This document shows, one piece after another, positions 1 to 56,191 of a stretch of 56,191 nucleotides of DNA. The stretch is from Pelagibacteraceae bacterium. Lineage in GTDB: Bacteria; Pseudomonadota; Alphaproteobacteria; HIMB59; GCA-002718135. The position numbers and the translations under genes are program-made. The stretch covers positions 1 to 56,191 of the forward strand of contig JAGFWP010000028.1 in assembly GCA_017639935.1 (NCBI GenBank), read 5' to 3'. Numbering within the stretch: the first letter of the stretch is position 1; every line of letters begins with the position of its first letter. The notes beneath the pieces were generated by a model. It did no database searches. It saw only the letters and a program-made list of their open reading frames with translations, and was not told the DNA's origin.

Positions 1-22
1 GCTTCGGCGGTCCTTTTTTTTT
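1..22 (+). terminator. Partial intrinsic terminator/attenuator hairpin (5' arm cut by window edge)
   Basis: GC-TTCG-GC tetraloop, then GGTCC and a run of T; lies just upstream of the permease, probably after an upstream substrate-binding protein gene. Confidence 0.55.
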
Positions 23-40
23 CAATTTTAATTAAAAAAA

Positions 41-1639
41 ATGGATCCCTCAACTACACAGCAACCACAAAGACAAGAATCGGATCGGCAGGCGAAAAAA
101 AAATGGTATAGCCCTATTCTAGCACGTCCAGAAATTGGACCAATAGGTGTCATGTTAATTCTTTTTGGATTGCTTGGGTACTTCTCTATTCCTGAAGGTC
201 AATTTTCTTTAAACCCTTTTTCCGGAGAGGGTTTTAATGCCCTTGGAATTAGAAATAATTTTAGGGTTATTTCTCAATTAGGAATTCTTGCACTTGGTGC
301 AGGGTTATTGATTATTGCTGGTGAGTTTGATCTTTCAATAGGTTCTATGGTTGGTTTTGCTGGGTGTGTTATGGCTATTACTTTGAAGTGGGGTTTTGCA
401 ATTGTTATTCCTTACATATCTTTTTCTGGCGGATTACATATTGAGACTTTAAAAATATTTCAAATAACAGACGTTTCACCTCTCACAGCTATATTTATAA
501 CATTGTGTTTTACATTGTCTTTTGGTTGGTTTCAGGGATGGTTAATTGTAAAAACAGGTATAGCGTCTTTTATTGTAACCCTAGGTGGATTATTTTTTTT
601 AAGAGGTCTCACTATGGTTTCCTTCCGTGCTTTTAATAAAGCTTTTTCTCAAACAGCTGGGTCAACAACTGTTACAGATTTACCTGATATAAAAAATATT
701 ATCAAAGTGCCAGGACATGGCGAGATGGAAAGAGAGGCAGCAAAAGCACTTCCTAACGAACAATTATTAGAAATTTTAAGCACTGTCCCCGCACAAACAA
801 TAGCTAAAATTACAGAAAAATTAACCTATGTTAATGAAAAAGTAGCGCTTTATAAAACCTTATCTAACAAATCAAAAATGATTCAAAGTTTAGAAAAATC
901 ACTTGAAGGTGCTAAAAAATCAAACAATGAATCTATGATAGAAATTTTAACAAAAAAAATTGAAGCAGGTATTAACGTTCCTGATGTTGCTGTAAAAGTT
1001 GTCACAGATATAGATATAACTAAAGCCTATATTGATACAATTACTACAGCGCGTCCCGTGGCTAATTTCTTTGGTGGCGATATAATGGAACCAGTATTTG
1101 ATTGGCTTTATTATACAGCTGATTGGAATGTAAACACGTATGGCAGACAGTTTGCTGAAGGCATGTATTCATGTTTAATGATTTGGTTTTTATTAGCGCT
1201 TGTTTGTTATTTTGTTTTAAGTCGCACACAAGCAGGAAACTGGATATATTCAACAGGTGGTAATTTAAGCGCAGCAAAGGCAAACGGCGTACCCACAAAT
1301 AAAGTAAAAATTTCATTATTTATGTTTACAGCTTTTTGTGCCACCATGTTTGCAGCGTGCCAGGTATTTGAAGTAAATACTTCTGATGCTGCGAAAGGAA
1401 ATCTAAAAGAACTCGAATCAATTGCTGCCGCTGTAATTGGAGGAGTGGTATTAACAGGTGGATTTGGAAATGTAGCTGGCATTATATTGGGAGCTATAAT
1501 CTTTGGAATTGCCAAGGAAGCCTTCTTCTATATCCCAGGTATTGACGGATCGTTCTACAGAGTTTTCTTGGGTGCTGTATTAGTATCAGCAGCCTTAACT
1601 AATGAAAATATTCGGAAAAGAATTATAGGTAGTGCATGA
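41..1639 (+). CDS. Sugar/inositol ABC transporter permease (RbsC/BPD_transp_2 family) with a large internal insertion
   Basis: GEFDLSIGS, SFIVTLG, GGNLSAAKANGVPT (EAA-like loop) and ELESIAAAVIGG motifs; followed by an ATPase. Confidence 0.9.
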   Translation: MDPSTTQQPQRQESDRQAKKKWYSPILARPEIGPIGVMLILFGLLGYFSIPEGQFSLNPFSGEGFNALGIRNNFRVISQLGILALGAGLLIIAGEFDLSIGSMVGFAGCVMAITLKWGFAIVIPYISFSGGLHIETLKIFQITDVSPLTAIFITLCFTLSFGWFQGWLIVKTGIASFIVTLGGLFFLRGLTMVSFRAFNKAFSQTAGSTTVTDLPDIKNIIKVPGHGEMEREAAKALPNEQLLEILSTVPAQTIAKITEKLTYVNEKVALYKTLSNKSKMIQSLEKSLEGAKKSNNESMIEILTKKIEAGINVPDVAVKVVTDIDITKAYIDTITTARPVANFFGGDIMEPVFDWLYYTADWNVNTYGRQFAEGMYSCLMIWFLLALVCYFVLSRTQAGNWIYSTGGNLSAAKANGVPTNKVKISLFMFTAFCATMFAACQVFEVNTSDAAKGNLKELESIAAAVIGGVVLTGGFGNVAGIILGAIIFGIAKEAFFYIPGIDGSFYRVFLGAVLVSAALTNENIRKRIIGSA

Positions 1640-2427
1640 CGATTGATAGTTCAAAAAAACCTCTTATTGAAATTACAGATCTTGTAAAAAAGTTTGGTAA
1701 TTTTACTGCTTTAAACGGGGTTTCGCTTGATGTGTATCCAGGAGAAGTACATGCATTACTAGGTGATAATGGTGCTGGAAAATCCACACTAATAAAAATT
1801 CTTTCTGGCGTTCATCCTGCAACAAGTGGAAAAATTTATGTTGATAGTCAAGAAGTTAAATTTACTACTCCTCGTCAAGCATCTGATTTAGGTATTGGTA
1901 CGGTTTATCAAGATCTAGCATTAAATGCATTAACATCGGTTACAAGAAATTTTTTTCTTGGAAGGGAGCTTAAAAAAGGTCCTGGGCCTTTTGGAATTAT
2001 GCAAAAGAAAGAGATGAATGAAATTACTGTTATAGAAATGGCTAAGATAGGAATTGATATTTCAGATCCTGAACAACCGGTAGGAACAATGTCAGGTGGT
2101 CAACGACAAACATTAGCGATTGCAAGAGCTATATACTTTGGTGCTAAAATACTAATTCTTGATGAGCCAACTTCAGCATTAGGTCAAAAACAACAAATGG
2201 AAGTGTTAAAAACCATTAAAGATGTTCAAAAACTTGGACATATTGCAATTATTTTAATAACTCATAATGAAATCCATGCTCGTCTAATTTCGGATCGTTA
2301 TACTTTTTTAAGTCTTGGTGAGGTTATTGGAAGAGGGATGGCAGAAGAGCTTGGAGGAGATGATATTAAAAGGCTGATGGCCGGAGGAGCTGAAATTGGA
2401 GATCTTAGAAAAGAGTTAACAAATTAA
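1636..2427 (+). CDS. Sugar ABC transporter ATP-binding protein (single domain)
   Basis: Walker A GDNGAGKS, signature MSGGQ, Walker B ILILDEPT; ATGA overlap with the permease. Confidence 0.93.
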   Translation: MTIDSSKKPLIEITDLVKKFGNFTALNGVSLDVYPGEVHALLGDNGAGKSTLIKILSGVHPATSGKIYVDSQEVKFTTPRQASDLGIGTVYQDLALNALTSVTRNFFLGRELKKGPGPFGIMQKKEMNEITVIEMAKIGIDISDPEQPVGTMSGGQRQTLAIARAIYFGAKILILDEPTSALGQKQQMEVLKTIKDVQKLGHIAIILITHNEIHARLISDRYTFLSLGEVIGRGMAEELGGDDIKRLMAGGAEIGDLRKELTN

Positions 2428-2562
2428 TAAATTCATACTTTGCTTATTTTTTGGTTTTCTAATTTTTATCTATTAAAATTATATATTTCTTATTTATTCT
2501 ATAAATGAATTTATTGATGAAGATAAAAAAGTCTTTATAATTAAAAGTTGAAATTATAAACA

Positions 2563-3414
2563 ATGCTTGTTTTTGATAAGAATAATTTAGATAAACAAAA
2601 AGCACTTACTGAATTAATTGAAGGTGGGGGCGTTATAGCGATTAAAGATGTTTATTCACAAAATCAAATTAAGGAAGCAAGAGAAATTGTTAATCAACAT
2701 GCTGACACTCAAGAACAAAAAGAAACACATTTTAATGCAGAGGCAGATGATTGTGGAAAAATAAATTTACAACAAAGAGTCTGGAATCTTTTTGGTAAAG
2801 GGGAAGTATTTTCAGACATAATTACTGAGGATATAATATTTAATTTGATGTCTACATTTCTAGGCACTGAATTTATATGTGGTTCTTACTGTGCAAGTAG
2901 ACTTTTACCAGGAGCTCTCGGCCAAGAGTTGCATTTAGATTATCCCTATTGGGATTTTTATAAAGAAGAAACTTTTCCTATGGGATTAAACTCTACTTTC
3001 CCTCAAAATTGCCAGGGCGCTATACCCCTAGATGATTGTTCTGAACTTTCAGGAGCAACAGCTTATTGCCCTGGTTCTCAAAAAAAATTACATTACCCAA
3101 CCAAAGAAGACGATAAATCAAACATAAAACAAATGTTAGGAAAACCAGGTGATTTAGTTTTTTTTAATGGCAATACATGGCATGGAGCTATGCCTAATAA
3201 GTCATCTCATCAGAGAGCTGTTTTATTAATTGAATTTTTACCTAAATATGTCAAACCTGTGGAAGAACTTTTATCTTATCTTGATGAAGAATTTTTAAAA
3301 AATTGTTCTGAAAGAGTTAGACAATTATTGGGATTAAATTATCATTATCCTAAAAAAATGGATTCTAGTAAAATGACCAATGACATTGGCTTAGGATACA
3401 AAGCTAAAAATTGA
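2563..3414 (+). CDS. Phytanoyl-CoA dioxygenase (PhyH) family Fe(II)/2-oxoglutarate dioxygenase
   Basis: QELHLD (HxD), GATAYCPGSQ, and GDLVFFNGNTWHGAMPN..R supplying the facial triad and the 2OG-binding Arg. Confidence 0.85.
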   Translation: MLVFDKNNLDKQKALTELIEGGGVIAIKDVYSQNQIKEAREIVNQHADTQEQKETHFNAEADDCGKINLQQRVWNLFGKGEVFSDIITEDIIFNLMSTFLGTEFICGSYCASRLLPGALGQELHLDYPYWDFYKEETFPMGLNSTFPQNCQGAIPLDDCSELSGATAYCPGSQKKLHYPTKEDDKSNIKQMLGKPGDLVFFNGNTWHGAMPNKSSHQRAVLLIEFLPKYVKPVEELLSYLDEEFLKNCSERVRQLLGLNYHYPKKMDSSKMTNDIGLGYKAKN

Positions 3415-3447
3415 ATTTTATTTTTTATTCACTATAGTTAGCATTTT

Positions 3448-4443
3448 ATGGATATAAATTTAAATAAATGGTATCGATGCACTGTTGATAAAAATGAATT
3501 CAGTAAACTCTGTCATAAATCTAACTGGTCTGGATTCAAACATACAACCATTTTTTTTGGAAGTTTATTTTTTTTCGGCTATTTAGCTTTTATTACCTGG
3601 GGCACTTGGTGGAGTGTTCTATTTTTTTTAATTTATGGAAACATTTACGCATGTAGCGACTCTATGTGGCATGAGACAAGTCATAGAACAGCCTTTAAAT
3701 CAAAGTTCTGGAATGATTTTTTCTATCAAATTTCGAGTTATATGAATAATTTCGAACCTGTTCGATGGCGTTATTCACACTTTAAACATCATAGTTTTAC
3801 AGCCTTTAATGATCCTTTTGATTTTGAAATTGTTATACGAAAACCTATTGATTTGTTCTATTTTTTTTCTTTTTTTATTCCTTTTTTTCAGAATATTTTT
3901 TTTATTCACAAATCACTTCAAGTCGAAACTTTAAAGCATGCCCTGGGTTTTACGACAGATGTTATGGCTCAATGTATTCCTGAAGAGAAACGTTCCAAAT
4001 GTCGTAACTCTGCGCGTATACATGTTGCTATTTGGATTGGAGCAATTATTCTTTCCATAATCTTCAAATCATGGTTTCCAGTTTTATACATTGTACTACC
4101 TGGAATTTATGGCGCGACCTTAAACAAATTATTTGGTCTTACTCAACATACAGGCTTAGAGGTTAATATTAAGGATCACCGATATAGTTCGAGAACAGTT
4201 TATATTAATCCCATATTTAGTTTTCTTTATTGGCATATGGAATATCATATTGAGCATCATATGTTTCCAACAGTTCCATCATATAATTTAAAAAAATTAC
4301 ATAATCTAATTAAGGAACAACTACCTCCGCCAAAAAAAGGTTTGTGGGATGCCTATAAAGAAATCATATTGACTCTCATAAAACAAGCAAAAAATCCTAA
4401 CTACAAAATTAAAATAAATGTACCCAATCCTCAGTTAAAATAA
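3448..4443 (+). CDS. Membrane fatty-acid-desaturase-family oxygenase, MocD-like
   Basis: Three His boxes HETSH, HFKHH and HIEHH plus TQHTGL; HRTAF and WHMEYHIEHHMFP match the MocD subgroup. Confidence 0.8.
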   Translation: MDINLNKWYRCTVDKNEFSKLCHKSNWSGFKHTTIFFGSLFFFGYLAFITWGTWWSVLFFLIYGNIYACSDSMWHETSHRTAFKSKFWNDFFYQISSYMNNFEPVRWRYSHFKHHSFTAFNDPFDFEIVIRKPIDLFYFFSFFIPFFQNIFFIHKSLQVETLKHALGFTTDVMAQCIPEEKRSKCRNSARIHVAIWIGAIILSIIFKSWFPVLYIVLPGIYGATLNKLFGLTQHTGLEVNIKDHRYSSRTVYINPIFSFLYWHMEYHIEHHMFPTVPSYNLKKLHNLIKEQLPPPKKGLWDAYKEIILTLIKQAKNPNYKIKINVPNPQLK

Positions 4444-4444
4444 A

Positions 4445-5593
4445 ATGTCAAAAATTGGTTTAATAGGGTGCGGCCATATCTCTGAAACCTATTTTAGGAG
4501 CCAGAATTACTTTAATAACATTAATATTGTAGCTTGTGCTGATATTAACATTGAAGCTGCAAATAAATGCGCTCAAGAATATAATATTGAAGCTAAAAGT
4601 GTTGATGAACTTTTGGCAGATGGGGAGATAGATGTTGTTTTGAATTTGACAAATCCTACGTCACATTACGAAACAATTAAAAAAACACTACTTTCGAATA
4701 AACATTCTTATTGTGAGAAACCACTCTCAATATCATTTGAGCAAGGAAAAGAATTATTTGATGTTGCAAATGAAAAAAATCTTTATTTAGGAAATGCGCC
4801 AGATACTTTTTTAGGTGGAGGTGGCCAATTGACTAAACAAATTATAGATAGTGGCGAAGTTGGAGAAATTAAATTAGGAAATTTTATCTTTGCATTTCCT
4901 GGCGTCCAATCATGGCATCCAAATCCAGAACCATGGTTTCAAGAAGGCGGTGGACCTGTCTTGGATATGGGTCCATATTTTTTTACGATGTTGGTGAATC
5001 TTTTAGGCTCTGCAAAAAGTGTTAGAGCACAAGCAACAACTGTTAGTGAATATAGAGAAATCGGCGAAGGGCCAAAAAAAGGCAATAAATTTAAAGTAGA
5101 GATACCAACCTCTTATATGGTGGTTATAGAGTTTAACAATAAAACTAAAATACAGGGATTTATTTCTTTTGATGTCATTAATCACCAGAGAAATCATATG
5201 GAATTTTATGGCACAAAGGGCTCAATCATTGGACCTGATCCTAATATGTTCGGGGGGCCTATTTTAGTATCTCTTAGAGAGGGCGGTGAATGGAAAGAAC
5301 ATTCTACAGAAAATATGAAATTAGGAAAAACAAATATATTTAATCAAAGCGGAAGATCAAACGAAGCACCTACAAATGCAAATTACAGGGGTGTTGGCTT
5401 ATCAGAGATGATCTATAGCATTGAAAATAATAAAAAACATAGGTGTAATGGAGAGTTAGCATTGCATGTGTTGGATATAATAGATTCAACAATTCTAGCA
5501 GCAAAAACTTCAAAACAAACAAAGATGAGAACAAGTTGTGAAAAACCAAGATATTTTTCTGAAGAAGAAATTTCATCATTGATAAAATCTTAA
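4445..5593 (+). CDS. Gfo/Idh/MocA family NAD(P)-dependent oxidoreductase
   Basis: GLIGCGHIS Rossmann motif, CEKP, GGGPVLDMGPY. Confidence 0.9.
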   Translation: MSKIGLIGCGHISETYFRSQNYFNNINIVACADINIEAANKCAQEYNIEAKSVDELLADGEIDVVLNLTNPTSHYETIKKTLLSNKHSYCEKPLSISFEQGKELFDVANEKNLYLGNAPDTFLGGGGQLTKQIIDSGEVGEIKLGNFIFAFPGVQSWHPNPEPWFQEGGGPVLDMGPYFFTMLVNLLGSAKSVRAQATTVSEYREIGEGPKKGNKFKVEIPTSYMVVIEFNNKTKIQGFISFDVINHQRNHMEFYGTKGSIIGPDPNMFGGPILVSLREGGEWKEHSTENMKLGKTNIFNQSGRSNEAPTNANYRGVGLSEMIYSIENNKKHRCNGELALHVLDIIDSTILAAKTSKQTKMRTSCEKPRYFSEEEISSLIKS

Positions 5594-5704
5594 ATAACAT
5601 CTCCAAAGAACGTACTGATATTATTTTTTTGAAGAGAAAAATAATTGAAGTTTCTAATTATTTATTTTCTCTAAATCATTTAAAGAATGATATATAACCA
5701 ATAA

Positions 5705-6586
5705 ATGAAAGTCGTATTGTTTGGAATTTTATTAATTTGTTTGAATACTATTAGCGGCTCTTCTTTTGATGCTATCACAAAATTTTTAAGTTCTAGTAAT
5801 TATAAATGGTATCATTATTATTCTATTGGAAATATTTTTTCCCTAATTGTTTTTTTATTTTATTTAAATTTTGTTGGTGGAATTAAAAAACATATAATTT
5901 TGAAAAATAAAAGAAATTATTTTATACCTCTTGCTCGGGGTATTACTTTTATACCTATACCACTCTTTGTTTTTTTTTCACTTAAAGAAATTCCAATAAG
6001 TATTTTTACAACAGTTTTAATGACAACTCCTTTTTATATTTTTATTTTTTCAAGAATTATACAAAATGAAAAAATCATTACTAAAGACTGGATAACATTA
6101 TTTATTGGGTTTACAGGAGTGATTCTAGTACTTAAACCTTTTTTAACAGTATTTAATTTTTTTTTATTATTAGTTGTTATTGTTGCAGTTTATAACGCAT
6201 TAACAAATATTATAGTTAGTAAATATTCAAAAAAAGCAAGCGCTTATGGATTTACATTTTATAATATTTTACCATTGACAATTTTTTCAGCTTTTTTTTT
6301 GATTGTTGATCCAATAATTCCCTCACGCAATGAATTAATTTTAATTTTTTCCGCAGGCTTATTTATGTTTTTAGCAATTTTGTTTTGGACAGTGGCATTT
6401 CATATAGCTGGCAAATATAGTAGAATTATTAGCCCCTTTTTGTTTACTCAAATTTTGTGGGCAAGCTTATTTGGCAATATTTTTTTTTCTGAAAGTCTAG
6501 ATACCTTATCTATTTTTGGTATTTCATTAATTATTTTGTCTGGAACTATCCTTTTATACAAAACATACACAAAATATATAAGTTAG
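5705..6586 (+). CDS. DMT/EamA family transporter
   Basis: About 10 hydrophobic helices, IGFTGVILVLKP, SPFLFTQILWA. Confidence 0.8.
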   Translation: MKVVLFGILLICLNTISGSSFDAITKFLSSSNYKWYHYYSIGNIFSLIVFLFYLNFVGGIKKHIILKNKRNYFIPLARGITFIPIPLFVFFSLKEIPISIFTTVLMTTPFYIFIFSRIIQNEKIITKDWITLFIGFTGVILVLKPFLTVFNFFLLLVVIVAVYNALTNIIVSKYSKKASAYGFTFYNILPLTIFSAFFLIVDPIIPSRNELILIFSAGLFMFLAILFWTVAFHIAGKYSRIISPFLFTQILWASLFGNIFFSESLDTLSIFGISLIILSGTILLYKTYTKYIS

Positions 6587-6615
6587 CCAGGTTGGCCTAG
6601 AAAGTTGGTACTGAA

Positions 6616-7041
6616 TTACCAAGTCCCACTATTTTCCATTGATTGCCAGGGTTCTTTAATAGGCAATGCTCCACCTTCTTGAAGTATTTCAATGGAGATA
6701 CCATCAGGTGATTTGATGAACGCCATATGACCATCACGGGGAGGACGGTTGATGATAACGCCGTTTTCCATTAATTTATCACATGTTTCATAAATATTTT
6801 TAACGCTATAAGCCAGATGACCAAAGTTACGTCCTTCAGTATACTCTTCTGGGTTCCAATTATAAGTGAGCTCCAGAAGGGCATGCCGATCATCACTATT
6901 TTCAGCACCAAGAAAAATTAGAGTAAATCTACCTTTTTCATTTTCTATTCTTTTTATCTCCTTAAGTCCAAGTTTATCACAATAAAAATTCAGTGAATCC
7001 TCAATGTTTTGGACTCGGACCATTGTATGCAGATATTTCAT
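6616..7041 (-). CDS. gloA: Lactoylglutathione lyase (glyoxalase I)
   Basis: YLHTMVRV, LELTYNW, GRNFGHLAY, SPDGISIE. Confidence 0.9.
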   Translation of the reverse strand: MKYLHTMVRVQNIEDSLNFYCDKLGLKEIKRIENEKGRFTLIFLGAENSDDRHALLELTYNWNPEEYTEGRNFGHLAYSVKNIYETCDKLMENGVIINRPPRDGHMAFIKSPDGISIEILQEGGALPIKEPWQSMENSGTW

Positions 7042-7140
7042 TAGCTATAATGTTCTTTACTGTTAATTAAAGATTAATGTTATAAAATTATTTAGTATAA
7101 AAACCTAGATATAATTTTAAATTTTCATTATTAGATCCAT

Positions 7141-7929
7141 ATGTTTAAGAACTCTATTTTAGATATTTGGAAAAGTGGTAAAGCAGCTATCAATGGTTGG
7201 CTATCCATTCCTAATAGTTTTACTGCCGAAAGCATGTCCAAAATGGGATGGGATTCTTTAACTATTGACTTGCAGCACGGCATTAATGATTATTCCACGT
7301 CCATATCCATGCTTCAGGCAATTGCTAATTCCCCCACGATTCCTTTTGCCAGGGTTCCTTGGAATGAGCCTGGAATAATTATGAAAATGCTTGATGCTGG
7401 CACGTGCGGAATTATAGCACCTATGGTTAACAATAAAGAAGAGTGCGAAAGATTTGTTTCTTATTGCTATTATCCCCCCTTGGGTCAAAGAAGTTTCGGC
7501 CCTATCAGAGCTCAGCTGGTTTATGGGTCAGATTATATCCAAAACGCGAATTCTCAAATCATAACGCTAGCAATGATTGAAACTAAAGAGGCTGTCGATA
7601 ATCTTGATGAAATATTATCTGTTGAGAATCTAAATGGCGTTTACATAGGGCCCGCTGATATGAGTTTAGCCTATGGCTTAAAACCTCAATTTGATGTCAA
7701 AGAAGATCCTGTGTTTTCAAATATTAAATTAATAGTCAATAAAGCTAAAGAACACGGTAAAATCGCAGGCATTCATAATGGAACCACTCAATACGCAAAA
7801 GAAATGATGGCCCTTGGTTATCAGTTTATTACCATATCATCAGATTATAGGGCAATGTCATCATTTGCTCAAAACATTGTCAAAGAAATGAAAGAAATAA
7901 AAGAACTGAAAGAGAGCTCCAGTTATTAA
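7141..7929 (+). CDS. HpcH/HpaI family class II pyruvate aldolase
   Basis: IDLQHG, ARVP, LDAG, YPPLGQRS, MIET, YIGPADMS. Confidence 0.88.
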   Translation: MFKNSILDIWKSGKAAINGWLSIPNSFTAESMSKMGWDSLTIDLQHGINDYSTSISMLQAIANSPTIPFARVPWNEPGIIMKMLDAGTCGIIAPMVNNKEECERFVSYCYYPPLGQRSFGPIRAQLVYGSDYIQNANSQIITLAMIETKEAVDNLDEILSVENLNGVYIGPADMSLAYGLKPQFDVKEDPVFSNIKLIVNKAKEHGKIAGIHNGTTQYAKEMMALGYQFITISSDYRAMSSFAQNIVKEMKEIKELKESSSY

Positions 7930-7932
7930 ACA

Positions 7933-8826
7933 TTAAACCTGATAACCAACTTCAGTTAACATTCTATTAAGATATTTATAACCAATTTTAGCGTACTTAA
8001 GTGGATTTGCTTTTTTGGGATCCTGTTCAGCTTCCACTATCAGCCATTTTGAATATTTGTTGTCATGCAGAGTTTCAAATAATGGTTTGTAATTGATGCA
8101 GCCGTCTCCAGGTACAGTAAAAACTCCCTCTAAAAATGAATCCCTGAAACTTGAATCATTTGAAAGCGACCTATTTAATATTTCCTTTCTTATATCCTTA
8201 CAATGCACGTGATTAACTCGGCTAACATATTTTTTTAAAATCGATTCATAATCACCTTCAGCAAAAAGAATATGACCAGTATCAAAAAGTAGTGATGTTT
8301 TATCATCAGTATTATCAAGTAATCGATAAACATCTTGCTCTGATTGAATTATGGTCCCCATATGCTCGTGGTATGACATTGGCAATCCGATATCGGATAA
8401 TCTTTTTGAAATCTCAGAAATTTTATTACAATAATCATCCCACTCATTGTCTTTTAATATCGGCCTCTTGCTAAGTGGAATTATTGGCTCCCCCTGAATG
8501 GACCCGGAGACATCGGCGAATATAAAAACGGAAGAATTAATCAATTTATGTAATTCTATCTGATTTTGCATAGCTTGCCATTCTTCCTCGACACTTCTTT
8601 CATTTAAATGAGCCCCGTACCAACCACCCGGCATCTCAAGATTAAATTTATTCAATAGATATTTTATTGTGCCTGGATTTCTTGGAAATTTGCCCCCCAG
8701 TTCAATGCCCCTAAATCCTGCGGATCGTGCTTCAAATAAACAAGTTTCTATGGGGGTGTCTCCGCCAAGATCAGGCATGTCGTCATTGCTCCATGCTATG
8801 GGGGCTATTCCAAGATTGATTTTCAT
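7933..8826 (-). CDS. iolE: myo-Inosose-2 dehydratase
   Basis: GIAPIAWSNDDMP, YHEHMGT, DTGH, HVHCKD, FTVPGDG, VEAEQDP. Confidence 0.93.
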   Translation of the reverse strand: MKINLGIAPIAWSNDDMPDLGGDTPIETCLFEARSAGFRGIELGGKFPRNPGTIKYLLNKFNLEMPGGWYGAHLNERSVEEEWQAMQNQIELHKLINSSVFIFADVSGSIQGEPIIPLSKRPILKDNEWDDYCNKISEISKRLSDIGLPMSYHEHMGTIIQSEQDVYRLLDNTDDKTSLLFDTGHILFAEGDYESILKKYVSRVNHVHCKDIRKEILNRSLSNDSSFRDSFLEGVFTVPGDGCINYKPLFETLHDNKYSKWLIVEAEQDPKKANPLKYAKIGYKYLNRMLTEVGYQV

Positions 8827-8904
8827 AACTATTAGAATTTATCTACTAAACTTCAATATATAACAAAGAAAAAATATTATAAACAGATATTTGCTTTTTA
8901 TCAA

Positions 8905-9963
8905 ATGAGAATCAAAAAAGAAAAAATTGCGGATATAGAGAATCATCAAGTATACAAAATAACATTCACTAATAAAAATAATTATGTAATTAGTTTTTAT
9001 AATTTTGGCGGTTATATAAACAACATACTTATTCCTTATAATCATAATTTATATGAGCATGAAGATGTGTTGCTTGGCTATAGAAATTTTGAGGAATATA
9101 TAACAGATCGAAGTTATCTAAATTGTATTGTAGGCAGAGTTTGCGGACGCATTGCCAATGCTCAATTCAGTTTGAATGATCACATATATGAATTATCTTC
9201 AAATGATGGTCAGCATCATTTGCATGGCGGTCGATCTGGATTTAACAAAAAAGTATGGCACATAGATTCTTTAGATGAAAACTCGGAAGAAATATCTTGT
9301 GAACTTCATTACAAATCTACTCATTTAGAGGAAGGTTATCCTGGCAATCTTGAGTGTAGAACTAAATATATGCTTAATGATAACAATGAATTTATTATTC
9401 AATTTCACGCTACAACTGATCATGACACTCTTGTTAATTTAACGAACCACAATTACTGGAATTTTCATGGTCACAAAAAATTCTATCAAAAAATTTTGGG
9501 ACACTATCTTGAAATGCACGCCCATTCTTATTGCGAGATTGATAAAAATTTTATACCAACAGGAAGAATAAATGATGCAAATGAAATAAAATATGATTTT
9601 AGCAGTTTCAAAAAAATCGATAATTATGAATTAGAAGATGACGGCATTGACCTTTGTTATCTTGTTGAGAAATATGATGGCACACTAAAAAAGATCGCCT
9701 CACTCTATAGTGACAAAACTAAAATGGGGGTGAAAATTTTAAGCGACCAACCATGTGTCCAATTTTACACGGGGAATATGATGGAGCAATCATATAATGG
9801 AAAATTTAATAAAAATTATGGATATCAGCACGCGTTATGTCTTGAGCCACAATTATTCCCAAATGTTTTCAATCAGGAAAATATTAACAATGCAGTTTTG
9901 CATAATGATCAACAATATTCCTCAACTATAGTAATGAAATTGGGAAATAATTTTGATGAATAA
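8905..9963 (+). CDS. galM: Aldose 1-epimerase (mutarotase)
   Basis: GRVCGRI, HHLHGG, EEGYPG, NLTNHNYWN, QFYTGN, CLEPQ. Confidence 0.9.
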   Translation: MRIKKEKIADIENHQVYKITFTNKNNYVISFYNFGGYINNILIPYNHNLYEHEDVLLGYRNFEEYITDRSYLNCIVGRVCGRIANAQFSLNDHIYELSSNDGQHHLHGGRSGFNKKVWHIDSLDENSEEISCELHYKSTHLEEGYPGNLECRTKYMLNDNNEFIIQFHATTDHDTLVNLTNHNYWNFHGHKKFYQKILGHYLEMHAHSYCEIDKNFIPTGRINDANEIKYDFSSFKKIDNYELEDDGIDLCYLVEKYDGTLKKIASLYSDKTKMGVKILSDQPCVQFYTGNMMEQSYNGKFNKNYGYQHALCLEPQLFPNVFNQENINNAVLHNDQQYSSTIVMKLGNNFDE

Positions 9964-10025
9964 TTCTTATTTTATACTAATAGTCATAAAAAAATTAATT
10001 TAACTGCTTATCAAAAGACCAGTTC

Positions 10026-10958
10026 GTGCAAATACATAATATTCAATTGAATTCACAAACCAGTGTTGCAAATATCAATTTAGCCATTGGCAATTTTGAT
10101 GGCGTGCATTTAGGTCATCAAAAAATTATTGATGAATTAATTGAATATTCCAAAATAAAAAATTGTTCATCAGCAATATTAAGTTTCAAACCTCATCCAA
10201 GACAATTTTTTTCTGATGAATGTCGTAATTTTCAATTAATTACTGAGGAAGAAAAGATTTGCTTGTTAGATAAACAAGGCATTGACCATTATTTTTCCCT
10301 GTTATTTGACGAGAATATAGCATCAATGTCGCCAAAAGATTTTATTACTAAAATACTTGTAGAAAAGTTACACTCTAAGCACTTAATTGTGGGTTATGAC
10401 TTCAAATTTGGAAAAGAAAGAAAAGGCAATGCAAGTTTATTGCAAGAACAGTCCAAGACCCTTGGATTTGATACAAATGTTATTCAACCCATTACATCAA
10501 ACTATAACGCTGCTGTTTATTCATCATCACGAATCAGAGAATTCATCAGGGACGGCAATATGGAAAAAGCTAATTCATTCCTCGGAAGAAATTGGTCAAT
10601 GAAAGGCACTGTGATCAAAGGTGATAGAAGGGCAACCGCAATGAATTTTCCTACAGCTAATTTAGTTCCTGGAGAATTAATTCATCCAAAAAAAGGAGTG
10701 TATGCCATAAGAGCTAGATGCATAAATAAATGGAGTAATGGTATTGCAAATTTTGGTGAAAGACCAACGGTTGATGGGAAGAGATTATTGCTAGAAGCTC
10801 ATTTATTCGAGTTTAATCAAGATATATACGGTAAAGAATTGACTGTTGAATTTCTCACGTTTATTAGAGAAGAAAAAAAATTTGATAATTTTGCTTTACT
10901 TACCGAACAAGTTCAAAAGGATATTCAGTTAGTTAAATCTTATCACTCCGAACATTAA
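10026..10958 (+). CDS. ribF: Bifunctional riboflavin kinase/FAD synthetase
   Basis: GNFDGVHLGHQ, VGYDFKFG, SSSRIR, FPTAN, GERPTV; upstream of ileS-lspA. Confidence 0.95.
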   Translation: MQIHNIQLNSQTSVANINLAIGNFDGVHLGHQKIIDELIEYSKIKNCSSAILSFKPHPRQFFSDECRNFQLITEEEKICLLDKQGIDHYFSLLFDENIASMSPKDFITKILVEKLHSKHLIVGYDFKFGKERKGNASLLQEQSKTLGFDTNVIQPITSNYNAAVYSSSRIREFIRDGNMEKANSFLGRNWSMKGTVIKGDRRATAMNFPTANLVPGELIHPKKGVYAIRARCINKWSNGIANFGERPTVDGKRLLLEAHLFEFNQDIYGKELTVEFLTFIREEKKFDNFALLTEQVQKDIQLVKSYHSEH

Positions 10959-13736
10959 ATGGAATACAAAGATACAATATTTTTACCTAAGACATCTTTT
11001 GAGATGAGGGCAAATCTTCCTCAAAAAGAGCCGAAAATATTGGAGGAATGGGATAAGCAAAAAATTTTTAAACAATTAAGAGAAAAATCAAAAGGTAGAG
11101 AAAAGTTTGTTCTGCATGATGGTCCGCCGTATGCCAATGGGCATATTCATATGGGGACAGCCCTTAATAAAATTTTAAAAGATGTTGTTGTAAGAACACA
11201 GCAAATGACTGGCAAGGACTCGATCTATGTTCCTGGCTGGGATTGTCACGGACTGCCCATTGAATGGAAAATTGAAGAAGAGTATAGAAAAAACGGACGC
11301 AATAAAGATGATGTTCCAATTGTTCAATTCAGACAAGAATGCCGCGAATTTGCTGAAAAGTGGATAGATATTCAAAAGAAAGAATTTCGGCGACTTGGCG
11401 TTGAAGGTGACTGGGACAATCCATACCTGACTATGTCAAATGAAGCGGAAGCACAGATTGTCAGAGAACTTGGAAAATTTCTGCTTGATGAAAGTTTGTA
11501 TAAAGGGGCTAGGCCAGTCCTATGGTCAGTGGTAGAAAAGACCGCACTAGCAGATGCGGAGGTTGAATATAAAGATCATACATCAAACACAATCTACGTA
11601 AAATTTAAGGTTACAAAAAGTAACATTGAAGAACTGGTTGATAATGATATTTTAATATGGACTACAACGCCTTGGACAATACCCGGCAACAGAGCTTTGG
11701 CGTATAGCGCAGATCTTGAGTATGTTTTAATTCAAATAATGGAAATCAATGATTCAAGTATTGCAAAAGTTGGTGATAAAATAATGATCGCTAAAGATTT
11801 GCAAGATAGTGCGATGAAAGAAATTGGCGTTACCAAAACTAAAGTTATAAAAAATTTTTTAGGCAAAGAATTAAAGGATACCGAATGCAAACATCCGTTC
11901 AATAGCATTGGATATGATTTTGCCGTTAAAGTGCTTGAAGCTGATTTTGTCACCCTTGAACAAGGGACCGGAGTGGTTCATGTAGCTCCAGGACATGGCG
12001 CTGATGATTATAATTTAGGTATAAAAAATAATATTGAAATTGTTCAAACCGTTACCGATGAAGGCATATTTAATGAGTATGCGAAAGGTTTTGTTGGCGA
12101 ACATGTTTATAAGGTTGATCTAAAAATTGCTGAAAAATTGAAAGAATTAGATAGACTGGTTTATTTAGGAAAATTACGTCATAGTTACCCTCACTCTTGG
12201 AGATCAAAGGCGCCATTAATTTTTAGAAACACACCGCAATGGTTTATTTCCATGGATAAACAAAATTTACGAAAAAAAGCATTAAAATCAATTGATGAAA
12301 CTGTCTTTTATCCGGCCCAAGGACAAACTAGACTGAGATCTATGATAGAGACAAGACCTGATTGGTGCGTCTCAAGACAAAGGGTATGGGGGGTTCCCTT
12401 ACCCATTTTTGTCAACAAGAAAGACGACAAACCTTTAAGAGATGTCAATGTCATTAACCGGATTGCTGATATTTATGAAAAGGAGGGAAGTGATACATGG
12501 TTTACAAGTGACCCTAAGCGCTTCTTAGGGGATCAATATAACATTGAGGATTATGATCAAGTCAAGGATGTTGTTGAAGTGTGGTTTGATAGTGGTTCAA
12601 CACACGCGTTTTGTCTGGAAAAAAGAGAAGATTTAAAATGGCCGGCATCAATGTATCTTGAAGGAAGCGATCAACACCGGGGATGGTTTCATTCCTCCTT
12701 GTTAGAATCTTCTGGAACAAGAGGAAGGGCGCCTTATGAAAGCGTACTCACGCACGGATTTGTTGTTGATGGCAAGGGAAGAAAAATGTCTAAATCTCTT
12801 GGCAACGCTATGGCTCCTGATGATATTTTAAATAAATACGGAGTTGATATTTTGCGACTTTGGGTTGTGGCCTCTGATTATTATGATGATCTGAAATTAG
12901 ATAACGCTATTTTACAAGCCCAAACAGATTCATACAGAAGAATAAGAAATACTTTACGTTATTTAATTGGAAATTTATACGAATTTAAAGAAAATGAAAA
13001 AATAGATGTTGCTGAATTTCCAGAATTAGAGCAATTTATATTGCATCGTTTATGGGAGATAGATCAGACTATTCAAAATTGCATCTCATCCTATAATTTT
13101 CATTTAATGTTTACTACTTTACTTAATTTTTGTTCAAATGATTTATCGTCATTTTATTTTGATATTCGAAAAGATGCTATTTACTGTGATAGTTTTAACT
13201 CAAAAAAAAGACGAGCGGCAAGAACACTATTAGACATACTTTTTAATTATATAGTTCGATGGTTAGCTCCTTTTTTAGTATTTACATGTGAAGAAGTATG
13301 GAAGTCGAAAGGAAATGACTCAAGCATTCATTTGGAAGAATTTTTTAAAACGAATATAAAATTTAAAAATGATGTAATTGCAAAAAAATGGAAACAAGTT
13401 AAAGATGTCAGAAAGGTGATTACTGGCGCGTTGGAAGTGAAACGAGCTGACAAGACAATTGGATCAAGTTTAGAATCACATGTAGATATTTATTTATCCA
13501 AGGAAATTAACTCAATAATTGAAAATATAGATATGGCAGAAATAGCCATTACGTCTTCTTCAAACATTATGATTGGTGACAATCATTCATCAGGATTTAA
13601 CCTTGATGATATTAAGGGTGTTGTTGTTGATGTAAAAAAAGCAAAAGGCATAAAATGTAAAAGATGTTGGAAATTCAACAGTGAAATAAATTCAAGTGAT
13701 ATTTGTAAACGTTGCTCTTCTGCTATTAATAAATAG
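10959..13736 (+). CDS. ileS: Isoleucine--tRNA ligase (type 1)
   Basis: HDGPPYANGHIHMGT, WTTTPWT, EGSDQHRGWF, KMSKS, C-terminal CxxC..CxxC zinc finger. Confidence 0.98.
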   Translation: MEYKDTIFLPKTSFEMRANLPQKEPKILEEWDKQKIFKQLREKSKGREKFVLHDGPPYANGHIHMGTALNKILKDVVVRTQQMTGKDSIYVPGWDCHGLPIEWKIEEEYRKNGRNKDDVPIVQFRQECREFAEKWIDIQKKEFRRLGVEGDWDNPYLTMSNEAEAQIVRELGKFLLDESLYKGARPVLWSVVEKTALADAEVEYKDHTSNTIYVKFKVTKSNIEELVDNDILIWTTTPWTIPGNRALAYSADLEYVLIQIMEINDSSIAKVGDKIMIAKDLQDSAMKEIGVTKTKVIKNFLGKELKDTECKHPFNSIGYDFAVKVLEADFVTLEQGTGVVHVAPGHGADDYNLGIKNNIEIVQTVTDEGIFNEYAKGFVGEHVYKVDLKIAEKLKELDRLVYLGKLRHSYPHSWRSKAPLIFRNTPQWFISMDKQNLRKKALKSIDETVFYPAQGQTRLRSMIETRPDWCVSRQRVWGVPLPIFVNKKDDKPLRDVNVINRIADIYEKEGSDTWFTSDPKRFLGDQYNIEDYDQVKDVVEVWFDSGSTHAFCLEKREDLKWPASMYLEGSDQHRGWFHSSLLESSGTRGRAPYESVLTHGFVVDGKGRKMSKSLGNAMAPDDILNKYGVDILRLWVVASDYYDDLKLDNAILQAQTDSYRRIRNTLRYLIGNLYEFKENEKIDVAEFPELEQFILHRLWEIDQTIQNCISSYNFHLMFTTLLNFCSNDLSSFYFDIRKDAIYCDSFNSKKRRAARTLLDILFNYIVRWLAPFLVFTCEEVWKSKGNDSSIHLEEFFKTNIKFKNDVIAKKWKQVKDVRKVITGALEVKRADKTIGSSLESHVDIYLSKEINSIIENIDMAEIAITSSSNIMIGDNHSSGFNLDDIKGVVVDVKKAKGIKCKRCWKFNSEINSSDICKRCSSAINK

Positions 13737-13744
13737 TTTGTTTT

Positions 13745-14203
13745 GTGAATAAATTTTTTTTTATAATTTTTTTAACTATCATTGATTTTACAACAAAAAA
13801 AATTGTATTTAATTATCTTGCTTTAAATTCTTTTATACCCATTATTTATTTTTTAGATATAGCGCACATTCATAATTACGGAATTTCATTTGGTCTTTTT
13901 TCAGGATTAATACCTTCATGGGCGATTATACTAATTGGTTCTGTGATTACAGTTTTTTTGATTTATATGATGATAAAAACGTCTAATAAAATAGAAGAAT
14001 GGGGCTTGGCAGTTATTATAGCAGGGGCGCTTTCAAATATTGCTGACAGAGGAATGAATAATTATGTCTTGGATTTTATATATCTGCATTATAAAGACTT
14101 TTACTGGCCTGCTTTCAATTTTGCTGATATTTACATAACTTTTGGAGTATTAATGATTCTTTATCAAGTATTAAAAGAATTTAAAAAAAAGTTTATAAAA
14201 TAA
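13745..14203 (+). CDS. lspA: Lipoprotein signal peptidase II
   Basis: NYGISFG, GALSNIADR, VLDF, PAFNFAD. Confidence 0.95.
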   Translation: MNKFFFIIFLTIIDFTTKKIVFNYLALNSFIPIIYFLDIAHIHNYGISFGLFSGLIPSWAIILIGSVITVFLIYMMIKTSNKIEEWGLAVIIAGALSNIADRGMNNYVLDFIYLHYKDFYWPAFNFADIYITFGVLMILYQVLKEFKKKFIK

Positions 14204-14748
14204 TGCTGCACAATAAAATATTTATTTTTATCATTATAATATTTGCTACTTTACTCAGTTCTTGCTCTAATATACGAGAAAGCGCCGGAGTGACAAGAAA
14301 ATCTATAGATGAGTACAAAGCAATAAAGAATCCACCATTAATTATTCCTCCTGATTTTAACCTTGTGGATCCAGATCAATTACAACAAAAAAACATTGAC
14401 GATGTTGAAAAAGAATTAGCTAAAGAAATTTTATTTGGCTTAGATGAAAAAGAACAAAATGCAGAGAAGCAACTTTCAACTATGAATGAAATATTATCAC
14501 AAGCAAATGCAACTGATGCTTCAAATGATATACGTAAAGAATTTGATCAGGAATTTGCTCAGGAAAAAAAGACAGATGGTGTTTTTCAGGTTGATTGGGA
14601 TAATGAAGACGAGGTGCTTGATGCCGTTAAGGAATCAGAAAGAATAAGAGAAAAGAATTTTAAAGGGGAGAATATTTCTAAGGGTGAAGTTCCAACAAAA
14701 ACTGAAAAAATTAAAGTTAAAAAGAAAAAACGTTTTTTCTTTTTTTAA
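14203..14748 (+). CDS. DUF3035-like lipoprotein
   Basis: Lipobox LLSSC, DEY..PPLIIPPDF motif; usual alphaproteobacterial position after lspA. Confidence 0.7.
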   Translation: MLHNKIFIFIIIIFATLLSSCSNIRESAGVTRKSIDEYKAIKNPPLIIPPDFNLVDPDQLQQKNIDDVEKELAKEILFGLDEKEQNAEKQLSTMNEILSQANATDASNDIRKEFDQEFAQEKKTDGVFQVDWDNEDEVLDAVKESERIREKNFKGENISKGEVPTKTEKIKVKKKKRFFFF

Positions 14749-14754
14749 ATTATT

Positions 14755-15987
14755 ATGAAAAATATTATTGTTAAGTACCACAATGTGGACGTTAAAATTG
14801 TTTTAACAAAAAAAGATATTGAAATTGTTGATAATATTCAAAATGAAATTTTGAAAATGCCCGCCTTAAATATTACTTATAATGATGAGTTCCTGAATCA
14901 AGCAATTATAAACGCTAATTATTTTTCTAAAAATAAAAATCATTTTATGATTTTTGGTACTGGTGGGTCAAATTTGGGCTCTAAAGCATTAATCAATATA
15001 CTGCAAGGTATGGAAAAAAATAGGATTTCGTTTTATGACAACATTGACCCAATTGGCTTTAAATATTCAATAGAAAAAATTGATTTAAAAAAAACTGGAT
15101 TCATTATAATTTCAAAGTCAGGAGAGACACCTGAAACTTTAAGTCAATTTGCATCCTTAATTCAATTTTTTGATCAAGAAAATCAATTAGAAATTTTTTT
15201 AAAAAACTGTCTTATCATTACTGAAAACAAAACTAGCTCGCTAAGAGAAATTTCTAATCAATATAAATGCACAATACTAGATCATGAGGTTGACATAGGA
15301 GGTAGGTTTTCAGTTTTTTCAAATGTTGGAATGATACCAGCTATTATTGCGGGTATTGATGCAAAAAAAATCCATAATGGTGTTAAGGATGTATTGATTA
15401 AAGTAAAAGAAGGTTCTTTTGATGAACATTTGAAACTAGCAATATTGTTAACCTCAAATATGAATACGAATCAAATTAAGAATAGTGTTTTAATGACTTA
15501 CTCTGATGCTTTGTTTTATTTTGGAAAATGGTATATGCAATTGTGGGCAGAAAGTGTTGGAAAAGATGGCAAAGGCATTACACCAATGCATGCTGTTGGA
15601 ACAACAGATCAGCACAGTCAATTACAATTATACCTGGGAGGACCAAAGGATAAGTTTTTTTCTTTTATTACAACAAATCATTCTAAGCTTGGTTTAAAAA
15701 TTCATGAAAAAACCTTGAAATCTCTTAAAAACTCTTCATATTTAGCGGGTAAATTTATGGGCGATCTGATGCAGGCAGAACAACAAGCAACAATGGATAC
15801 ATTTAATCAAAATGGCTTGGCATTTAGAGAAATCAACTTGCCTAAAATTGATGAATTTTCATTAGGTCAATTAATGACGCTGAGTATGCTCGAGACAGTA
15901 GCCACTTGTTACTTTCTAGGAGTTAATCCATTTGATCAACCAGCCGTTGAGCTAGGAAAAATTCTTACGAAAAAATATCTAAGTTAA
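14755..15987 (+). CDS. pgi: Glucose-6-phosphate isomerase
   Basis: GTGGSNLG, ISKSGETPET, GGRFSV, QLWAESVGK, DQHS, NPFDQPAVELGK. Confidence 0.92.
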   Translation: MKNIIVKYHNVDVKIVLTKKDIEIVDNIQNEILKMPALNITYNDEFLNQAIINANYFSKNKNHFMIFGTGGSNLGSKALINILQGMEKNRISFYDNIDPIGFKYSIEKIDLKKTGFIIISKSGETPETLSQFASLIQFFDQENQLEIFLKNCLIITENKTSSLREISNQYKCTILDHEVDIGGRFSVFSNVGMIPAIIAGIDAKKIHNGVKDVLIKVKEGSFDEHLKLAILLTSNMNTNQIKNSVLMTYSDALFYFGKWYMQLWAESVGKDGKGITPMHAVGTTDQHSQLQLYLGGPKDKFFSFITTNHSKLGLKIHEKTLKSLKNSSYLAGKFMGDLMQAEQQATMDTFNQNGLAFREINLPKIDEFSLGQLMTLSMLETVATCYFLGVNPFDQPAVELGKILTKKYLS

Positions 15988-16553
15988 TCAATTAAGCGTA
16001 AAAAGGTAATTTTTGTTTTACCATAATATCGCTCATCTATATTTTTCATTGAATAAGGAAAATTAATTTTTGTTTTTTTTTCAGATTCTATAATAATGAT
16101 AGTGTCTTTTAATATTAAATTTGCTTTTAACAAATTATGTAAGATGTTTTCGAATGGCGCTAAAGTATAGGGTGGATCAATGAATATGACTGAAAGAGGA
16201 TTGTCTATTTCTTCAAAAAACGACTTTGTTATGTCTTTTTTTATAATTTTATAATTATTATACTCACATATTTTAAGGCAATTACTTTCTAAGGTTTCAA
16301 TAACCTCTTTAGCAATTTCATAAAAATAACAATATTTTGCCCCTCTTGAAATTGCTTCTAATCCAAGCGAGCCGCTTCCAGCAAAAAGATCTAAAAAGTA
16401 TCCATCAGAATATATGTCGCTTTTATTTTTTAGATTCTTGCTTTCTACTATCGAAAATATCGCCTCTCGCTTTTTTGACGAAGTTGGTCTTACATTTATT
16501 ATTGGGACATCAAGTTTTGCTTTTTTTTTGGAACCAGCGATTATATTTAACAT
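15984..16553 (-). CDS. rsmD: 16S rRNA m2G966 methyltransferase
   Basis: RPT..REAIF, LDLFAGSGSLGLEAISRGA, DPPY. Confidence 0.92.
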   Translation of the reverse strand: MLNIIAGSKKKAKLDVPIINVRPTSSKKREAIFSIVESKNLKNKSDIYSDGYFLDLFAGSGSLGLEAISRGAKYCYFYEIAKEVIETLESNCLKICEYNNYKIIKKDITKSFFEEIDNPLSVIFIDPPYTLAPFENILHNLLKANLILKDTIIIIESEKKTKINFPYSMKNIDERYYGKTKITFLRLID

Positions 16554-17242
16554 AATTTAGAAGGAAGTTTTTTCACTTCTTGAATTTCCCCCATTTTTTG
16601 TTGGGATAATTTTATTGTACCATATTGAATTCTTATTAATTTAATAACGCTCCATTTAAAAAATTTACAAATATTTCTAATCTCTCTATTTTTACCTTCC
16701 TTTAGTTTGAAAATCACCCAGGTGTAAGGGTTTTGAAATTTTTCTATTTTAGCTGAGATTTTTTTATAATTAATTCCATATATCGATATATTTCTATTAA
16801 TTTGATTAATCATATTCGTTGTAATGTCCCCTTTCAAACACAGCCTGTAAACTCGAAGAACATTTGAACTTGGTAATTCGAGATTTCTGGCATAATCACC
16901 ATTATTTGTGAGTAAAAGCAAACCCTCACTCATAAAATCCAAACGGCCAATAGATATAACTCGTGGAAAATCATTTGGCAGAATGTCAAAAATAGTTTTT
17001 CTTTTTTGCGGGTCCTTATTGGTGCAAATTGTTCTGGGTGGTTTGTATATCTTCCACAATCTTATGTTGTTTTTAAGTTTAACTAATTTTTTTTCAATTA
17101 GTATTTTATCATTAGGGTTAACATTGACATTGGGTTTTTTACACAAGACATCATTAATATAAACCTTACCACTTAATATTAATTTTTCCGCGTCTCTTCT
17201 AGAACAGTATCCTGCATTTGAAATATATTTTGCAATTCTCAT
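16547..17242 (-). CDS. rluB: rRNA pseudouridine synthase (RsuA/RluB family)
   Basis: S4 domain (RIAKYISNAGYCSRRDAE), GRLD catalytic motif, EGKNREIR. Confidence 0.8.
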   Translation of the reverse strand: MRIAKYISNAGYCSRRDAEKLILSGKVYINDVLCKKPNVNVNPNDKILIEKKLVKLKNNIRLWKIYKPPRTICTNKDPQKRKTIFDILPNDFPRVISIGRLDFMSEGLLLLTNNGDYARNLELPSSNVLRVYRLCLKGDITTNMINQINRNISIYGINYKKISAKIEKFQNPYTWVIFKLKEGKNREIRNICKFFKWSVIKLIRIQYGTIKLSQQKMGEIQEVKKLPSKLC

Positions 17243-17955
17243 AATTTTTTTTGAGAAAATTCAATAAAGCTTGAGATTAATAATTCATCAGCCTTTGTAA
17301 TTAAAAATTCGGGATGCCATTGAACGCCAATGCACCAATCGTGTTCAGCACTTTCTATAGATTCAACGATGCCATCACTAGCCAATCCACTTATAATTAG
17401 ATTTTTTCCTAATTTGTTTACAGCTTGATGATGTGAACTATTAACTTGAATTTCTGAATCCTTAATTATTTCAAATAACTTTGTTTGCTTTTTTATTTCA
17501 ACACAATGACTTGTTTCATTACGAGGATTTGTTTGTTCATGATCCAATGAATTTTTATTATATTTTTTAATATCTTGAATTAATGTTCCTCCAAAACAAA
17601 TATTAAGTAATTGTTCACCTCCGCAAATTCCCAAAATAGGCAGATTTTTTTTTAGACTCAACTCACAAATCCTCATTTCAAAATTAGTCCTAACATTTTT
17701 TAATGATCGGGAATGATTATTGTTTTCACCATAGAGAGTTGGATCAATATCAAAGTTTCCACCTGTGATAATAATTCCATCAACCATTGAATGTATGTCA
17801 GGCAAGCTTGCTAAGGAATGAAAAAGAGGAAATGGAATTCCTCCAAATTTTTCAATGGAAAACAGATGGTTTTTTCTAATGGCATACCAGGGAAATGTTG
17901 AATATTGCCCCGACTCTTCACTATCAAGTGTAATTCCTATAATTGGTTTTTTCAT
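17239..17955 (-). CDS. Peptidase C26 / gamma-glutamyl-gamma-aminobutyrate hydrolase family glutamine amidotransferase
   Basis: TGGNFDIDP, PILGICGG, VNSSHHQAV, GVQWHPE. Confidence 0.88.
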   Translation of the reverse strand: MKKPIIGITLDSEESGQYSTFPWYAIRKNHLFSIEKFGGIPFPLFHSLASLPDIHSMVDGIIITGGNFDIDPTLYGENNNHSRSLKNVRTNFEMRICELSLKKNLPILGICGGEQLLNICFGGTLIQDIKKYNKNSLDHEQTNPRNETSHCVEIKKQTKLFEIIKDSEIQVNSSHHQAVNKLGKNLIISGLASDGIVESIESAEHDWCIGVQWHPEFLITKADELLISSFIEFSQKKL

Positions 17956-18001
17956 TGTAAAGTATTTTTATTATTATAATTTAACATCCATACTTGATAT
18001 T

Positions 18002-18454
18002 ATGAATATAAATTATTTTATGGATCTTGCTAAAAAAGAAGCAAAAAAAGCTTATTTGTTGAATGAAATTCCCGTTGGTGCTGTACTTGTTGATAATACA
18101 ACTAATTTGCTCATTTCATCAGCTCATAATGAGGTTATTAGGCAAAAAAATTCAATAAAACATGCTGAAATGATTCTTATTGAAAAAGCTTGTAAAATAA
18201 AACAGAATAAATATTTAATTGGTACTTCAATTTTTATTACATTAGAGCCATGTGCAATGTGCGCTGCTGCAATCAGTGAGGTTAGAATTAATAAGATATA
18301 TTTTGGGGCCTATGATGAAAAAAAAGGATCATTAGAAAGTATTATGAAAATTTATAATACGAAAAATTATTTTGTTCCCGAAGTTTATGGAGGAATTGAT
18401 GAAACTGAATGTTCAACAATGCTGAAAAAATTTTTTCAAAAAAAGAGAAAATAG
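18002..18454 (+). CDS. tadA: tRNA adenosine deaminase
   Basis: EIPVGA, HAE, LEPCAMC; start moved to ATG 18002 because the ORF-track start overlaps the divergent gene. Confidence 0.85.
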   Translation: MNINYFMDLAKKEAKKAYLLNEIPVGAVLVDNTTNLLISSAHNEVIRQKNSIKHAEMILIEKACKIKQNKYLIGTSIFITLEPCAMCAAAISEVRINKIYFGAYDEKKGSLESIMKIYNTKNYFVPEVYGGIDETECSTMLKKFFQKKRK

Positions 18455-19789
18455 TTGCAAAACAAAATTAATATTCCTGAATATTATGTTTCAGAATTTA
18501 ATAAATTATTCCGTGATGTGATAGAGTCCAATTTTAGTTATGTAAGAATTCGAGGAGAGATTTCAGAGATTAAGACAGCAACTAAAGGACAAATTTATTT
18601 GACGCTTAAAGATGATGATTCGATTATAAGCGGTGTAATATGGCGAAGTAAAAAAGAATACCTTCAATTTACACCTAAGCTCGGCATAGAAGTTATTGTG
18701 ACAGGAAAAATTACAACATGGTCCAGATATAAAACAACCTATCAAATTGATATTGATAAATTAGAAATAGCAGGAGAAGGCGCATTACTTAAATTAATTG
18801 AGGACAGAAAAATAAGATTACAAACACAAGGTTTGTTTGATAAAAAATATAAAAAAAACATTCCATATTTGCCTTCAAGGCTAGGAATTATTACCTCACC
18901 CACTGGCTCTGTGATTCACGATATAATTAATGGATTAAAAGACAGATTTCCAATTAATATAGATATATGGCCAGTAGCTGTGCAAGGATTAGAAGCCGCA
19001 ACATCAATTATTACTGCCTTAAAAGGTTTTAATAGTAGTTTATATATAGATCAACCAGAAGTGATAATAATTGCAAGAGGAGGGGGGAGTACAGAGGATT
19101 TAATGACATTTAATGATGAAGATTTAGCTAAGGCAGTTTTTAAATCAAACATCCCCATTATTTCTGCAATTGGGCATGAGACTGATACAACAATTATTGA
19201 TTATGTTAGCGATTTCCGAGTCGCGACACCAACTGCTGCAGCAGAATTTGTTGTTCCGATAAAAAAAGAATTGGAAGATATTATTGTAAATTTTTCTGAC
19301 CGACTAAATAAGTTGATTCAAAATAATTTTTCCTCAAAAAATGATCTATTATCTAACTTGACCAGACTTTTAAAAGCTCCAGATTACATATTAAAATCAT
19401 ATAAAGATAAATTTCAATCAATATTTGAAAGTTTGATGAGAGAAATCAAAACTATTAAAGAAAAAAAAATTCTTCTTTTAAATAATTTAAGCAGAATAAT
19501 AAAATCTCCTCAATATTTAGTAAAATTAAAAAATAATGAACTTCAAAAACTATATTTTAATTTGGAAAAAACGATAGATGATAAAAAAAATCATCAAAGA
19601 AAAATATTTAATGATTTACTGCGATTGCTTTATTCTAGTTCCATTGATAGCAATCTAAAAAAAGGATATGCTCTTCTCAGTAAATCAAAAAAAATAATCA
19701 AAAATTCTAAACAAATGAAAGAAAGAGACTCTATTGCAATTAAATTTTATGATAGAACAATTGACGTTAATATAAAAAAAATTAATTAA
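18455..19789 (+). CDS. xseA: Exodeoxyribonuclease VII large subunit
   Basis: RGEIS, YLTLKD, ARGGGSTEDL, SAIGHETD, TPTAAAE. Confidence 0.95.
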   Translation: MQNKINIPEYYVSEFNKLFRDVIESNFSYVRIRGEISEIKTATKGQIYLTLKDDDSIISGVIWRSKKEYLQFTPKLGIEVIVTGKITTWSRYKTTYQIDIDKLEIAGEGALLKLIEDRKIRLQTQGLFDKKYKKNIPYLPSRLGIITSPTGSVIHDIINGLKDRFPINIDIWPVAVQGLEAATSIITALKGFNSSLYIDQPEVIIIARGGGSTEDLMTFNDEDLAKAVFKSNIPIISAIGHETDTTIIDYVSDFRVATPTAAAEFVVPIKKELEDIIVNFSDRLNKLIQNNFSSKNDLLSNLTRLLKAPDYILKSYKDKFQSIFESLMREIKTIKEKKILLLNNLSRIIKSPQYLVKLKNNELQKLYFNLEKTIDDKKNHQRKIFNDLLRLLYSSSIDSNLKKGYALLSKSKKIIKNSKQMKERDSIAIKFYDRTIDVNIKKIN

Positions 19790-20663
19790 ATCTATTATGT
19801 TGCCAAAACCACTGTGATGGATTTTCTAAAATCCATTTCTCAATAATTTTATGTATAGATAACATTGCTTTTGTATCAGCTATATCTTTTTCAAAAGGTT
19901 TAATTGGAGGATAAAAAGAAATTGAAAAGTTATTGGTATTATGTCGGGTATTTTTAATTGGTATCAATTTTAGATTATACTTTCTTGCTATTTTTAAAAA
20001 TCCTGTTTGTGTTTTTGTTGGAATATCAAAAAATTTAATCGTATCTCCCGCAGTGTCTTTCTGATCAACAAGTAATATCATTGAAGAATTACTCTTTATT
20101 GCAGAAATAATTTCTTTTGCGCTTTCCTTTCCTTTGGGGGTGTAGAAACTTCTTTTTGTATTAATACTTTGATTTCTTTTTTTTAAAATCAGTTTATCAA
20201 TAAATTTATTATTTATGTGTCTATATATTGCGCCAACACTAATACCTAATTGATCAATTACAGGAACTAATAATTCCCAATTAGATTGGTGAATACTAAA
20301 AAATATTACCTGCTCGTTTTTTTCAATTACCGTTTTTAAATTTTCTAACCCGCATAGAGTGATTTTATGGTTTTTTTTATCTACTAATTTTTTTAATTTT
20401 GTTAATTCAAATATTGTTTTTCCTAAATTTCCCCAACTTTTTTTTGCTATTCTTTTAATCTCATCTTCTCTCGATCCGCTAAAAATGTTTTTTAAATTTA
20501 ATAATGTAATTTTATGTGATCGAGACAAGGGACCAAATAATTTGAACGCTGAATCACCCAATATTGAAACAAAATTCATAGGCAAAAGAGATAAGAAAAA
20601 AAACAAAAAAAGTACAATAGTATATTCAACAAACAATTTTATTTGTTTAATAATGTTTTTCAT
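19782..20663 (-). CDS. Lipid A late acyltransferase (HtrB/LpxL family)
   Basis: HQSNWE (HxxxxE), LVDQ, NPSQWFWQHNRF; in lipid A cluster. Confidence 0.88.
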   Translation of the reverse strand: MKNIIKQIKLFVEYTIVLFLFFFLSLLPMNFVSILGDSAFKLFGPLSRSHKITLLNLKNIFSGSREDEIKRIAKKSWGNLGKTIFELTKLKKLVDKKNHKITLCGLENLKTVIEKNEQVIFFSIHQSNWELLVPVIDQLGISVGAIYRHINNKFIDKLILKKRNQSINTKRSFYTPKGKESAKEIISAIKSNSSMILLVDQKDTAGDTIKFFDIPTKTQTGFLKIARKYNLKLIPIKNTRHNTNNFSISFYPPIKPFEKDIADTKAMLSIHKIIEKWILENPSQWFWQHNRFN

Positions 20664-20671
20664 TATTTAAT

Positions 20672-21655
20672 TCAGAAATAATTTTCAATGACATCAGAAA
20701 GAATTTTAACAAGTGAATCTTCATTTTCAAAAATAATTTCTCCTTCTAGAGTGTTAACAAGGGATCTGTAAGCTTTTGGAATTCTAACATTATCTTTTTG
20801 AGTTGATACAAGAATTGATTTTGTTTTATTAGCAGTTTCAGCTAAGGTAAGAAGATCATCTTCTGTATAGATATAATGATCAGGATAAGTGATTTGTTTG
20901 ATAATTTTACCTCCTTGTTCTTCTAATGATGTAAAAAATTTTTCTGGATAGGCGATACCAGCAAACGCAGTAATATTTTGACCTTTAAAATTTTTATTTT
21001 CTTTTTTGATTTCAAATTTAGCTTCAATTATTAAAATATTTTCAGGGATAGAATGTTTAAGTTCATCGCTAATTTCGCCAACAACAACTATAAGATTAGT
21101 TCGTGAAAGCCCTCTATTAATACTTTCTCTAAGGGGGCCTGAAGGCATAACTCTTTTATTTCCAAATTCTTGCGCAGCATTAATTACAATAATTGAAAAA
21201 TCTTTTTGAATAGTAGGATTTTGGAAACCATCATCCATTATAAGACAATCAGCACCTTCTTTTTTTGCTAATTTTGAGGAATTAATTCTATCAGTTCCAT
21301 TCCATGTGGGCGCTACTTTAGACAATAAAATTGACTCATCGCCCACTGAGGTAGCTGAATGCCATGATTGAACAAGCGTGCTTTTTTTAATCAGGCCAGA
21401 ATAACCTTTAGAAATAAAATGAGGTTTGTAACCAGCTTTGATAAGCAATTTTCCTATTTTAAGTGAGACAGGAGTTTTTCCAGCCCCACCCACAACAATA
21501 TTACCTATGCAAATGACAGGCAGTGGGGATTGTTGTTTTATGCTAATAAGATTACGTATTTTTGTTCCAAATCTGAATAATAAAGAAAAAGGATATAAAG
21601 AATTTGATAAATATGTATCTTTTTTTTTGTACCAGAATTTCGGAGCTTTCAACAA
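20672..21655 (-). CDS. lpxK: Tetraacyldisaccharide 4'-kinase
   Basis: GNIVVGGAGKTP, GDE, MDDGFQN, PSGPLRE, FAGIAYP. Confidence 0.95.
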   Translation of the reverse strand: MLKAPKFWYKKKDTYLSNSLYPFSLLFRFGTKIRNLISIKQQSPLPVICIGNIVVGGAGKTPVSLKIGKLLIKAGYKPHFISKGYSGLIKKSTLVQSWHSATSVGDESILLSKVAPTWNGTDRINSSKLAKKEGADCLIMDDGFQNPTIQKDFSIIVINAAQEFGNKRVMPSGPLRESINRGLSRTNLIVVVGEISDELKHSIPENILIIEAKFEIKKENKNFKGQNITAFAGIAYPEKFFTSLEEQGGKIIKQITYPDHYIYTEDDLLTLAETANKTKSILVSTQKDNVRIPKAYRSLVNTLEGEIIFENEDSLVKILSDVIENYF

Positions 21656-22905
21656 GGTGATACCTCTAAAATATTTTTTATAATGTAAATTAACTCGCTC
21701 GAATCAAAAAAATTCTTTTGCGCTACTTTTTTTGAATTTCCCTTCATTTTATTCATTTCATCATGGTCTTCAAACAGTTTTTTTATTTTTTTTTCTAATA
21801 TCGATATTTTATCAAACACAAAGCAAGCATTGTTTTTTAACATATCTTCATAAATGTTTTGCCAGTTATATACGTGTGGTCCTGTTATTATCACACAATT
21901 ATTTATAGCGGGCTCAATAGGATTATGCCCGCCTTTGCTAACAAAGGAACCTCCAAGAAACACAATATCACTTATATTGAAGTAAGCGGGTAAATTTCCA
22001 AAAGTATCAACAATCAACACATCACTATTTAAATAAGCATTATCACTCGTAAGTTTTGTTGAAATTCCGGATTTTTGATAGATTGATTGAATTGTTTTCG
22101 ATCTTTCTGGATGACGAGGTGCTATAATGATTTTTAAGACATCTATCTGTAATAAAAGTTTTTTTATAGTTGGTAAAAATTGAAATTCTTCATTTTCATG
22201 AGTACTGGCAAGCATCAAAGTTCTACTTTTTTGAAAATTTATTAATTTTTTATCCAGACTAATTTGTTGAATATTAGATCCTGATGATAATTTTAAATTG
22301 CCAATAAATTTTATGTTTCTATTAGTTAATGTTTTGATTCGTTCTCTGTCAAGTTGACTTTGGGCAAAAATTTCAGAAAAACACTCCGTCATTTGTTTGT
22401 AAAAAAATTTAATTATTTTCCATTTTTTATATGACTGTGGAGACATTCTAACATTGACTAACAAAGATTTAATTGATTTTTGTTTTAGTAATTCCATAGT
22501 TATTGGCCATAAATCAGACTCTATCCAAATAACTAATTTAGGCCTCCATTTATTGAGAAATCTCTCCACCCATAAACTAATATCTAAAGGAGCAAATTGA
22601 TGAATTATTTTATGAGCGTAGTTCTTTGAAGCAAAATTAGCCGCACTTAAAGTTGTAGTAGTAACTAGAATTGTATAGTTTTTACAAAGCAAATTAATTA
22701 ATAAATCGGCAGACTTAAATTCACCGATGCTTGCTGTATGTATCCAAACAACATCTCCTTTAGGCCTTTCTAATGAAGTAATTCCATATCTTTCAGAAAA
22801 TCTTGCCTTGTTCTCTTTTCCATAAAAAATTCTAAAAAATACATTTAATTTAATCAAAGGAATTAAAATAATTCCTAAATATTTATATAGAATAATCATT
22901 GGCAA
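21649..22905 (-). CDS. waaA: Kdo transferase
   Basis: WIHTASIGE, ESDLWP, GNLK, ASTH, PRHPER, GGHNPIEPA. Confidence 0.95.
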   Translation of the reverse strand: MPMIILYKYLGIILIPLIKLNVFFRIFYGKENKARFSERYGITSLERPKGDVVWIHTASIGEFKSADLLINLLCKNYTILVTTTTLSAANFASKNYAHKIIHQFAPLDISLWVERFLNKWRPKLVIWIESDLWPITMELLKQKSIKSLLVNVRMSPQSYKKWKIIKFFYKQMTECFSEIFAQSQLDRERIKTLTNRNIKFIGNLKLSSGSNIQQISLDKKLINFQKSRTLMLASTHENEEFQFLPTIKKLLLQIDVLKIIIAPRHPERSKTIQSIYQKSGISTKLTSDNAYLNSDVLIVDTFGNLPAYFNISDIVFLGGSFVSKGGHNPIEPAINNCVIITGPHVYNWQNIYEDMLKNNACFVFDKISILEKKIKKLFEDHDEMNKMKGNSKKVAQKNFFDSSELIYIIKNILEVSPC

Positions 22906-23564
22906 TTATTTTGTGCCTTTTTGACACTTTGATTAATTTTTTCTTGAAGCAATTTTTGATAATATTGAATTTGATTTTTATGAATATTATTAGGTATTTC
23001 TAATGGCTTGCTCCATACAAACGAACATTTAGAAAATGGCAAAGTAATTAAAAAAGAATCCCAGGATTTTAATTTAAAATTTTTTGAAGACCAAAATCCT
23101 ATTGGAATGATTGGAACCTTTGATGACTTTGCTATTTTTATTATGCCCTCTGAAACTATTTCCTTAGGTCCTCTAGGACCATCGGGTGTTATTCCAATAT
23201 AATTATTATCATTTAATAATTTAAAAATAGATTTTAGAGATATGCTTTTATTTTTTTTTGAAGTTTGAATGTTGTTTAAATTAAAATATTTACCAACGAT
23301 TGCACCGAATTTTCCATCACTGTGGCCCGATGCTAAAATGTTAACATTTTTATTTTTTTTCCATGAAAATCCTATCATCATTAATTGACTGTGCCAAAAA
23401 GCTAAAATAAATGGTTTATCATTGTTCCAAAACTGTTTTGGAATTGTTTCATTTTCAAACTGAATAGAAGAAGTAAGGTTTACTGTACGAATATAAAGAA
23501 ATGTAAAAAAACCTAAAATATTTTGTACAAAAAAATTTCTTAATAACTTTTTTTTAATACGCAT
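22896..23564 (-). CDS. DUF374 family lysophospholipid acyltransferase-like protein
   Basis: FWH, SGHSDG, ITPDGPRGP, SWD; usual partner of waaA. Confidence 0.85.
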   Translation of the reverse strand: MRIKKKLLRNFFVQNILGFFTFLYIRTVNLTSSIQFENETIPKQFWNNDKPFILAFWHSQLMMIGFSWKKNKNVNILASGHSDGKFGAIVGKYFNLNNIQTSKKNKSISLKSIFKLLNDNNYIGITPDGPRGPKEIVSEGIIKIAKSSKVPIIPIGFWSSKNFKLKSWDSFLITLPFSKCSFVWSKPLEIPNNIHKNQIQYYQKLLQEKINQSVKKAQNNCQ

Positions 23565-25314
23565 TATCTAATTTTTCTTTTAAATGAAGCTGAGAATAAA
23601 GCTTACAACTACTTAGTAATTTTTCATGTGAACCTGAGTCAACAATTTTTCCATTATCTAGAACATATATTAAATCTGCATTCTCTATAGTGCTTAATCT
23701 GTGCGCAACTATCAGGGATGTTTTATTTATCATCAATTGATTCATAGAGTATTGAATTTTTTGTTCTGTTAAATTATCTAATGCTGATGTTGCTTCATCT
23801 AATAGAAGAATAGGAGCATTTTTTAACAAAGCTCTAGCAATGGCAATGCGCTGTCGTTGTCCGCCAGATAATTTAATTCCACCTTCTCCAACGATGGTAT
23901 TAAGTTTATTGGGCATTGAATTTGCAAATTCGTTAACACCAGCCTCGTTGGCTGCCTTTTCTATTTCCGACGAAGATGCGTTTAAATTTCCATATTTAAT
24001 ATTTGTTTCAATGGTGTCATTAAAAAGCATTGTTTCTTGAGTAACAAGTCCAATATTATTTCTAAGAGATTTTAACGAACAATCATTAATATTCTGATCG
24101 TCTATCAATATCCTTCCTTTATAGTTGGTAAAAAAGTTGAGCAACAAACTTATAATTGTTGATTTTCCTGAACCAGACAGACCTACCAGGGCTGTCTTTT
24201 TACCCGCTGGTATTAATAAGTGTAAATTTTCTAGCACTTTTTTATTATCGTACGAAAAATGCAAATCTTTTATTTCAATTTTTCCACCCCTTACATTTAA
24301 TTCTTTTTTTTCAGTATTTGTATTTTCAATAGAGTTTTCACTTGTGTCCATAAGTTCAAAAATTCTCTCTGCACCTGCCAGTCCTTCCTGCACACTAATA
24401 TTTAAATTTCCTAAAGCTTTAACTGGTTGATAGGCAAGTAACAAACTGACAAGAAAGCTTATGAACTGTCCTGTTGTCATACTTTCATCTAGTACAAAGA
24501 TTCCCCCAACGTATATTGAAAGTGCGATTGCTAAACTTCCAATAAATTCCATAAGAGGACTTAAACGATTACTTATAAAGGCAGATCGAATGAAATAATT
24601 CTTTATTAGTTGTATAGTTTTAAATGCTCTTGAAGTTTCATATTTTTCTTGATTGTAAGCCTTTACTTGACGAATTCCTTTTATGCTTTCACCTAAGACA
24701 TTTGAAAAAACAGCTATTTCATTTTGTATGGTGTAGGTGATCTTTCTTATACTTTTTCCTATTTTTTTAATTGGCCATAAAGCCAAAGGAAAGGCGAAAA
24801 AAGCAAAAAGGGTTAACTGCCAGCTTTGATAAAACATGTTTCCTAAGAGAAAAACAATAACAAGAAAATCTTTAATGACGCCCGTAACTGTTTTGACAAT
24901 GGCCATACGTAAAAAATATGTGTCATTAATTAATCTAGATATCAAATTACCAGATTTAGAGTCATTGAAAAAAGTTAAATTAAAAAACATTAATTTTTGA
25001 AACATTTCTGATTGCAAAGTCGCAATGATATTATGAGCAACTTTACTCATTTGAAAAGAATGAAGATAAGTCGCAATTCCTTTACACAGTGTTGTAATGA
25101 TGATTGCTATGGGTATTAATAAAAGCATTTTTTCATCACCTTTAATTAATACATCATCTAAGGCAGGCCTTACTAACCAAGCATGTAGTCCTGTTGCCCC
25201 AGCTGAAATAATCATCATTAATAGAGCAAATAAGATTTTGAATTTATGAGGAAAAATATAACAACTGATCAGTCTTTTAACCGTTTCTTTATTTGATCTT
25301 TGATTTTTTTTCAT
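23554..25314 (-). CDS. msbA: Lipid A ABC exporter, MsbA-like
   Basis: Fused TMD + NBD, GLSGSGKST, LSGGQRQR, LLLDEATS; heads the lipid A operon. Confidence 0.82.
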   Translation of the reverse strand: MKKNQRSNKETVKRLISCYIFPHKFKILFALLMMIISAGATGLHAWLVRPALDDVLIKGDEKMLLLIPIAIIITTLCKGIATYLHSFQMSKVAHNIIATLQSEMFQKLMFFNLTFFNDSKSGNLISRLINDTYFLRMAIVKTVTGVIKDFLVIVFLLGNMFYQSWQLTLFAFFAFPLALWPIKKIGKSIRKITYTIQNEIAVFSNVLGESIKGIRQVKAYNQEKYETSRAFKTIQLIKNYFIRSAFISNRLSPLMEFIGSLAIALSIYVGGIFVLDESMTTGQFISFLVSLLLAYQPVKALGNLNISVQEGLAGAERIFELMDTSENSIENTNTEKKELNVRGGKIEIKDLHFSYDNKKVLENLHLLIPAGKKTALVGLSGSGKSTIISLLLNFFTNYKGRILIDDQNINDCSLKSLRNNIGLVTQETMLFNDTIETNIKYGNLNASSSEIEKAANEAGVNEFANSMPNKLNTIVGEGGIKLSGGQRQRIAIARALLKNAPILLLDEATSALDNLTEQKIQYSMNQLMINKTSLIVAHRLSTIENADLIYVLDNGKIVDSGSHEKLLSSCKLYSQLHLKEKLDNAY

Positions 25315-25320
25315 AGTGCG

Positions 25321-26184
25321 TTAAAAAATTAATAAAAAGATAAAACAAGACAATCCAATGATATTATTAAACTTAAAATAGTAATTTGAACTATTTTTTG
25401 AGTCTAACCTCCATTTATTCAAATGTAAAATCATAGCAAATATAATTAATAATATCGTTGCAAAACTAAGCAAATTTCCAGATGATTTATAACCCAGAAA
25501 TCCAATAATCAAAAAAAAGATAGTATAAAACATCATAACGAACTTATGACCTAGAGCACCAAAAAGAACCGCCGTTGATTTAATGTTATTTTTTAAATCA
25601 TCATCCCTATCTTGATATGCATAGATAGTATCATAGGCGAGAGTCCAAAAGATACATGCAAAATATAAAAGAAAAAAATATAAATTAATTTCATTAAAAA
25701 ATTCAATTGAAACAATTAAAACTCCCCAATTAAAAACCAATCCTAAACATAACTGAGGCCAATGAGTATATCTTTTCATATATGGATAAAAAATTATTAA
25801 AGGAACAGATAATAAACCAGTTAAAATAGCATTAATGTTGAATTGTAGAAGAATTATCATTGAAAAAAATAAAAGCACTGACAACAACAAACCTGCTTCC
25901 AAGATAGAAATTTTTTTTGATGTTAGGGGTCTTAGCGCCGTTCTTTCAACTTTTTTATCTAAATTGATATCAATTAAATCATTAATAATGCATCCAGCAC
26001 TTCGCATTAAAAAAGCGCCAATCATAAAGTAAATGTACCAATGAAATAATTCGACCGGATTTAATGGGACGTACGCTAACGCGAACCAACACGGCCACAA
26101 TAGCAACATAAAACCAATAGGTTTGTCAAACCTGATAAGGTCAAGAAAATAGGTGATTTTTTTGGGGACAATTATATCCAACAT
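25321..26184 (-). CDS. ubiA: 4-Hydroxybenzoate polyprenyltransferase
   Basis: RFDKPIG, RSAGCIIND..D, YPYMKR, YDTIYAYQD. Confidence 0.95.
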   Translation of the reverse strand: MLDIIVPKKITYFLDLIRFDKPIGFMLLLWPCWFALAYVPLNPVELFHWYIYFMIGAFLMRSAGCIINDLIDINLDKKVERTALRPLTSKKISILEAGLLLSVLLFFSMIILLQFNINAILTGLLSVPLIIFYPYMKRYTHWPQLCLGLVFNWGVLIVSIEFFNEINLYFFLLYFACIFWTLAYDTIYAYQDRDDDLKNNIKSTAVLFGALGHKFVMMFYTIFFLIIGFLGYKSSGNLLSFATILLIIFAMILHLNKWRLDSKNSSNYYFKFNNIIGLSCFIFLLIF

Positions 26185-26222
26185 AATTAGAAAAATGATA
26201 AAGTTGCCAATACATTAAAATA

Positions 26223-26957
26223 ATGAAAAAGTCCAAAACACGTATTTTTGTAAGTAAATCTATATCACCAAACTTGATGGTTTATATTAAAGATAAACAG
26301 CATCATTTTTTAAAGAACGTTCTAAGAGTAAAAATTAATGACCAGATAAATATTTTTGATGGAATTTCGGGAGAGTGGGAGACAAATGTAATCTCAATAA
26401 ACAGAGACAATACTGTCTTACGTGTAACAAAAAATATCAGCAAAATTAAAGAATCTAGTGACGTGTGGTTAGTATTTTCTCCTATTAAACAACATCGTAT
26501 GAGTCTAGCTGTTCAAAAGGCAACAGAATTAGGAGTATCAAAAATTATTCCATGTATTACTGAATATACAAACGTTAGGACAATAAATACAAAAAATTTA
26601 TATTTTAATGCCATTGAGGCAGCAGAACAATCAGAACGACTAGATATTCCAAAAATAGAAAAACAAATTGATCTTAAATCTTTATTGTTAAAATGGCCTG
26701 AAGATAGAAAATTAGTTTATTGTGATGAAAAAATTAATAATGGCAAATCCATAATAGAAACCCTTGTCCCTTTAAGGGATTCTAGTACTAAATGGGGAGT
26801 TCTTATTGGTCCAGAGGGAGGGTTCTCTGACTTAGAAAATGAATTAATAACAAAGACCAAGAATGTAGTAGCAGTATCGTTTGGAGATAGGGTGCTTCGT
26901 TCCGACACAGCAATAACCGTCTCCCTGTATTGCATTCAGGAATTATTGTTTAACTAA
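26223..26957 (+). CDS. rsmE: 16S rRNA m3U1498 methyltransferase
   Basis: HFLKNVLR, QKATELGV, EAAEQS, IGPEGGF, RVLRSDTA. Confidence 0.95.
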   Translation: MKKSKTRIFVSKSISPNLMVYIKDKQHHFLKNVLRVKINDQINIFDGISGEWETNVISINRDNTVLRVTKNISKIKESSDVWLVFSPIKQHRMSLAVQKATELGVSKIIPCITEYTNVRTINTKNLYFNAIEAAEQSERLDIPKIEKQIDLKSLLLKWPEDRKLVYCDEKINNGKSIIETLVPLRDSSTKWGVLIGPEGGFSDLENELITKTKNVVAVSFGDRVLRSDTAITVSLYCIQELLFN

Positions 26958-27005
26958 TATTTGTTTCATAAATATATGAATTGATTTATAAGCAACTATA
27001 ATCTT

Positions 27006-27644
27006 ATGACTGCTACTTATTCATACTTGCTTTTTATCTTATTAGGAATTTTCTTGTTTTGTTATTTGGTGGCAACAAGATCTTGGATTAAAGCAGATGA
27101 AAAGAATAAGCAGCTATCTCCTGAAAAAGACAAGCATAGTAGAAGAGATTTCCTATATCTTTCGTCAATTTCAATTGGCAGCGTGGGGACAGCTGCATTT
27201 ATATGGCCCTTTCTAAAAAGTATGAATCCTGCTGAAGACACATTAGCTCTTGGTTCAACCGAGGTGGATCTTTCTGATATTTCAGTTGGACAAAGCAAAA
27301 CTGTTAAATGGCGAGGCAAACCAATATTTATCAGACGACGAACCCAAGAAGAAATATCTGAAGCTAATAGCGTTGATGTCGCTGTTCTGCGCGATCCCGT
27401 GAATGACAAAGACAGAATTCAAAAAGAGGAATGGCTGGTTTTAGAGGGTATTTGCACACACTTGGGATGCGTGCCTCTAGGACAAAAAATGACAGATACA
27501 AAAGGGGAATATAACGGCTGGTTCTGTCCATGCCATGGATCGCATTATGATACTTCAGGAAGAATTCGAAAAGGACCTGCTCCAGACAACTTAGCCGTAC
27601 CACCTTATCAATTTATAAGTGATACGATTATTAAAATTGGATAA
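27006..27644 (+). CDS. petA: Ubiquinol-cytochrome c reductase Rieske iron-sulfur subunit (no adjacent petBC)
   Basis: RRDFL Tat motif, SMNP, KWRGKP, CTHLGC, CPCHGSHYD, GPAP. Confidence 0.93.
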   Translation: MTATYSYLLFILLGIFLFCYLVATRSWIKADEKNKQLSPEKDKHSRRDFLYLSSISIGSVGTAAFIWPFLKSMNPAEDTLALGSTEVDLSDISVGQSKTVKWRGKPIFIRRRTQEEISEANSVDVAVLRDPVNDKDRIQKEEWLVLEGICTHLGCVPLGQKMTDTKGEYNGWFCPCHGSHYDTSGRIRKGPAPDNLAVPPYQFISDTIIKIG

Positions 27645-27652
27645 AATTAATT

Positions 27653-27847
27653 TTAATCTTTATCTAAAAATTTTCGCAAAAATTTATTGGCAAAAAAAAG
27701 CACGGTAAAAGAGGAGATAATAACAATTACCGCGATACTGGCTCCTGACAACCCGTTTGTATAACATACAGCGCAACGAGCAGACGCTGATAATGGCGTT
27801 AAAATGATAAGCAAAATAGTATATGAAAAAATAAATTTTTTTATCAT
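27653..27847 (-). CDS. Small membrane protein with CxxC motif
   Basis: 64 aa; signal peptide ending ASA, RCAVC, one TM helix, basic tail; ATGA overlap with the ctaB stop. Confidence 0.7.
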   Translation of the reverse strand: MIKKFIFSYTILLIILTPLSASARCAVCYTNGLSGASIAVIVIISSFTVLFFANKFLRKFLDKD

Positions 27848-28752
27848 TGTATTATATTATCCACTATTATTATTGAAAAAATTAAGAAAAGATAAAGGAT
27901 TGAATAAACAAATATTTTTTTCGCAAATTTTTTTTCATTATCAGTATCAGTTAATAATTTATAGCATAAATAGACATAGTAACTTCCTAGGAAAAAACTG
28001 GATAAGAGATATATTAAACCAAAATAACCAAAAAAAGCAGGAGAGAGAGAGACAATAAATAATATGACCGCATAAACAAAAATGTTTGTTTTGGTGGTCT
28101 TTATGCCTGCAACAACAGGCAGCATTGGAATTTTTGCATTATTATAGTCTTCTGTTTTATACAAGCTTAAGGCCCAGAAATGAGATGGCGTCCAAAAAAA
28201 AATAATGAGGAAAAGTAATATGGGTTCTAAAGTTATATTTCCAGTTACAATCGTCCAACCTATAACAGGAGGTAAGGCACCTGCAACCCCCCCAATGACG
28301 ATGTTTTGTGAAGTTTTTGGTTTCAGCCATATTGTATAAATAATTGTGTAAAAGAAAATAGTAAAAAATAACATAGTCGCAGATAAAAGATTTGAGAAAA
28401 AATAAAGAGTAATAACTGATACAAAAGAAGTTACTATACCAAATATTAGTGCTTGATTTTTTGTAACCTTGCCCGTTGGTATGGGTCTGAGACACGTTCT
28501 TTTCATTAACGCATCAAGGTCTGCCTCATACCACATGTTTAATGCTCCAGCAGCCCCTGCGCCCAGAGCAACGGCCATTATGGACAGGGATGCATCAAAA
28601 AAACCTACTTGTGTTGGAGCTATGATTAATCCGACTACACAAGTAAAAATAACCAAAGACATCACGCGCGGCTTCATAAGCTGGTAGAAGCTACGTGAGT
28701 ATGTGAAAAAATTGGTATTTATTAATGCTGTTTGTGGCAACAATGCCTCCAA
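27844..28752 (-). CDS. ctaB: Protoheme IX farnesyltransferase (heme O synthase)
   Basis: KPRVMSL, D..MKRTCLRP, QNIVIGGVAGALPP, WTPSHFWAL; start may be TTG 28740 after a GGAGG. Confidence 0.95.
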   Translation of the reverse strand: MEALLPQTALINTNFFTYSRSFYQLMKPRVMSLVIFTCVVGLIIAPTQVGFFDASLSIMAVALGAGAAGALNMWYEADLDALMKRTCLRPIPTGKVTKNQALIFGIVTSFVSVITLYFFSNLLSATMLFFTIFFYTIIYTIWLKPKTSQNIVIGGVAGALPPVIGWTIVTGNITLEPILLFLIIFFWTPSHFWALSLYKTEDYNNAKIPMLPVVAGIKTTKTNIFVYAVILFIVSLSPAFFGYFGLIYLLSSFFLGSYYVYLCYKLLTDTDNEKKFAKKIFVYSILYLFLIFSIIIVDNIIQ

Positions 28753-28756
28753 AAAT

Positions 28757-29086
28757 TTATGAACCAGCTATCATGAAATATATTTTTCTTACTAATAACG
28801 TCCAATATGATTCATGCCACATTATAAATAACAATAGCAAGATGGCACTGCAAGGAAAGAGAATAGCGTAGAGCAATGCCAATCGCTCCCAGTATAAATG
28901 CATAAATATTGCACATATCAAGCCAGCTTTTAAAAGCATGAATATAATAATCAAACCCCACCGCGAGAAGCCTTCAAACTGGAACCAATCCACTAGATAG
29001 GAAAATGTGCTAAGAACAAAAAGCAGTAACCAGATTGTAAGATAAATAGATATAGGATGTTGTTGCGATTGCGTATTTTGTGTCAT
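28757..29086 (-). CDS. Cytochrome c oxidase subunit IV (CoxQ-like)
   Basis: Three TM helices, KAGLI..FMHL; position after two subunit III genes. Confidence 0.85.
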   Translation of the reverse strand: MTQNTQSQQHPISIYLTIWLLLFVLSTFSYLVDWFQFEGFSRWGLIIIFMLLKAGLICAIFMHLYWERLALLYAILFPCSAILLLLFIMWHESYWTLLVRKIYFMIAGS

Positions 29087-29095
29087 TATATTACC

Positions 29096-29815
29096 TCACC
29101 ATAAATAGAAAAAAGCAAAAATGAAAACCCACACTAGATCAACAAAGTGCCAGTAAAGACCCATTATTTCTATTGCTTCATAATGTGATTTTTGCGATGT
29201 GAAAAAACCTCTTCTACCCGTATCAAAATCACCTCTAAACGACTTTCTTGACATTATTAGTAGAAAAATCACTCCAATTGTAACATGAGTTCCATGAAAA
29301 CCAGTTATCATAAAAAAACTTGCGCCAAATTGCGGAGCACCCCATGGATTGCCCCAAGGACGAACCCCCTCCATAATAAGTTTTGTCCATTCAAAAGCTT
29401 GCATGCCAACAAATGAAGCACCAAAGAGAGCTGTTAATATCAAAAATATAGAACACATTTTACGATTGCGTTGATAACCGTACTTTACGGCAAGAGCCAT
29501 TGTCCCACTGCTTGTAATGAGGATGAAAGTCATAATTGCAATTAAAAGAAGAGGAACAGAAACATGACCGACATGCAATGAAAATACTTTGCTAGGATTA
29601 GGCCACGCAAGCTTAGTAGAAAAACGAACAGTCATATATGAAATTAAAAATATGCTAAAAATGAAAGTATCAGCAACAAGGAAGATCCACATCATTGCTT
29701 TTCCCCACGGCACGCCTTTAAAAGTTTTTTGATCCGATGACCAATCAGATACAACGCCTTTTCGACCCTTGATGTATGGAGGGACTGTTATTGTTGCTGT
29801 TGTTGATTCTTCCAT
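29096..29815 (-). CDS. coxP: Heme-copper oxidase subunit III, CoxP type
   Basis: WGKAMMWIFL, TGFHGTHV, GLYWHFVDLVW. Confidence 0.85.
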   Translation of the reverse strand: MEESTTATITVPPYIKGRKGVVSDWSSDQKTFKGVPWGKAMMWIFLVADTFIFSIFLISYMTVRFSTKLAWPNPSKVFSLHVGHVSVPLLLIAIMTFILITSSGTMALAVKYGYQRNRKMCSIFLILTALFGASFVGMQAFEWTKLIMEGVRPWGNPWGAPQFGASFFMITGFHGTHVTIGVIFLLIMSRKSFRGDFDTGRRGFFTSQKSHYEAIEIMGLYWHFVDLVWVFIFAFFYLW

Positions 29816-29827
29816 AAACTATTCTCC

Positions 29828-30472
29828 TTAAGAAAATGACATTAATCCAAACAAGACTAACCAGACAAAAAGTAAAAAATGCCAGTAAATGCCACACAAT
29901 TCCACTGTATGCTGAGCATTTTTAACAATAATTTCATTGAAGGACCAGACTTTTCTAATTGTCATGCCCCAGTAAATCAATCCTCCTATAAGATGCAGTC
30001 CATGCAGTGCTGTGAAAAGATAAAAATAGGCATTAGCAGGATTGCCTGCCACATAGTATCCCAGTCCGATTAGTTTCTGCCATACTAGCAACTGACCTAA
30101 AATAAAAATAAAAGCTAATCCACCAATCATCAAAAGACCTCTTTTAACTTTTTCAAACTGTTTTTTATTGGATGCAACCTGAACACTTATAAAAATTATA
30201 CTGCTTGCAAGCAGTACAAATGTATTGAACCATAGCAACAGGGGTTCAGGCATATTTTGCCAATCCGCGTAAATCATTCTATCTGAGTAGGTAACAATGA
30301 ATAGACAAAAAAATATTGTGCTTACAATTATAATATATCGCTGCCCCAGTTTTCCAGTACTAAGATCTATAGTTTGCCCACTGTGCAAGTTATCAAGTTC
30401 AGCTTGAGCAGGATCCCAAGGTTTCTGTGTAAGTAGCTGAAGAATGCTTTCTTCTTTATTTCTATTGCTCAT
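29828..30472 (-). CDS. coxO: Heme-copper oxidase subunit III, CoxO type
   Basis: NPANAYFY, TALHGLH, YWHFL..W. Confidence 0.82.
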   Translation of the reverse strand: MSNRNKEESILQLLTQKPWDPAQAELDNLHSGQTIDLSTGKLGQRYIIIVSTIFFCLFIVTYSDRMIYADWQNMPEPLLLWFNTFVLLASSIIFISVQVASNKKQFEKVKRGLLMIGGLAFIFILGQLLVWQKLIGLGYYVAGNPANAYFYLFTALHGLHLIGGLIYWGMTIRKVWSFNEIIVKNAQHTVELCGIYWHFLLFVWLVLFGLMSFS

Positions 30473-32262
30473 GTTTTTTCAGCCTGTGCGTTGGAAACTT
30501 CACTTGGTGAAATATTTTGAGGAATGTAATCTTCATTTGCGCCAGGAACGCTGAAGTCATAAGCCCATCTATGGACAATTGGTAATTCTTTCTCAAAATT
30601 GCCGTGACCAGGGGGCATTTCGGTTGTTTGCCATTCTAACGAACATGCTTTCCATGGGTTTTTTTCAGCTTTGTCTCCATGTTTAACACTAACTATAAGA
30701 TTATAAAAAAATACAAGTTGGGCAAAACCTGTGACAAGAGCAGCTATTGTAATAAATTGATTGATTCCAACTATAGAGACTGGAAAAGCTTCACCTTCGA
30801 ATACCTCAAAATATCTTCGAGTAACTCCCATGAAACCTAAATAGTGCATAGGGAAATAGATTGAGTATGAACCTAAAAAGGTTATCCAAAAGTGTATTTT
30901 ACCCAAGCGATTGTTTAAAAAACGCCCTGTTATAAGAGGAAACCAGTGGTAGATTGCTCCGTATACCACCAGAACTGGGGCAATGCCCATCACCATGTGA
31001 AAATGAGCAACGACAAAATAAGTATCCGATAAAGGAACATCGACAATCACATTTCCCAAAAACAATCCTGTGAGTCCGCCGTTTGTGAAAGTGATAAGAA
31101 AACCTATGGCGAATAACATTGGAACAGTTAACTGAATATTTCCTCTCCAAAGAGTGAGGACCCAATTATATACTTTAAGGGCTGTGGGAATAGCGATGAT
31201 TAGAGTAGTTGTGGCAAAGAAAAAGCCAAACCACGGATTCATTCCAGCTACATACATGTGATGTGCCCAAACTATAAAGCTAAGAAAGCCGATGATCACA
31301 ATAGCCCACACCATCATTCGATAACCAAAAATGTTTTTTCTTGCATGAACGGAGATGAGATCTGACACTATGCCAAAAGCAGGAAGGGCCACAATATAAA
31401 CTTCAGGGTGTCCAAAGAACCAAAAAAGGTGCTGAAATAAAATCGGACTACCTCCATCATATGCCATTTGTTCACCAAGACCTGCTTCTAAGATAGCAGG
31501 CATAAAAAAACTTGTTCCAAGTATGTTATCTAATAACATCATAATGCCCGCAACAAGAAGGGCTGGAAAAGCAAATAAAGCTAAAACGGTTGCTACAAAA
31601 ATACCCCAGACTGTAAGAGGCAAGCGCATTAAAGTCATACCACGCGTACGAGCTTGCAGTGTAGTAATGACATAATTCAATCCGCCCATTGTAAATCCTA
31701 CAACAAAAACAGCTAAGGAAACTATCATTAAGATTATACCTAGACCGCTACCAGGCGTACCAGACGTTATGGCTTGCGGAGGATACAGCGTCCAGCCTGC
31801 GCCCGTCGGCCCACCAGGGACGAAATAACTTGCCACCAATATCAGCACAGCTAAGAGAAAAACCCAATAGCTTAACATGTTAACATAAGGAAAAACCATA
31901 TCCCTTGCGCCAACCATGAGAGGAATGAGATAATTTCCAAATCCTCCTAAAAAGAGAGCAGTTAAAAGATATATAACCATTATCATGCCATGCATGGTAA
32001 CTAATTGGTAATAAGCAGAAGCATCCATAGGAATAACTCCAGGATATGCAATTTGCATTCTAATTAACCAAGAAGAAACTAAGCCAACCAAACCGATTGC
32101 AATCGCTGTTAACGAATACTGTACAGCTATTACTTTTGCATCTTGACAAAAAATATACCGAGTCCAAAAACTTTTTGCATGGTATAGTTCTTGAGGCTGA
32201 ACTTCTAATGCAGGTACCGCATCATCACCCTTAACAACATCTTCATAACCATTAGCTGCCAT
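30469..32262 (-). CDS. coxN: Cytochrome c oxidase subunit I, family A1, CoxN type
   Basis: TMHG, GWTLYPP, GHPEVY, WAHH, AHFH, TRRY. Confidence 0.9.
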   Translation of the reverse strand: MAANGYEDVVKGDDAVPALEVQPQELYHAKSFWTRYIFCQDAKVIAVQYSLTAIAIGLVGLVSSWLIRMQIAYPGVIPMDASAYYQLVTMHGMIMVIYLLTALFLGGFGNYLIPLMVGARDMVFPYVNMLSYWVFLLAVLILVASYFVPGGPTGAGWTLYPPQAITSGTPGSGLGIILMIVSLAVFVVGFTMGGLNYVITTLQARTRGMTLMRLPLTVWGIFVATVLALFAFPALLVAGIMMLLDNILGTSFFMPAILEAGLGEQMAYDGGSPILFQHLFWFFGHPEVYIVALPAFGIVSDLISVHARKNIFGYRMMVWAIVIIGFLSFIVWAHHMYVAGMNPWFGFFFATTTLIIAIPTALKVYNWVLTLWRGNIQLTVPMLFAIGFLITFTNGGLTGLFLGNVIVDVPLSDTYFVVAHFHMVMGIAPVLVVYGAIYHWFPLITGRFLNNRLGKIHFWITFLGSYSIYFPMHYLGFMGVTRRYFEVFEGEAFPVSIVGINQFITIAALVTGFAQLVFFYNLIVSVKHGDKAEKNPWKACSLEWQTTEMPPGHGNFEKELPIVHRWAYDFSVPGANEDYIPQNISPSEVSNAQAEKT

Positions 32263-32277
32263 TAAATTACTCCTTTA

Positions 32278-33114
32278 TTAATCATTTTTTGAAGCTACTT
32301 TTATTAAATCATTATTTTTATTGAGTGCTAAAGTTTCTTTAAAAGTCATTTGTTCATTTAACCATTCATCATAATCATCTTTTTCATCAACTAGAACTGT
32401 GCCAAGCATAGCATAGTGTGCCGTACCACAATATTCAGCGCATAAAATCTCAAAACTACCTGTTTTTATCGGGGTAAACCAATAAGAAGTAATCATTCCA
32501 GGAATCATATCCATTTTTGCTCGGAATTGAGGCACATAAAAATCATGCAACACATCAAGGGAGCGAAGATTTACTTTCAAAGGTTGATTTAATAATATGT
32601 GAAGTTCATCACCGTCAATCAAGATGTCATCAAAACTATGAGGGTCGTCAGTGTTTAAACCGAACATATTCTCATCATTAATATTATTAATATCTGTCGT
32701 GCCTAAAATTCCATCTTGACCAGGCAATCTAAATCCCCATCCCCACTGGTATCCTAAAACTTCAATTTCATATACATCATCTGGAACTGTTACAAATTTG
32801 TTCCACACTATCAAACCTGGAGTAAGCAGAGCTATAACGCCCAAAGCTGTCAATATTGTAAGGATCCATTCTAATCTAGCATTTTCTGGTTCATAATCAG
32901 CTGTTCTGTCTTTATTATATCTATATTTCCACACGCAAAAAGCCACAAACAGGCCTACGGCAACAAACACGACTCCTGTGACCCAGAATGTTAGAAGAAT
33001 TGTACTGTCAATATTGCCCCAGTTAGAAGCTACTTCTGACCACCACCAGGGGGACCAGAAATGAAAAGCCACCGATCCAAGAATTACCAATAGAATGACT
33101 ATAGGGACTATCAT
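32278..33114 (-). CDS. coxM: Cytochrome c oxidase subunit II (CuA), CoxM type
   Basis: ASNWG, DVLHDF, CAEYCGTAHYAM CuA site; start placed at ATG 33114 (GGA upstream) rather than the ORF-track start. Confidence 0.88.
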   Translation of the reverse strand: MIVPIVILLVILGSVAFHFWSPWWWSEVASNWGNIDSTILLTFWVTGVVFVAVGLFVAFCVWKYRYNKDRTADYEPENARLEWILTILTALGVIALLTPGLIVWNKFVTVPDDVYEIEVLGYQWGWGFRLPGQDGILGTTDINNINDENMFGLNTDDPHSFDDILIDGDELHILLNQPLKVNLRSLDVLHDFYVPQFRAKMDMIPGMITSYWFTPIKTGSFEILCAEYCGTAHYAMLGTVLVDEKDDYDEWLNEQMTFKETLALNKNNDLIKVASKND

Positions 33115-33139
33115 TGATCTGTATCCATTAATAGATCTA

Positions 33140-33153
33140 TTGATTTGAATCAA
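33140..33153. promoter_or_regulatory. Perfect FNR/FixK-type box
   Basis: TTGAT-TTGA-ATCAA in the divergent coxM/pseudoazurin intergenic region. Confidence 0.65.
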
Positions 33154-33171
33154 TTTATTTTTTGTAAGGAA

Positions 33172-33185
33172 ATGATATAAATCAA
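33172..33185. promoter_or_regulatory. Second FNR-type box (one mismatch)
   Basis: ATGAT-ATAA-ATCAA, 32 bp from the perfect box. Confidence 0.5.
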
Positions 33186-33327
33186 ATCATTTGTTAACTA
33201 TTTCAAATACTTATCAAGTGCGACCTTTTGTCCTTCTTAATTTTTTTTTATTTTTTTGATTTTATGTTTTTTTTTTAATTTACATAGTAAGGACTCATAT
33301 TTAATTAATTTCTAAGGAGTGATTACA

Positions 33328-33762
33328 ATGAGATATTTCGTCGTATTTTTATTTGGTTTATTTTTTTCAAATTTTGCAGTTGCTGAAGACGTGACTATTG
33401 AAATGCTGAACAAGTTAGACAAACGAAATATGGTTTTTAGTTTAGAGATAGTAAAAATTAATTCAGGTGATACTGTTTTTTGGAAAGCTACGGACAAGGG
33501 CCACAATGTTGAATTTATTTCTAAGGGCGGCGTACCTGACGGAGTGGAAAAATTTAAATCTAAAGTTGGAAAAGATATAGAATTTAATTTTACCATACCT
33601 GGCATTTATGCATACTGGTGCACCCCACACAAAACTATGGGCATGATCGGCTTTGTAATTGTTGATGATGATTTATCTAATTTAGATTCGATAAAAAAAG
33701 TTAAATTTTTAGGCAAATCAAAAAAAATTGCTGCCGCACTGATTGCTGAGTTAGAAGGATAA
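33328..33762 (+). CDS. Pseudoazurin (type 1 blue copper protein)
   Basis: Signal peptide ending AVA, IEMLN..MVF, GHNVE, CTPH..MGM ligands; AAGGAG at 33314-33319. Confidence 0.9.
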   Translation: MRYFVVFLFGLFFSNFAVAEDVTIEMLNKLDKRNMVFSLEIVKINSGDTVFWKATDKGHNVEFISKGGVPDGVEKFKSKVGKDIEFNFTIPGIYAYWCTPHKTMGMIGFVIVDDDLSNLDSIKKVKFLGKSKKIAAALIAELEG

Positions 33763-33780
33763 TAGTTTGTTTATTTGTGC

Positions 33781-34323
33781 ATGAGATATAAGAAAAATAA
33801 ATTCATTATATTTTATGTATTTAACATTATTTTATTATTTGTAATCCTGCTTCTAGCAATACCTGCTTCTAAATTCTTAAATAGAATTAATTTGGATGAT
33901 AACGAATTTGTAACAGGTCAAGTAGTTATCAATCCAAAAGCTGAATCGCCAAAAGTTATCGATCGGACAATGAAGATAAAATTTGTGGCTGAAGTAGACA
34001 GCTTATTAGAATGGGATTTTAAGGCGTTGCAAGACACCATTGAAATTAATGTTGGAGAGAACAGAGTTATTAGCTATGAAGGAAAGAATTTATCTGACAG
34101 GGTAATTACATCAACAGCGAACTTTATTGCTTCGCCTGAATCGATCATACCTTATTTAGTGAAAACAGAGTGTTTTTGTTTCACTGAACAGACACTTGCG
34201 CCAGGGGAGAGCAAAATATTTACATTGGTATTTTACCTTGATCCCTCCTTGGATTCTGACAATAATCTTAATGATTTAAAAGATCTGGTATTCACATACG
34301 AATTTTCAGAATATAAAAGTTAA
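33781..34323 (+). CDS. ctaG: Cytochrome c oxidase assembly copper chaperone CtaG/Cox11 (divergent)
   Basis: N-terminal TM, KTECFCFTEQTL, FYLDP. Confidence 0.82.
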   Translation: MRYKKNKFIIFYVFNIILLFVILLLAIPASKFLNRINLDDNEFVTGQVVINPKAESPKVIDRTMKIKFVAEVDSLLEWDFKALQDTIEINVGENRVISYEGKNLSDRVITSTANFIASPESIIPYLVKTECFCFTEQTLAPGESKIFTLVFYLDPSLDSDNNLNDLKDLVFTYEFSEYKS

Positions 34324-34357
34324 TCTTTAATTATATTAATTTCTACAAGAGGTTATT

Positions 34358-35725
34358 GTGCATTATTTAAGTACGCGTAACAACGAATTAAAAGAATCAT
34401 TTTTAAACGTTCTTTTTCAAGGCTTGTCCAAAGAAGGTGGCTTGTTTTTACCTTCCGCGTGGCCATCAATTTCTATTGAAAACTTGAGAGGAAAAAATTA
34501 TCAAGAAATTGCCCACGCTGTCATCAGTCCATTTGTTCAAGAAGATATCTCTGATGAAGATTTAGTCTTAATAGTAAATAAAACGTATCAAAGTTTCAAT
34601 CCTAAGAGCATAGCCCCATTAGTTAACATTGAAAAAAATAAATATATCTTAGAACTTTTTTACGGACCAACGCTTGCCTTTAAAGATTATGCATTACAAT
34701 TTTTAGGAAATTTATTTTCACATGTGTTGGAAAACTCAAATAGAAAAATCACAGTACTGGGCGCCACCTCCGGAGATACAGGTTCAGCGGCCATAAATGC
34801 CTTTAAAGGTAAAAACGACATACAAGTTTTTATTTTACATCCACATCAAATGGTGTCAGAAGTTCAGCGTCGTCAAATGACAACAGTCGGAGAAAAGAAC
34901 GTTCATAATATAGCCCTCAAAGGAACTTTTGATGATTGTCAAAAAATTGTTAAAAAACTCTTTCTTGATGATGAATTACAATCAAAGACATCTCTAACAG
35001 CTGTTAATTCAATCAATTGGGCCAGACTAATTGCACAAGCAGTTTATTATTTTTGGGCCTATATTCAGTCAAATCAAGAAAAAGTTAATTTCATTGTTCC
35101 TTCAGGCAATTTTGGAAATGTTTTTTCTGCCAGAATAGCGAAGTTTATGGGTTTGCCAATCGATCATCTACATATTGCTACAAATGAGAATGATATTTTA
35201 CATCGTACAATTAGCGAAGGCAGGATGAGAATAAACAATGTGAAAAAAACACATAGTCCAAGTATGGATATCCAAGTTTCTAGTAATTTTGAGCGCCAAT
35301 TATTTGAGAGTGCAAAAAGAGATAGTGATATGGTGCAAAAAATAATGCAATCATTTGCCGAGACCGGGGAGCAAGTTCTATCAGATCAAATAGTTCAAGA
35401 CATGCAATTAATTTATACCACCCATTCGGTATCCAATTCTCAAACATTAGAAACTATTAAATATTACAATGAACATTATGATTATTTAGCTGATCCCCAT
35501 ACGGCAACAGGGTTATATGTTCTTGAACGAATGAGCAATGAACAACCAGCAATAAGCCTGGCATGTGCCGATCCAGGCAAGTTTGGCAATGCAATAAAAG
35601 AGGCAACCGGGAACCTCCCACATTTTCGACCAGAGTTAGAAAATATCTTTGATCAAGATGAAAAGATGACTATATTAGATAATGACACAGACTTAATCAA
35701 ATCACACATACTAGAATTAATTTAA
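34358..35725 (+). CDS. thrC: Threonine synthase
   Basis: YLSTR, GPTLAFKD (PLP lysine), ATSGDTG, NSINWAR, PSGNFGN. Confidence 0.96.
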   Translation: MHYLSTRNNELKESFLNVLFQGLSKEGGLFLPSAWPSISIENLRGKNYQEIAHAVISPFVQEDISDEDLVLIVNKTYQSFNPKSIAPLVNIEKNKYILELFYGPTLAFKDYALQFLGNLFSHVLENSNRKITVLGATSGDTGSAAINAFKGKNDIQVFILHPHQMVSEVQRRQMTTVGEKNVHNIALKGTFDDCQKIVKKLFLDDELQSKTSLTAVNSINWARLIAQAVYYFWAYIQSNQEKVNFIVPSGNFGNVFSARIAKFMGLPIDHLHIATNENDILHRTISEGRMRINNVKKTHSPSMDIQVSSNFERQLFESAKRDSDMVQKIMQSFAETGEQVLSDQIVQDMQLIYTTHSVSNSQTLETIKYYNEHYDYLADPHTATGLYVLERMSNEQPAISLACADPGKFGNAIKEATGNLPHFRPELENIFDQDEKMTILDNDTDLIKSHILELI

Positions 35726-35729
35726 TATT

Positions 35730-36983
35730 ATGACAAAAGTTACAACTTTAGACAACGGTCTTCGCATAGTTACTCAAAACATGCCAGGGTTAGAAACAGT
35801 AGCCATGGGTATCTGGAATTCTGTAGGAGGCAGAGATGAGTTGGCAAGCGTGAACGGTGTTGCTCATTTTTTAGAACATATGGCTTTTAAAGGAACAACG
35901 ACCAGAACATCTAAACAAATTGCTGAAGCGATTGAAAATGTTGGCGGGGATATCAACGCATACACTTCTACTGAAGCAACAGCCTACCATGTCAGATTGA
36001 TCGCAGAAGACTTGCCCGTGGGCATTGACATATTGACGGATATTTTGCAAAACTCTACTTTTGCAAAAGAAGAATTAGAGGTTGAAAGAGGAGTCATACT
36101 TCAGGAAATAGGCAGAACTTTGGACTCCCCAGATTCAAAGCTGTTTGATCAATTTCAAGAAACAGCGTTTCCCGATCAGCCCATAGGAAGATCACTTCTA
36201 GGCCCTAAAGATATCATAAAAAACATATCCAGAAATGAAATAAAAGATTTTATGACATCAAATTACAATCCAAAAAAAATGGTTGTAAGTGCGGCTGGAA
36301 AAATTGATCATGATGAGTTTGTTGATCGAATATCAAAAGCGTGTCTTAATCTTCCTAAAGGCACAACAGATAACAGGGTTGTTGCAAATTACACAGGGGG
36401 CGAATATCGTGAAGAAAAAGACTTGGAACAAATTCACTTGATAACTTGCTTTAAGGGAACTGACTTGCATCATGAAGATTATTACTCATTGCTGGTATAC
36501 AGTTCATTGTTGGGGGAAGGCATGTCATCCAAGTTGTTTCAAGAAATAAGAGAAAAAAGAGGTCTCGTATATTCCATTTCTTCTTTTGCCTTTCCCTTCA
36601 CTGACACGGGTCTGTTTGGTGTTTACGCTGGCACGGGAGAGAAACAAATTAAAGAACTTATTCCCGTATTGTGTGATGAATTGAAAAATAGCCCTAATTC
36701 AATTTCGGAAAAAGAGATAAACAAAGGCAAGGCACAACTGAAAGCCGGTCTTTTGATGTCAAGAGAAAGAGCTGATAGTCGTTGCAGAACAGCTGCCAAT
36801 CAACTGCTTTGTTTTAACAGAGTCATTGAACCGGAAGAAATTACTAAAAAAATTGATAATGTGACTAAAGAAACTGTTCAAAGAATAGCAACAAACATAC
36901 TGAAGACCCCAATGACAATTGCGAGCATAGGACCTATAAAAAATTTAGAATCTTTAGACCAAACAAAAAAACGATTAAATTAA
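35730..36983 (+). CDS. M16 family zinc peptidase (MPP-like)
   Basis: HFLEH inverted zincin motif, NAYTS, SSKLFQEIREKRGLVY. Confidence 0.93.
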   Translation: MTKVTTLDNGLRIVTQNMPGLETVAMGIWNSVGGRDELASVNGVAHFLEHMAFKGTTTRTSKQIAEAIENVGGDINAYTSTEATAYHVRLIAEDLPVGIDILTDILQNSTFAKEELEVERGVILQEIGRTLDSPDSKLFDQFQETAFPDQPIGRSLLGPKDIIKNISRNEIKDFMTSNYNPKKMVVSAAGKIDHDEFVDRISKACLNLPKGTTDNRVVANYTGGEYREEKDLEQIHLITCFKGTDLHHEDYYSLLVYSSLLGEGMSSKLFQEIREKRGLVYSISSFAFPFTDTGLFGVYAGTGEKQIKELIPVLCDELKNSPNSISEKEINKGKAQLKAGLLMSRERADSRCRTAANQLLCFNRVIEPEEITKKIDNVTKETVQRIATNILKTPMTIASIGPIKNLESLDQTKKRLN

Positions 36984-37010
36984 AGATTTCCGACCTTTTT
37001 TCATTAATAA

Positions 37011-37024
37011 TTGATCTATATCAA
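37011..37024. promoter_or_regulatory. Perfect FNR/FixK-type box
   Basis: TTGAT-CTAT-ATCAA in the intergenic region upstream of the ABC operon. Confidence 0.55.
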
Positions 37025-37057
37025 AAGAAATAAAGAACCGCAATTTAAAGGAATAAC

Positions 37058-37115
37058 TAACAGAAAATTATTTCATTGGTAAAAACTATTTACCAATTAA
37101 AGAAATTATCTGTTA
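37058..37115. repeat. Long imperfect inverted repeat (operator or 5'-UTR hairpin)
   Basis: Core ATTGGTAAA-AACTA-TTTACCAAT (37075-37097), outer arms TAACAGA...TCTGTTA. Confidence 0.6.
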
Positions 37116-37153
37116 ATTTATTTGTTTCGAAAAAATTTTATTATGGAGGAATT

Positions 37154-38395
37154 ATGAATCTAGTAAAAAGAGTCATTTCCATTCTGACAGTGATGGCGGT
37201 AGCAATATCATTTGCTTTACCAGCAGGAGCTAAAGTTGAAGGCGATACTATCATTTTAGGAGCTGCTGTTTCCTTAACAGGTAAATATTCAACAAATGGA
37301 AAACATACTCAAAATGGTTATGAACTAGCTGTTAAAACTATTAACGATGCTGGCGGGGTAACTGTTGGAGGCAAACAATATAAATTTGACATCATCTATT
37401 ATGATGATGAATCAGATAAGGCGCGTGCAGCTGAATTAGCTGAGCGTTTAATTAATCAAGATGGCGTTAAGTATATGCTGGGCCCTTACAGTTCGGGATT
37501 AACAAAAGCGATTGCACCCATTACTGAAAAATATCAAATTCCAATGGTTGAAGCTAACGGAGCTTCACGCTCCTTATTTACCAAAGGATATAAATATTTA
37601 TTCGCTGTTTTATCTGCAGCGAACCAATATTTGGAAGTTGCAATTGACTTAGCGGCTGAAAAAGCAGTTGCTGCTGGCGGCAAAGCTTCTGATGTAAAAG
37701 TTGCTATGGCATTTGAAGGTGATGCTTTTTCACAAGATGTTAAAATTGGTGTCGTTGAGGCAGTTGAGCGTCATGGGATGACAATAGTTGTTGATGATAC
37801 TCTGCCGAAAGAGCTTGATGATATGGCGTCCATTCTGGCTAAAGTAAAAGCAACTAAACCAGATGTTCTTGCTGTGTCAGGTCATTCTAAAGGCGCGATG
37901 ACAGCGATACGTCAAATTTCAGAAATGAAAGTTGATGTTCCTATGTTAGCTATGACGCATTGTGATGCGGCAAAAATTAATAAAAATTTTGAAAATAATG
38001 CGGGTGAATACGCGTTATGCGCTGCACAGTGGCATAAGTCACTAACTTATAGTGATTCATTCTTTGGATCAGCTGGTGATTATGCAAGTACTTTTGCAAG
38101 TGCCTACGATTATGACCCCCCTTATCAATCAGCTGAATCTTCTGCTGCATTGTTAGTGTGGAAGGACGCGTTTGAAAGAGCTAATTCATTTGATACTGAA
38201 AAAGTCCGCGACGCATTGGCCGTAACAGAAATGCAAACGTTTTATGGCAACATCAAATTCAGTGATGGTGGACAAAATATTGCAAAACCGATGGTTCTGT
38301 TTCAAGTACAAAATGGTCAAAATGCAGTTGTAGCGCCAACTAAATGGGCTGCAGCTGATCTTATCTGGCCTGTGCCTAAGTGGTCTGAGAGATAA
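37154..38395 (+). CDS. Liv-type (HAAT family) ABC transporter substrate-binding protein
   Basis: Signal peptide, GAAVSLTG, YDDES, LGPYSS; start at ATG 37154 after GGAGGA. Confidence 0.9.
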   Translation: MNLVKRVISILTVMAVAISFALPAGAKVEGDTIILGAAVSLTGKYSTNGKHTQNGYELAVKTINDAGGVTVGGKQYKFDIIYYDDESDKARAAELAERLINQDGVKYMLGPYSSGLTKAIAPITEKYQIPMVEANGASRSLFTKGYKYLFAVLSAANQYLEVAIDLAAEKAVAAGGKASDVKVAMAFEGDAFSQDVKIGVVEAVERHGMTIVVDDTLPKELDDMASILAKVKATKPDVLAVSGHSKGAMTAIRQISEMKVDVPMLAMTHCDAAKINKNFENNAGEYALCAAQWHKSLTYSDSFFGSAGDYASTFASAYDYDPPYQSAESSAALLVWKDAFERANSFDTEKVRDALAVTEMQTFYGNIKFSDGGQNIAKPMVLFQVQNGQNAVVAPTKWAAADLIWPVPKWSER

Positions 38396-38414
38396 AAAAC
38401 ATTTTACATATTTA

Positions 38415-38441
38415 TCGCCTCCTTTAAATTAAAGGGGGCGA
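38415..38441 (+). terminator. Intercistronic hairpin after the binding-protein gene
   Basis: TCGCCTCCTTTAA-A-TTAAAGGGGGCGA with one G-U pair; no strong U tail. Confidence 0.65.
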
Positions 38442-38450
38442 ATTAACTTT

Positions 38451-39344
38451 ATGGACTTCTTGATTTTTCAATCCCCCTACTTAATGATCCAGGCATTAAT
38501 CGATGGTATTATCCTTGGATCAATTTTTGCCCTGATTGCTTATGGTATGGCCCTTGTGTGGGGAGTGATGAATATCATTAACATCACGCAAGGCGAGTTA
38601 GTCATATTAGGGGGCTATGTTGCATTCGGATTATATAAAATTGGGATTCATCCTTTATACGGTCTCATCGCATCACCTGCCGTGCTCTTTGTTGTGGGAT
38701 GGTGCTTGTATTACATTGTTGTAAACCGTGTTGTGGAAAAAGATTTGTTCATATCCATTCTTGCAACTTTTGGCTTAAGCATCATGATTCAACAACTCAT
38801 GAATATATTTTTTGGCGCTGATGTCCAAGTGGCTGAAGCAAGTCTAGGAACATCATTTTTGTTTGACTACAATGTTACTATTCCAAATATTAAAATTGTC
38901 GCCTTTGTTGTCTCAATAATATCGGCGGGCATTATTGTTCTTTTTATGAAACTGTCTAAAATGGGGCAAGCTATACGGGCGACGGCACAAAATGCCAGAG
39001 CTGCGAAAATTCTGGGCATTAACACTAATCACGTTTACGCCATAACATTTGGATTGAATGCGGCTATTTGCGGTGTTGCGGGGGCGATTGTTTCCATGAC
39101 CTTCACTTTGCATCCTTATATTGGACTTCCTTATACAATTCGCTCGTTCATGATTGTCATTGTAGCAGGATTGGGCAATCTTCCCGCCGTCATAGTATCT
39201 GGCGTGGGCCTTGGTGTTGCTGAACAATATGCTGATTTTTTATTCGGGACCATATTTAGACTAGCATTCGTATTCTCCTTGCTCGTAGTCATACTCATAT
39301 GGCGAAGCTTCCGCCTATCAAAGAAAAGAGAATATTTAAAATGA
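38451..39344 (+). CDS. Liv-type ABC permease (LivH-like)
   Basis: ALIAYGMALVWGVMNIIN, GQAIRATAQN..A..LGIN, VAGLG. Confidence 0.9.
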   Translation: MDFLIFQSPYLMIQALIDGIILGSIFALIAYGMALVWGVMNIINITQGELVILGGYVAFGLYKIGIHPLYGLIASPAVLFVVGWCLYYIVVNRVVEKDLFISILATFGLSIMIQQLMNIFFGADVQVAEASLGTSFLFDYNVTIPNIKIVAFVVSIISAGIIVLFMKLSKMGQAIRATAQNARAAKILGINTNHVYAITFGLNAAICGVAGAIVSMTFTLHPYIGLPYTIRSFMIVIVAGLGNLPAVIVSGVGLGVAEQYADFLFGTIFRLAFVFSLLVVILIWRSFRLSKKREYLK

Positions 39345-40381
39345 ACAAAAACATTTTAATCTTTATCATTATTTTATTGCTGACGATTACCGCTCCGCAC
39401 CTTATTCCCTCTCGCGTTGTGTATTTTACAACCCTGTCTATTTTCATCGTTCTGGCAATGACTTGGGATGTCCAAGGGGGGCAGATGGGATATAATTCTT
39501 TTGGCAACATTGTTTTTTTTGGCCTTGGAATGTACGTTTGCATATCCACTCAGGTCGGGTTGTTTTTTGATGTTTTTGAATGGAATGAATCAGGGGGGGA
39601 AAAAACATTTCTCCATACCCCTAATCAGTATTTTATAGGACTCGTTGCTGGTTTAATTCTTGCTGGGCTTATCCCACCGATTATAGCCTATTTAATTGGC
39701 GGAGGCATTCTTGGCTTGCGCGGTCATTATTTTGCTATTGGCACGCTTGGTCTGGGTGTGGCTGCAGCTGAACTAGCGGGGGGCATTGACACAATTGGAG
39801 GCACCGTGGGCATGACAGTTCCGGTTTTTCCAAAAGAGGTTGGAAACATTCACACTGATAAATTGATCTTTTATTATCTAAGTGTGGCACTTGTTTTTGG
39901 CGCATTCTTTTTTTTACGGTGGTTGTACACCACACGCTTCGGGCTAGCCCTTAACGCCATCCGGGATGACGAGGATAAGGCTGAATCCATGGGAATGCCG
40001 ACTAAAAAATATAAAACGCTTGGATGGTGTATCTCAGCTTTTTTTCTTGGAATCGCTGGCGGTATCAGTGGCAATGTAGTGGGATATGTCGATCCACATG
40101 ACATAGCTTTTGCCGGAGCCACCTTGGGGGTTTGGATGGTTTTGATGGCCATTCTTGGCGGCAAGGGAACATTGTGGGGACCAATAATCGGCGCTATAGT
40201 TTTTTATTTGTTAAAAGATTTTTTGTGGGTGAAGTTCCTCGGATGGCAACGCGTTACCCTTGGTTTTTTAATTGTAATTATTGTTATATTCTTTCCTACC
40301 GGCATCATGGGATACTTGCGCACTAAATTTCCGCAAATGTTTGGAGAGGTTGTTGATGAAGGAGAACAAAATAAAACATGA
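39341..40381 (+). CDS. Liv-type ABC permease (LivM-like)
   Basis: GGQMGYNSFG, LRGHYFAI, AIRDDE, LGGKGTLWGP; ATGA overlap fixes the start at 39341. Confidence 0.9.
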   Translation: MNKNILIFIIILLLTITAPHLIPSRVVYFTTLSIFIVLAMTWDVQGGQMGYNSFGNIVFFGLGMYVCISTQVGLFFDVFEWNESGGEKTFLHTPNQYFIGLVAGLILAGLIPPIIAYLIGGGILGLRGHYFAIGTLGLGVAAAELAGGIDTIGGTVGMTVPVFPKEVGNIHTDKLIFYYLSVALVFGAFFFLRWLYTTRFGLALNAIRDDEDKAESMGMPTKKYKTLGWCISAFFLGIAGGISGNVVGYVDPHDIAFAGATLGVWMVLMAILGGKGTLWGPIIGAIVFYLLKDFLWVKFLGWQRVTLGFLIVIIVIFFPTGIMGYLRTKFPQMFGEVVDEGEQNKT

Positions 40382-41121
40382 CGCAGATTTTAAACGTTGA
40401 AGGCGCATCTAAATCTTTTGGCGGCGTTGTTGCCAATGAAGATATTTCCATTAAAGTTAATCAAGGTGAAATTGTTGGCTTGATTGGCCCAAATGGTTCT
40501 GGAAAAACAACTCTTTTTAATTCAATTGTTGGAACACATATTATTGACGGAGGCACGATCCTCTTTGAAGAAAATGACATTACAAATTTCACCATTCCCA
40601 GCATTGCCCGCTTGGGTTTGCTTAGAACTTTTCAAAAAACTAAAATTTACGGTGACATTAATTGCATGAAAAATATGCGAATTAGCATTCCACACGAAGA
40701 AGAGAATATTTTAACAATGTTTTCTAAAATCCCCCCTGAAGAAGACAGGCGCGCGGAGGATTTGCTTAAATTTGTAGGATTGTATGAAAAACGTTTTTTG
40801 CGAGCCGGCGAGTTATCATTTGGTCAACAAAAATTACTGGAATTCGCCATGGCCTTAATGAATAAACCGAAAATGTTATTATTGGATGAACCAACCGCCG
40901 GCATCAATCCAACATTGATCAATAGTTTAATAGAGCGCTTGAAAACCGCCAACAAGGAATTTGGCATTACCCTGTTGGTCATAGAACATAATATGCGCGT
41001 GATCATGAACCTGGCTGAGCGCATTTACTGTCTGGCGCATGGGAAATTACTGGCCGAGGGCTCGCCCGCTGACATCAGAAATAATTCAAAAGTCATTGAT
41101 GCCTATCTTGGAGCCCAGTAA
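40378..41121 (+). CDS. ABC ATP-binding protein (LivG-like)
   Basis: GPNGSGKTT, RTFQ, LSFGQ, LLDEPTAG, AYLG. Confidence 0.92.
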   Translation: MTQILNVEGASKSFGGVVANEDISIKVNQGEIVGLIGPNGSGKTTLFNSIVGTHIIDGGTILFEENDITNFTIPSIARLGLLRTFQKTKIYGDINCMKNMRISIPHEEENILTMFSKIPPEEDRRAEDLLKFVGLYEKRFLRAGELSFGQQKLLEFAMALMNKPKMLLLDEPTAGINPTLINSLIERLKTANKEFGITLLVIEHNMRVIMNLAERIYCLAHGKLLAEGSPADIRNNSKVIDAYLGAQ

Positions 41122-41125
41122 ATAA

Positions 41126-41980
41126 ATGGTTGATGAAAAAATAAAGGGATACGGAGCAGGCACGGTTGAAACAGTCATTTCTTTTGAAAAGATAGCGGAA
41201 GAATCAAAAAAATTATTTTCCAACAAGCCGGACGCGAAACTCCTGGAAGAGATAATTGAAAAGGATTCATACCTGTCAATAGACCTGCTCAAGTCAGGTT
41301 ACGGTAAAATGGAAATTTTACACGATATCAACTTAAGAATTGGAGAGGGGCAGTCACTGTGCCTCATCGGGCCGAACGGAGCGGGAAAGTCAACAGTATT
41401 ACATTCCATATTTGGATTGAATGATATTTTTGATGGAACAATCGCGCTTAAGGGAGAGAACATTACAAGATTAACGCCTCACGAAAAATTAAAAAAGGCT
41501 GGCATCGCCTACATCTTGCAGGACAGCTCCATCTTTCCAGACATGACTGTTGAAGAAAATCTGTGGATGGGGGGGTATCTTGACAGCACGTTTGATAACG
41601 CGAAAGATAAGGCTGTTAAGGTTCTTGATAAATATGAACGCCTGGCACAAAGACGTTATGATAAAGCGAAAGTCCTGTCAGGAGGTGAAAGGCGTTTATT
41701 GGAAATATCACGCGCACTGATCATGGAACCCTCTGTCCTGTTAGTTGATGAACCCTCTATTGGGTTGGAGCCAAAATACATCGATATGGTGTTTAATATT
41801 TTATCTGACCTGCAGAAGGTTGACGGCAAAACAATCATTATGGTCGAGCAAAACGCTAAGAAAGGCCTGGAGTTTGCTGACATTGGATACGTTCTTGCTT
41901 CAGGGGAAGTGGTGCTGGCCGGCAAAGGCGACGATCTTTTAAAAAACGAGGCTGTCGGTCGTTTGTTTCTCGGCGGATAA
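41126..41980 (+). CDS. ABC ATP-binding protein (LivF-like)
   Basis: GPNGAGKST, LSGGE, VDEPSIGL, VEQN, FLGG. Confidence 0.92.
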   Translation: MVDEKIKGYGAGTVETVISFEKIAEESKKLFSNKPDAKLLEEIIEKDSYLSIDLLKSGYGKMEILHDINLRIGEGQSLCLIGPNGAGKSTVLHSIFGLNDIFDGTIALKGENITRLTPHEKLKKAGIAYILQDSSIFPDMTVEENLWMGGYLDSTFDNAKDKAVKVLDKYERLAQRRYDKAKVLSGGERRLLEISRALIMEPSVLLVDEPSIGLEPKYIDMVFNILSDLQKVDGKTIIMVEQNAKKGLEFADIGYVLASGEVVLAGKGDDLLKNEAVGRLFLGG

Positions 41981-42602
41981 TGTTTTATGAACCAAAAAAA
42001 GGGCATCCTTTCAAGGCAGATCCTTTCAACGCCTTAGTTTTTCCCCGTCCAATCGGGTGGATTTCATCGTCATCAAAAAAAGGAATTGCAAACTTAGCTC
42101 CTTATTCTTTTTTCAACGCTGTTGCGTACACGCCCCCTCAAGTCATTTCGCGGCAACAGCTTATCACAGCCAGGGGGGATTGAAAGACAGCATTGCCAAC
42201 ATTTTAGCCACCAAAGAGTTTGTGGTAAGTCTGGCAACAAAAAAACTAATACAGCAAGTTGTTCAAAGCTCCATTGACGCTCCCAATAATGTTGATGAAT
42301 TTATATTAATGAAATTAAAAAAAAGAAAATCAAGAATGGTCAAGCCCCCTTCGGTTGCGGAGAGTCCTGTGAGTCTGGAATGCCGACTCCTGAAAAAAAT
42401 AGATTTAAAGACAACATCGACAAATAAAAATCAAAACAAAATGATCATAGGTGAAGTGGTGGGGATCCACATTGATGATAAGTTCATTAAAAATAATAAG
42501 ATTAACAGTCTTGCCATGCGGGCGATCAGTCGTATGGGGTACACGGAATACAGTGAAGTTGATTCAAGATTTTTGATGGAACGGCCTAAGTGGGGATGTT
42601 AA
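41980..42602 (+). pseudogene. Flavin reductase family (DIM6/NTAB-like) protein split by a frameshift
   Basis: First frame has PRPIGWISS and NLAPYSFFN; second frame continues KDS..N..EFVV, PP.VAESP..LEC, GEVVGIH, RMGY; one base missing near 42145-42148. Confidence 0.75.
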
Positions 42603-42620
42603 ACAGAGAGAACAAAATAA

Positions 42621-44030
42621 ATGTATGAATCATTTTATCGAAAAGTAAGTTTCGGACTCGGTCCAGAAGATACAGTTCCATCCGATCCTCTCAAATGGGC
42701 GCGTAATCAACTTGATGAAGTTCCTCCATTCATATGGGGAGGAAAAATCTTCTCTGAAAAAGAGATGCGTAAAAAATATGGTGAATGGGTTTATGGAGAC
42801 AGGAAGGTTTTACGAAAAAAATATAAAAATAATAAAACTAAGTACAAAAGTGAAAAAAACAAGTTGCGGAATAAAACTGGTGAGAGATTTTTTGAAAGTA
42901 ACGAACTGACAATAAGACATTATGAAGCCATCAACGGCAATTCACCCGTTTTTGAACGGTTTTGGCATTTTTGGGGAAATCATTTTGCCATTAGTGAGAA
43001 AGATTTTCTGGCTGAGTTTAGCGTGGGCCCCTATCAGCGTGAAATAATAAGACCAAATATGGTCAATACTTTTGAACAGATGGTAAGGGATGTGACTACG
43101 TCATGGTGCATGATTCATCACCTCGATAATTCTGAGTCAGTAGGCCCCTTATCCAGACGGGGAATAGAAGACAGAGAGACGATAAATGAAAATCATGCAA
43201 GAGAATTACTCGAACTTCACACCATATCGCCTGAAGCTGGATATTCCCAAGAAGACGTTATCCAAATGACGTATGTTATGACGGGATGGGAACATAAATG
43301 GAATCAAAAAAGACTGGAGACTGGAGATGTTTGGTTTAATTTTAAAACACATCAGCCCAATAACAAGACAATTCTTGGAAAAGAATATGCTCCGGACGGC
43401 AAACGTGAACTTTTTCATGTCATCAAAGATCTTGTTCATCATCCAAATTGCAAAAAATTTATTGCAACGAAATTATGCCGGCATTTTATAACGGATAACC
43501 CAACAGAAGATATGATTAATCCTGTTATTAAAGCTTGGGAAAAGTCTGACGGTCATCTGCCTGAGATTCATAAGGCCGTTGTCAAACAAGCATGGGATTA
43601 CGCAAGCAGAACAAGAAAATTTCAACAACCTGAGACATGGGCATTGCAAATGGCACGCATATTTGGATTTTATTGGACACCTGAGCCTGACAAAATGAAA
43701 TATGATTTTAAACACGAACCATTGGATTCACAAAGAGAGATTGAATGGACTTTAGAGGAGTTAGGACACCTGCCTTATCGTCCAGCGCAACCAAATGGAT
43801 GGTCAGATTTCGAAGAAGACTGGATCTCTCCTGAGTTAATGATACGACGATTAATATTTGCCTCCAAAATGGCCAACAGGGGACTTGTGAGAGATGATGA
43901 TATTATAAAAAATATGATTGAAAAAAATTTTGATCAACCTGAAAAAATTTATGAATTATTTGACAACCAAGACAATTATAAAAATAAGTTTGCAATAGTT
44001 TGTAATTCTCCGGAGATGTTAAAAGCATGA
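42621..44030 (+). CDS. DUF1800 family protein
   Basis: FWGNHFA, LDN, NENHARELLELHT, TGW, HP..FIATKL..HF, PNGW. Confidence 0.88.
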   Translation: MYESFYRKVSFGLGPEDTVPSDPLKWARNQLDEVPPFIWGGKIFSEKEMRKKYGEWVYGDRKVLRKKYKNNKTKYKSEKNKLRNKTGERFFESNELTIRHYEAINGNSPVFERFWHFWGNHFAISEKDFLAEFSVGPYQREIIRPNMVNTFEQMVRDVTTSWCMIHHLDNSESVGPLSRRGIEDRETINENHARELLELHTISPEAGYSQEDVIQMTYVMTGWEHKWNQKRLETGDVWFNFKTHQPNNKTILGKEYAPDGKRELFHVIKDLVHHPNCKKFIATKLCRHFITDNPTEDMINPVIKAWEKSDGHLPEIHKAVVKQAWDYASRTRKFQQPETWALQMARIFGFYWTPEPDKMKYDFKHEPLDSQREIEWTLEELGHLPYRPAQPNGWSDFEEDWISPELMIRRLIFASKMANRGLVRDDDIIKNMIEKNFDQPEKIYELFDNQDNYKNKFAIVCNSPEMLKA

Positions 44031-45184
44031 ACTGCACCAGAAGAGATTTTTTAATTGGAGGAGCGGCCAGTGTTTTCTTAACCGGCATTAATTTACCTTC
44101 ACGAGCAATGGCAAAAGAAAAAAAGAATTTAATTATTATATCCCTTCGAGGAGGGATGGACGGATTAACCGCTGTTCCTGTCATAGGAGATAAAAATTTA
44201 ATAAAATTAAGAAAAAAACTAATTGTTGAAGGCACCCATAAATTAAACTCGGATTTCGCCTTACATCCGAAATTAAACACTTTTTATGAATTGTGGAAAA
44301 ACAACCAAGCCGCGTTTGTTCATGCCACGAGCATTCCTTACACTGGCAGATCTCATTTTGACGGGCAAAATTTAATGGAGTCTGGCGGTAAAGTGCCTTA
44401 TCAGGAAAAAACAGGTTGGTTGGGACGGGGCATGAAGGCAGCCAATTATGTCGGTGAAGGTTTAGCGTTGGCACTGCCCATGCCGTTGTTACTTCGAGGA
44501 GTGCCGTTGAATGACAATTACTACCCGGCAAAAGGAAGCCTACCATCAAATACTGTTTTAGAGTCTTTATCTTCTGTTTATAAAGAAAGCGGGGAGAAAA
44601 ATCTGCAGATGGTAATGGACATCATTCAAAAAAGACCTCTTTCCATGATGACATCGGGAAGGGCCGGAAGAAACCATCGATCGCTGGCCAAGGAAACAGC
44701 AAAATTGCTTCGCGTTGAAGACGGACCCAGTATCGCGGTCTTCGATCTGGATGGGTTTGATACTCACGCCGGTCAATGCGGAGATGACGGTCTTCACGGT
44801 GACCGCCTGGAAGAAATAGATGACATTGTAGAAGAATTGAAAGACAATCTTGGCGATTCTTTCGACAATACTCTTATTCTCACTTTAACTGAGTTTGGAA
44901 GAACTGTTAAGCAGAACGGCGGGAATGGAACAGATCACGGGTGGGGCAGTGCGATTTTAATGGCGGGAGGTTTATTAAAAAGCGCACAAGTACACACCGA
45001 TTGGCCAGGACTGAAGAAAAGTAATCTTTTTGAAGGAAGAGACTTACTGTCAACCCTTGATGCACGGGCAGTATATTTATCGGCGATGGCAGTTTGTTTT
45101 AATGTTGAACCGGAATTATTCCGACGAGAAGTTTTTTGGGAGGATAATCTCTCCGATTTAACCGCATCACTTTTTAAAATATAA
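44027..45184 (+). CDS. DUF1501 family Tat-exported protein
   Basis: TRRDFL signal, LRGGMDGL, RSHFDGQ, GWLGR, GFDTH, TEFGRT, GTDHG. Confidence 0.88.
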   Translation: MNCTRRDFLIGGAASVFLTGINLPSRAMAKEKKNLIIISLRGGMDGLTAVPVIGDKNLIKLRKKLIVEGTHKLNSDFALHPKLNTFYELWKNNQAAFVHATSIPYTGRSHFDGQNLMESGGKVPYQEKTGWLGRGMKAANYVGEGLALALPMPLLLRGVPLNDNYYPAKGSLPSNTVLESLSSVYKESGEKNLQMVMDIIQKRPLSMMTSGRAGRNHRSLAKETAKLLRVEDGPSIAVFDLDGFDTHAGQCGDDGLHGDRLEEIDDIVEELKDNLGDSFDNTLILTLTEFGRTVKQNGGNGTDHGWGSAILMAGGLLKSAQVHTDWPGLKKSNLFEGRDLLSTLDARAVYLSAMAVCFNVEPELFRREVFWEDNLSDLTASLFKI

Positions 45185-45276
45185 CCTTCCTTAAAATCAT
45201 TCGCAGCTGATGTCTGAGTTGTGATTATATAAAAAAAATAAACTTACGAATCACAATTTTATAATTATTATCATCT

Positions 45277-46383
45277 ATGGTTCATAATATAATTTCCAGA
45301 TATTCTATAACTTTTGATGACGTTCTTCTCTCGCCCGGTTTTTCCAATGTAAAGCCAAAGGACGTCGTCACTTCTGTTAAACTTGCGAATTTAAATCTTA
45401 GTATGCCCATTATATCTTCCGCGATGGACACAGTTACAGAGAGTAAAATGGCCATTGGGATGTCACTTTGTGGTGGATTAGGTGTAATTCATCGCAATAT
45501 ATCCGTTCAAAAACAAGTAAAAGAGGTTCAAAAGGTAAAACAATACAAGATAAAAAAATCCACATCTATGAACTCGAGCCTGGATAAGAAAGGCAATTTA
45601 TTAGTAGCGGCTGCCATAGGTGTTGAAAATAATGCTTTTCAAAGATTGTCGAAATTGCTTGATGCAGGAGTTGATGCTATTTTTATTGATGTGGCGCATG
45701 CGCACACAAAGACAACCTTAGATTTTATTAAAGTTGCGAAAAAGAAACTGAAAAAAACTCCCTTGGTTGTTGGAAACATTGCAACCAAAGAGGCAGCTCT
45801 TGCTCTTATTAACATTGGCGTCGATGCTATTAAGGTTGGCATAGGACCAGGTTCCATATGCACTACAAGAATAATTACCGGAGTCGGCGTTCCCCAGCTG
45901 TCAGCCATTATCGATGTTTTTAGCGTAGCCTCTAAACATAAGATTCCCGTAATTGCCGATGGAGGCATTAAAACATCCGGAGACATTGCCAAGGCCATTG
46001 CGGGCGGCGCGACTGTATGTATGATTGGATCACTGCTTGCAGGAACGGACGAGTCTCCTGGTAATAAAATAAAAATTAAAGACATTATTTATAAAAAATA
46101 TCGCGGCATGGGCTCAGTTGGAGCAATGCAAAGAGGTTCTTTTGATCGATATTCACAAGAAGAGACAAAAGATATAAATAAATTAGTGGCAGAGGGTGTT
46201 GAAGGGATGGTTCCTTACAAAGGTAAAGTGGAACATGTCTTGTATCAACTAATAGGCGGCTTAAAATCATCTATGGGTTACACCGGACATCGTACAATTA
46301 AAAAAATGCAGAATAATTGTGAGTATGTCTTTATCTCAAAAGCTGGCGCCCGCGAAAGTGACGTGCACGATATTATACGTTAA
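45277..46383 (+). CDS. guaB: IMP dehydrogenase (no CBS domains)
   Basis: TFDDVLL, AMDTVTE, GIGPGSICTT, IADGG, YRGMGS, EGVEG. Confidence 0.92.
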   Translation: MVHNIISRYSITFDDVLLSPGFSNVKPKDVVTSVKLANLNLSMPIISSAMDTVTESKMAIGMSLCGGLGVIHRNISVQKQVKEVQKVKQYKIKKSTSMNSSLDKKGNLLVAAAIGVENNAFQRLSKLLDAGVDAIFIDVAHAHTKTTLDFIKVAKKKLKKTPLVVGNIATKEAALALINIGVDAIKVGIGPGSICTTRIITGVGVPQLSAIIDVFSVASKHKIPVIADGGIKTSGDIAKAIAGGATVCMIGSLLAGTDESPGNKIKIKDIIYKKYRGMGSVGAMQRGSFDRYSQEETKDINKLVAEGVEGMVPYKGKVEHVLYQLIGGLKSSMGYTGHRTIKKMQNNCEYVFISKAGARESDVHDIIR

Positions 46384-46385
46384 AT

Positions 46386-46874
46386 TTATTTCGGATCTTT
46401 CGGTTTGGTGGGAACTGCTTTTTCCATATTGATAATAAATTTATCAAGCTTAGTTGCAATTTTTTTATCTTTTAATGCCAAAATTCGAATGGCTGCCAAA
46501 CCCGCATTTTTTGAACCCGCCTTACCTATGGACATTGTTGGAACAGGAATGCCAGAAGGCATTTGAACAATGGAGAGCAGGCTGTCTAAGCCAGAAAGGG
46601 TGCTTGTCATGGGCACGCCTAAAACAGGGAGAGGCGTAAGCGCGGCCGTGACACCCGGTAAATGAGCAGCTCCGCCTGCAGCAGCGATAATGACTTGAAT
46701 GCCGCGTTTTTTCGCATTTTTGCAAAAATCAGAATGACGTTTTGTCGTGCGGTGAGCAGAGATGATCTTGCATTCATGCATAATGTTGAATTCTTTTAGA
46801 ACATCGGAAGCCGGTTTAACTGCTTCCCAGTCGGATTGACTGCCCATGATGATACTGACGACAGGTTTTGTCAT
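46386..46874 (-). CDS. purE: N5-CAIR mutase (class I PurE)
   Basis: [26 protein letters not shown]. Confidence 0.95.
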
Positions 46875-46875
46875 T

Positions 46876-47778
46876 CTACACCCCTTTAAATTGATTTGTT
46901 AATTCTGTCACGAGTTGATATTTATTGGAAACTTTAGAGAGATTTTCCCCTTCGCGAAAAGATTGTTTATCAAGTTGTTTATCAGGACGACCGCCCGGCC
47001 AAATACGCCAACTGTCATTATCCACCACGTCCGATAAAACTAATTTTCTGTCTTTTGTTCGAAATCCTAACTCAAATTTGATGTCAACTAAATGCACAGG
47101 ACCGTCAACGGTAGATACTTCCATCCAGTTTTTTTCCAGCGCCTCAAAGCTTGGAATAACAATATCATTGATGGCAGTATTCAATTCCTCTTCATTCAGT
47201 AGGTTAGGCGTGCGCATTAACGCATCACCTATTACAGGATCTTTGGCGGAAAATAAGTCCCATTTATCACCAATTTTAACGTAGGGATCGGTGTAGACGC
47301 CATCTTCCCATCTTCCATCTCGCAGATACTTGTCCCTTGCATCATTTTCATCCATTTGTGTTGGCGTCTCAACATGGGGCGGCATAATAGCCGAGTGTTT
47401 GTGAAAAATTTCCCAAACGGGCTTGTCAAAACGATGAGGATTTTCAATATCTTTTTTATACTGAGTGTTTCTCAGTAAATAACTACCCCAGGCATAACGT
47501 CTTACAACAAATTCTAAAGGAAGCATGTCACACGCATCACACAGAATTGTGTTGGGTGATGATAATTCAATGTAAGATGTTGGAATATTGTTATGTTTGA
47601 GCGTTTTAAATACATTGGAAGCTTGTTTTGTTTTTTGAATGCCAATGTCCGTAATTTCTTCTTTTCTTGCCGCGTCCCCTCCTGTTAAAAAATCTTTAGC
47701 AAGCATTCTTACCGTGTGCGGGCTTTTTCCCTTTTGAATAATTTTTGTTTTTCCTTCAATTAATACTTCATTTCTCAT
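46876..47778 (-). CDS. purC: SAICAR synthetase, PAICS-like subtype
   Basis: [42 protein letters not shown]. Confidence 0.9.
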
Positions 47779-49049
47779 TTTGCATACCTATATCCTATAT
47801 CTTTTCTATAATATCCATCTTTCCATTCAATTTGATCGATGGTTGAATAAACATTATCCCTTGCTTTATTAATTGTCTCACCCAGGCTGCTTACCGCCAA
47901 CACTCTTCCGCCATTCGATACCCAATTTCCATTTTGTTTTTTTGTTCCTGCATGAAAAACGTAGTGGTCTGGAGATAGATTAATTATATCTAAATTTGGC
48001 ATCGGTGTACCTCTTGGGTAATCCTCCGGATATCCCTTAGTAGACATAACAACAGTCATGCAATAACGATGGTCCCATTCAATTTCCTTTATCTGGTTCA
48101 ATTTTCCTATTGACGCTGCACGCAATATTTCGAGAACATCACTTCTAATACGTGGAAGAATAGCTTGTGTTTCAGGATCACCAAATCGAACATTAACCTC
48201 TAATAACCTCGGACCATGTTTTGTGAGAATAATTCCAGCATAAAACATTCCCCTAAAAGCAATGCCTCTATTTTGCAAAGCTTTCACAATCGGAGCGACA
48301 AACTGATTACTTAATGCACGCAATCGATCATTAGAAATAGAAGGTGCCGGACAATAAGCCCCCATGCCACCCGTGTTCAAACCTTTTTCACCTTCATTTA
48401 TTTTTTTATGATCTTGTGCCGTAGTCAGAGGTAAAATAAATCCACTGGCGTCAACAAGAGAAAATAAACTTACCTCCTCTCCCTCTAAAAACTCTTCGAT
48501 AATAATTTCTTTTCCAGCATCACTAAAAGCTTCTTCCTTCATACATTTGAAGACTGCCTGCTCAGCTTCTGTTTGGTTTTGTGCGATAATGACACCTTTG
48601 CCAGCTGCCAAACCATCAGCTTTAATGACGGCCGGAAAAGATATGGCGGCACAATATTCACAGGCTTCTTCAAAATCATCAAATTTTTTATATCGCCCTG
48701 TCGGCACATCATATTCATCACAAATTTCTTTTGTATATATTTTTGATTTTTCGAGCATGGCCCCTTTCTGATCTGGACCAAAGGCAGCAATGTTATTAAT
48801 TTCTAAGTCGTCGACAAGTCCATTAGTCAAGGGAAATTCAGGCCCTACCGCAACAAACGTAATGTTTCGTTGTTTACAAAATTCTACAACAGCCTGATTA
48901 TCATTGATGTTAACGGGATGGCATTCAGCAATTGAGGCGATAGCGTCACTTCCTGGAATGCAAAATAGTTTCTCACATTGCGGGGATTCTTGAATGGATG
49001 AACATAAAGCATGTTCACGACCTCCGTTTCCTACAACTAAAACGTTCAT
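47775..49049 (-). CDS. purD: Phosphoribosylamine--glycine ligase
   Basis: GNGGREHAL, KADGLAAGKGV, QDHK, NTGGMGAY, NVRFGDPE. Confidence 0.96.
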   Translation of the reverse strand: MNVLVVGNGGREHALCSSIQESPQCEKLFCIPGSDAIASIAECHPVNINDNQAVVEFCKQRNITFVAVGPEFPLTNGLVDDLEINNIAAFGPDQKGAMLEKSKIYTKEICDEYDVPTGRYKKFDDFEEACEYCAAISFPAVIKADGLAAGKGVIIAQNQTEAEQAVFKCMKEEAFSDAGKEIIIEEFLEGEEVSLFSLVDASGFILPLTTAQDHKKINEGEKGLNTGGMGAYCPAPSISNDRLRALSNQFVAPIVKALQNRGIAFRGMFYAGIILTKHGPRLLEVNVRFGDPETQAILPRIRSDVLEILRAASIGKLNQIKEIEWDHRYCMTVVMSTKGYPEDYPRGTPMPNLDIINLSPDHYVFHAGTKKQNGNWVSNGGRVLAVSSLGETINKARDNVYSTIDQIEWKDGYYRKDIGYRYAK

Positions 49050-49064
49050 CTTTTTAAAAATTCA

Positions 49065-50585
49065 TTATTGATTGGATGCGAGGCTAAGGAGAGAGAGTTG
49101 CGTGATTTTATCATCATTTAGATGATCCAATGGCTTGACAGGATAATCACCGGTGAAATGATGATCCGTGAACTGAGGTGACTCAGCACTTCTTTTTTCA
49201 TGGCCCATGGCTTTATAAAGTCCATCAAGAGATAAAAACTTAAGAGATTTGGCGCCAATGTATTCACAAATTTCCTCATTTGATTTATTTGCAGCCAGCA
49301 GCTCTTTTTTTGTCGGCGTGTCAACTCCATAAAAATCTGGAAATTTGATCTCAGGACTGGCAATGCGCACGTGAACTTCTTTTGCCCCTGCGTGATAGAG
49401 TGTTTTTATAATTTTATGACAGGTTGTGCCTCTTACTAATGAATCATCAATAAGAACCACAACTTTATCCTTGATGGAAGATTTATTTGCATTCAGCTTC
49501 AGTTTTACGCCTAGACTGCGAATGTTTTGTGATGGCTGAATAAACGTTCTTCCAACGTAATGATTACGAATAAGTCCTAATTCAAAATGAATACCTGCTG
49601 CCTGACTATAACCAAGTGCCGCGGGAACGCCTGAGTCCGGAACAGGGACGACAACATCAGGTCGGACCCCGCATTCTTTTGCAAGTTGTTCTCCAAGATT
49701 CTTTCTATATTCATAAGCGCATTGACCTTCCAGCAAACTATCAGGTCTAGCAAAATAAATGTATTCAAAAACATCAGGGCGTTTTGCTCTTATAGGAAAA
49801 GGTTTAATGCTTTTCAGTTTTCCTTTTTCTATAATTACAATTTCCCCGTTTTCAATATCACGAACATATTCTGCCCCTATAATATCAAGGGCGCACGTTT
49901 CTGAAGCTAGGATATAAGAGTGATCCAACTTGCCCAAAATAAGAGGACGAATTCCAAAAGGGTCACGAATACCAATCAACATTTCGTTAGAGAGCATGGT
50001 AAGGGCATAGCCACCCTGAATTTGCCACAACGCATCAATAATTTTTTCCACGATCATATTTTTTTTAGAGCGGGCAATTAATTGAACAATTGTTTCGGTA
50101 TCGGAAGTGGTATGGAAAATAGCCCCGTCTTTTACGAGTGATTCGCGCAGCATAATGGCGTTGGTTAAATTCCCGTTATGGGCGATGCTAACGCCTCCTC
50201 CATGGAGGTCGGCGTAAAAAGGTTGAACGTTGCGCATCGTGTCTCTACCTGATGTGGAATAACGGTTATGACCAATTGCCATACTTCCAGATAATTTTTC
50301 TAATGTTTGTGATTTGGTGAAATTATCACCGACCAGCCCCAATCTTCTTTCCAAATGAAAATTTACATTATCATAGGTAACGATACCGCACCCTTCCTGA
50401 CCTCTATGCTGGAGAGCATGCAATCCCAGAGCGGTTAAGGCGGCGGCATCCTTGTTGTCACTGATTCCAAAAACACCGCATTCTTCTTTAATACTTAATT
50501 GATGCCGATGTTGGGCTGTAAATCTGGCTTCAAAGGAGACGTATTTATCCTTCTTTTTGTATGGAGGAATGGAGTTGTTTTTCAT
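49065..50585 (-). CDS. purF: Amidophosphoribosyltransferase
   Basis: Propeptide then EECGVFG, LQHRGQE, GHNRYST, PDSG, IDDSLVRGTT. Confidence 0.96.
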   Translation of the reverse strand: MKNNSIPPYKKKDKYVSFEARFTAQHRHQLSIKEECGVFGISDNKDAAALTALGLHALQHRGQEGCGIVTYDNVNFHLERRLGLVGDNFTKSQTLEKLSGSMAIGHNRYSTSGRDTMRNVQPFYADLHGGGVSIAHNGNLTNAIMLRESLVKDGAIFHTTSDTETIVQLIARSKKNMIVEKIIDALWQIQGGYALTMLSNEMLIGIRDPFGIRPLILGKLDHSYILASETCALDIIGAEYVRDIENGEIVIIEKGKLKSIKPFPIRAKRPDVFEYIYFARPDSLLEGQCAYEYRKNLGEQLAKECGVRPDVVVPVPDSGVPAALGYSQAAGIHFELGLIRNHYVGRTFIQPSQNIRSLGVKLKLNANKSSIKDKVVVLIDDSLVRGTTCHKIIKTLYHAGAKEVHVRIASPEIKFPDFYGVDTPTKKELLAANKSNEEICEYIGAKSLKFLSLDGLYKAMGHEKRSAESPQFTDHHFTGDYPVKPLDHLNDDKITQLSLLSLASNQ

Positions 50586-51169
50586 TAATTCTTAGTTTTC
50601 AATATCTTACCTGCAACAATTTCCAAGGCTTTCGGATAAATAATATGTTCCTCTCTTAATATTTTTTTTGAGAGGGATTCGGTATTATCATTTGCATTAA
50701 TTGCCATTTTTTTTTGCAAAATAATCTCTCCATCATCTATTTTTTCATTAACGAAATGAACGGTACAACCGGAATATGACGCTCCTGCTTTTATAGCCTG
50801 TTCTTGAGCATTTAATCCTTTGAAGTATGGTAAATATGAGGGATGAATATTAATAATTCGATCTTTCCATCTTTGAAGAAATTCTTTTGATATGATTTGC
50901 ATGAAGCCAGCTAAACATATGAGTTCAATTTTTTCATCCCTTAATAAACTTTGGGCCACACTTTCAAATTCTTTTTTATTTGCGTATTGAGTTTTGATTT
51001 GATGAGAAGCCGCAATATTTATGCCTTCCGCATCTTCTTTATTAGACATCACAAGATTAATAGTGGATGGAAAATCATTTTTTTTTGCAGCTTCGATTAA
51101 AACACTCATATTAGATCCACGCCCAGAGATAAAGATTGCTGTTCTTACTTTTTTCAACTTATGGAACAA
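50585..51169 (-). CDS. purN: Phosphoribosylglycinamide formyltransferase
   Basis: SGRGSN, LAGFM, INIHPSYLP, GCTVHFV. Confidence 0.95.
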   Translation of the reverse strand: MFHKLKKVRTAIFISGRGSNMSVLIEAAKKNDFPSTINLVMSNKEDAEGINIAASHQIKTQYANKKEFESVAQSLLRDEKIELICLAGFMQIISKEFLQRWKDRIINIHPSYLPYFKGLNAQEQAIKAGASYSGCTVHFVNEKIDDGEIILQKKMAINANDNTESLSKKILREEHIIYPKALEIVAGKILKTKN

Positions 51170-52188
51170 TAATTTGATTGTGAGGATGAGGTTAGAGAAC
51201 CAATTTCAAAAAAATCTTTATCTCCATTGACTAATTCAAAAAAATTCTTTTTTTCTTTATTGTCAATGATAAGGATCATCCCCATGCCGCAATTAAAGGT
51301 GTTAAACATGTCTTGCTTTTTCATGCTTGCAAGATCTTGGAACCAATCAAAAAGATTATTTTTTGGTAAAAAACTTTTATTAATATCTGCGCCTAAATTG
51401 TCAGGCAGCATCCGGGGAACGTTTCCAATAATTCCTCCGCCCGTGATATGGGCCATACCTTTAATAATATTTTTTTCAACAAAGGGTTTTAAAATAGAAT
51501 GATAAAGCTTTGTTGGTTCCATCACAGCTTCGCCTAAAGTTTTCCAATTCGAATCGAATGGCGTTTTGCCATTTAAGTCACAACTCTTATCTTTTAATAC
51601 TTTTCTAACAAGAGAGTATCCGTTGGAGTGAAATCCAGAAGAGGTTACGCCTATCAATACATCACCTTCATTCATGTTATCTTTTTGCGGAAGCAGCCCC
51701 TGCCTTTCTACAGCTCCCACACAGAAACCTGCTAAATCAAAATCGTTTGATCGGTACACCCCCGGCATTTCCGCTGTCTCTCCCCCAATTAATAAACATC
51801 CACTTTCCTTACAAGCTAGAGCAATGCTTCTAACTATTTCTAAGAATGAAGATTTATCTATTTTTGAGGAGGCGTAGTAGTCTAGAAAAAAAAGAGGATC
51901 AGCGCCATGACAAACAGTGTCATTCAGGCACATCCCGACTAAATCAAAACCAAGACCATCTAAAAGACCTGTCTCGATGCCTAATAAAATCTTTGTGCCA
52001 ACCCCATCTGTCGATGTAACTAGAAGGGGATCAGAATAACCGCATTTTTTTAGATCGAATATTCCTGCGAAACCGCCAATGTTACTTATCTGTCCAGGTC
52101 GCGATGTTTTATTGCTATAGGTGACAATATCTTCCACCATTGCATCAGTCGCTTCAATATTTACGCCCGCATCCTTGTATGTTGCCAT
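51154..52188 (-). CDS. purM: AIR synthetase
   Basis: TYKDAGV, TDGVGTK, GGETAEMPG, HSNGYSL, HITGGG. Confidence 0.96.
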   Translation of the reverse strand: MATYKDAGVNIEATDAMVEDIVTYSNKTSRPGQISNIGGFAGIFDLKKCGYSDPLLVTSTDGVGTKILLGIETGLLDGLGFDLVGMCLNDTVCHGADPLFFLDYYASSKIDKSSFLEIVRSIALACKESGCLLIGGETAEMPGVYRSNDFDLAGFCVGAVERQGLLPQKDNMNEGDVLIGVTSSGFHSNGYSLVRKVLKDKSCDLNGKTPFDSNWKTLGEAVMEPTKLYHSILKPFVEKNIIKGMAHITGGGIIGNVPRMLPDNLGADINKSFLPKNNLFDWFQDLASMKKQDMFNTFNCGMGMILIIDNKEKKNFFELVNGDKDFFEIGSLTSSSQSNYCSIS

Positions 52189-52276
52189 CTAATTAATTAC
52201 TTTTAAACGAATCGTTACAGAGTGCATTAATATTATACTTTAATTATTTAATTCGTAAATTAAATCTACGTTATTG

Positions 52277-55222
52277 ATGCCAAGTCAAATCCAGATATTA
52301 AATATACATTCAACTGGAAGGGAAAAATCACTTGCGGCCCTGTTTTCTCGGAAACAACTGGCTAACTTAAAAATTACTGAAGTCTACTATGTTTCAGTCA
52401 ATTTATCCGTCAAACAATTTACTCAAGCTGGTCAATTGTTGTGCAATCCTGTTTCCCAGCAAAATCTTAATGCAAAAAATATTATAAAAATTCTAAGCGC
52501 TTATGGGAAATTTAAATGGGTGATTGAAGTTCGTTATTTACCCGGTGTCACAGACAATGTGGGTCATACAGCTGAAGAAATTATTAGAGAAAATCTAAAA
52601 AATGTAAAAAAGAGCCTTTCGATTGGAAGCGCTCTTTTATATTTTCTGGACACCAAAGAGAAGAATATCATTGACGCTGTTGCCGCTGAAAATTCTAATC
52701 CATTGATACACGGCATTACTATTTTAAGTTTCAAGGATTATCTCAAAAAATTGCGCTCTAATAAAATAACTGATTTCAATGTAAAATTATCACAAAAAAA
52801 ATACATAACGAAAAAAATAAATTTGAATGTTTCCCAAGAAGAACTTCATCAAATTGGCAAACAGGGGATTTTAGAAAATAATAAAATTAGAAGAGGCCCG
52901 CTTGGCTTGGATGTCGCCTCCCTGCAAGCTATTCAAGCGTATTTTAATAAACAAAAAAGACAATCAACTGACGTTGAAATTGAAACACTGGCCCAAACTT
53001 GGTCCGAGCACTGCAAGCACAAAATATTTTCATCTTCCATTGACAACATTCATAAAGGCATTTTTAATACGTACATTCGTGGTGCAACAAGAAAAATCAT
53101 AAAAAAACGAAAAGATAATTTTTGCGTATCACTCTTCTCGGACAATGCAGGAGCTGTTAGTTTTGATAATGACTGGTTGGTGTGCCACAAGGTGGAAACG
53201 CATAATACGCCTTCGGCTCTTGACCCGTTTGGAGGAGCTATAACAGGTATCGTGGGCGTCAATCGTGACTGTCTGGGTTTTGGCAAAGGAGCAAAACCAA
53301 TTGCCAACACCTATGCATTTTATTTTGCCTATCCACATAAAAATTATGATCTATATCGTCAACAAAACAAAAAAAATCCTATGCTCCCAGCGCGCTTGAT
53401 TGCCAAAGGGGTTATTAATGGCGTGCGTGTTGGAGGAAATTGCTCAGGTATTCCAACGCCTCAAGGGACGGTTTATTTTCATGACGGATATGCGGGAAAA
53501 CCATTGGTTTTCTGCGGCACAGTTGGACTTATTCCTCGTAAAATAAAAGGTCAATTATCACATTTAAAAGGAGCGCAACCAGGAGACCATGTTATCATAG
53601 TGGGAGGTCGCGTCGGAAAAGACGGCATACACGGAGCTACTTTTTCATCAGAAAAGCTAGATCCAAACAGCCCTGTTACTGCGGTGCAAATAGGAGATCC
53701 TATAACGCAGAAGAAATTCTCGGATGTGATTATTCGTGAACTGCGAGAGAAAAATTTATATTCAAGCATTACGGACAATGGTGCTGGCGGCTTGTCATCC
53801 TCTGTTGGAGAAATGGCTAAAGAAAGCGGGGGCTTTGCAATTGATTTAGAAAAAATTCCGCTCAAATATGAAGGATTGTATCCATGGGAAATCTGGATTT
53901 CTGAATCGCAAGAGCGGATGACGCTAGCCGTTCATCCAAAGAATGTTCAAAAAGTTATTTCTATTTTTACTCAACGTGGTGTGGAGGCGACTTCGATTGG
54001 CAAGTTTACTAAAAAAAAGAAAGCAATTGTTCGTTATAACAATGTTGATGTGATGAATATGGACATGAAGTTTTTACATGAAGGGTATCCAAAATTTCAC
54101 TTAAAAACATCCAAACCAAGTTTTATAAATATAAAAAAATCACAAATAAAAAAACACTCTTTTAAGAAAGAGCTTTTAACTCTTCTTGCCAGTCCTAACA
54201 TTTGTTCAAAAGAATTTATCAGCACTCAATACGATCATGAAGTGCAGGCAACATCTATTATTAAACCGCTTCAAGGAGAGGGGAGAGTTTTTAGTGATGC
54301 AACAGCAATCAAGCCTCTTTTTTCCTCCAATCAATCCCTGGCCCTATCCCAGGCTGCTTTTCCACGTTATGCAAATTTAGATGCATACAAAATGGCGGCT
54401 TGCTCAGTGGATACCGCTGTTCGCAATTTAGTTGTTCTTGGCGCGAACATAAAAAAGATAGCCCTCTTAGATAATTTTTGTTGGTGTAGTCCTGAGGAAG
54501 AAGAGCGATTGTATCAGTTAAAAAAAGCAGCCGAGGCTTGCCACGACTATGCTCTTGCGTACCGAACGCCTTTCATCTCTGGCAAGGATAGTATGTATAA
54601 TGATTTCAGCGGTTTTGACGCAAAAAATAATAAAATAAAAATATCCATACCTCCGACACTATTAATTTCATCATTAGGAATAGTGAAATCAATTAATGAC
54701 TTAACCTCTATCTGTCCCTCGATAAAAGATTTGATCTACGTGATTGGAGAAACAAAAGAAGAGCTGGGAGGTTCAGAATACGGGAACATGTTCGGATATG
54801 AAAATATTAACGTGCCATCTGTTAATCCAAAAAAAGCCCTGAAATTATACAACGTATTCAGCAGGGCGAATAAAAAAGACCTTATTTCTTCAGCCATTAG
54901 CGTGCATATGGGGGGATTGGGCGTAGCCTTCTCAAAAATGGCCATCGCATCACAGACGGGTATGCAGCTTGATTTATCAAGAATTAATTTGTTTGGATCA
55001 GCTAACACACTGTTTGCGGAGTCTCAAAGTCGGATGATTGTTTCCATTAAACCATCCAATAAAAAATTTTTTGAAAAATTATTTACCCGACATATCATTA
55101 ACCGTGTTGGAGAATGTACATCGAAGAAAAAATTCTTATGTCGTCTTTCTAACAAAGATTCAATCCAAGTTACTGTAAGTGATCTAACCAGAGCATATAA
55201 AGGAAATATAAAAAAATTATGA
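52277..55222 (+). CDS. purL: FGAM synthase synthetase subunit, long form with N-terminal PurS-like region
   Basis: WSEHCKH, ETHNTPS, DGIHGA, SESQERM, SGKDS; N-terminal YLPGVTDNVG. Confidence 0.92.
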   Translation: MPSQIQILNIHSTGREKSLAALFSRKQLANLKITEVYYVSVNLSVKQFTQAGQLLCNPVSQQNLNAKNIIKILSAYGKFKWVIEVRYLPGVTDNVGHTAEEIIRENLKNVKKSLSIGSALLYFLDTKEKNIIDAVAAENSNPLIHGITILSFKDYLKKLRSNKITDFNVKLSQKKYITKKINLNVSQEELHQIGKQGILENNKIRRGPLGLDVASLQAIQAYFNKQKRQSTDVEIETLAQTWSEHCKHKIFSSSIDNIHKGIFNTYIRGATRKIIKKRKDNFCVSLFSDNAGAVSFDNDWLVCHKVETHNTPSALDPFGGAITGIVGVNRDCLGFGKGAKPIANTYAFYFAYPHKNYDLYRQQNKKNPMLPARLIAKGVINGVRVGGNCSGIPTPQGTVYFHDGYAGKPLVFCGTVGLIPRKIKGQLSHLKGAQPGDHVIIVGGRVGKDGIHGATFSSEKLDPNSPVTAVQIGDPITQKKFSDVIIRELREKNLYSSITDNGAGGLSSSVGEMAKESGGFAIDLEKIPLKYEGLYPWEIWISESQERMTLAVHPKNVQKVISIFTQRGVEATSIGKFTKKKKAIVRYNNVDVMNMDMKFLHEGYPKFHLKTSKPSFINIKKSQIKKHSFKKELLTLLASPNICSKEFISTQYDHEVQATSIIKPLQGEGRVFSDATAIKPLFSSNQSLALSQAAFPRYANLDAYKMAACSVDTAVRNLVVLGANIKKIALLDNFCWCSPEEEERLYQLKKAAEACHDYALAYRTPFISGKDSMYNDFSGFDAKNNKIKISIPPTLLISSLGIVKSINDLTSICPSIKDLIYVIGETKEELGGSEYGNMFGYENINVPSVNPKKALKLYNVFSRANKKDLISSAISVHMGGLGVAFSKMAIASQTGMQLDLSRINLFGSANTLFAESQSRMIVSIKPSNKKFFEKLFTRHIINRVGECTSKKKFLCRLSNKDSIQVTVSDLTRAYKGNIKKL

Positions 55223-56007
55223 GAGCATTAATTATTTCAGGCTATGGCATTAACTGTGAAGATGAAACGTTGCATGCTTTTACAAAAACAGGCTTTAAGG
55301 GATCAATTGTTCATATAAATGATTTGATCGATAATCCTGAAACGCTTAATCAATTTCAAATTGTAGCGTTTCCTGGAGGGTTTTCTTATGGTGATGATAC
55401 GGGTTCGGGCAATGCAATGGCGAATAAAATTAAAAATAATTTATTCGATCATCTTTCAGAATTTTTATTGAAAGATAAATTGGTGATCGGCATATGTAAT
55501 GGATGTCAGATCCTTGTTAATTTGGGGATTGTTCCAGCGATAAATTCAACTACTAGAGAAGTTGCTTTGGTAGAAAATGATTCAGCTGTATATCAATGTC
55601 GTTGGATAAATCTAAAAGTTTCAAAAAATAGCTCTCCCTGGTTAACGGATATCAAAAAAATGCACTTACCCGTGGCGCATCAGGAAGGCAAGTTTATGGT
55701 AGCCAAAAGTATACAAGGTGAACTTGTAAGACATGATTTGATTGCTTGTCAGTATATTGACAAGAAAGGAAAGTTAGCAAAACAAATATTTCCCCATAAT
55801 CCCAATGGATCGGATATGGATATAGCTGCTTTGACAAATGCAAAAGGCAACGTTTTGGCAATGATGCCTCATCCTGAAAGAGCTTTATATAAAACCCAGG
55901 AACCAGATTGGTTAAATGATAATAAAACAGGATCAAAGCATAATATGAGCTTTGTGTTCGCTGACGGATATAAAATATTTAAAAATGCATTTGATTATTT
56001 TAAATAA
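55219..56007 (+). CDS. purQ: FGAM synthase glutaminase subunit
   Basis: GINC, PGGFSYGD, GICNGCQ, NPNGS, MMPHPER. Confidence 0.94.
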   Translation: MRALIISGYGINCEDETLHAFTKTGFKGSIVHINDLIDNPETLNQFQIVAFPGGFSYGDDTGSGNAMANKIKNNLFDHLSEFLLKDKLVIGICNGCQILVNLGIVPAINSTTREVALVENDSAVYQCRWINLKVSKNSSPWLTDIKKMHLPVAHQEGKFMVAKSIQGELVRHDLIACQYIDKKGKLAKQIFPHNPNGSDMDIAALTNAKGNVLAMMPHPERALYKTQEPDWLNDNKTGSKHNMSFVFADGYKIFKNAFDYFK

Positions 56008-56042
56008 ACTTATGCCTTAAATACAACATTCCTCGTGGTTAA

Positions 56043-56078
56043 ATGTATAATAAAATGTATTATAATATGTATTATAAA
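56043..56078. repeat. Three tandem 12-bp direct repeats
   Basis: ATGTATAATAAA, ATGTATTATAAT, ATGTATTATAAA. Confidence 0.7.
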
Positions 56079-56089
56079 AAGATCTTAGA

Positions 56090-56191
56090 ATGACAAAAGT
56101 TTTTTTGGTTTACGGACATTATGATGACAAATCTTTTAACGCTTCAATAAAAAATACCTTCATTGAGACTGCTAAAGAAAATGGACATGAA
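56090..56191 (+). CDS. Partial NAD(P)H-dependent flavodoxin-like oxidoreductase (runs off the window)
   Basis: Hand translation MTKVFLVYGHYDDKSFNASIKNTFIETAKENGHE resembles the flavodoxin-2 N-terminus (H....SFN). Confidence 0.6.
   Translation, partial: MTKVFLVYGHYDDKSFNASIKNTFIETAKENGHE

Follow-up and report, generated by a model that had tools for sequence, protein, structure and literature searches.

A CoxMNOP-type oxidase module with an adjoining pseudoazurin gene in the place of the canonical cta operon in streamlined marine Alphaproteobacteria

The window analyzed here is a stretch of 56,191 nucleotides on contig JAGFWP010000028.1 from the MAG of a Pelagibacteraceae bacterium (GCA_017639935.1, hereafter G000), whose genome of 1.33 Mb is 91.5% complete. 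It holds an oxidase operon, a Rieske gene, and a divergent pseudoazurin-ctaG pair (Table 1), and every gene named in the original prediction was borne out at its coordinates by Pfam and NCBIfam. Homologue alignments make other start codons more likely for two of them, namely the ATG at 33114 for coxM and the ATG at 33328 for pseudoazurin, the latter with AAGGAG ahead of it at 33313-33318. The matches of the 239-aa subunit III-like protein to TIGR02897 and TIGR02842 are both below cut-off. CxxCH proteins are indeed lacking from the window, as had been claimed, with none among the 398 ORFs of at least 30 aa across the whole 56 kb.

Table 1. Genes and features of the oxidase locus, with positions in the window
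Feature	Position	Strand	Evidence and remarks
petA, bc1 Rieske iron-sulfur subunit	27006..27644	+	TIGR01416 219.5 bits (cut-off 97.4); motifs CTHLGC, CPCHGS
64-aa membrane mini-protein, CAVC motif	27653..27847	-	no Pfam/NCBIfam family
ctaB, heme O synthase	27844..28752	-	TIGR01473 325 bits
Oxidase subunit IV, COX4_pro family	28757..29086	-	PF03626 E 1.1e-9
Subunit III-like, 239 aa	29096..29815	-	PF00510 E 5e-17; best matches CyoC/QoxC models
Second, divergent subunit III-like, 214 aa	29828..30472	-	PF00510 E 5e-7
Subunit I, CoxN-like, A1 type	30469..32262	-	PF00115 E 6e-135; GHPEVY
Subunit II, CoxM-like, CuA site, no heme c	32278..33153	-	PF00116
Conserved intergenic motif GTGCGACCTTTTGTC	33218..33232	+	~100 nt upstream of pseudoazurin start
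Pseudoazurin, type 1 copper protein	33319..33762	+	PF00127 E 7e-19; TIGR02375 104.5 bits (cut-off 109.85)
ctaG/Cox11, CuB insertion factor	33775..34323	+	PF04442 E 1e-32

The oxidase is a CoxMNOP-type A1 heme-copper enzyme, and the operon type originally assigned to it agrees with the homologous operons. The alignment of subunit I shows the GHPEVY, HH, and HFH motifs together with the channel Asp and Lys residues. Its identity to canonical CtaD is 45% at most, and its top PDB match is M. smegmatis CtaD (404 bits), with the proteobacterial enzymes slightly lower (373-378 bits). CoxM aligns over its full length with subunit II of Rhodobacter sphaeroides and carries the CuA motif CAEYCGTAHYAM with no CxxCH; its residues H202, C237, E239, C241, H245, M248, and W136 are invariant among 23 sequences. 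With a net charge of -18, the periplasmic domain of CoxM is highly acidic, as would fit a Lys-ringed donor. All 20 homologous operons retrieved have the 214-aa subunit III-like gene in the same position. In the G000 genome the window's subunit I gene is the single COX1-family match, accompanied by one COX2 domain and one cupredoxin, the pseudoazurin; heme A synthase is encoded, and no cbb3 genes were found.

The mini-protein that closes the oxidase operon begins with a signal-like stretch, ends in a hydrophobic helix, and carries the CAVC motif. The loci of relatives keep it beside ctaB (51-69% identity), and in the Atlas it falls only into hypothetical-protein clusters. The ctaB and ctaG genes of the window are 44-49% and 31-34% identical, respectively, to those of canonical-operon relatives; they are the module's own copies and arrived with the oxidase.

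In some members of this family of streamlined marine Alphaproteobacteria, the canonical ctaC-ctaD-ctaB-ctaG-ctaE-surf1 operon gave way in situ to the module. The same flanking genes, msbA (-), ubiA (-), and rsmE (+) on one side and thrC (+) and M16 (+) on the other, enclose the canonical operon in three genomes (G007, G017, and G025) and the CoxMNOP-type module in G000 and its kin. Exactly one COX1 match is present in each of the 34 genomes of the order that have any. Two genomes (G057 and G403) carry the canonical and CoxMNOP-type operons side by side.

The neighborhood recurs as predicted, with pseudoazurin beside coxM in all eight genomes that have the window-type oxidase (71-80% protein identity; 100% in G000 itself). 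Among the 26 canonical-type genomes, two have a pseudoazurin, which is encoded at a distance from the cox genes and is 51-56% identical. The coxM-pseudoazurin adjacency was found in 15 of 17 public loci, and in the other two the contig ends 95 and 320 nt upstream of pseudoazurin. In G172, a genome of another family, a pseudoazurin of 70-74% identity adjoins the same operon in a rearranged form, in which ctaB (+) and pazS (+) converge on cox4 (-). The Cox1 tree joins the window's family, three genomes of the f55 family (G393, G093, and G265), and G172 in one clade (support 94/97), all ten genomes of which have a pseudoazurin and the CoxMNOP-type oxidase as their only match. The genomes behind these co-occurrence counts are related, and the counts represent few independent events.

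The pseudoazurin has an N-terminal signal-like stretch, and PDB pseudoazurins match it across the whole mature protein (E 9e-29). Its copper ligands H62, C101, H104, and M109 are invariant among 31 sequences. The motif GTGCGACCTTTTGTC occurs once in the genome; the spacers between coxM and pseudoazurin in at least ten different relatives' loci carry it in the corresponding position, and this conservation makes it a candidate regulatory site. The junction between pseudoazurin and ctaG directly downstream is bridged by RNA-library contigs from three runs of three studies. The divergent transcription of pseudoazurin and the oxidase operon speaks less strongly for a shared function than co-transcription would.

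The original prediction described an orphan Rieske protein and no cytochrome c gene, which holds within the window and fails genome-wide. The PetA protein is 74.6% identical to PetA of the canonical petABC operon in the relative G006, and cytochrome b is present in 40 of 40 relatives; the window petA is an ordinary bc1 Rieske gene relocated to the cox locus. A one-helix ORF of 46 residues is joined to it in frame (residues 1 to ~45). The same fusion is found in G001 and G002, whereas G006, G012, and G021 have a separate 46-aa ORF at that site; petA lies at the cox locus in three genera. Cytochromes b and c1 gave no match in the G000 assembly. G001, which has the same relocated petA, keeps petBC elsewhere in its genome. 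A trmH-like gene adjoins petABC in G006, lies ~1.7 kb from petBC in G001, and in G000 is separated from the end of contig C69 by 455 nt; the syntenic place of petBC in G000 therefore runs off the contig, and its petBC genes most likely fall in an assembly gap.

Elsewhere in its genome G000 encodes a membrane-anchored CycM-like cytochrome c (182 aa, CGACH) and CcmE. The CycM-like protein is also present in all five other window-type genomes checked, and it could serve the oxidase alone. The claim that pseudoazurin acts in place of soluble cytochrome c has come down to a correlation, in that a soluble 135-aa cytochrome c occurs in 21 of 26 canonical-type genomes versus none of the eight window-type genomes. 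The gene of this soluble protein adjoins MsrPQ-like genes in G011 and a CsoR-like repressor gene in G025, and the protein, absent from the window-type genomes, may never have been a respiratory carrier.

On balance, gene content and neighborhood lead us to lean toward a pseudoazurin that carries electrons from bc1 to CuA alongside CycM. The locus is a self-contained module, with subunits II, I, two III-like, and IV, heme O synthase, and the CxxC membrane protein on one arm and pseudoazurin followed by the CuB chaperone CtaG on the divergent arm, and it supplies the sole terminal heme-copper oxidase found in G000. Exported to the periplasm, pseudoazurin would be reduced by cytochrome c1 of bc1 and would pass single electrons to the CuA center of CoxM, while the membrane-anchored CycM-like cytochrome c would act as a second carrier beside it. 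Pseudoazurin may fill the role of the soluble cytochrome c of canonical-oxidase relatives. The Rieske protein encoded beside the module is the ordinary bc1 subunit, its gene relocated and fused to the module's small membrane ORF. The mature pseudoazurin has a net charge of 0 and a pI of 7.0 and is thus not clearly basic overall, which counts against the proposed donor role.

Pseudoazurin could instead be a general periplasmic carrier or serve an unrecognized partner, with its cox position a historical accident of hitch-hiking when the module was acquired. None of 63 SAR11-type loci with an orthologous pseudoazurin (62-76% identity) adjoins cox genes; most lie among transporter or housekeeping genes and nine are beside nirK, so pseudoazurin is not specific to the CoxMNOP-type oxidase. 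In the sister f55 genomes pseudoazurin is located next to AhpCF, aminotransferase, or TonB-receptor genes. Nor does the oxidase need pseudoazurin, since 19 of 20 homologous operons from other families have no pseudoazurin nearby and it is present in 6 of 24 genomes with a CoxMNOP-type oxidase (31 of 376 without). However, the coxM-pseudoazurin adjacency is held across five genera at a protein identity of 66-84% and recurs, rearranged, in G172. An association of pseudoazurin with nirK, considered at the outset, is seen in SAR11 and was not found in the 91.5%-complete G000, where the search detected no NirK/multicopper oxidase (Cu-oxidase_3) and no second CuA domain, hence no NosZ. No CCP/MauG peroxidase or other alternative acceptor gene for pseudoazurin was found there either, and the only suitable oxidant facing the periplasm that was detected among its genes is the CuA oxidase. 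We regard this alternative as unlikely.

An involvement of pseudoazurin in copper handling, assembling the oxidase copper centers with CtaG rather than acting in catalytic turnover, appears more doubtful still. The pseudoazurin gene keeps company with assembly genes both times, being followed by ctaG here and preceded by ctaB in G172, and none of the 41 genomes of the order yielded either of the usual CuA chaperones, PCuAC and Sco1/SenC, so some other copper route must exist. However, the canonical-oxidase relatives also do without Sco1 and PCuAC, and without pseudoazurin, so the chaperone gap is not specific to the CoxMNOP-type module, and the CxxC mini-protein is the better chaperone candidate. 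The invariance of all four type-1 ligands and the end-to-end match to electron-transfer pseudoazurins also speak against it. Type-1 sites hold copper tightly, and we know of none that acts as a copper donor, which again counts against copper handling.

The strict version of the original idea, a cytochrome-c-free copper shuttle in which an orphan Rieske protein, with no cytochrome b or c1, reduces pseudoazurin and this in turn CuA, could draw on the missing b and c1 matches, the CxxCH-free window, and the petA position in three genera, but it is highly improbable given cytochrome b in 40 of 40 relatives, the petBC of G001, the end of contig C69, the CycM-like cytochrome c and CcmE of G000, and the normal bc1-type sequence of PetA.

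We compared the module with known systems. The CoxMNOP name reportedly goes back to Bott et al. 1992, cited in PMC5492768, for an alternative oxidase of Bradyrhizobium. The module resembles rhizobial CoxMNOP in its layout (subunit II, I, III-like, III-family, then IV), in a subunit II with CuA and without heme c, and in subunit I, which shares 72-74% identity with its counterparts encoded on replicons of Bradyrhizobium, Sinorhizobium, Rhizobium, and Neorhizobium, the copies that the comparison covered. Unlike the rhizobial enzyme, it is the only oxidase found in G000 and not an extra one, and it stands in the canonical cta site, having gained ctaB, ctaG, the CxxC mini-protein, and pseudoazurin. 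In two of five rhizobial replicons (S. meliloti pSymB and Rhizobium sp. Pop5), the gene immediately ahead of that for subunit II encodes a 'cytochrome c family protein', which provides a precedent for a small periplasmic electron-carrier gene at the position of pseudoazurin; the carrier there is a heme protein encoded on the same strand, whereas in G000 it is a copper protein encoded on the opposite strand. A CoxMNOP-type alternative aa3 oxidase is described for R. etli (PMC4274787), and CoxM of Pseudomonas KF707 is described with two fused c hemes (PMC5492768). The window CoxM differs from the latter in having no c hemes.

Actinobacterial QcrA, part of the bcc-aa3 supercomplex, is a Rieske protein whose N terminus bears extra helices. 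The window Rieske protein likewise has an additional transmembrane helix before the Tat-type RR motif, and its gene lies among oxidase genes. It differs in having a single additional helix, which stems from an originally independent ORF of 46 aa.

Pseudoazurin is familiar from denitrification in Paracoccus and others. In SAR11, a nirK-pseudoazurin-cbb3 island is described (PMC12816887). We confirmed this nBUS arrangement in locus L055 (nirK - small ORF - pseudoazurin - RNR beta ... ccoNOP). The pseudoazurin of the window belongs to the same protein family as the denitrification and SAR11 proteins, but no nirK, nosZ, or cbb3 genes were found in G000, and its pseudoazurin neighbors an A1-type oxidase.

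Plastocyanin, halocyanin, sulfocyanin, and rusticyanin are donors to heme-copper oxidases in cyanobacteria, haloarchaea, Sulfolobus, and Acidithiobacillus, and the use of a cupredoxin for cytochrome c in phototrophs is often interpreted as iron saving. To our knowledge, no description exists of pseudoazurin donating electrons to an aa3-type oxidase, and our literature search found none. As in these systems, the cupredoxin proposed here would replace or supplement cytochrome c in reducing a terminal oxidase, with the difference that it comes from another cupredoxin family and operates in other lineages.

Searches of the window with Pfam and NCBIfam confirmed every gene that the original prediction had listed for the oxidase locus, each at its coordinates. 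The assembly that holds the window (G000) comprises 1.33 Mb in 70 contigs with about 31% GC, and is 91.5% complete and 0.06% contaminated. Its sole COX1 match, sole COX2-domain match, and sole cupredoxin all lie within this locus.

Genes and sequence features at and beside the oxidase locus (27006..34323)
Feature	Description	Coordinates	Strand	Basis
One-helix segment of petA	N-terminal, about 45 residues	27006-27140		
petA	bc1 Rieske gene			Pfam/NCBIfam
CAVC mini-protein	64 aa	27653-27847	-	
ctaB	module gene			Pfam/NCBIfam
COX4_pro subunit	module gene			Pfam/NCBIfam
Two COX3-family genes	239 aa and 214 aa			Pfam/NCBIfam
COX1	with GHPEVY			Pfam/NCBIfam
COX2 (coxM)	CuA motif complete, without heme-c motif; likely start ATG	33114 (start)		Pfam/NCBIfam
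AT-rich spacer		33105-33326		
FNR/FixK box	rejected candidate	33140-33153		
Conserved spacer motif		33218-33232	+	
Pseudoazurin	likely start ATG	33328 (start)	opposite to cox genes	Pfam/NCBIfam
ctaG, thrC, M16 peptidase	follow pseudoazurin in this order		opposite to cox genes	Pfam/NCBIfam

Subunit I (PF00115, E 6e-135) aligns with 6ADQ_F over MHG, GHPEVY, AHHMY, and AHFHMV, which contain the heme and CuB histidines. Its RDMVFP and PTALK align with the matching motifs of the D-channel Asp and the K-channel Lys; we presume the numbering by which roles were given to these motif residues (D-channel Glu, cross-linked Tyr, Asp, and Lys). Subunit II aligns with its Rhodobacter sphaeroides counterpart end to end, and its CuA ligands (H202, C237, E239, C241, H245, and M248) and entry tryptophan (W136) are invariant in 23 sequences. 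Around this tryptophan, the sequence reads QQWxWSYRxPGxDG with an insertion of about 11 residues, whereas the canonical protein has HQWYWEYEYPD; this feature is common to the whole oxidase type. Heme A supply is encoded by ctaB at the locus and by COX15-CtaA on another contig of the genome (C12, E 1e-99). Judged from its residues, CuA site, and heme A supply, the module oxidase fits the A1-type (CuA-bearing) class of heme-copper oxidases.

A COX1 match is present in 34 genomes of the order, exactly one in each. The canonical form (about 535 aa, about 550 bits) accounts for 26 of them, and the window form (about 600 aa, about 450 bits) for the other eight (G000, G001, G002, G005, G006, G008, G012, and G021), here called canonical-type and window-type genomes. 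In three canonical-type genomes (G007, G017, and G025), msbA-, ubiA-, and rsmE+ on one side and thrC+ and M16+ on the other flank ctaC-ctaD-ctaB-ctaG-ctaE and one or two more ORFs. The first extra ORF after ctaE is surf1-sized, and we infer the name surf1 from its position. In the window-type genomes, the same flanks hold the module instead. The module ctaB is 44-49% identical to canonical ctaB and the module ctaG 31-34% to canonical ctaG, low values which indicate that both genes arrived with the module. This in-situ swap of a mitochondrial-type cta operon illustrates cleanly how a whole module is displaced in a minimal genome. In two loci from other families (L155 of G057 and L160 of G403), a CoxMNOP-type operon stands directly beside or inside the canonical ctaCD...ctaB/ctaG/ctaE cluster, itself adjacent to thrC and M16, and such an arrangement looks like an intermediate of the replacement.

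The oxidase type is spread beyond the order. Across a class sample of 400 genomes, subunit I identity is bimodal, with a copy at 67-80% in 24 genomes and at most 45% in the rest. The gene order II-I-III-like-III-like-IV is kept in all 20 homologous loci fetched from this sample. A plasmid collection gave 202 records matching the module subunit I; the top matches are Bradyrhizobium, Sinorhizobium, Rhizobium, Neorhizobium, and Phyllobacterium replicons (72-74% identity), and all five annotated rhizobial replicon loci examined have the same five-gene layout. By this layout and by identity to the rhizobial copies, the module operon can be assigned to the coxMNOP type of the literature, a name that presumably originates from Bradyrhizobium. 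Canonical copies sit on a long branch of the subunit I tree. The window family (support 100/100) forms one clade (support 94/97) with three genomes of family f55 (G393, G093, and G265) and with G172; all ten genomes of this clade contain pseudoazurin and no other oxidase match. Internal stops were seen in cox2 of one locus (L158) and, twice, in the cox1 match of G130.

The pseudoazurin scores 104.5 bits against TIGR02375, slightly below the cut-off of 109.85. Pseudoazurins of the PDB match residues 23-146 (E 9e-29 to 1e-21), C-terminal helices included, and 31 sequences all keep the type-1 copper ligands H62, C101, H104, and M109. Recurrence of the pseudoazurin-cox neighbourhood in related genomes, on which the original prediction depended, was borne out: in 8/8 window-type genomes, the gene diverges from coxM and is followed by ctaG, at 71-80% identity (the G000 copy itself aside). 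A ninth genome with pseudoazurin (G010) has a contig that begins 95 nt upstream of it. Among canonical-type genomes, only 2/26 have pseudoazurin (G017 and G020), in both cases a paralogue (51-56% identity) located apart from the cox genes. We also surveyed public records, taking the 80 best loci from a pseudoazurin profile; 17 belong to the window family and 63 do not. Cox genes adjoin pseudoazurin in 15 of the 17, and the remaining two are cut by contig ends. In one of the 15, a single-cell contig (L053), cox1 comes next after pseudoazurin in the same orientation and cox2 is missing, an odd order that may be an assembly artefact. The other 63 loci, nearly all Pelagibacteraceae records with 62-76% identity to the pseudoazurin, have no cox gene in the fetched flanks. 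A nirK-like gene adjoins pseudoazurin in nine of them, and ccoNOP follows in six complete genomes among these nine.

Outside the window family, pseudoazurin adjoins one of 20 homologous oxidase loci (G172, 70-74% identity), in a different layout where ctaB+ and pazS+ converge on cox4-. Pseudoazurin is matched in 6/24 class-sample genomes that have a CoxMNOP-type oxidase and in 31/376 that do not, and these numbers, like all co-occurrence counts here, come from related genomes and represent few independent events. The oxidase and pseudoazurin tallies include two genomes flagged as unpublished (G278 and G079), which have a canonical oxidase and no pseudoazurin; no other claim depends on them. 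The pseudoazurin may be a general carrier that merely hitch-hiked with the module. No respiratory genes surround pseudoazurin in G393, G093, G265, G253, and G324. The pseudoazurin tree leaves 15 of 28 forks open, too many to judge whether the cox-linked copies group together. Set beside the neighbourhood kept in every window-type genome, we regard hitch-hiking as the weaker explanation. The absence of nirK and nosZ, noted by the original prediction for the window, extends to the 91.5% complete genome. There is no PF07732 match (multicopper oxidase/NirK), and no second CuA domain (PF00116), which indicates that NosZ is absent. This assembly, at the same completeness, also contains no match to CCP/MauG (PF03150) or the Cytochrome_CBB3 family (PF13442).

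The likely starts of coxM and pseudoazurin are 213 nt apart, and the spacer between them carries conserved blocks. One of them, the motif GTGCGACCTTTTGTC, lies some 100 nt before pseudoazurin and has a single occurrence in the 1.33-Mb genome. In at least 10 loci of relatives, its consensus, GTGCGACyTTTnGTC, holds the same position; G001 and G005 lack it. A T-rich block and a GAATCAAA block accompany the motif, nearer to coxM. A scan of 26900-34400 gave 23 promoter-like sites versus 28.2 expected and three terminator-like sites versus 5.3 expected. A perfect palindrome of the FNR/FixK type, TTGATTTGAATCAA, which lies 27-40 nt ahead of the likely coxM ATG, was rejected as a regulatory site; it is present in 0/5 relatives' spacers, and the genome has 20 such boxes. 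Eighteen RNA-library runs from eight studies hold part of the window, stored as contigs that report presence and bridging only, not level, strand, transcript ends, or transcription units. Contigs from four studies match the locus at 95-100%, and pseudoazurin and ctaG are bridged in three of four runs. The AT-rich spacer has no RNA contig in the four runs examined, part of it being skipped as repeat.

The claim that the locus has no cytochrome c gene holds for the window, where CxxCH is found in 0/398 ORFs of at least 30 aa, and fails for the genome. Contig C69 encodes a 182-aa cytochrome c that has its membrane anchor at the N-terminus and contains CGACH, and CcmE is encoded as well. We take the C69 protein to resemble CycM; such a CycM-like cytochrome c is also present in 5/5 other window-type genomes checked. 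A strictly cytochrome-free copper shuttle, suggested by the window, is the weakest reading for this genome. Another contig (C16; L003:514-1731) encodes a 405-aa membrane protein of several helices that carries CAVCH, a heme-c motif, in its C-terminal part and matches PF00034 weakly (E 0.02); it presumably resembles the urate hydroxylase PuuD. A soluble cytochrome c of 135 aa is encoded by 21/26 canonical-type genomes versus 0/8 window-type genomes. In the genus of G021, 9/14 genomes have it, and G021 itself, which is window-type, does not. In G011 (L173:3728-5710), the gene for this soluble cytochrome c precedes those for an MsrP-like molybdopterin oxidoreductase and an MsrQ-like membrane protein of the ferric-reductase type. 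In G025, it lies together with a CsoR-like metal-sensing repressor and a cupredoxin-like gene (L174:3956-5248), a cluster that may switch between a heme and a copper carrier in response to copper. These MsrPQ-like and CsoR-like neighbours make the role of the soluble protein as a respiratory carrier itself uncertain. On S. meliloti pSymB and in Rhizobium sp. Pop5 (2/5 replicons), a gene annotated as 'cytochrome c family protein' immediately precedes that of subunit II in the same orientation, and the Bradyrhizobium, Neorhizobium, and Phyllobacterium loci have no cytochrome c gene there. A CxxCH ORF lies within 2.5 kb in just 1/20 class loci. The pSymB and Pop5 genes are therefore a precedent, not a rule, for a carrier gene upstream of subunit II.

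PetA is a typical Rieske protein (TIGR01416, 219.5 bits; PF10399, E 1.7e-13) with a Tat-type N-terminal region and the 2Fe-2S motifs CTHLGC and CPCHGS. Its gene is not adjacent to petB or petC in the window, and the G000 assembly (91.5% complete) has no cytochrome b or c1 gene. The description of this Rieske protein as an orphan does not stand: cytochrome b is present in 40/40 relatives of the order, and PetA is 74.6% identical to the PetA of the petABC operon of G006. In G006, the canonical petA-petB-petC operon follows a trmH-like gene. In G001, petB-petC without petA lies about 1.7 kb from the same gene, and a full-length petA is at the cox locus. In G000, 455 nt separate the trmH-like gene from the left end of C69, where a divergent ORF is cut off by the contig boundary. 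With the synteny of G006 and G001, this position indicates that the expected petBC site is simply unassembled in G000. The end ORF of C69 has no BLAST match to the upstream gene of G001; a likeness of about 25 residues is visible by eye only and was given no weight.

In G000, G001, and G002, the relocated petA begins with a one-helix segment joined to it as an in-frame fusion. The corresponding segment in G006, G012, and G021 forms an ORF of its own, 46 aa long, which lies between rsmE and the mini-protein gene (L028:4241-4378 in G006; the same place in L029 and L037) and has no match in Pfam at E up to 5. The predicted fusion product is a Rieske protein with an extra N-terminal helix before the RR motif. 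In G001, the stretch from the helix to the RR motif has no ATG, GTG, or TTG codon (M, V, or L), which makes an independent petA start unlikely; in G000 and G002, petA may still start internally. The fusion of the Rieske protein to a small membrane ORF is a directly testable hint of coupling between bc1 and the oxidase.

The mini-protein gene is the last gene of the oxidase operon and is conserved in the window family. Its 64-aa product has a signal-like N-terminus, CAVC, and a C-terminal helix, and is a candidate copper-handling factor. It was not found beside 20 homologous operons of other families and matched no known family in Pfam (E up to 5) or the ESM Atlas. PCuAC and Sco1/SenC have matches in 0/41 order genomes of either oxidase type. 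The pseudoazurin may instead take part in copper assembly of the oxidase, and the missing PCuAC and Sco1 lend this explanation slight support. However, the same absence is common to relatives without pseudoazurin, and we consider an assembly role weaker than electron donation.

We are somewhat inclined to read the locus as a transplanted oxidase module in which pseudoazurin donates electrons to CuA from the periplasm, alongside CycM. Electrons would pass in the periplasm from pseudoazurin to the CuA of CoxM, with CycM acting in parallel. The mature pseudoazurin has a net charge of 0 (pI 7.0), the CoxM periplasmic domain -18 (canonical CtaC domains, -12 to -16), and the CycM soluble domain +3. 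The charges of CoxM and pseudoazurin allow docking and are no strong argument for it. A bolder proposal, which we hold to be rather improbable, is that the main aerobic route runs from bc1 through pseudoazurin to the CoxMNOP-type oxidase in a physically coupled assembly. Exchange of the oxidase, gain of the copper carrier, and the move of the Rieske gene to the oxidase locus with its fusion to a small membrane ORF of the module would have arrived or followed together, the fusion would tether the Rieske protein to the oxidase, and the copper protein would replace the soluble heme carrier, sparing iron.

The lineage carrying the module is an abundant group of streamlined marine Alphaproteobacteria. 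If pseudoazurin does serve the aa3-type oxidase, it would be a case for which we found no literature counterpart, and it would act in the only respiratory branch of an oligotrophic lineage widespread in the sea, bearing on the trade of iron for copper in such cells. Literature on pseudoazurin with aa3 oxidases, COX operons, SAR11, Pelagibacter, and iron limitation does not describe the arrangement in the main texts covered, most subscription journals being outside the scope, and a term search of the AEGEAN-169 paper (PMC10308909) gave no mention of oxidase, cytochrome, copper, or pseudoazurin. The nirK-pseudoazurin-ccoNOP loci of the public survey match the nirK-cbb3 island in the excerpted text of PMC12816887. 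The name coxMNOP is used for an operon such as that of the module in excerpts of PMC5492768 and PMC4274787, where the rhizobial enzyme is described only as an alternative oxidase. In contrast, the module oxidase has no canonical aa3 oxidase beside it and is the only COX1 in each of the eight window-type genomes, and the module gives the CoxMNOP-type oxidase a physiological setting.
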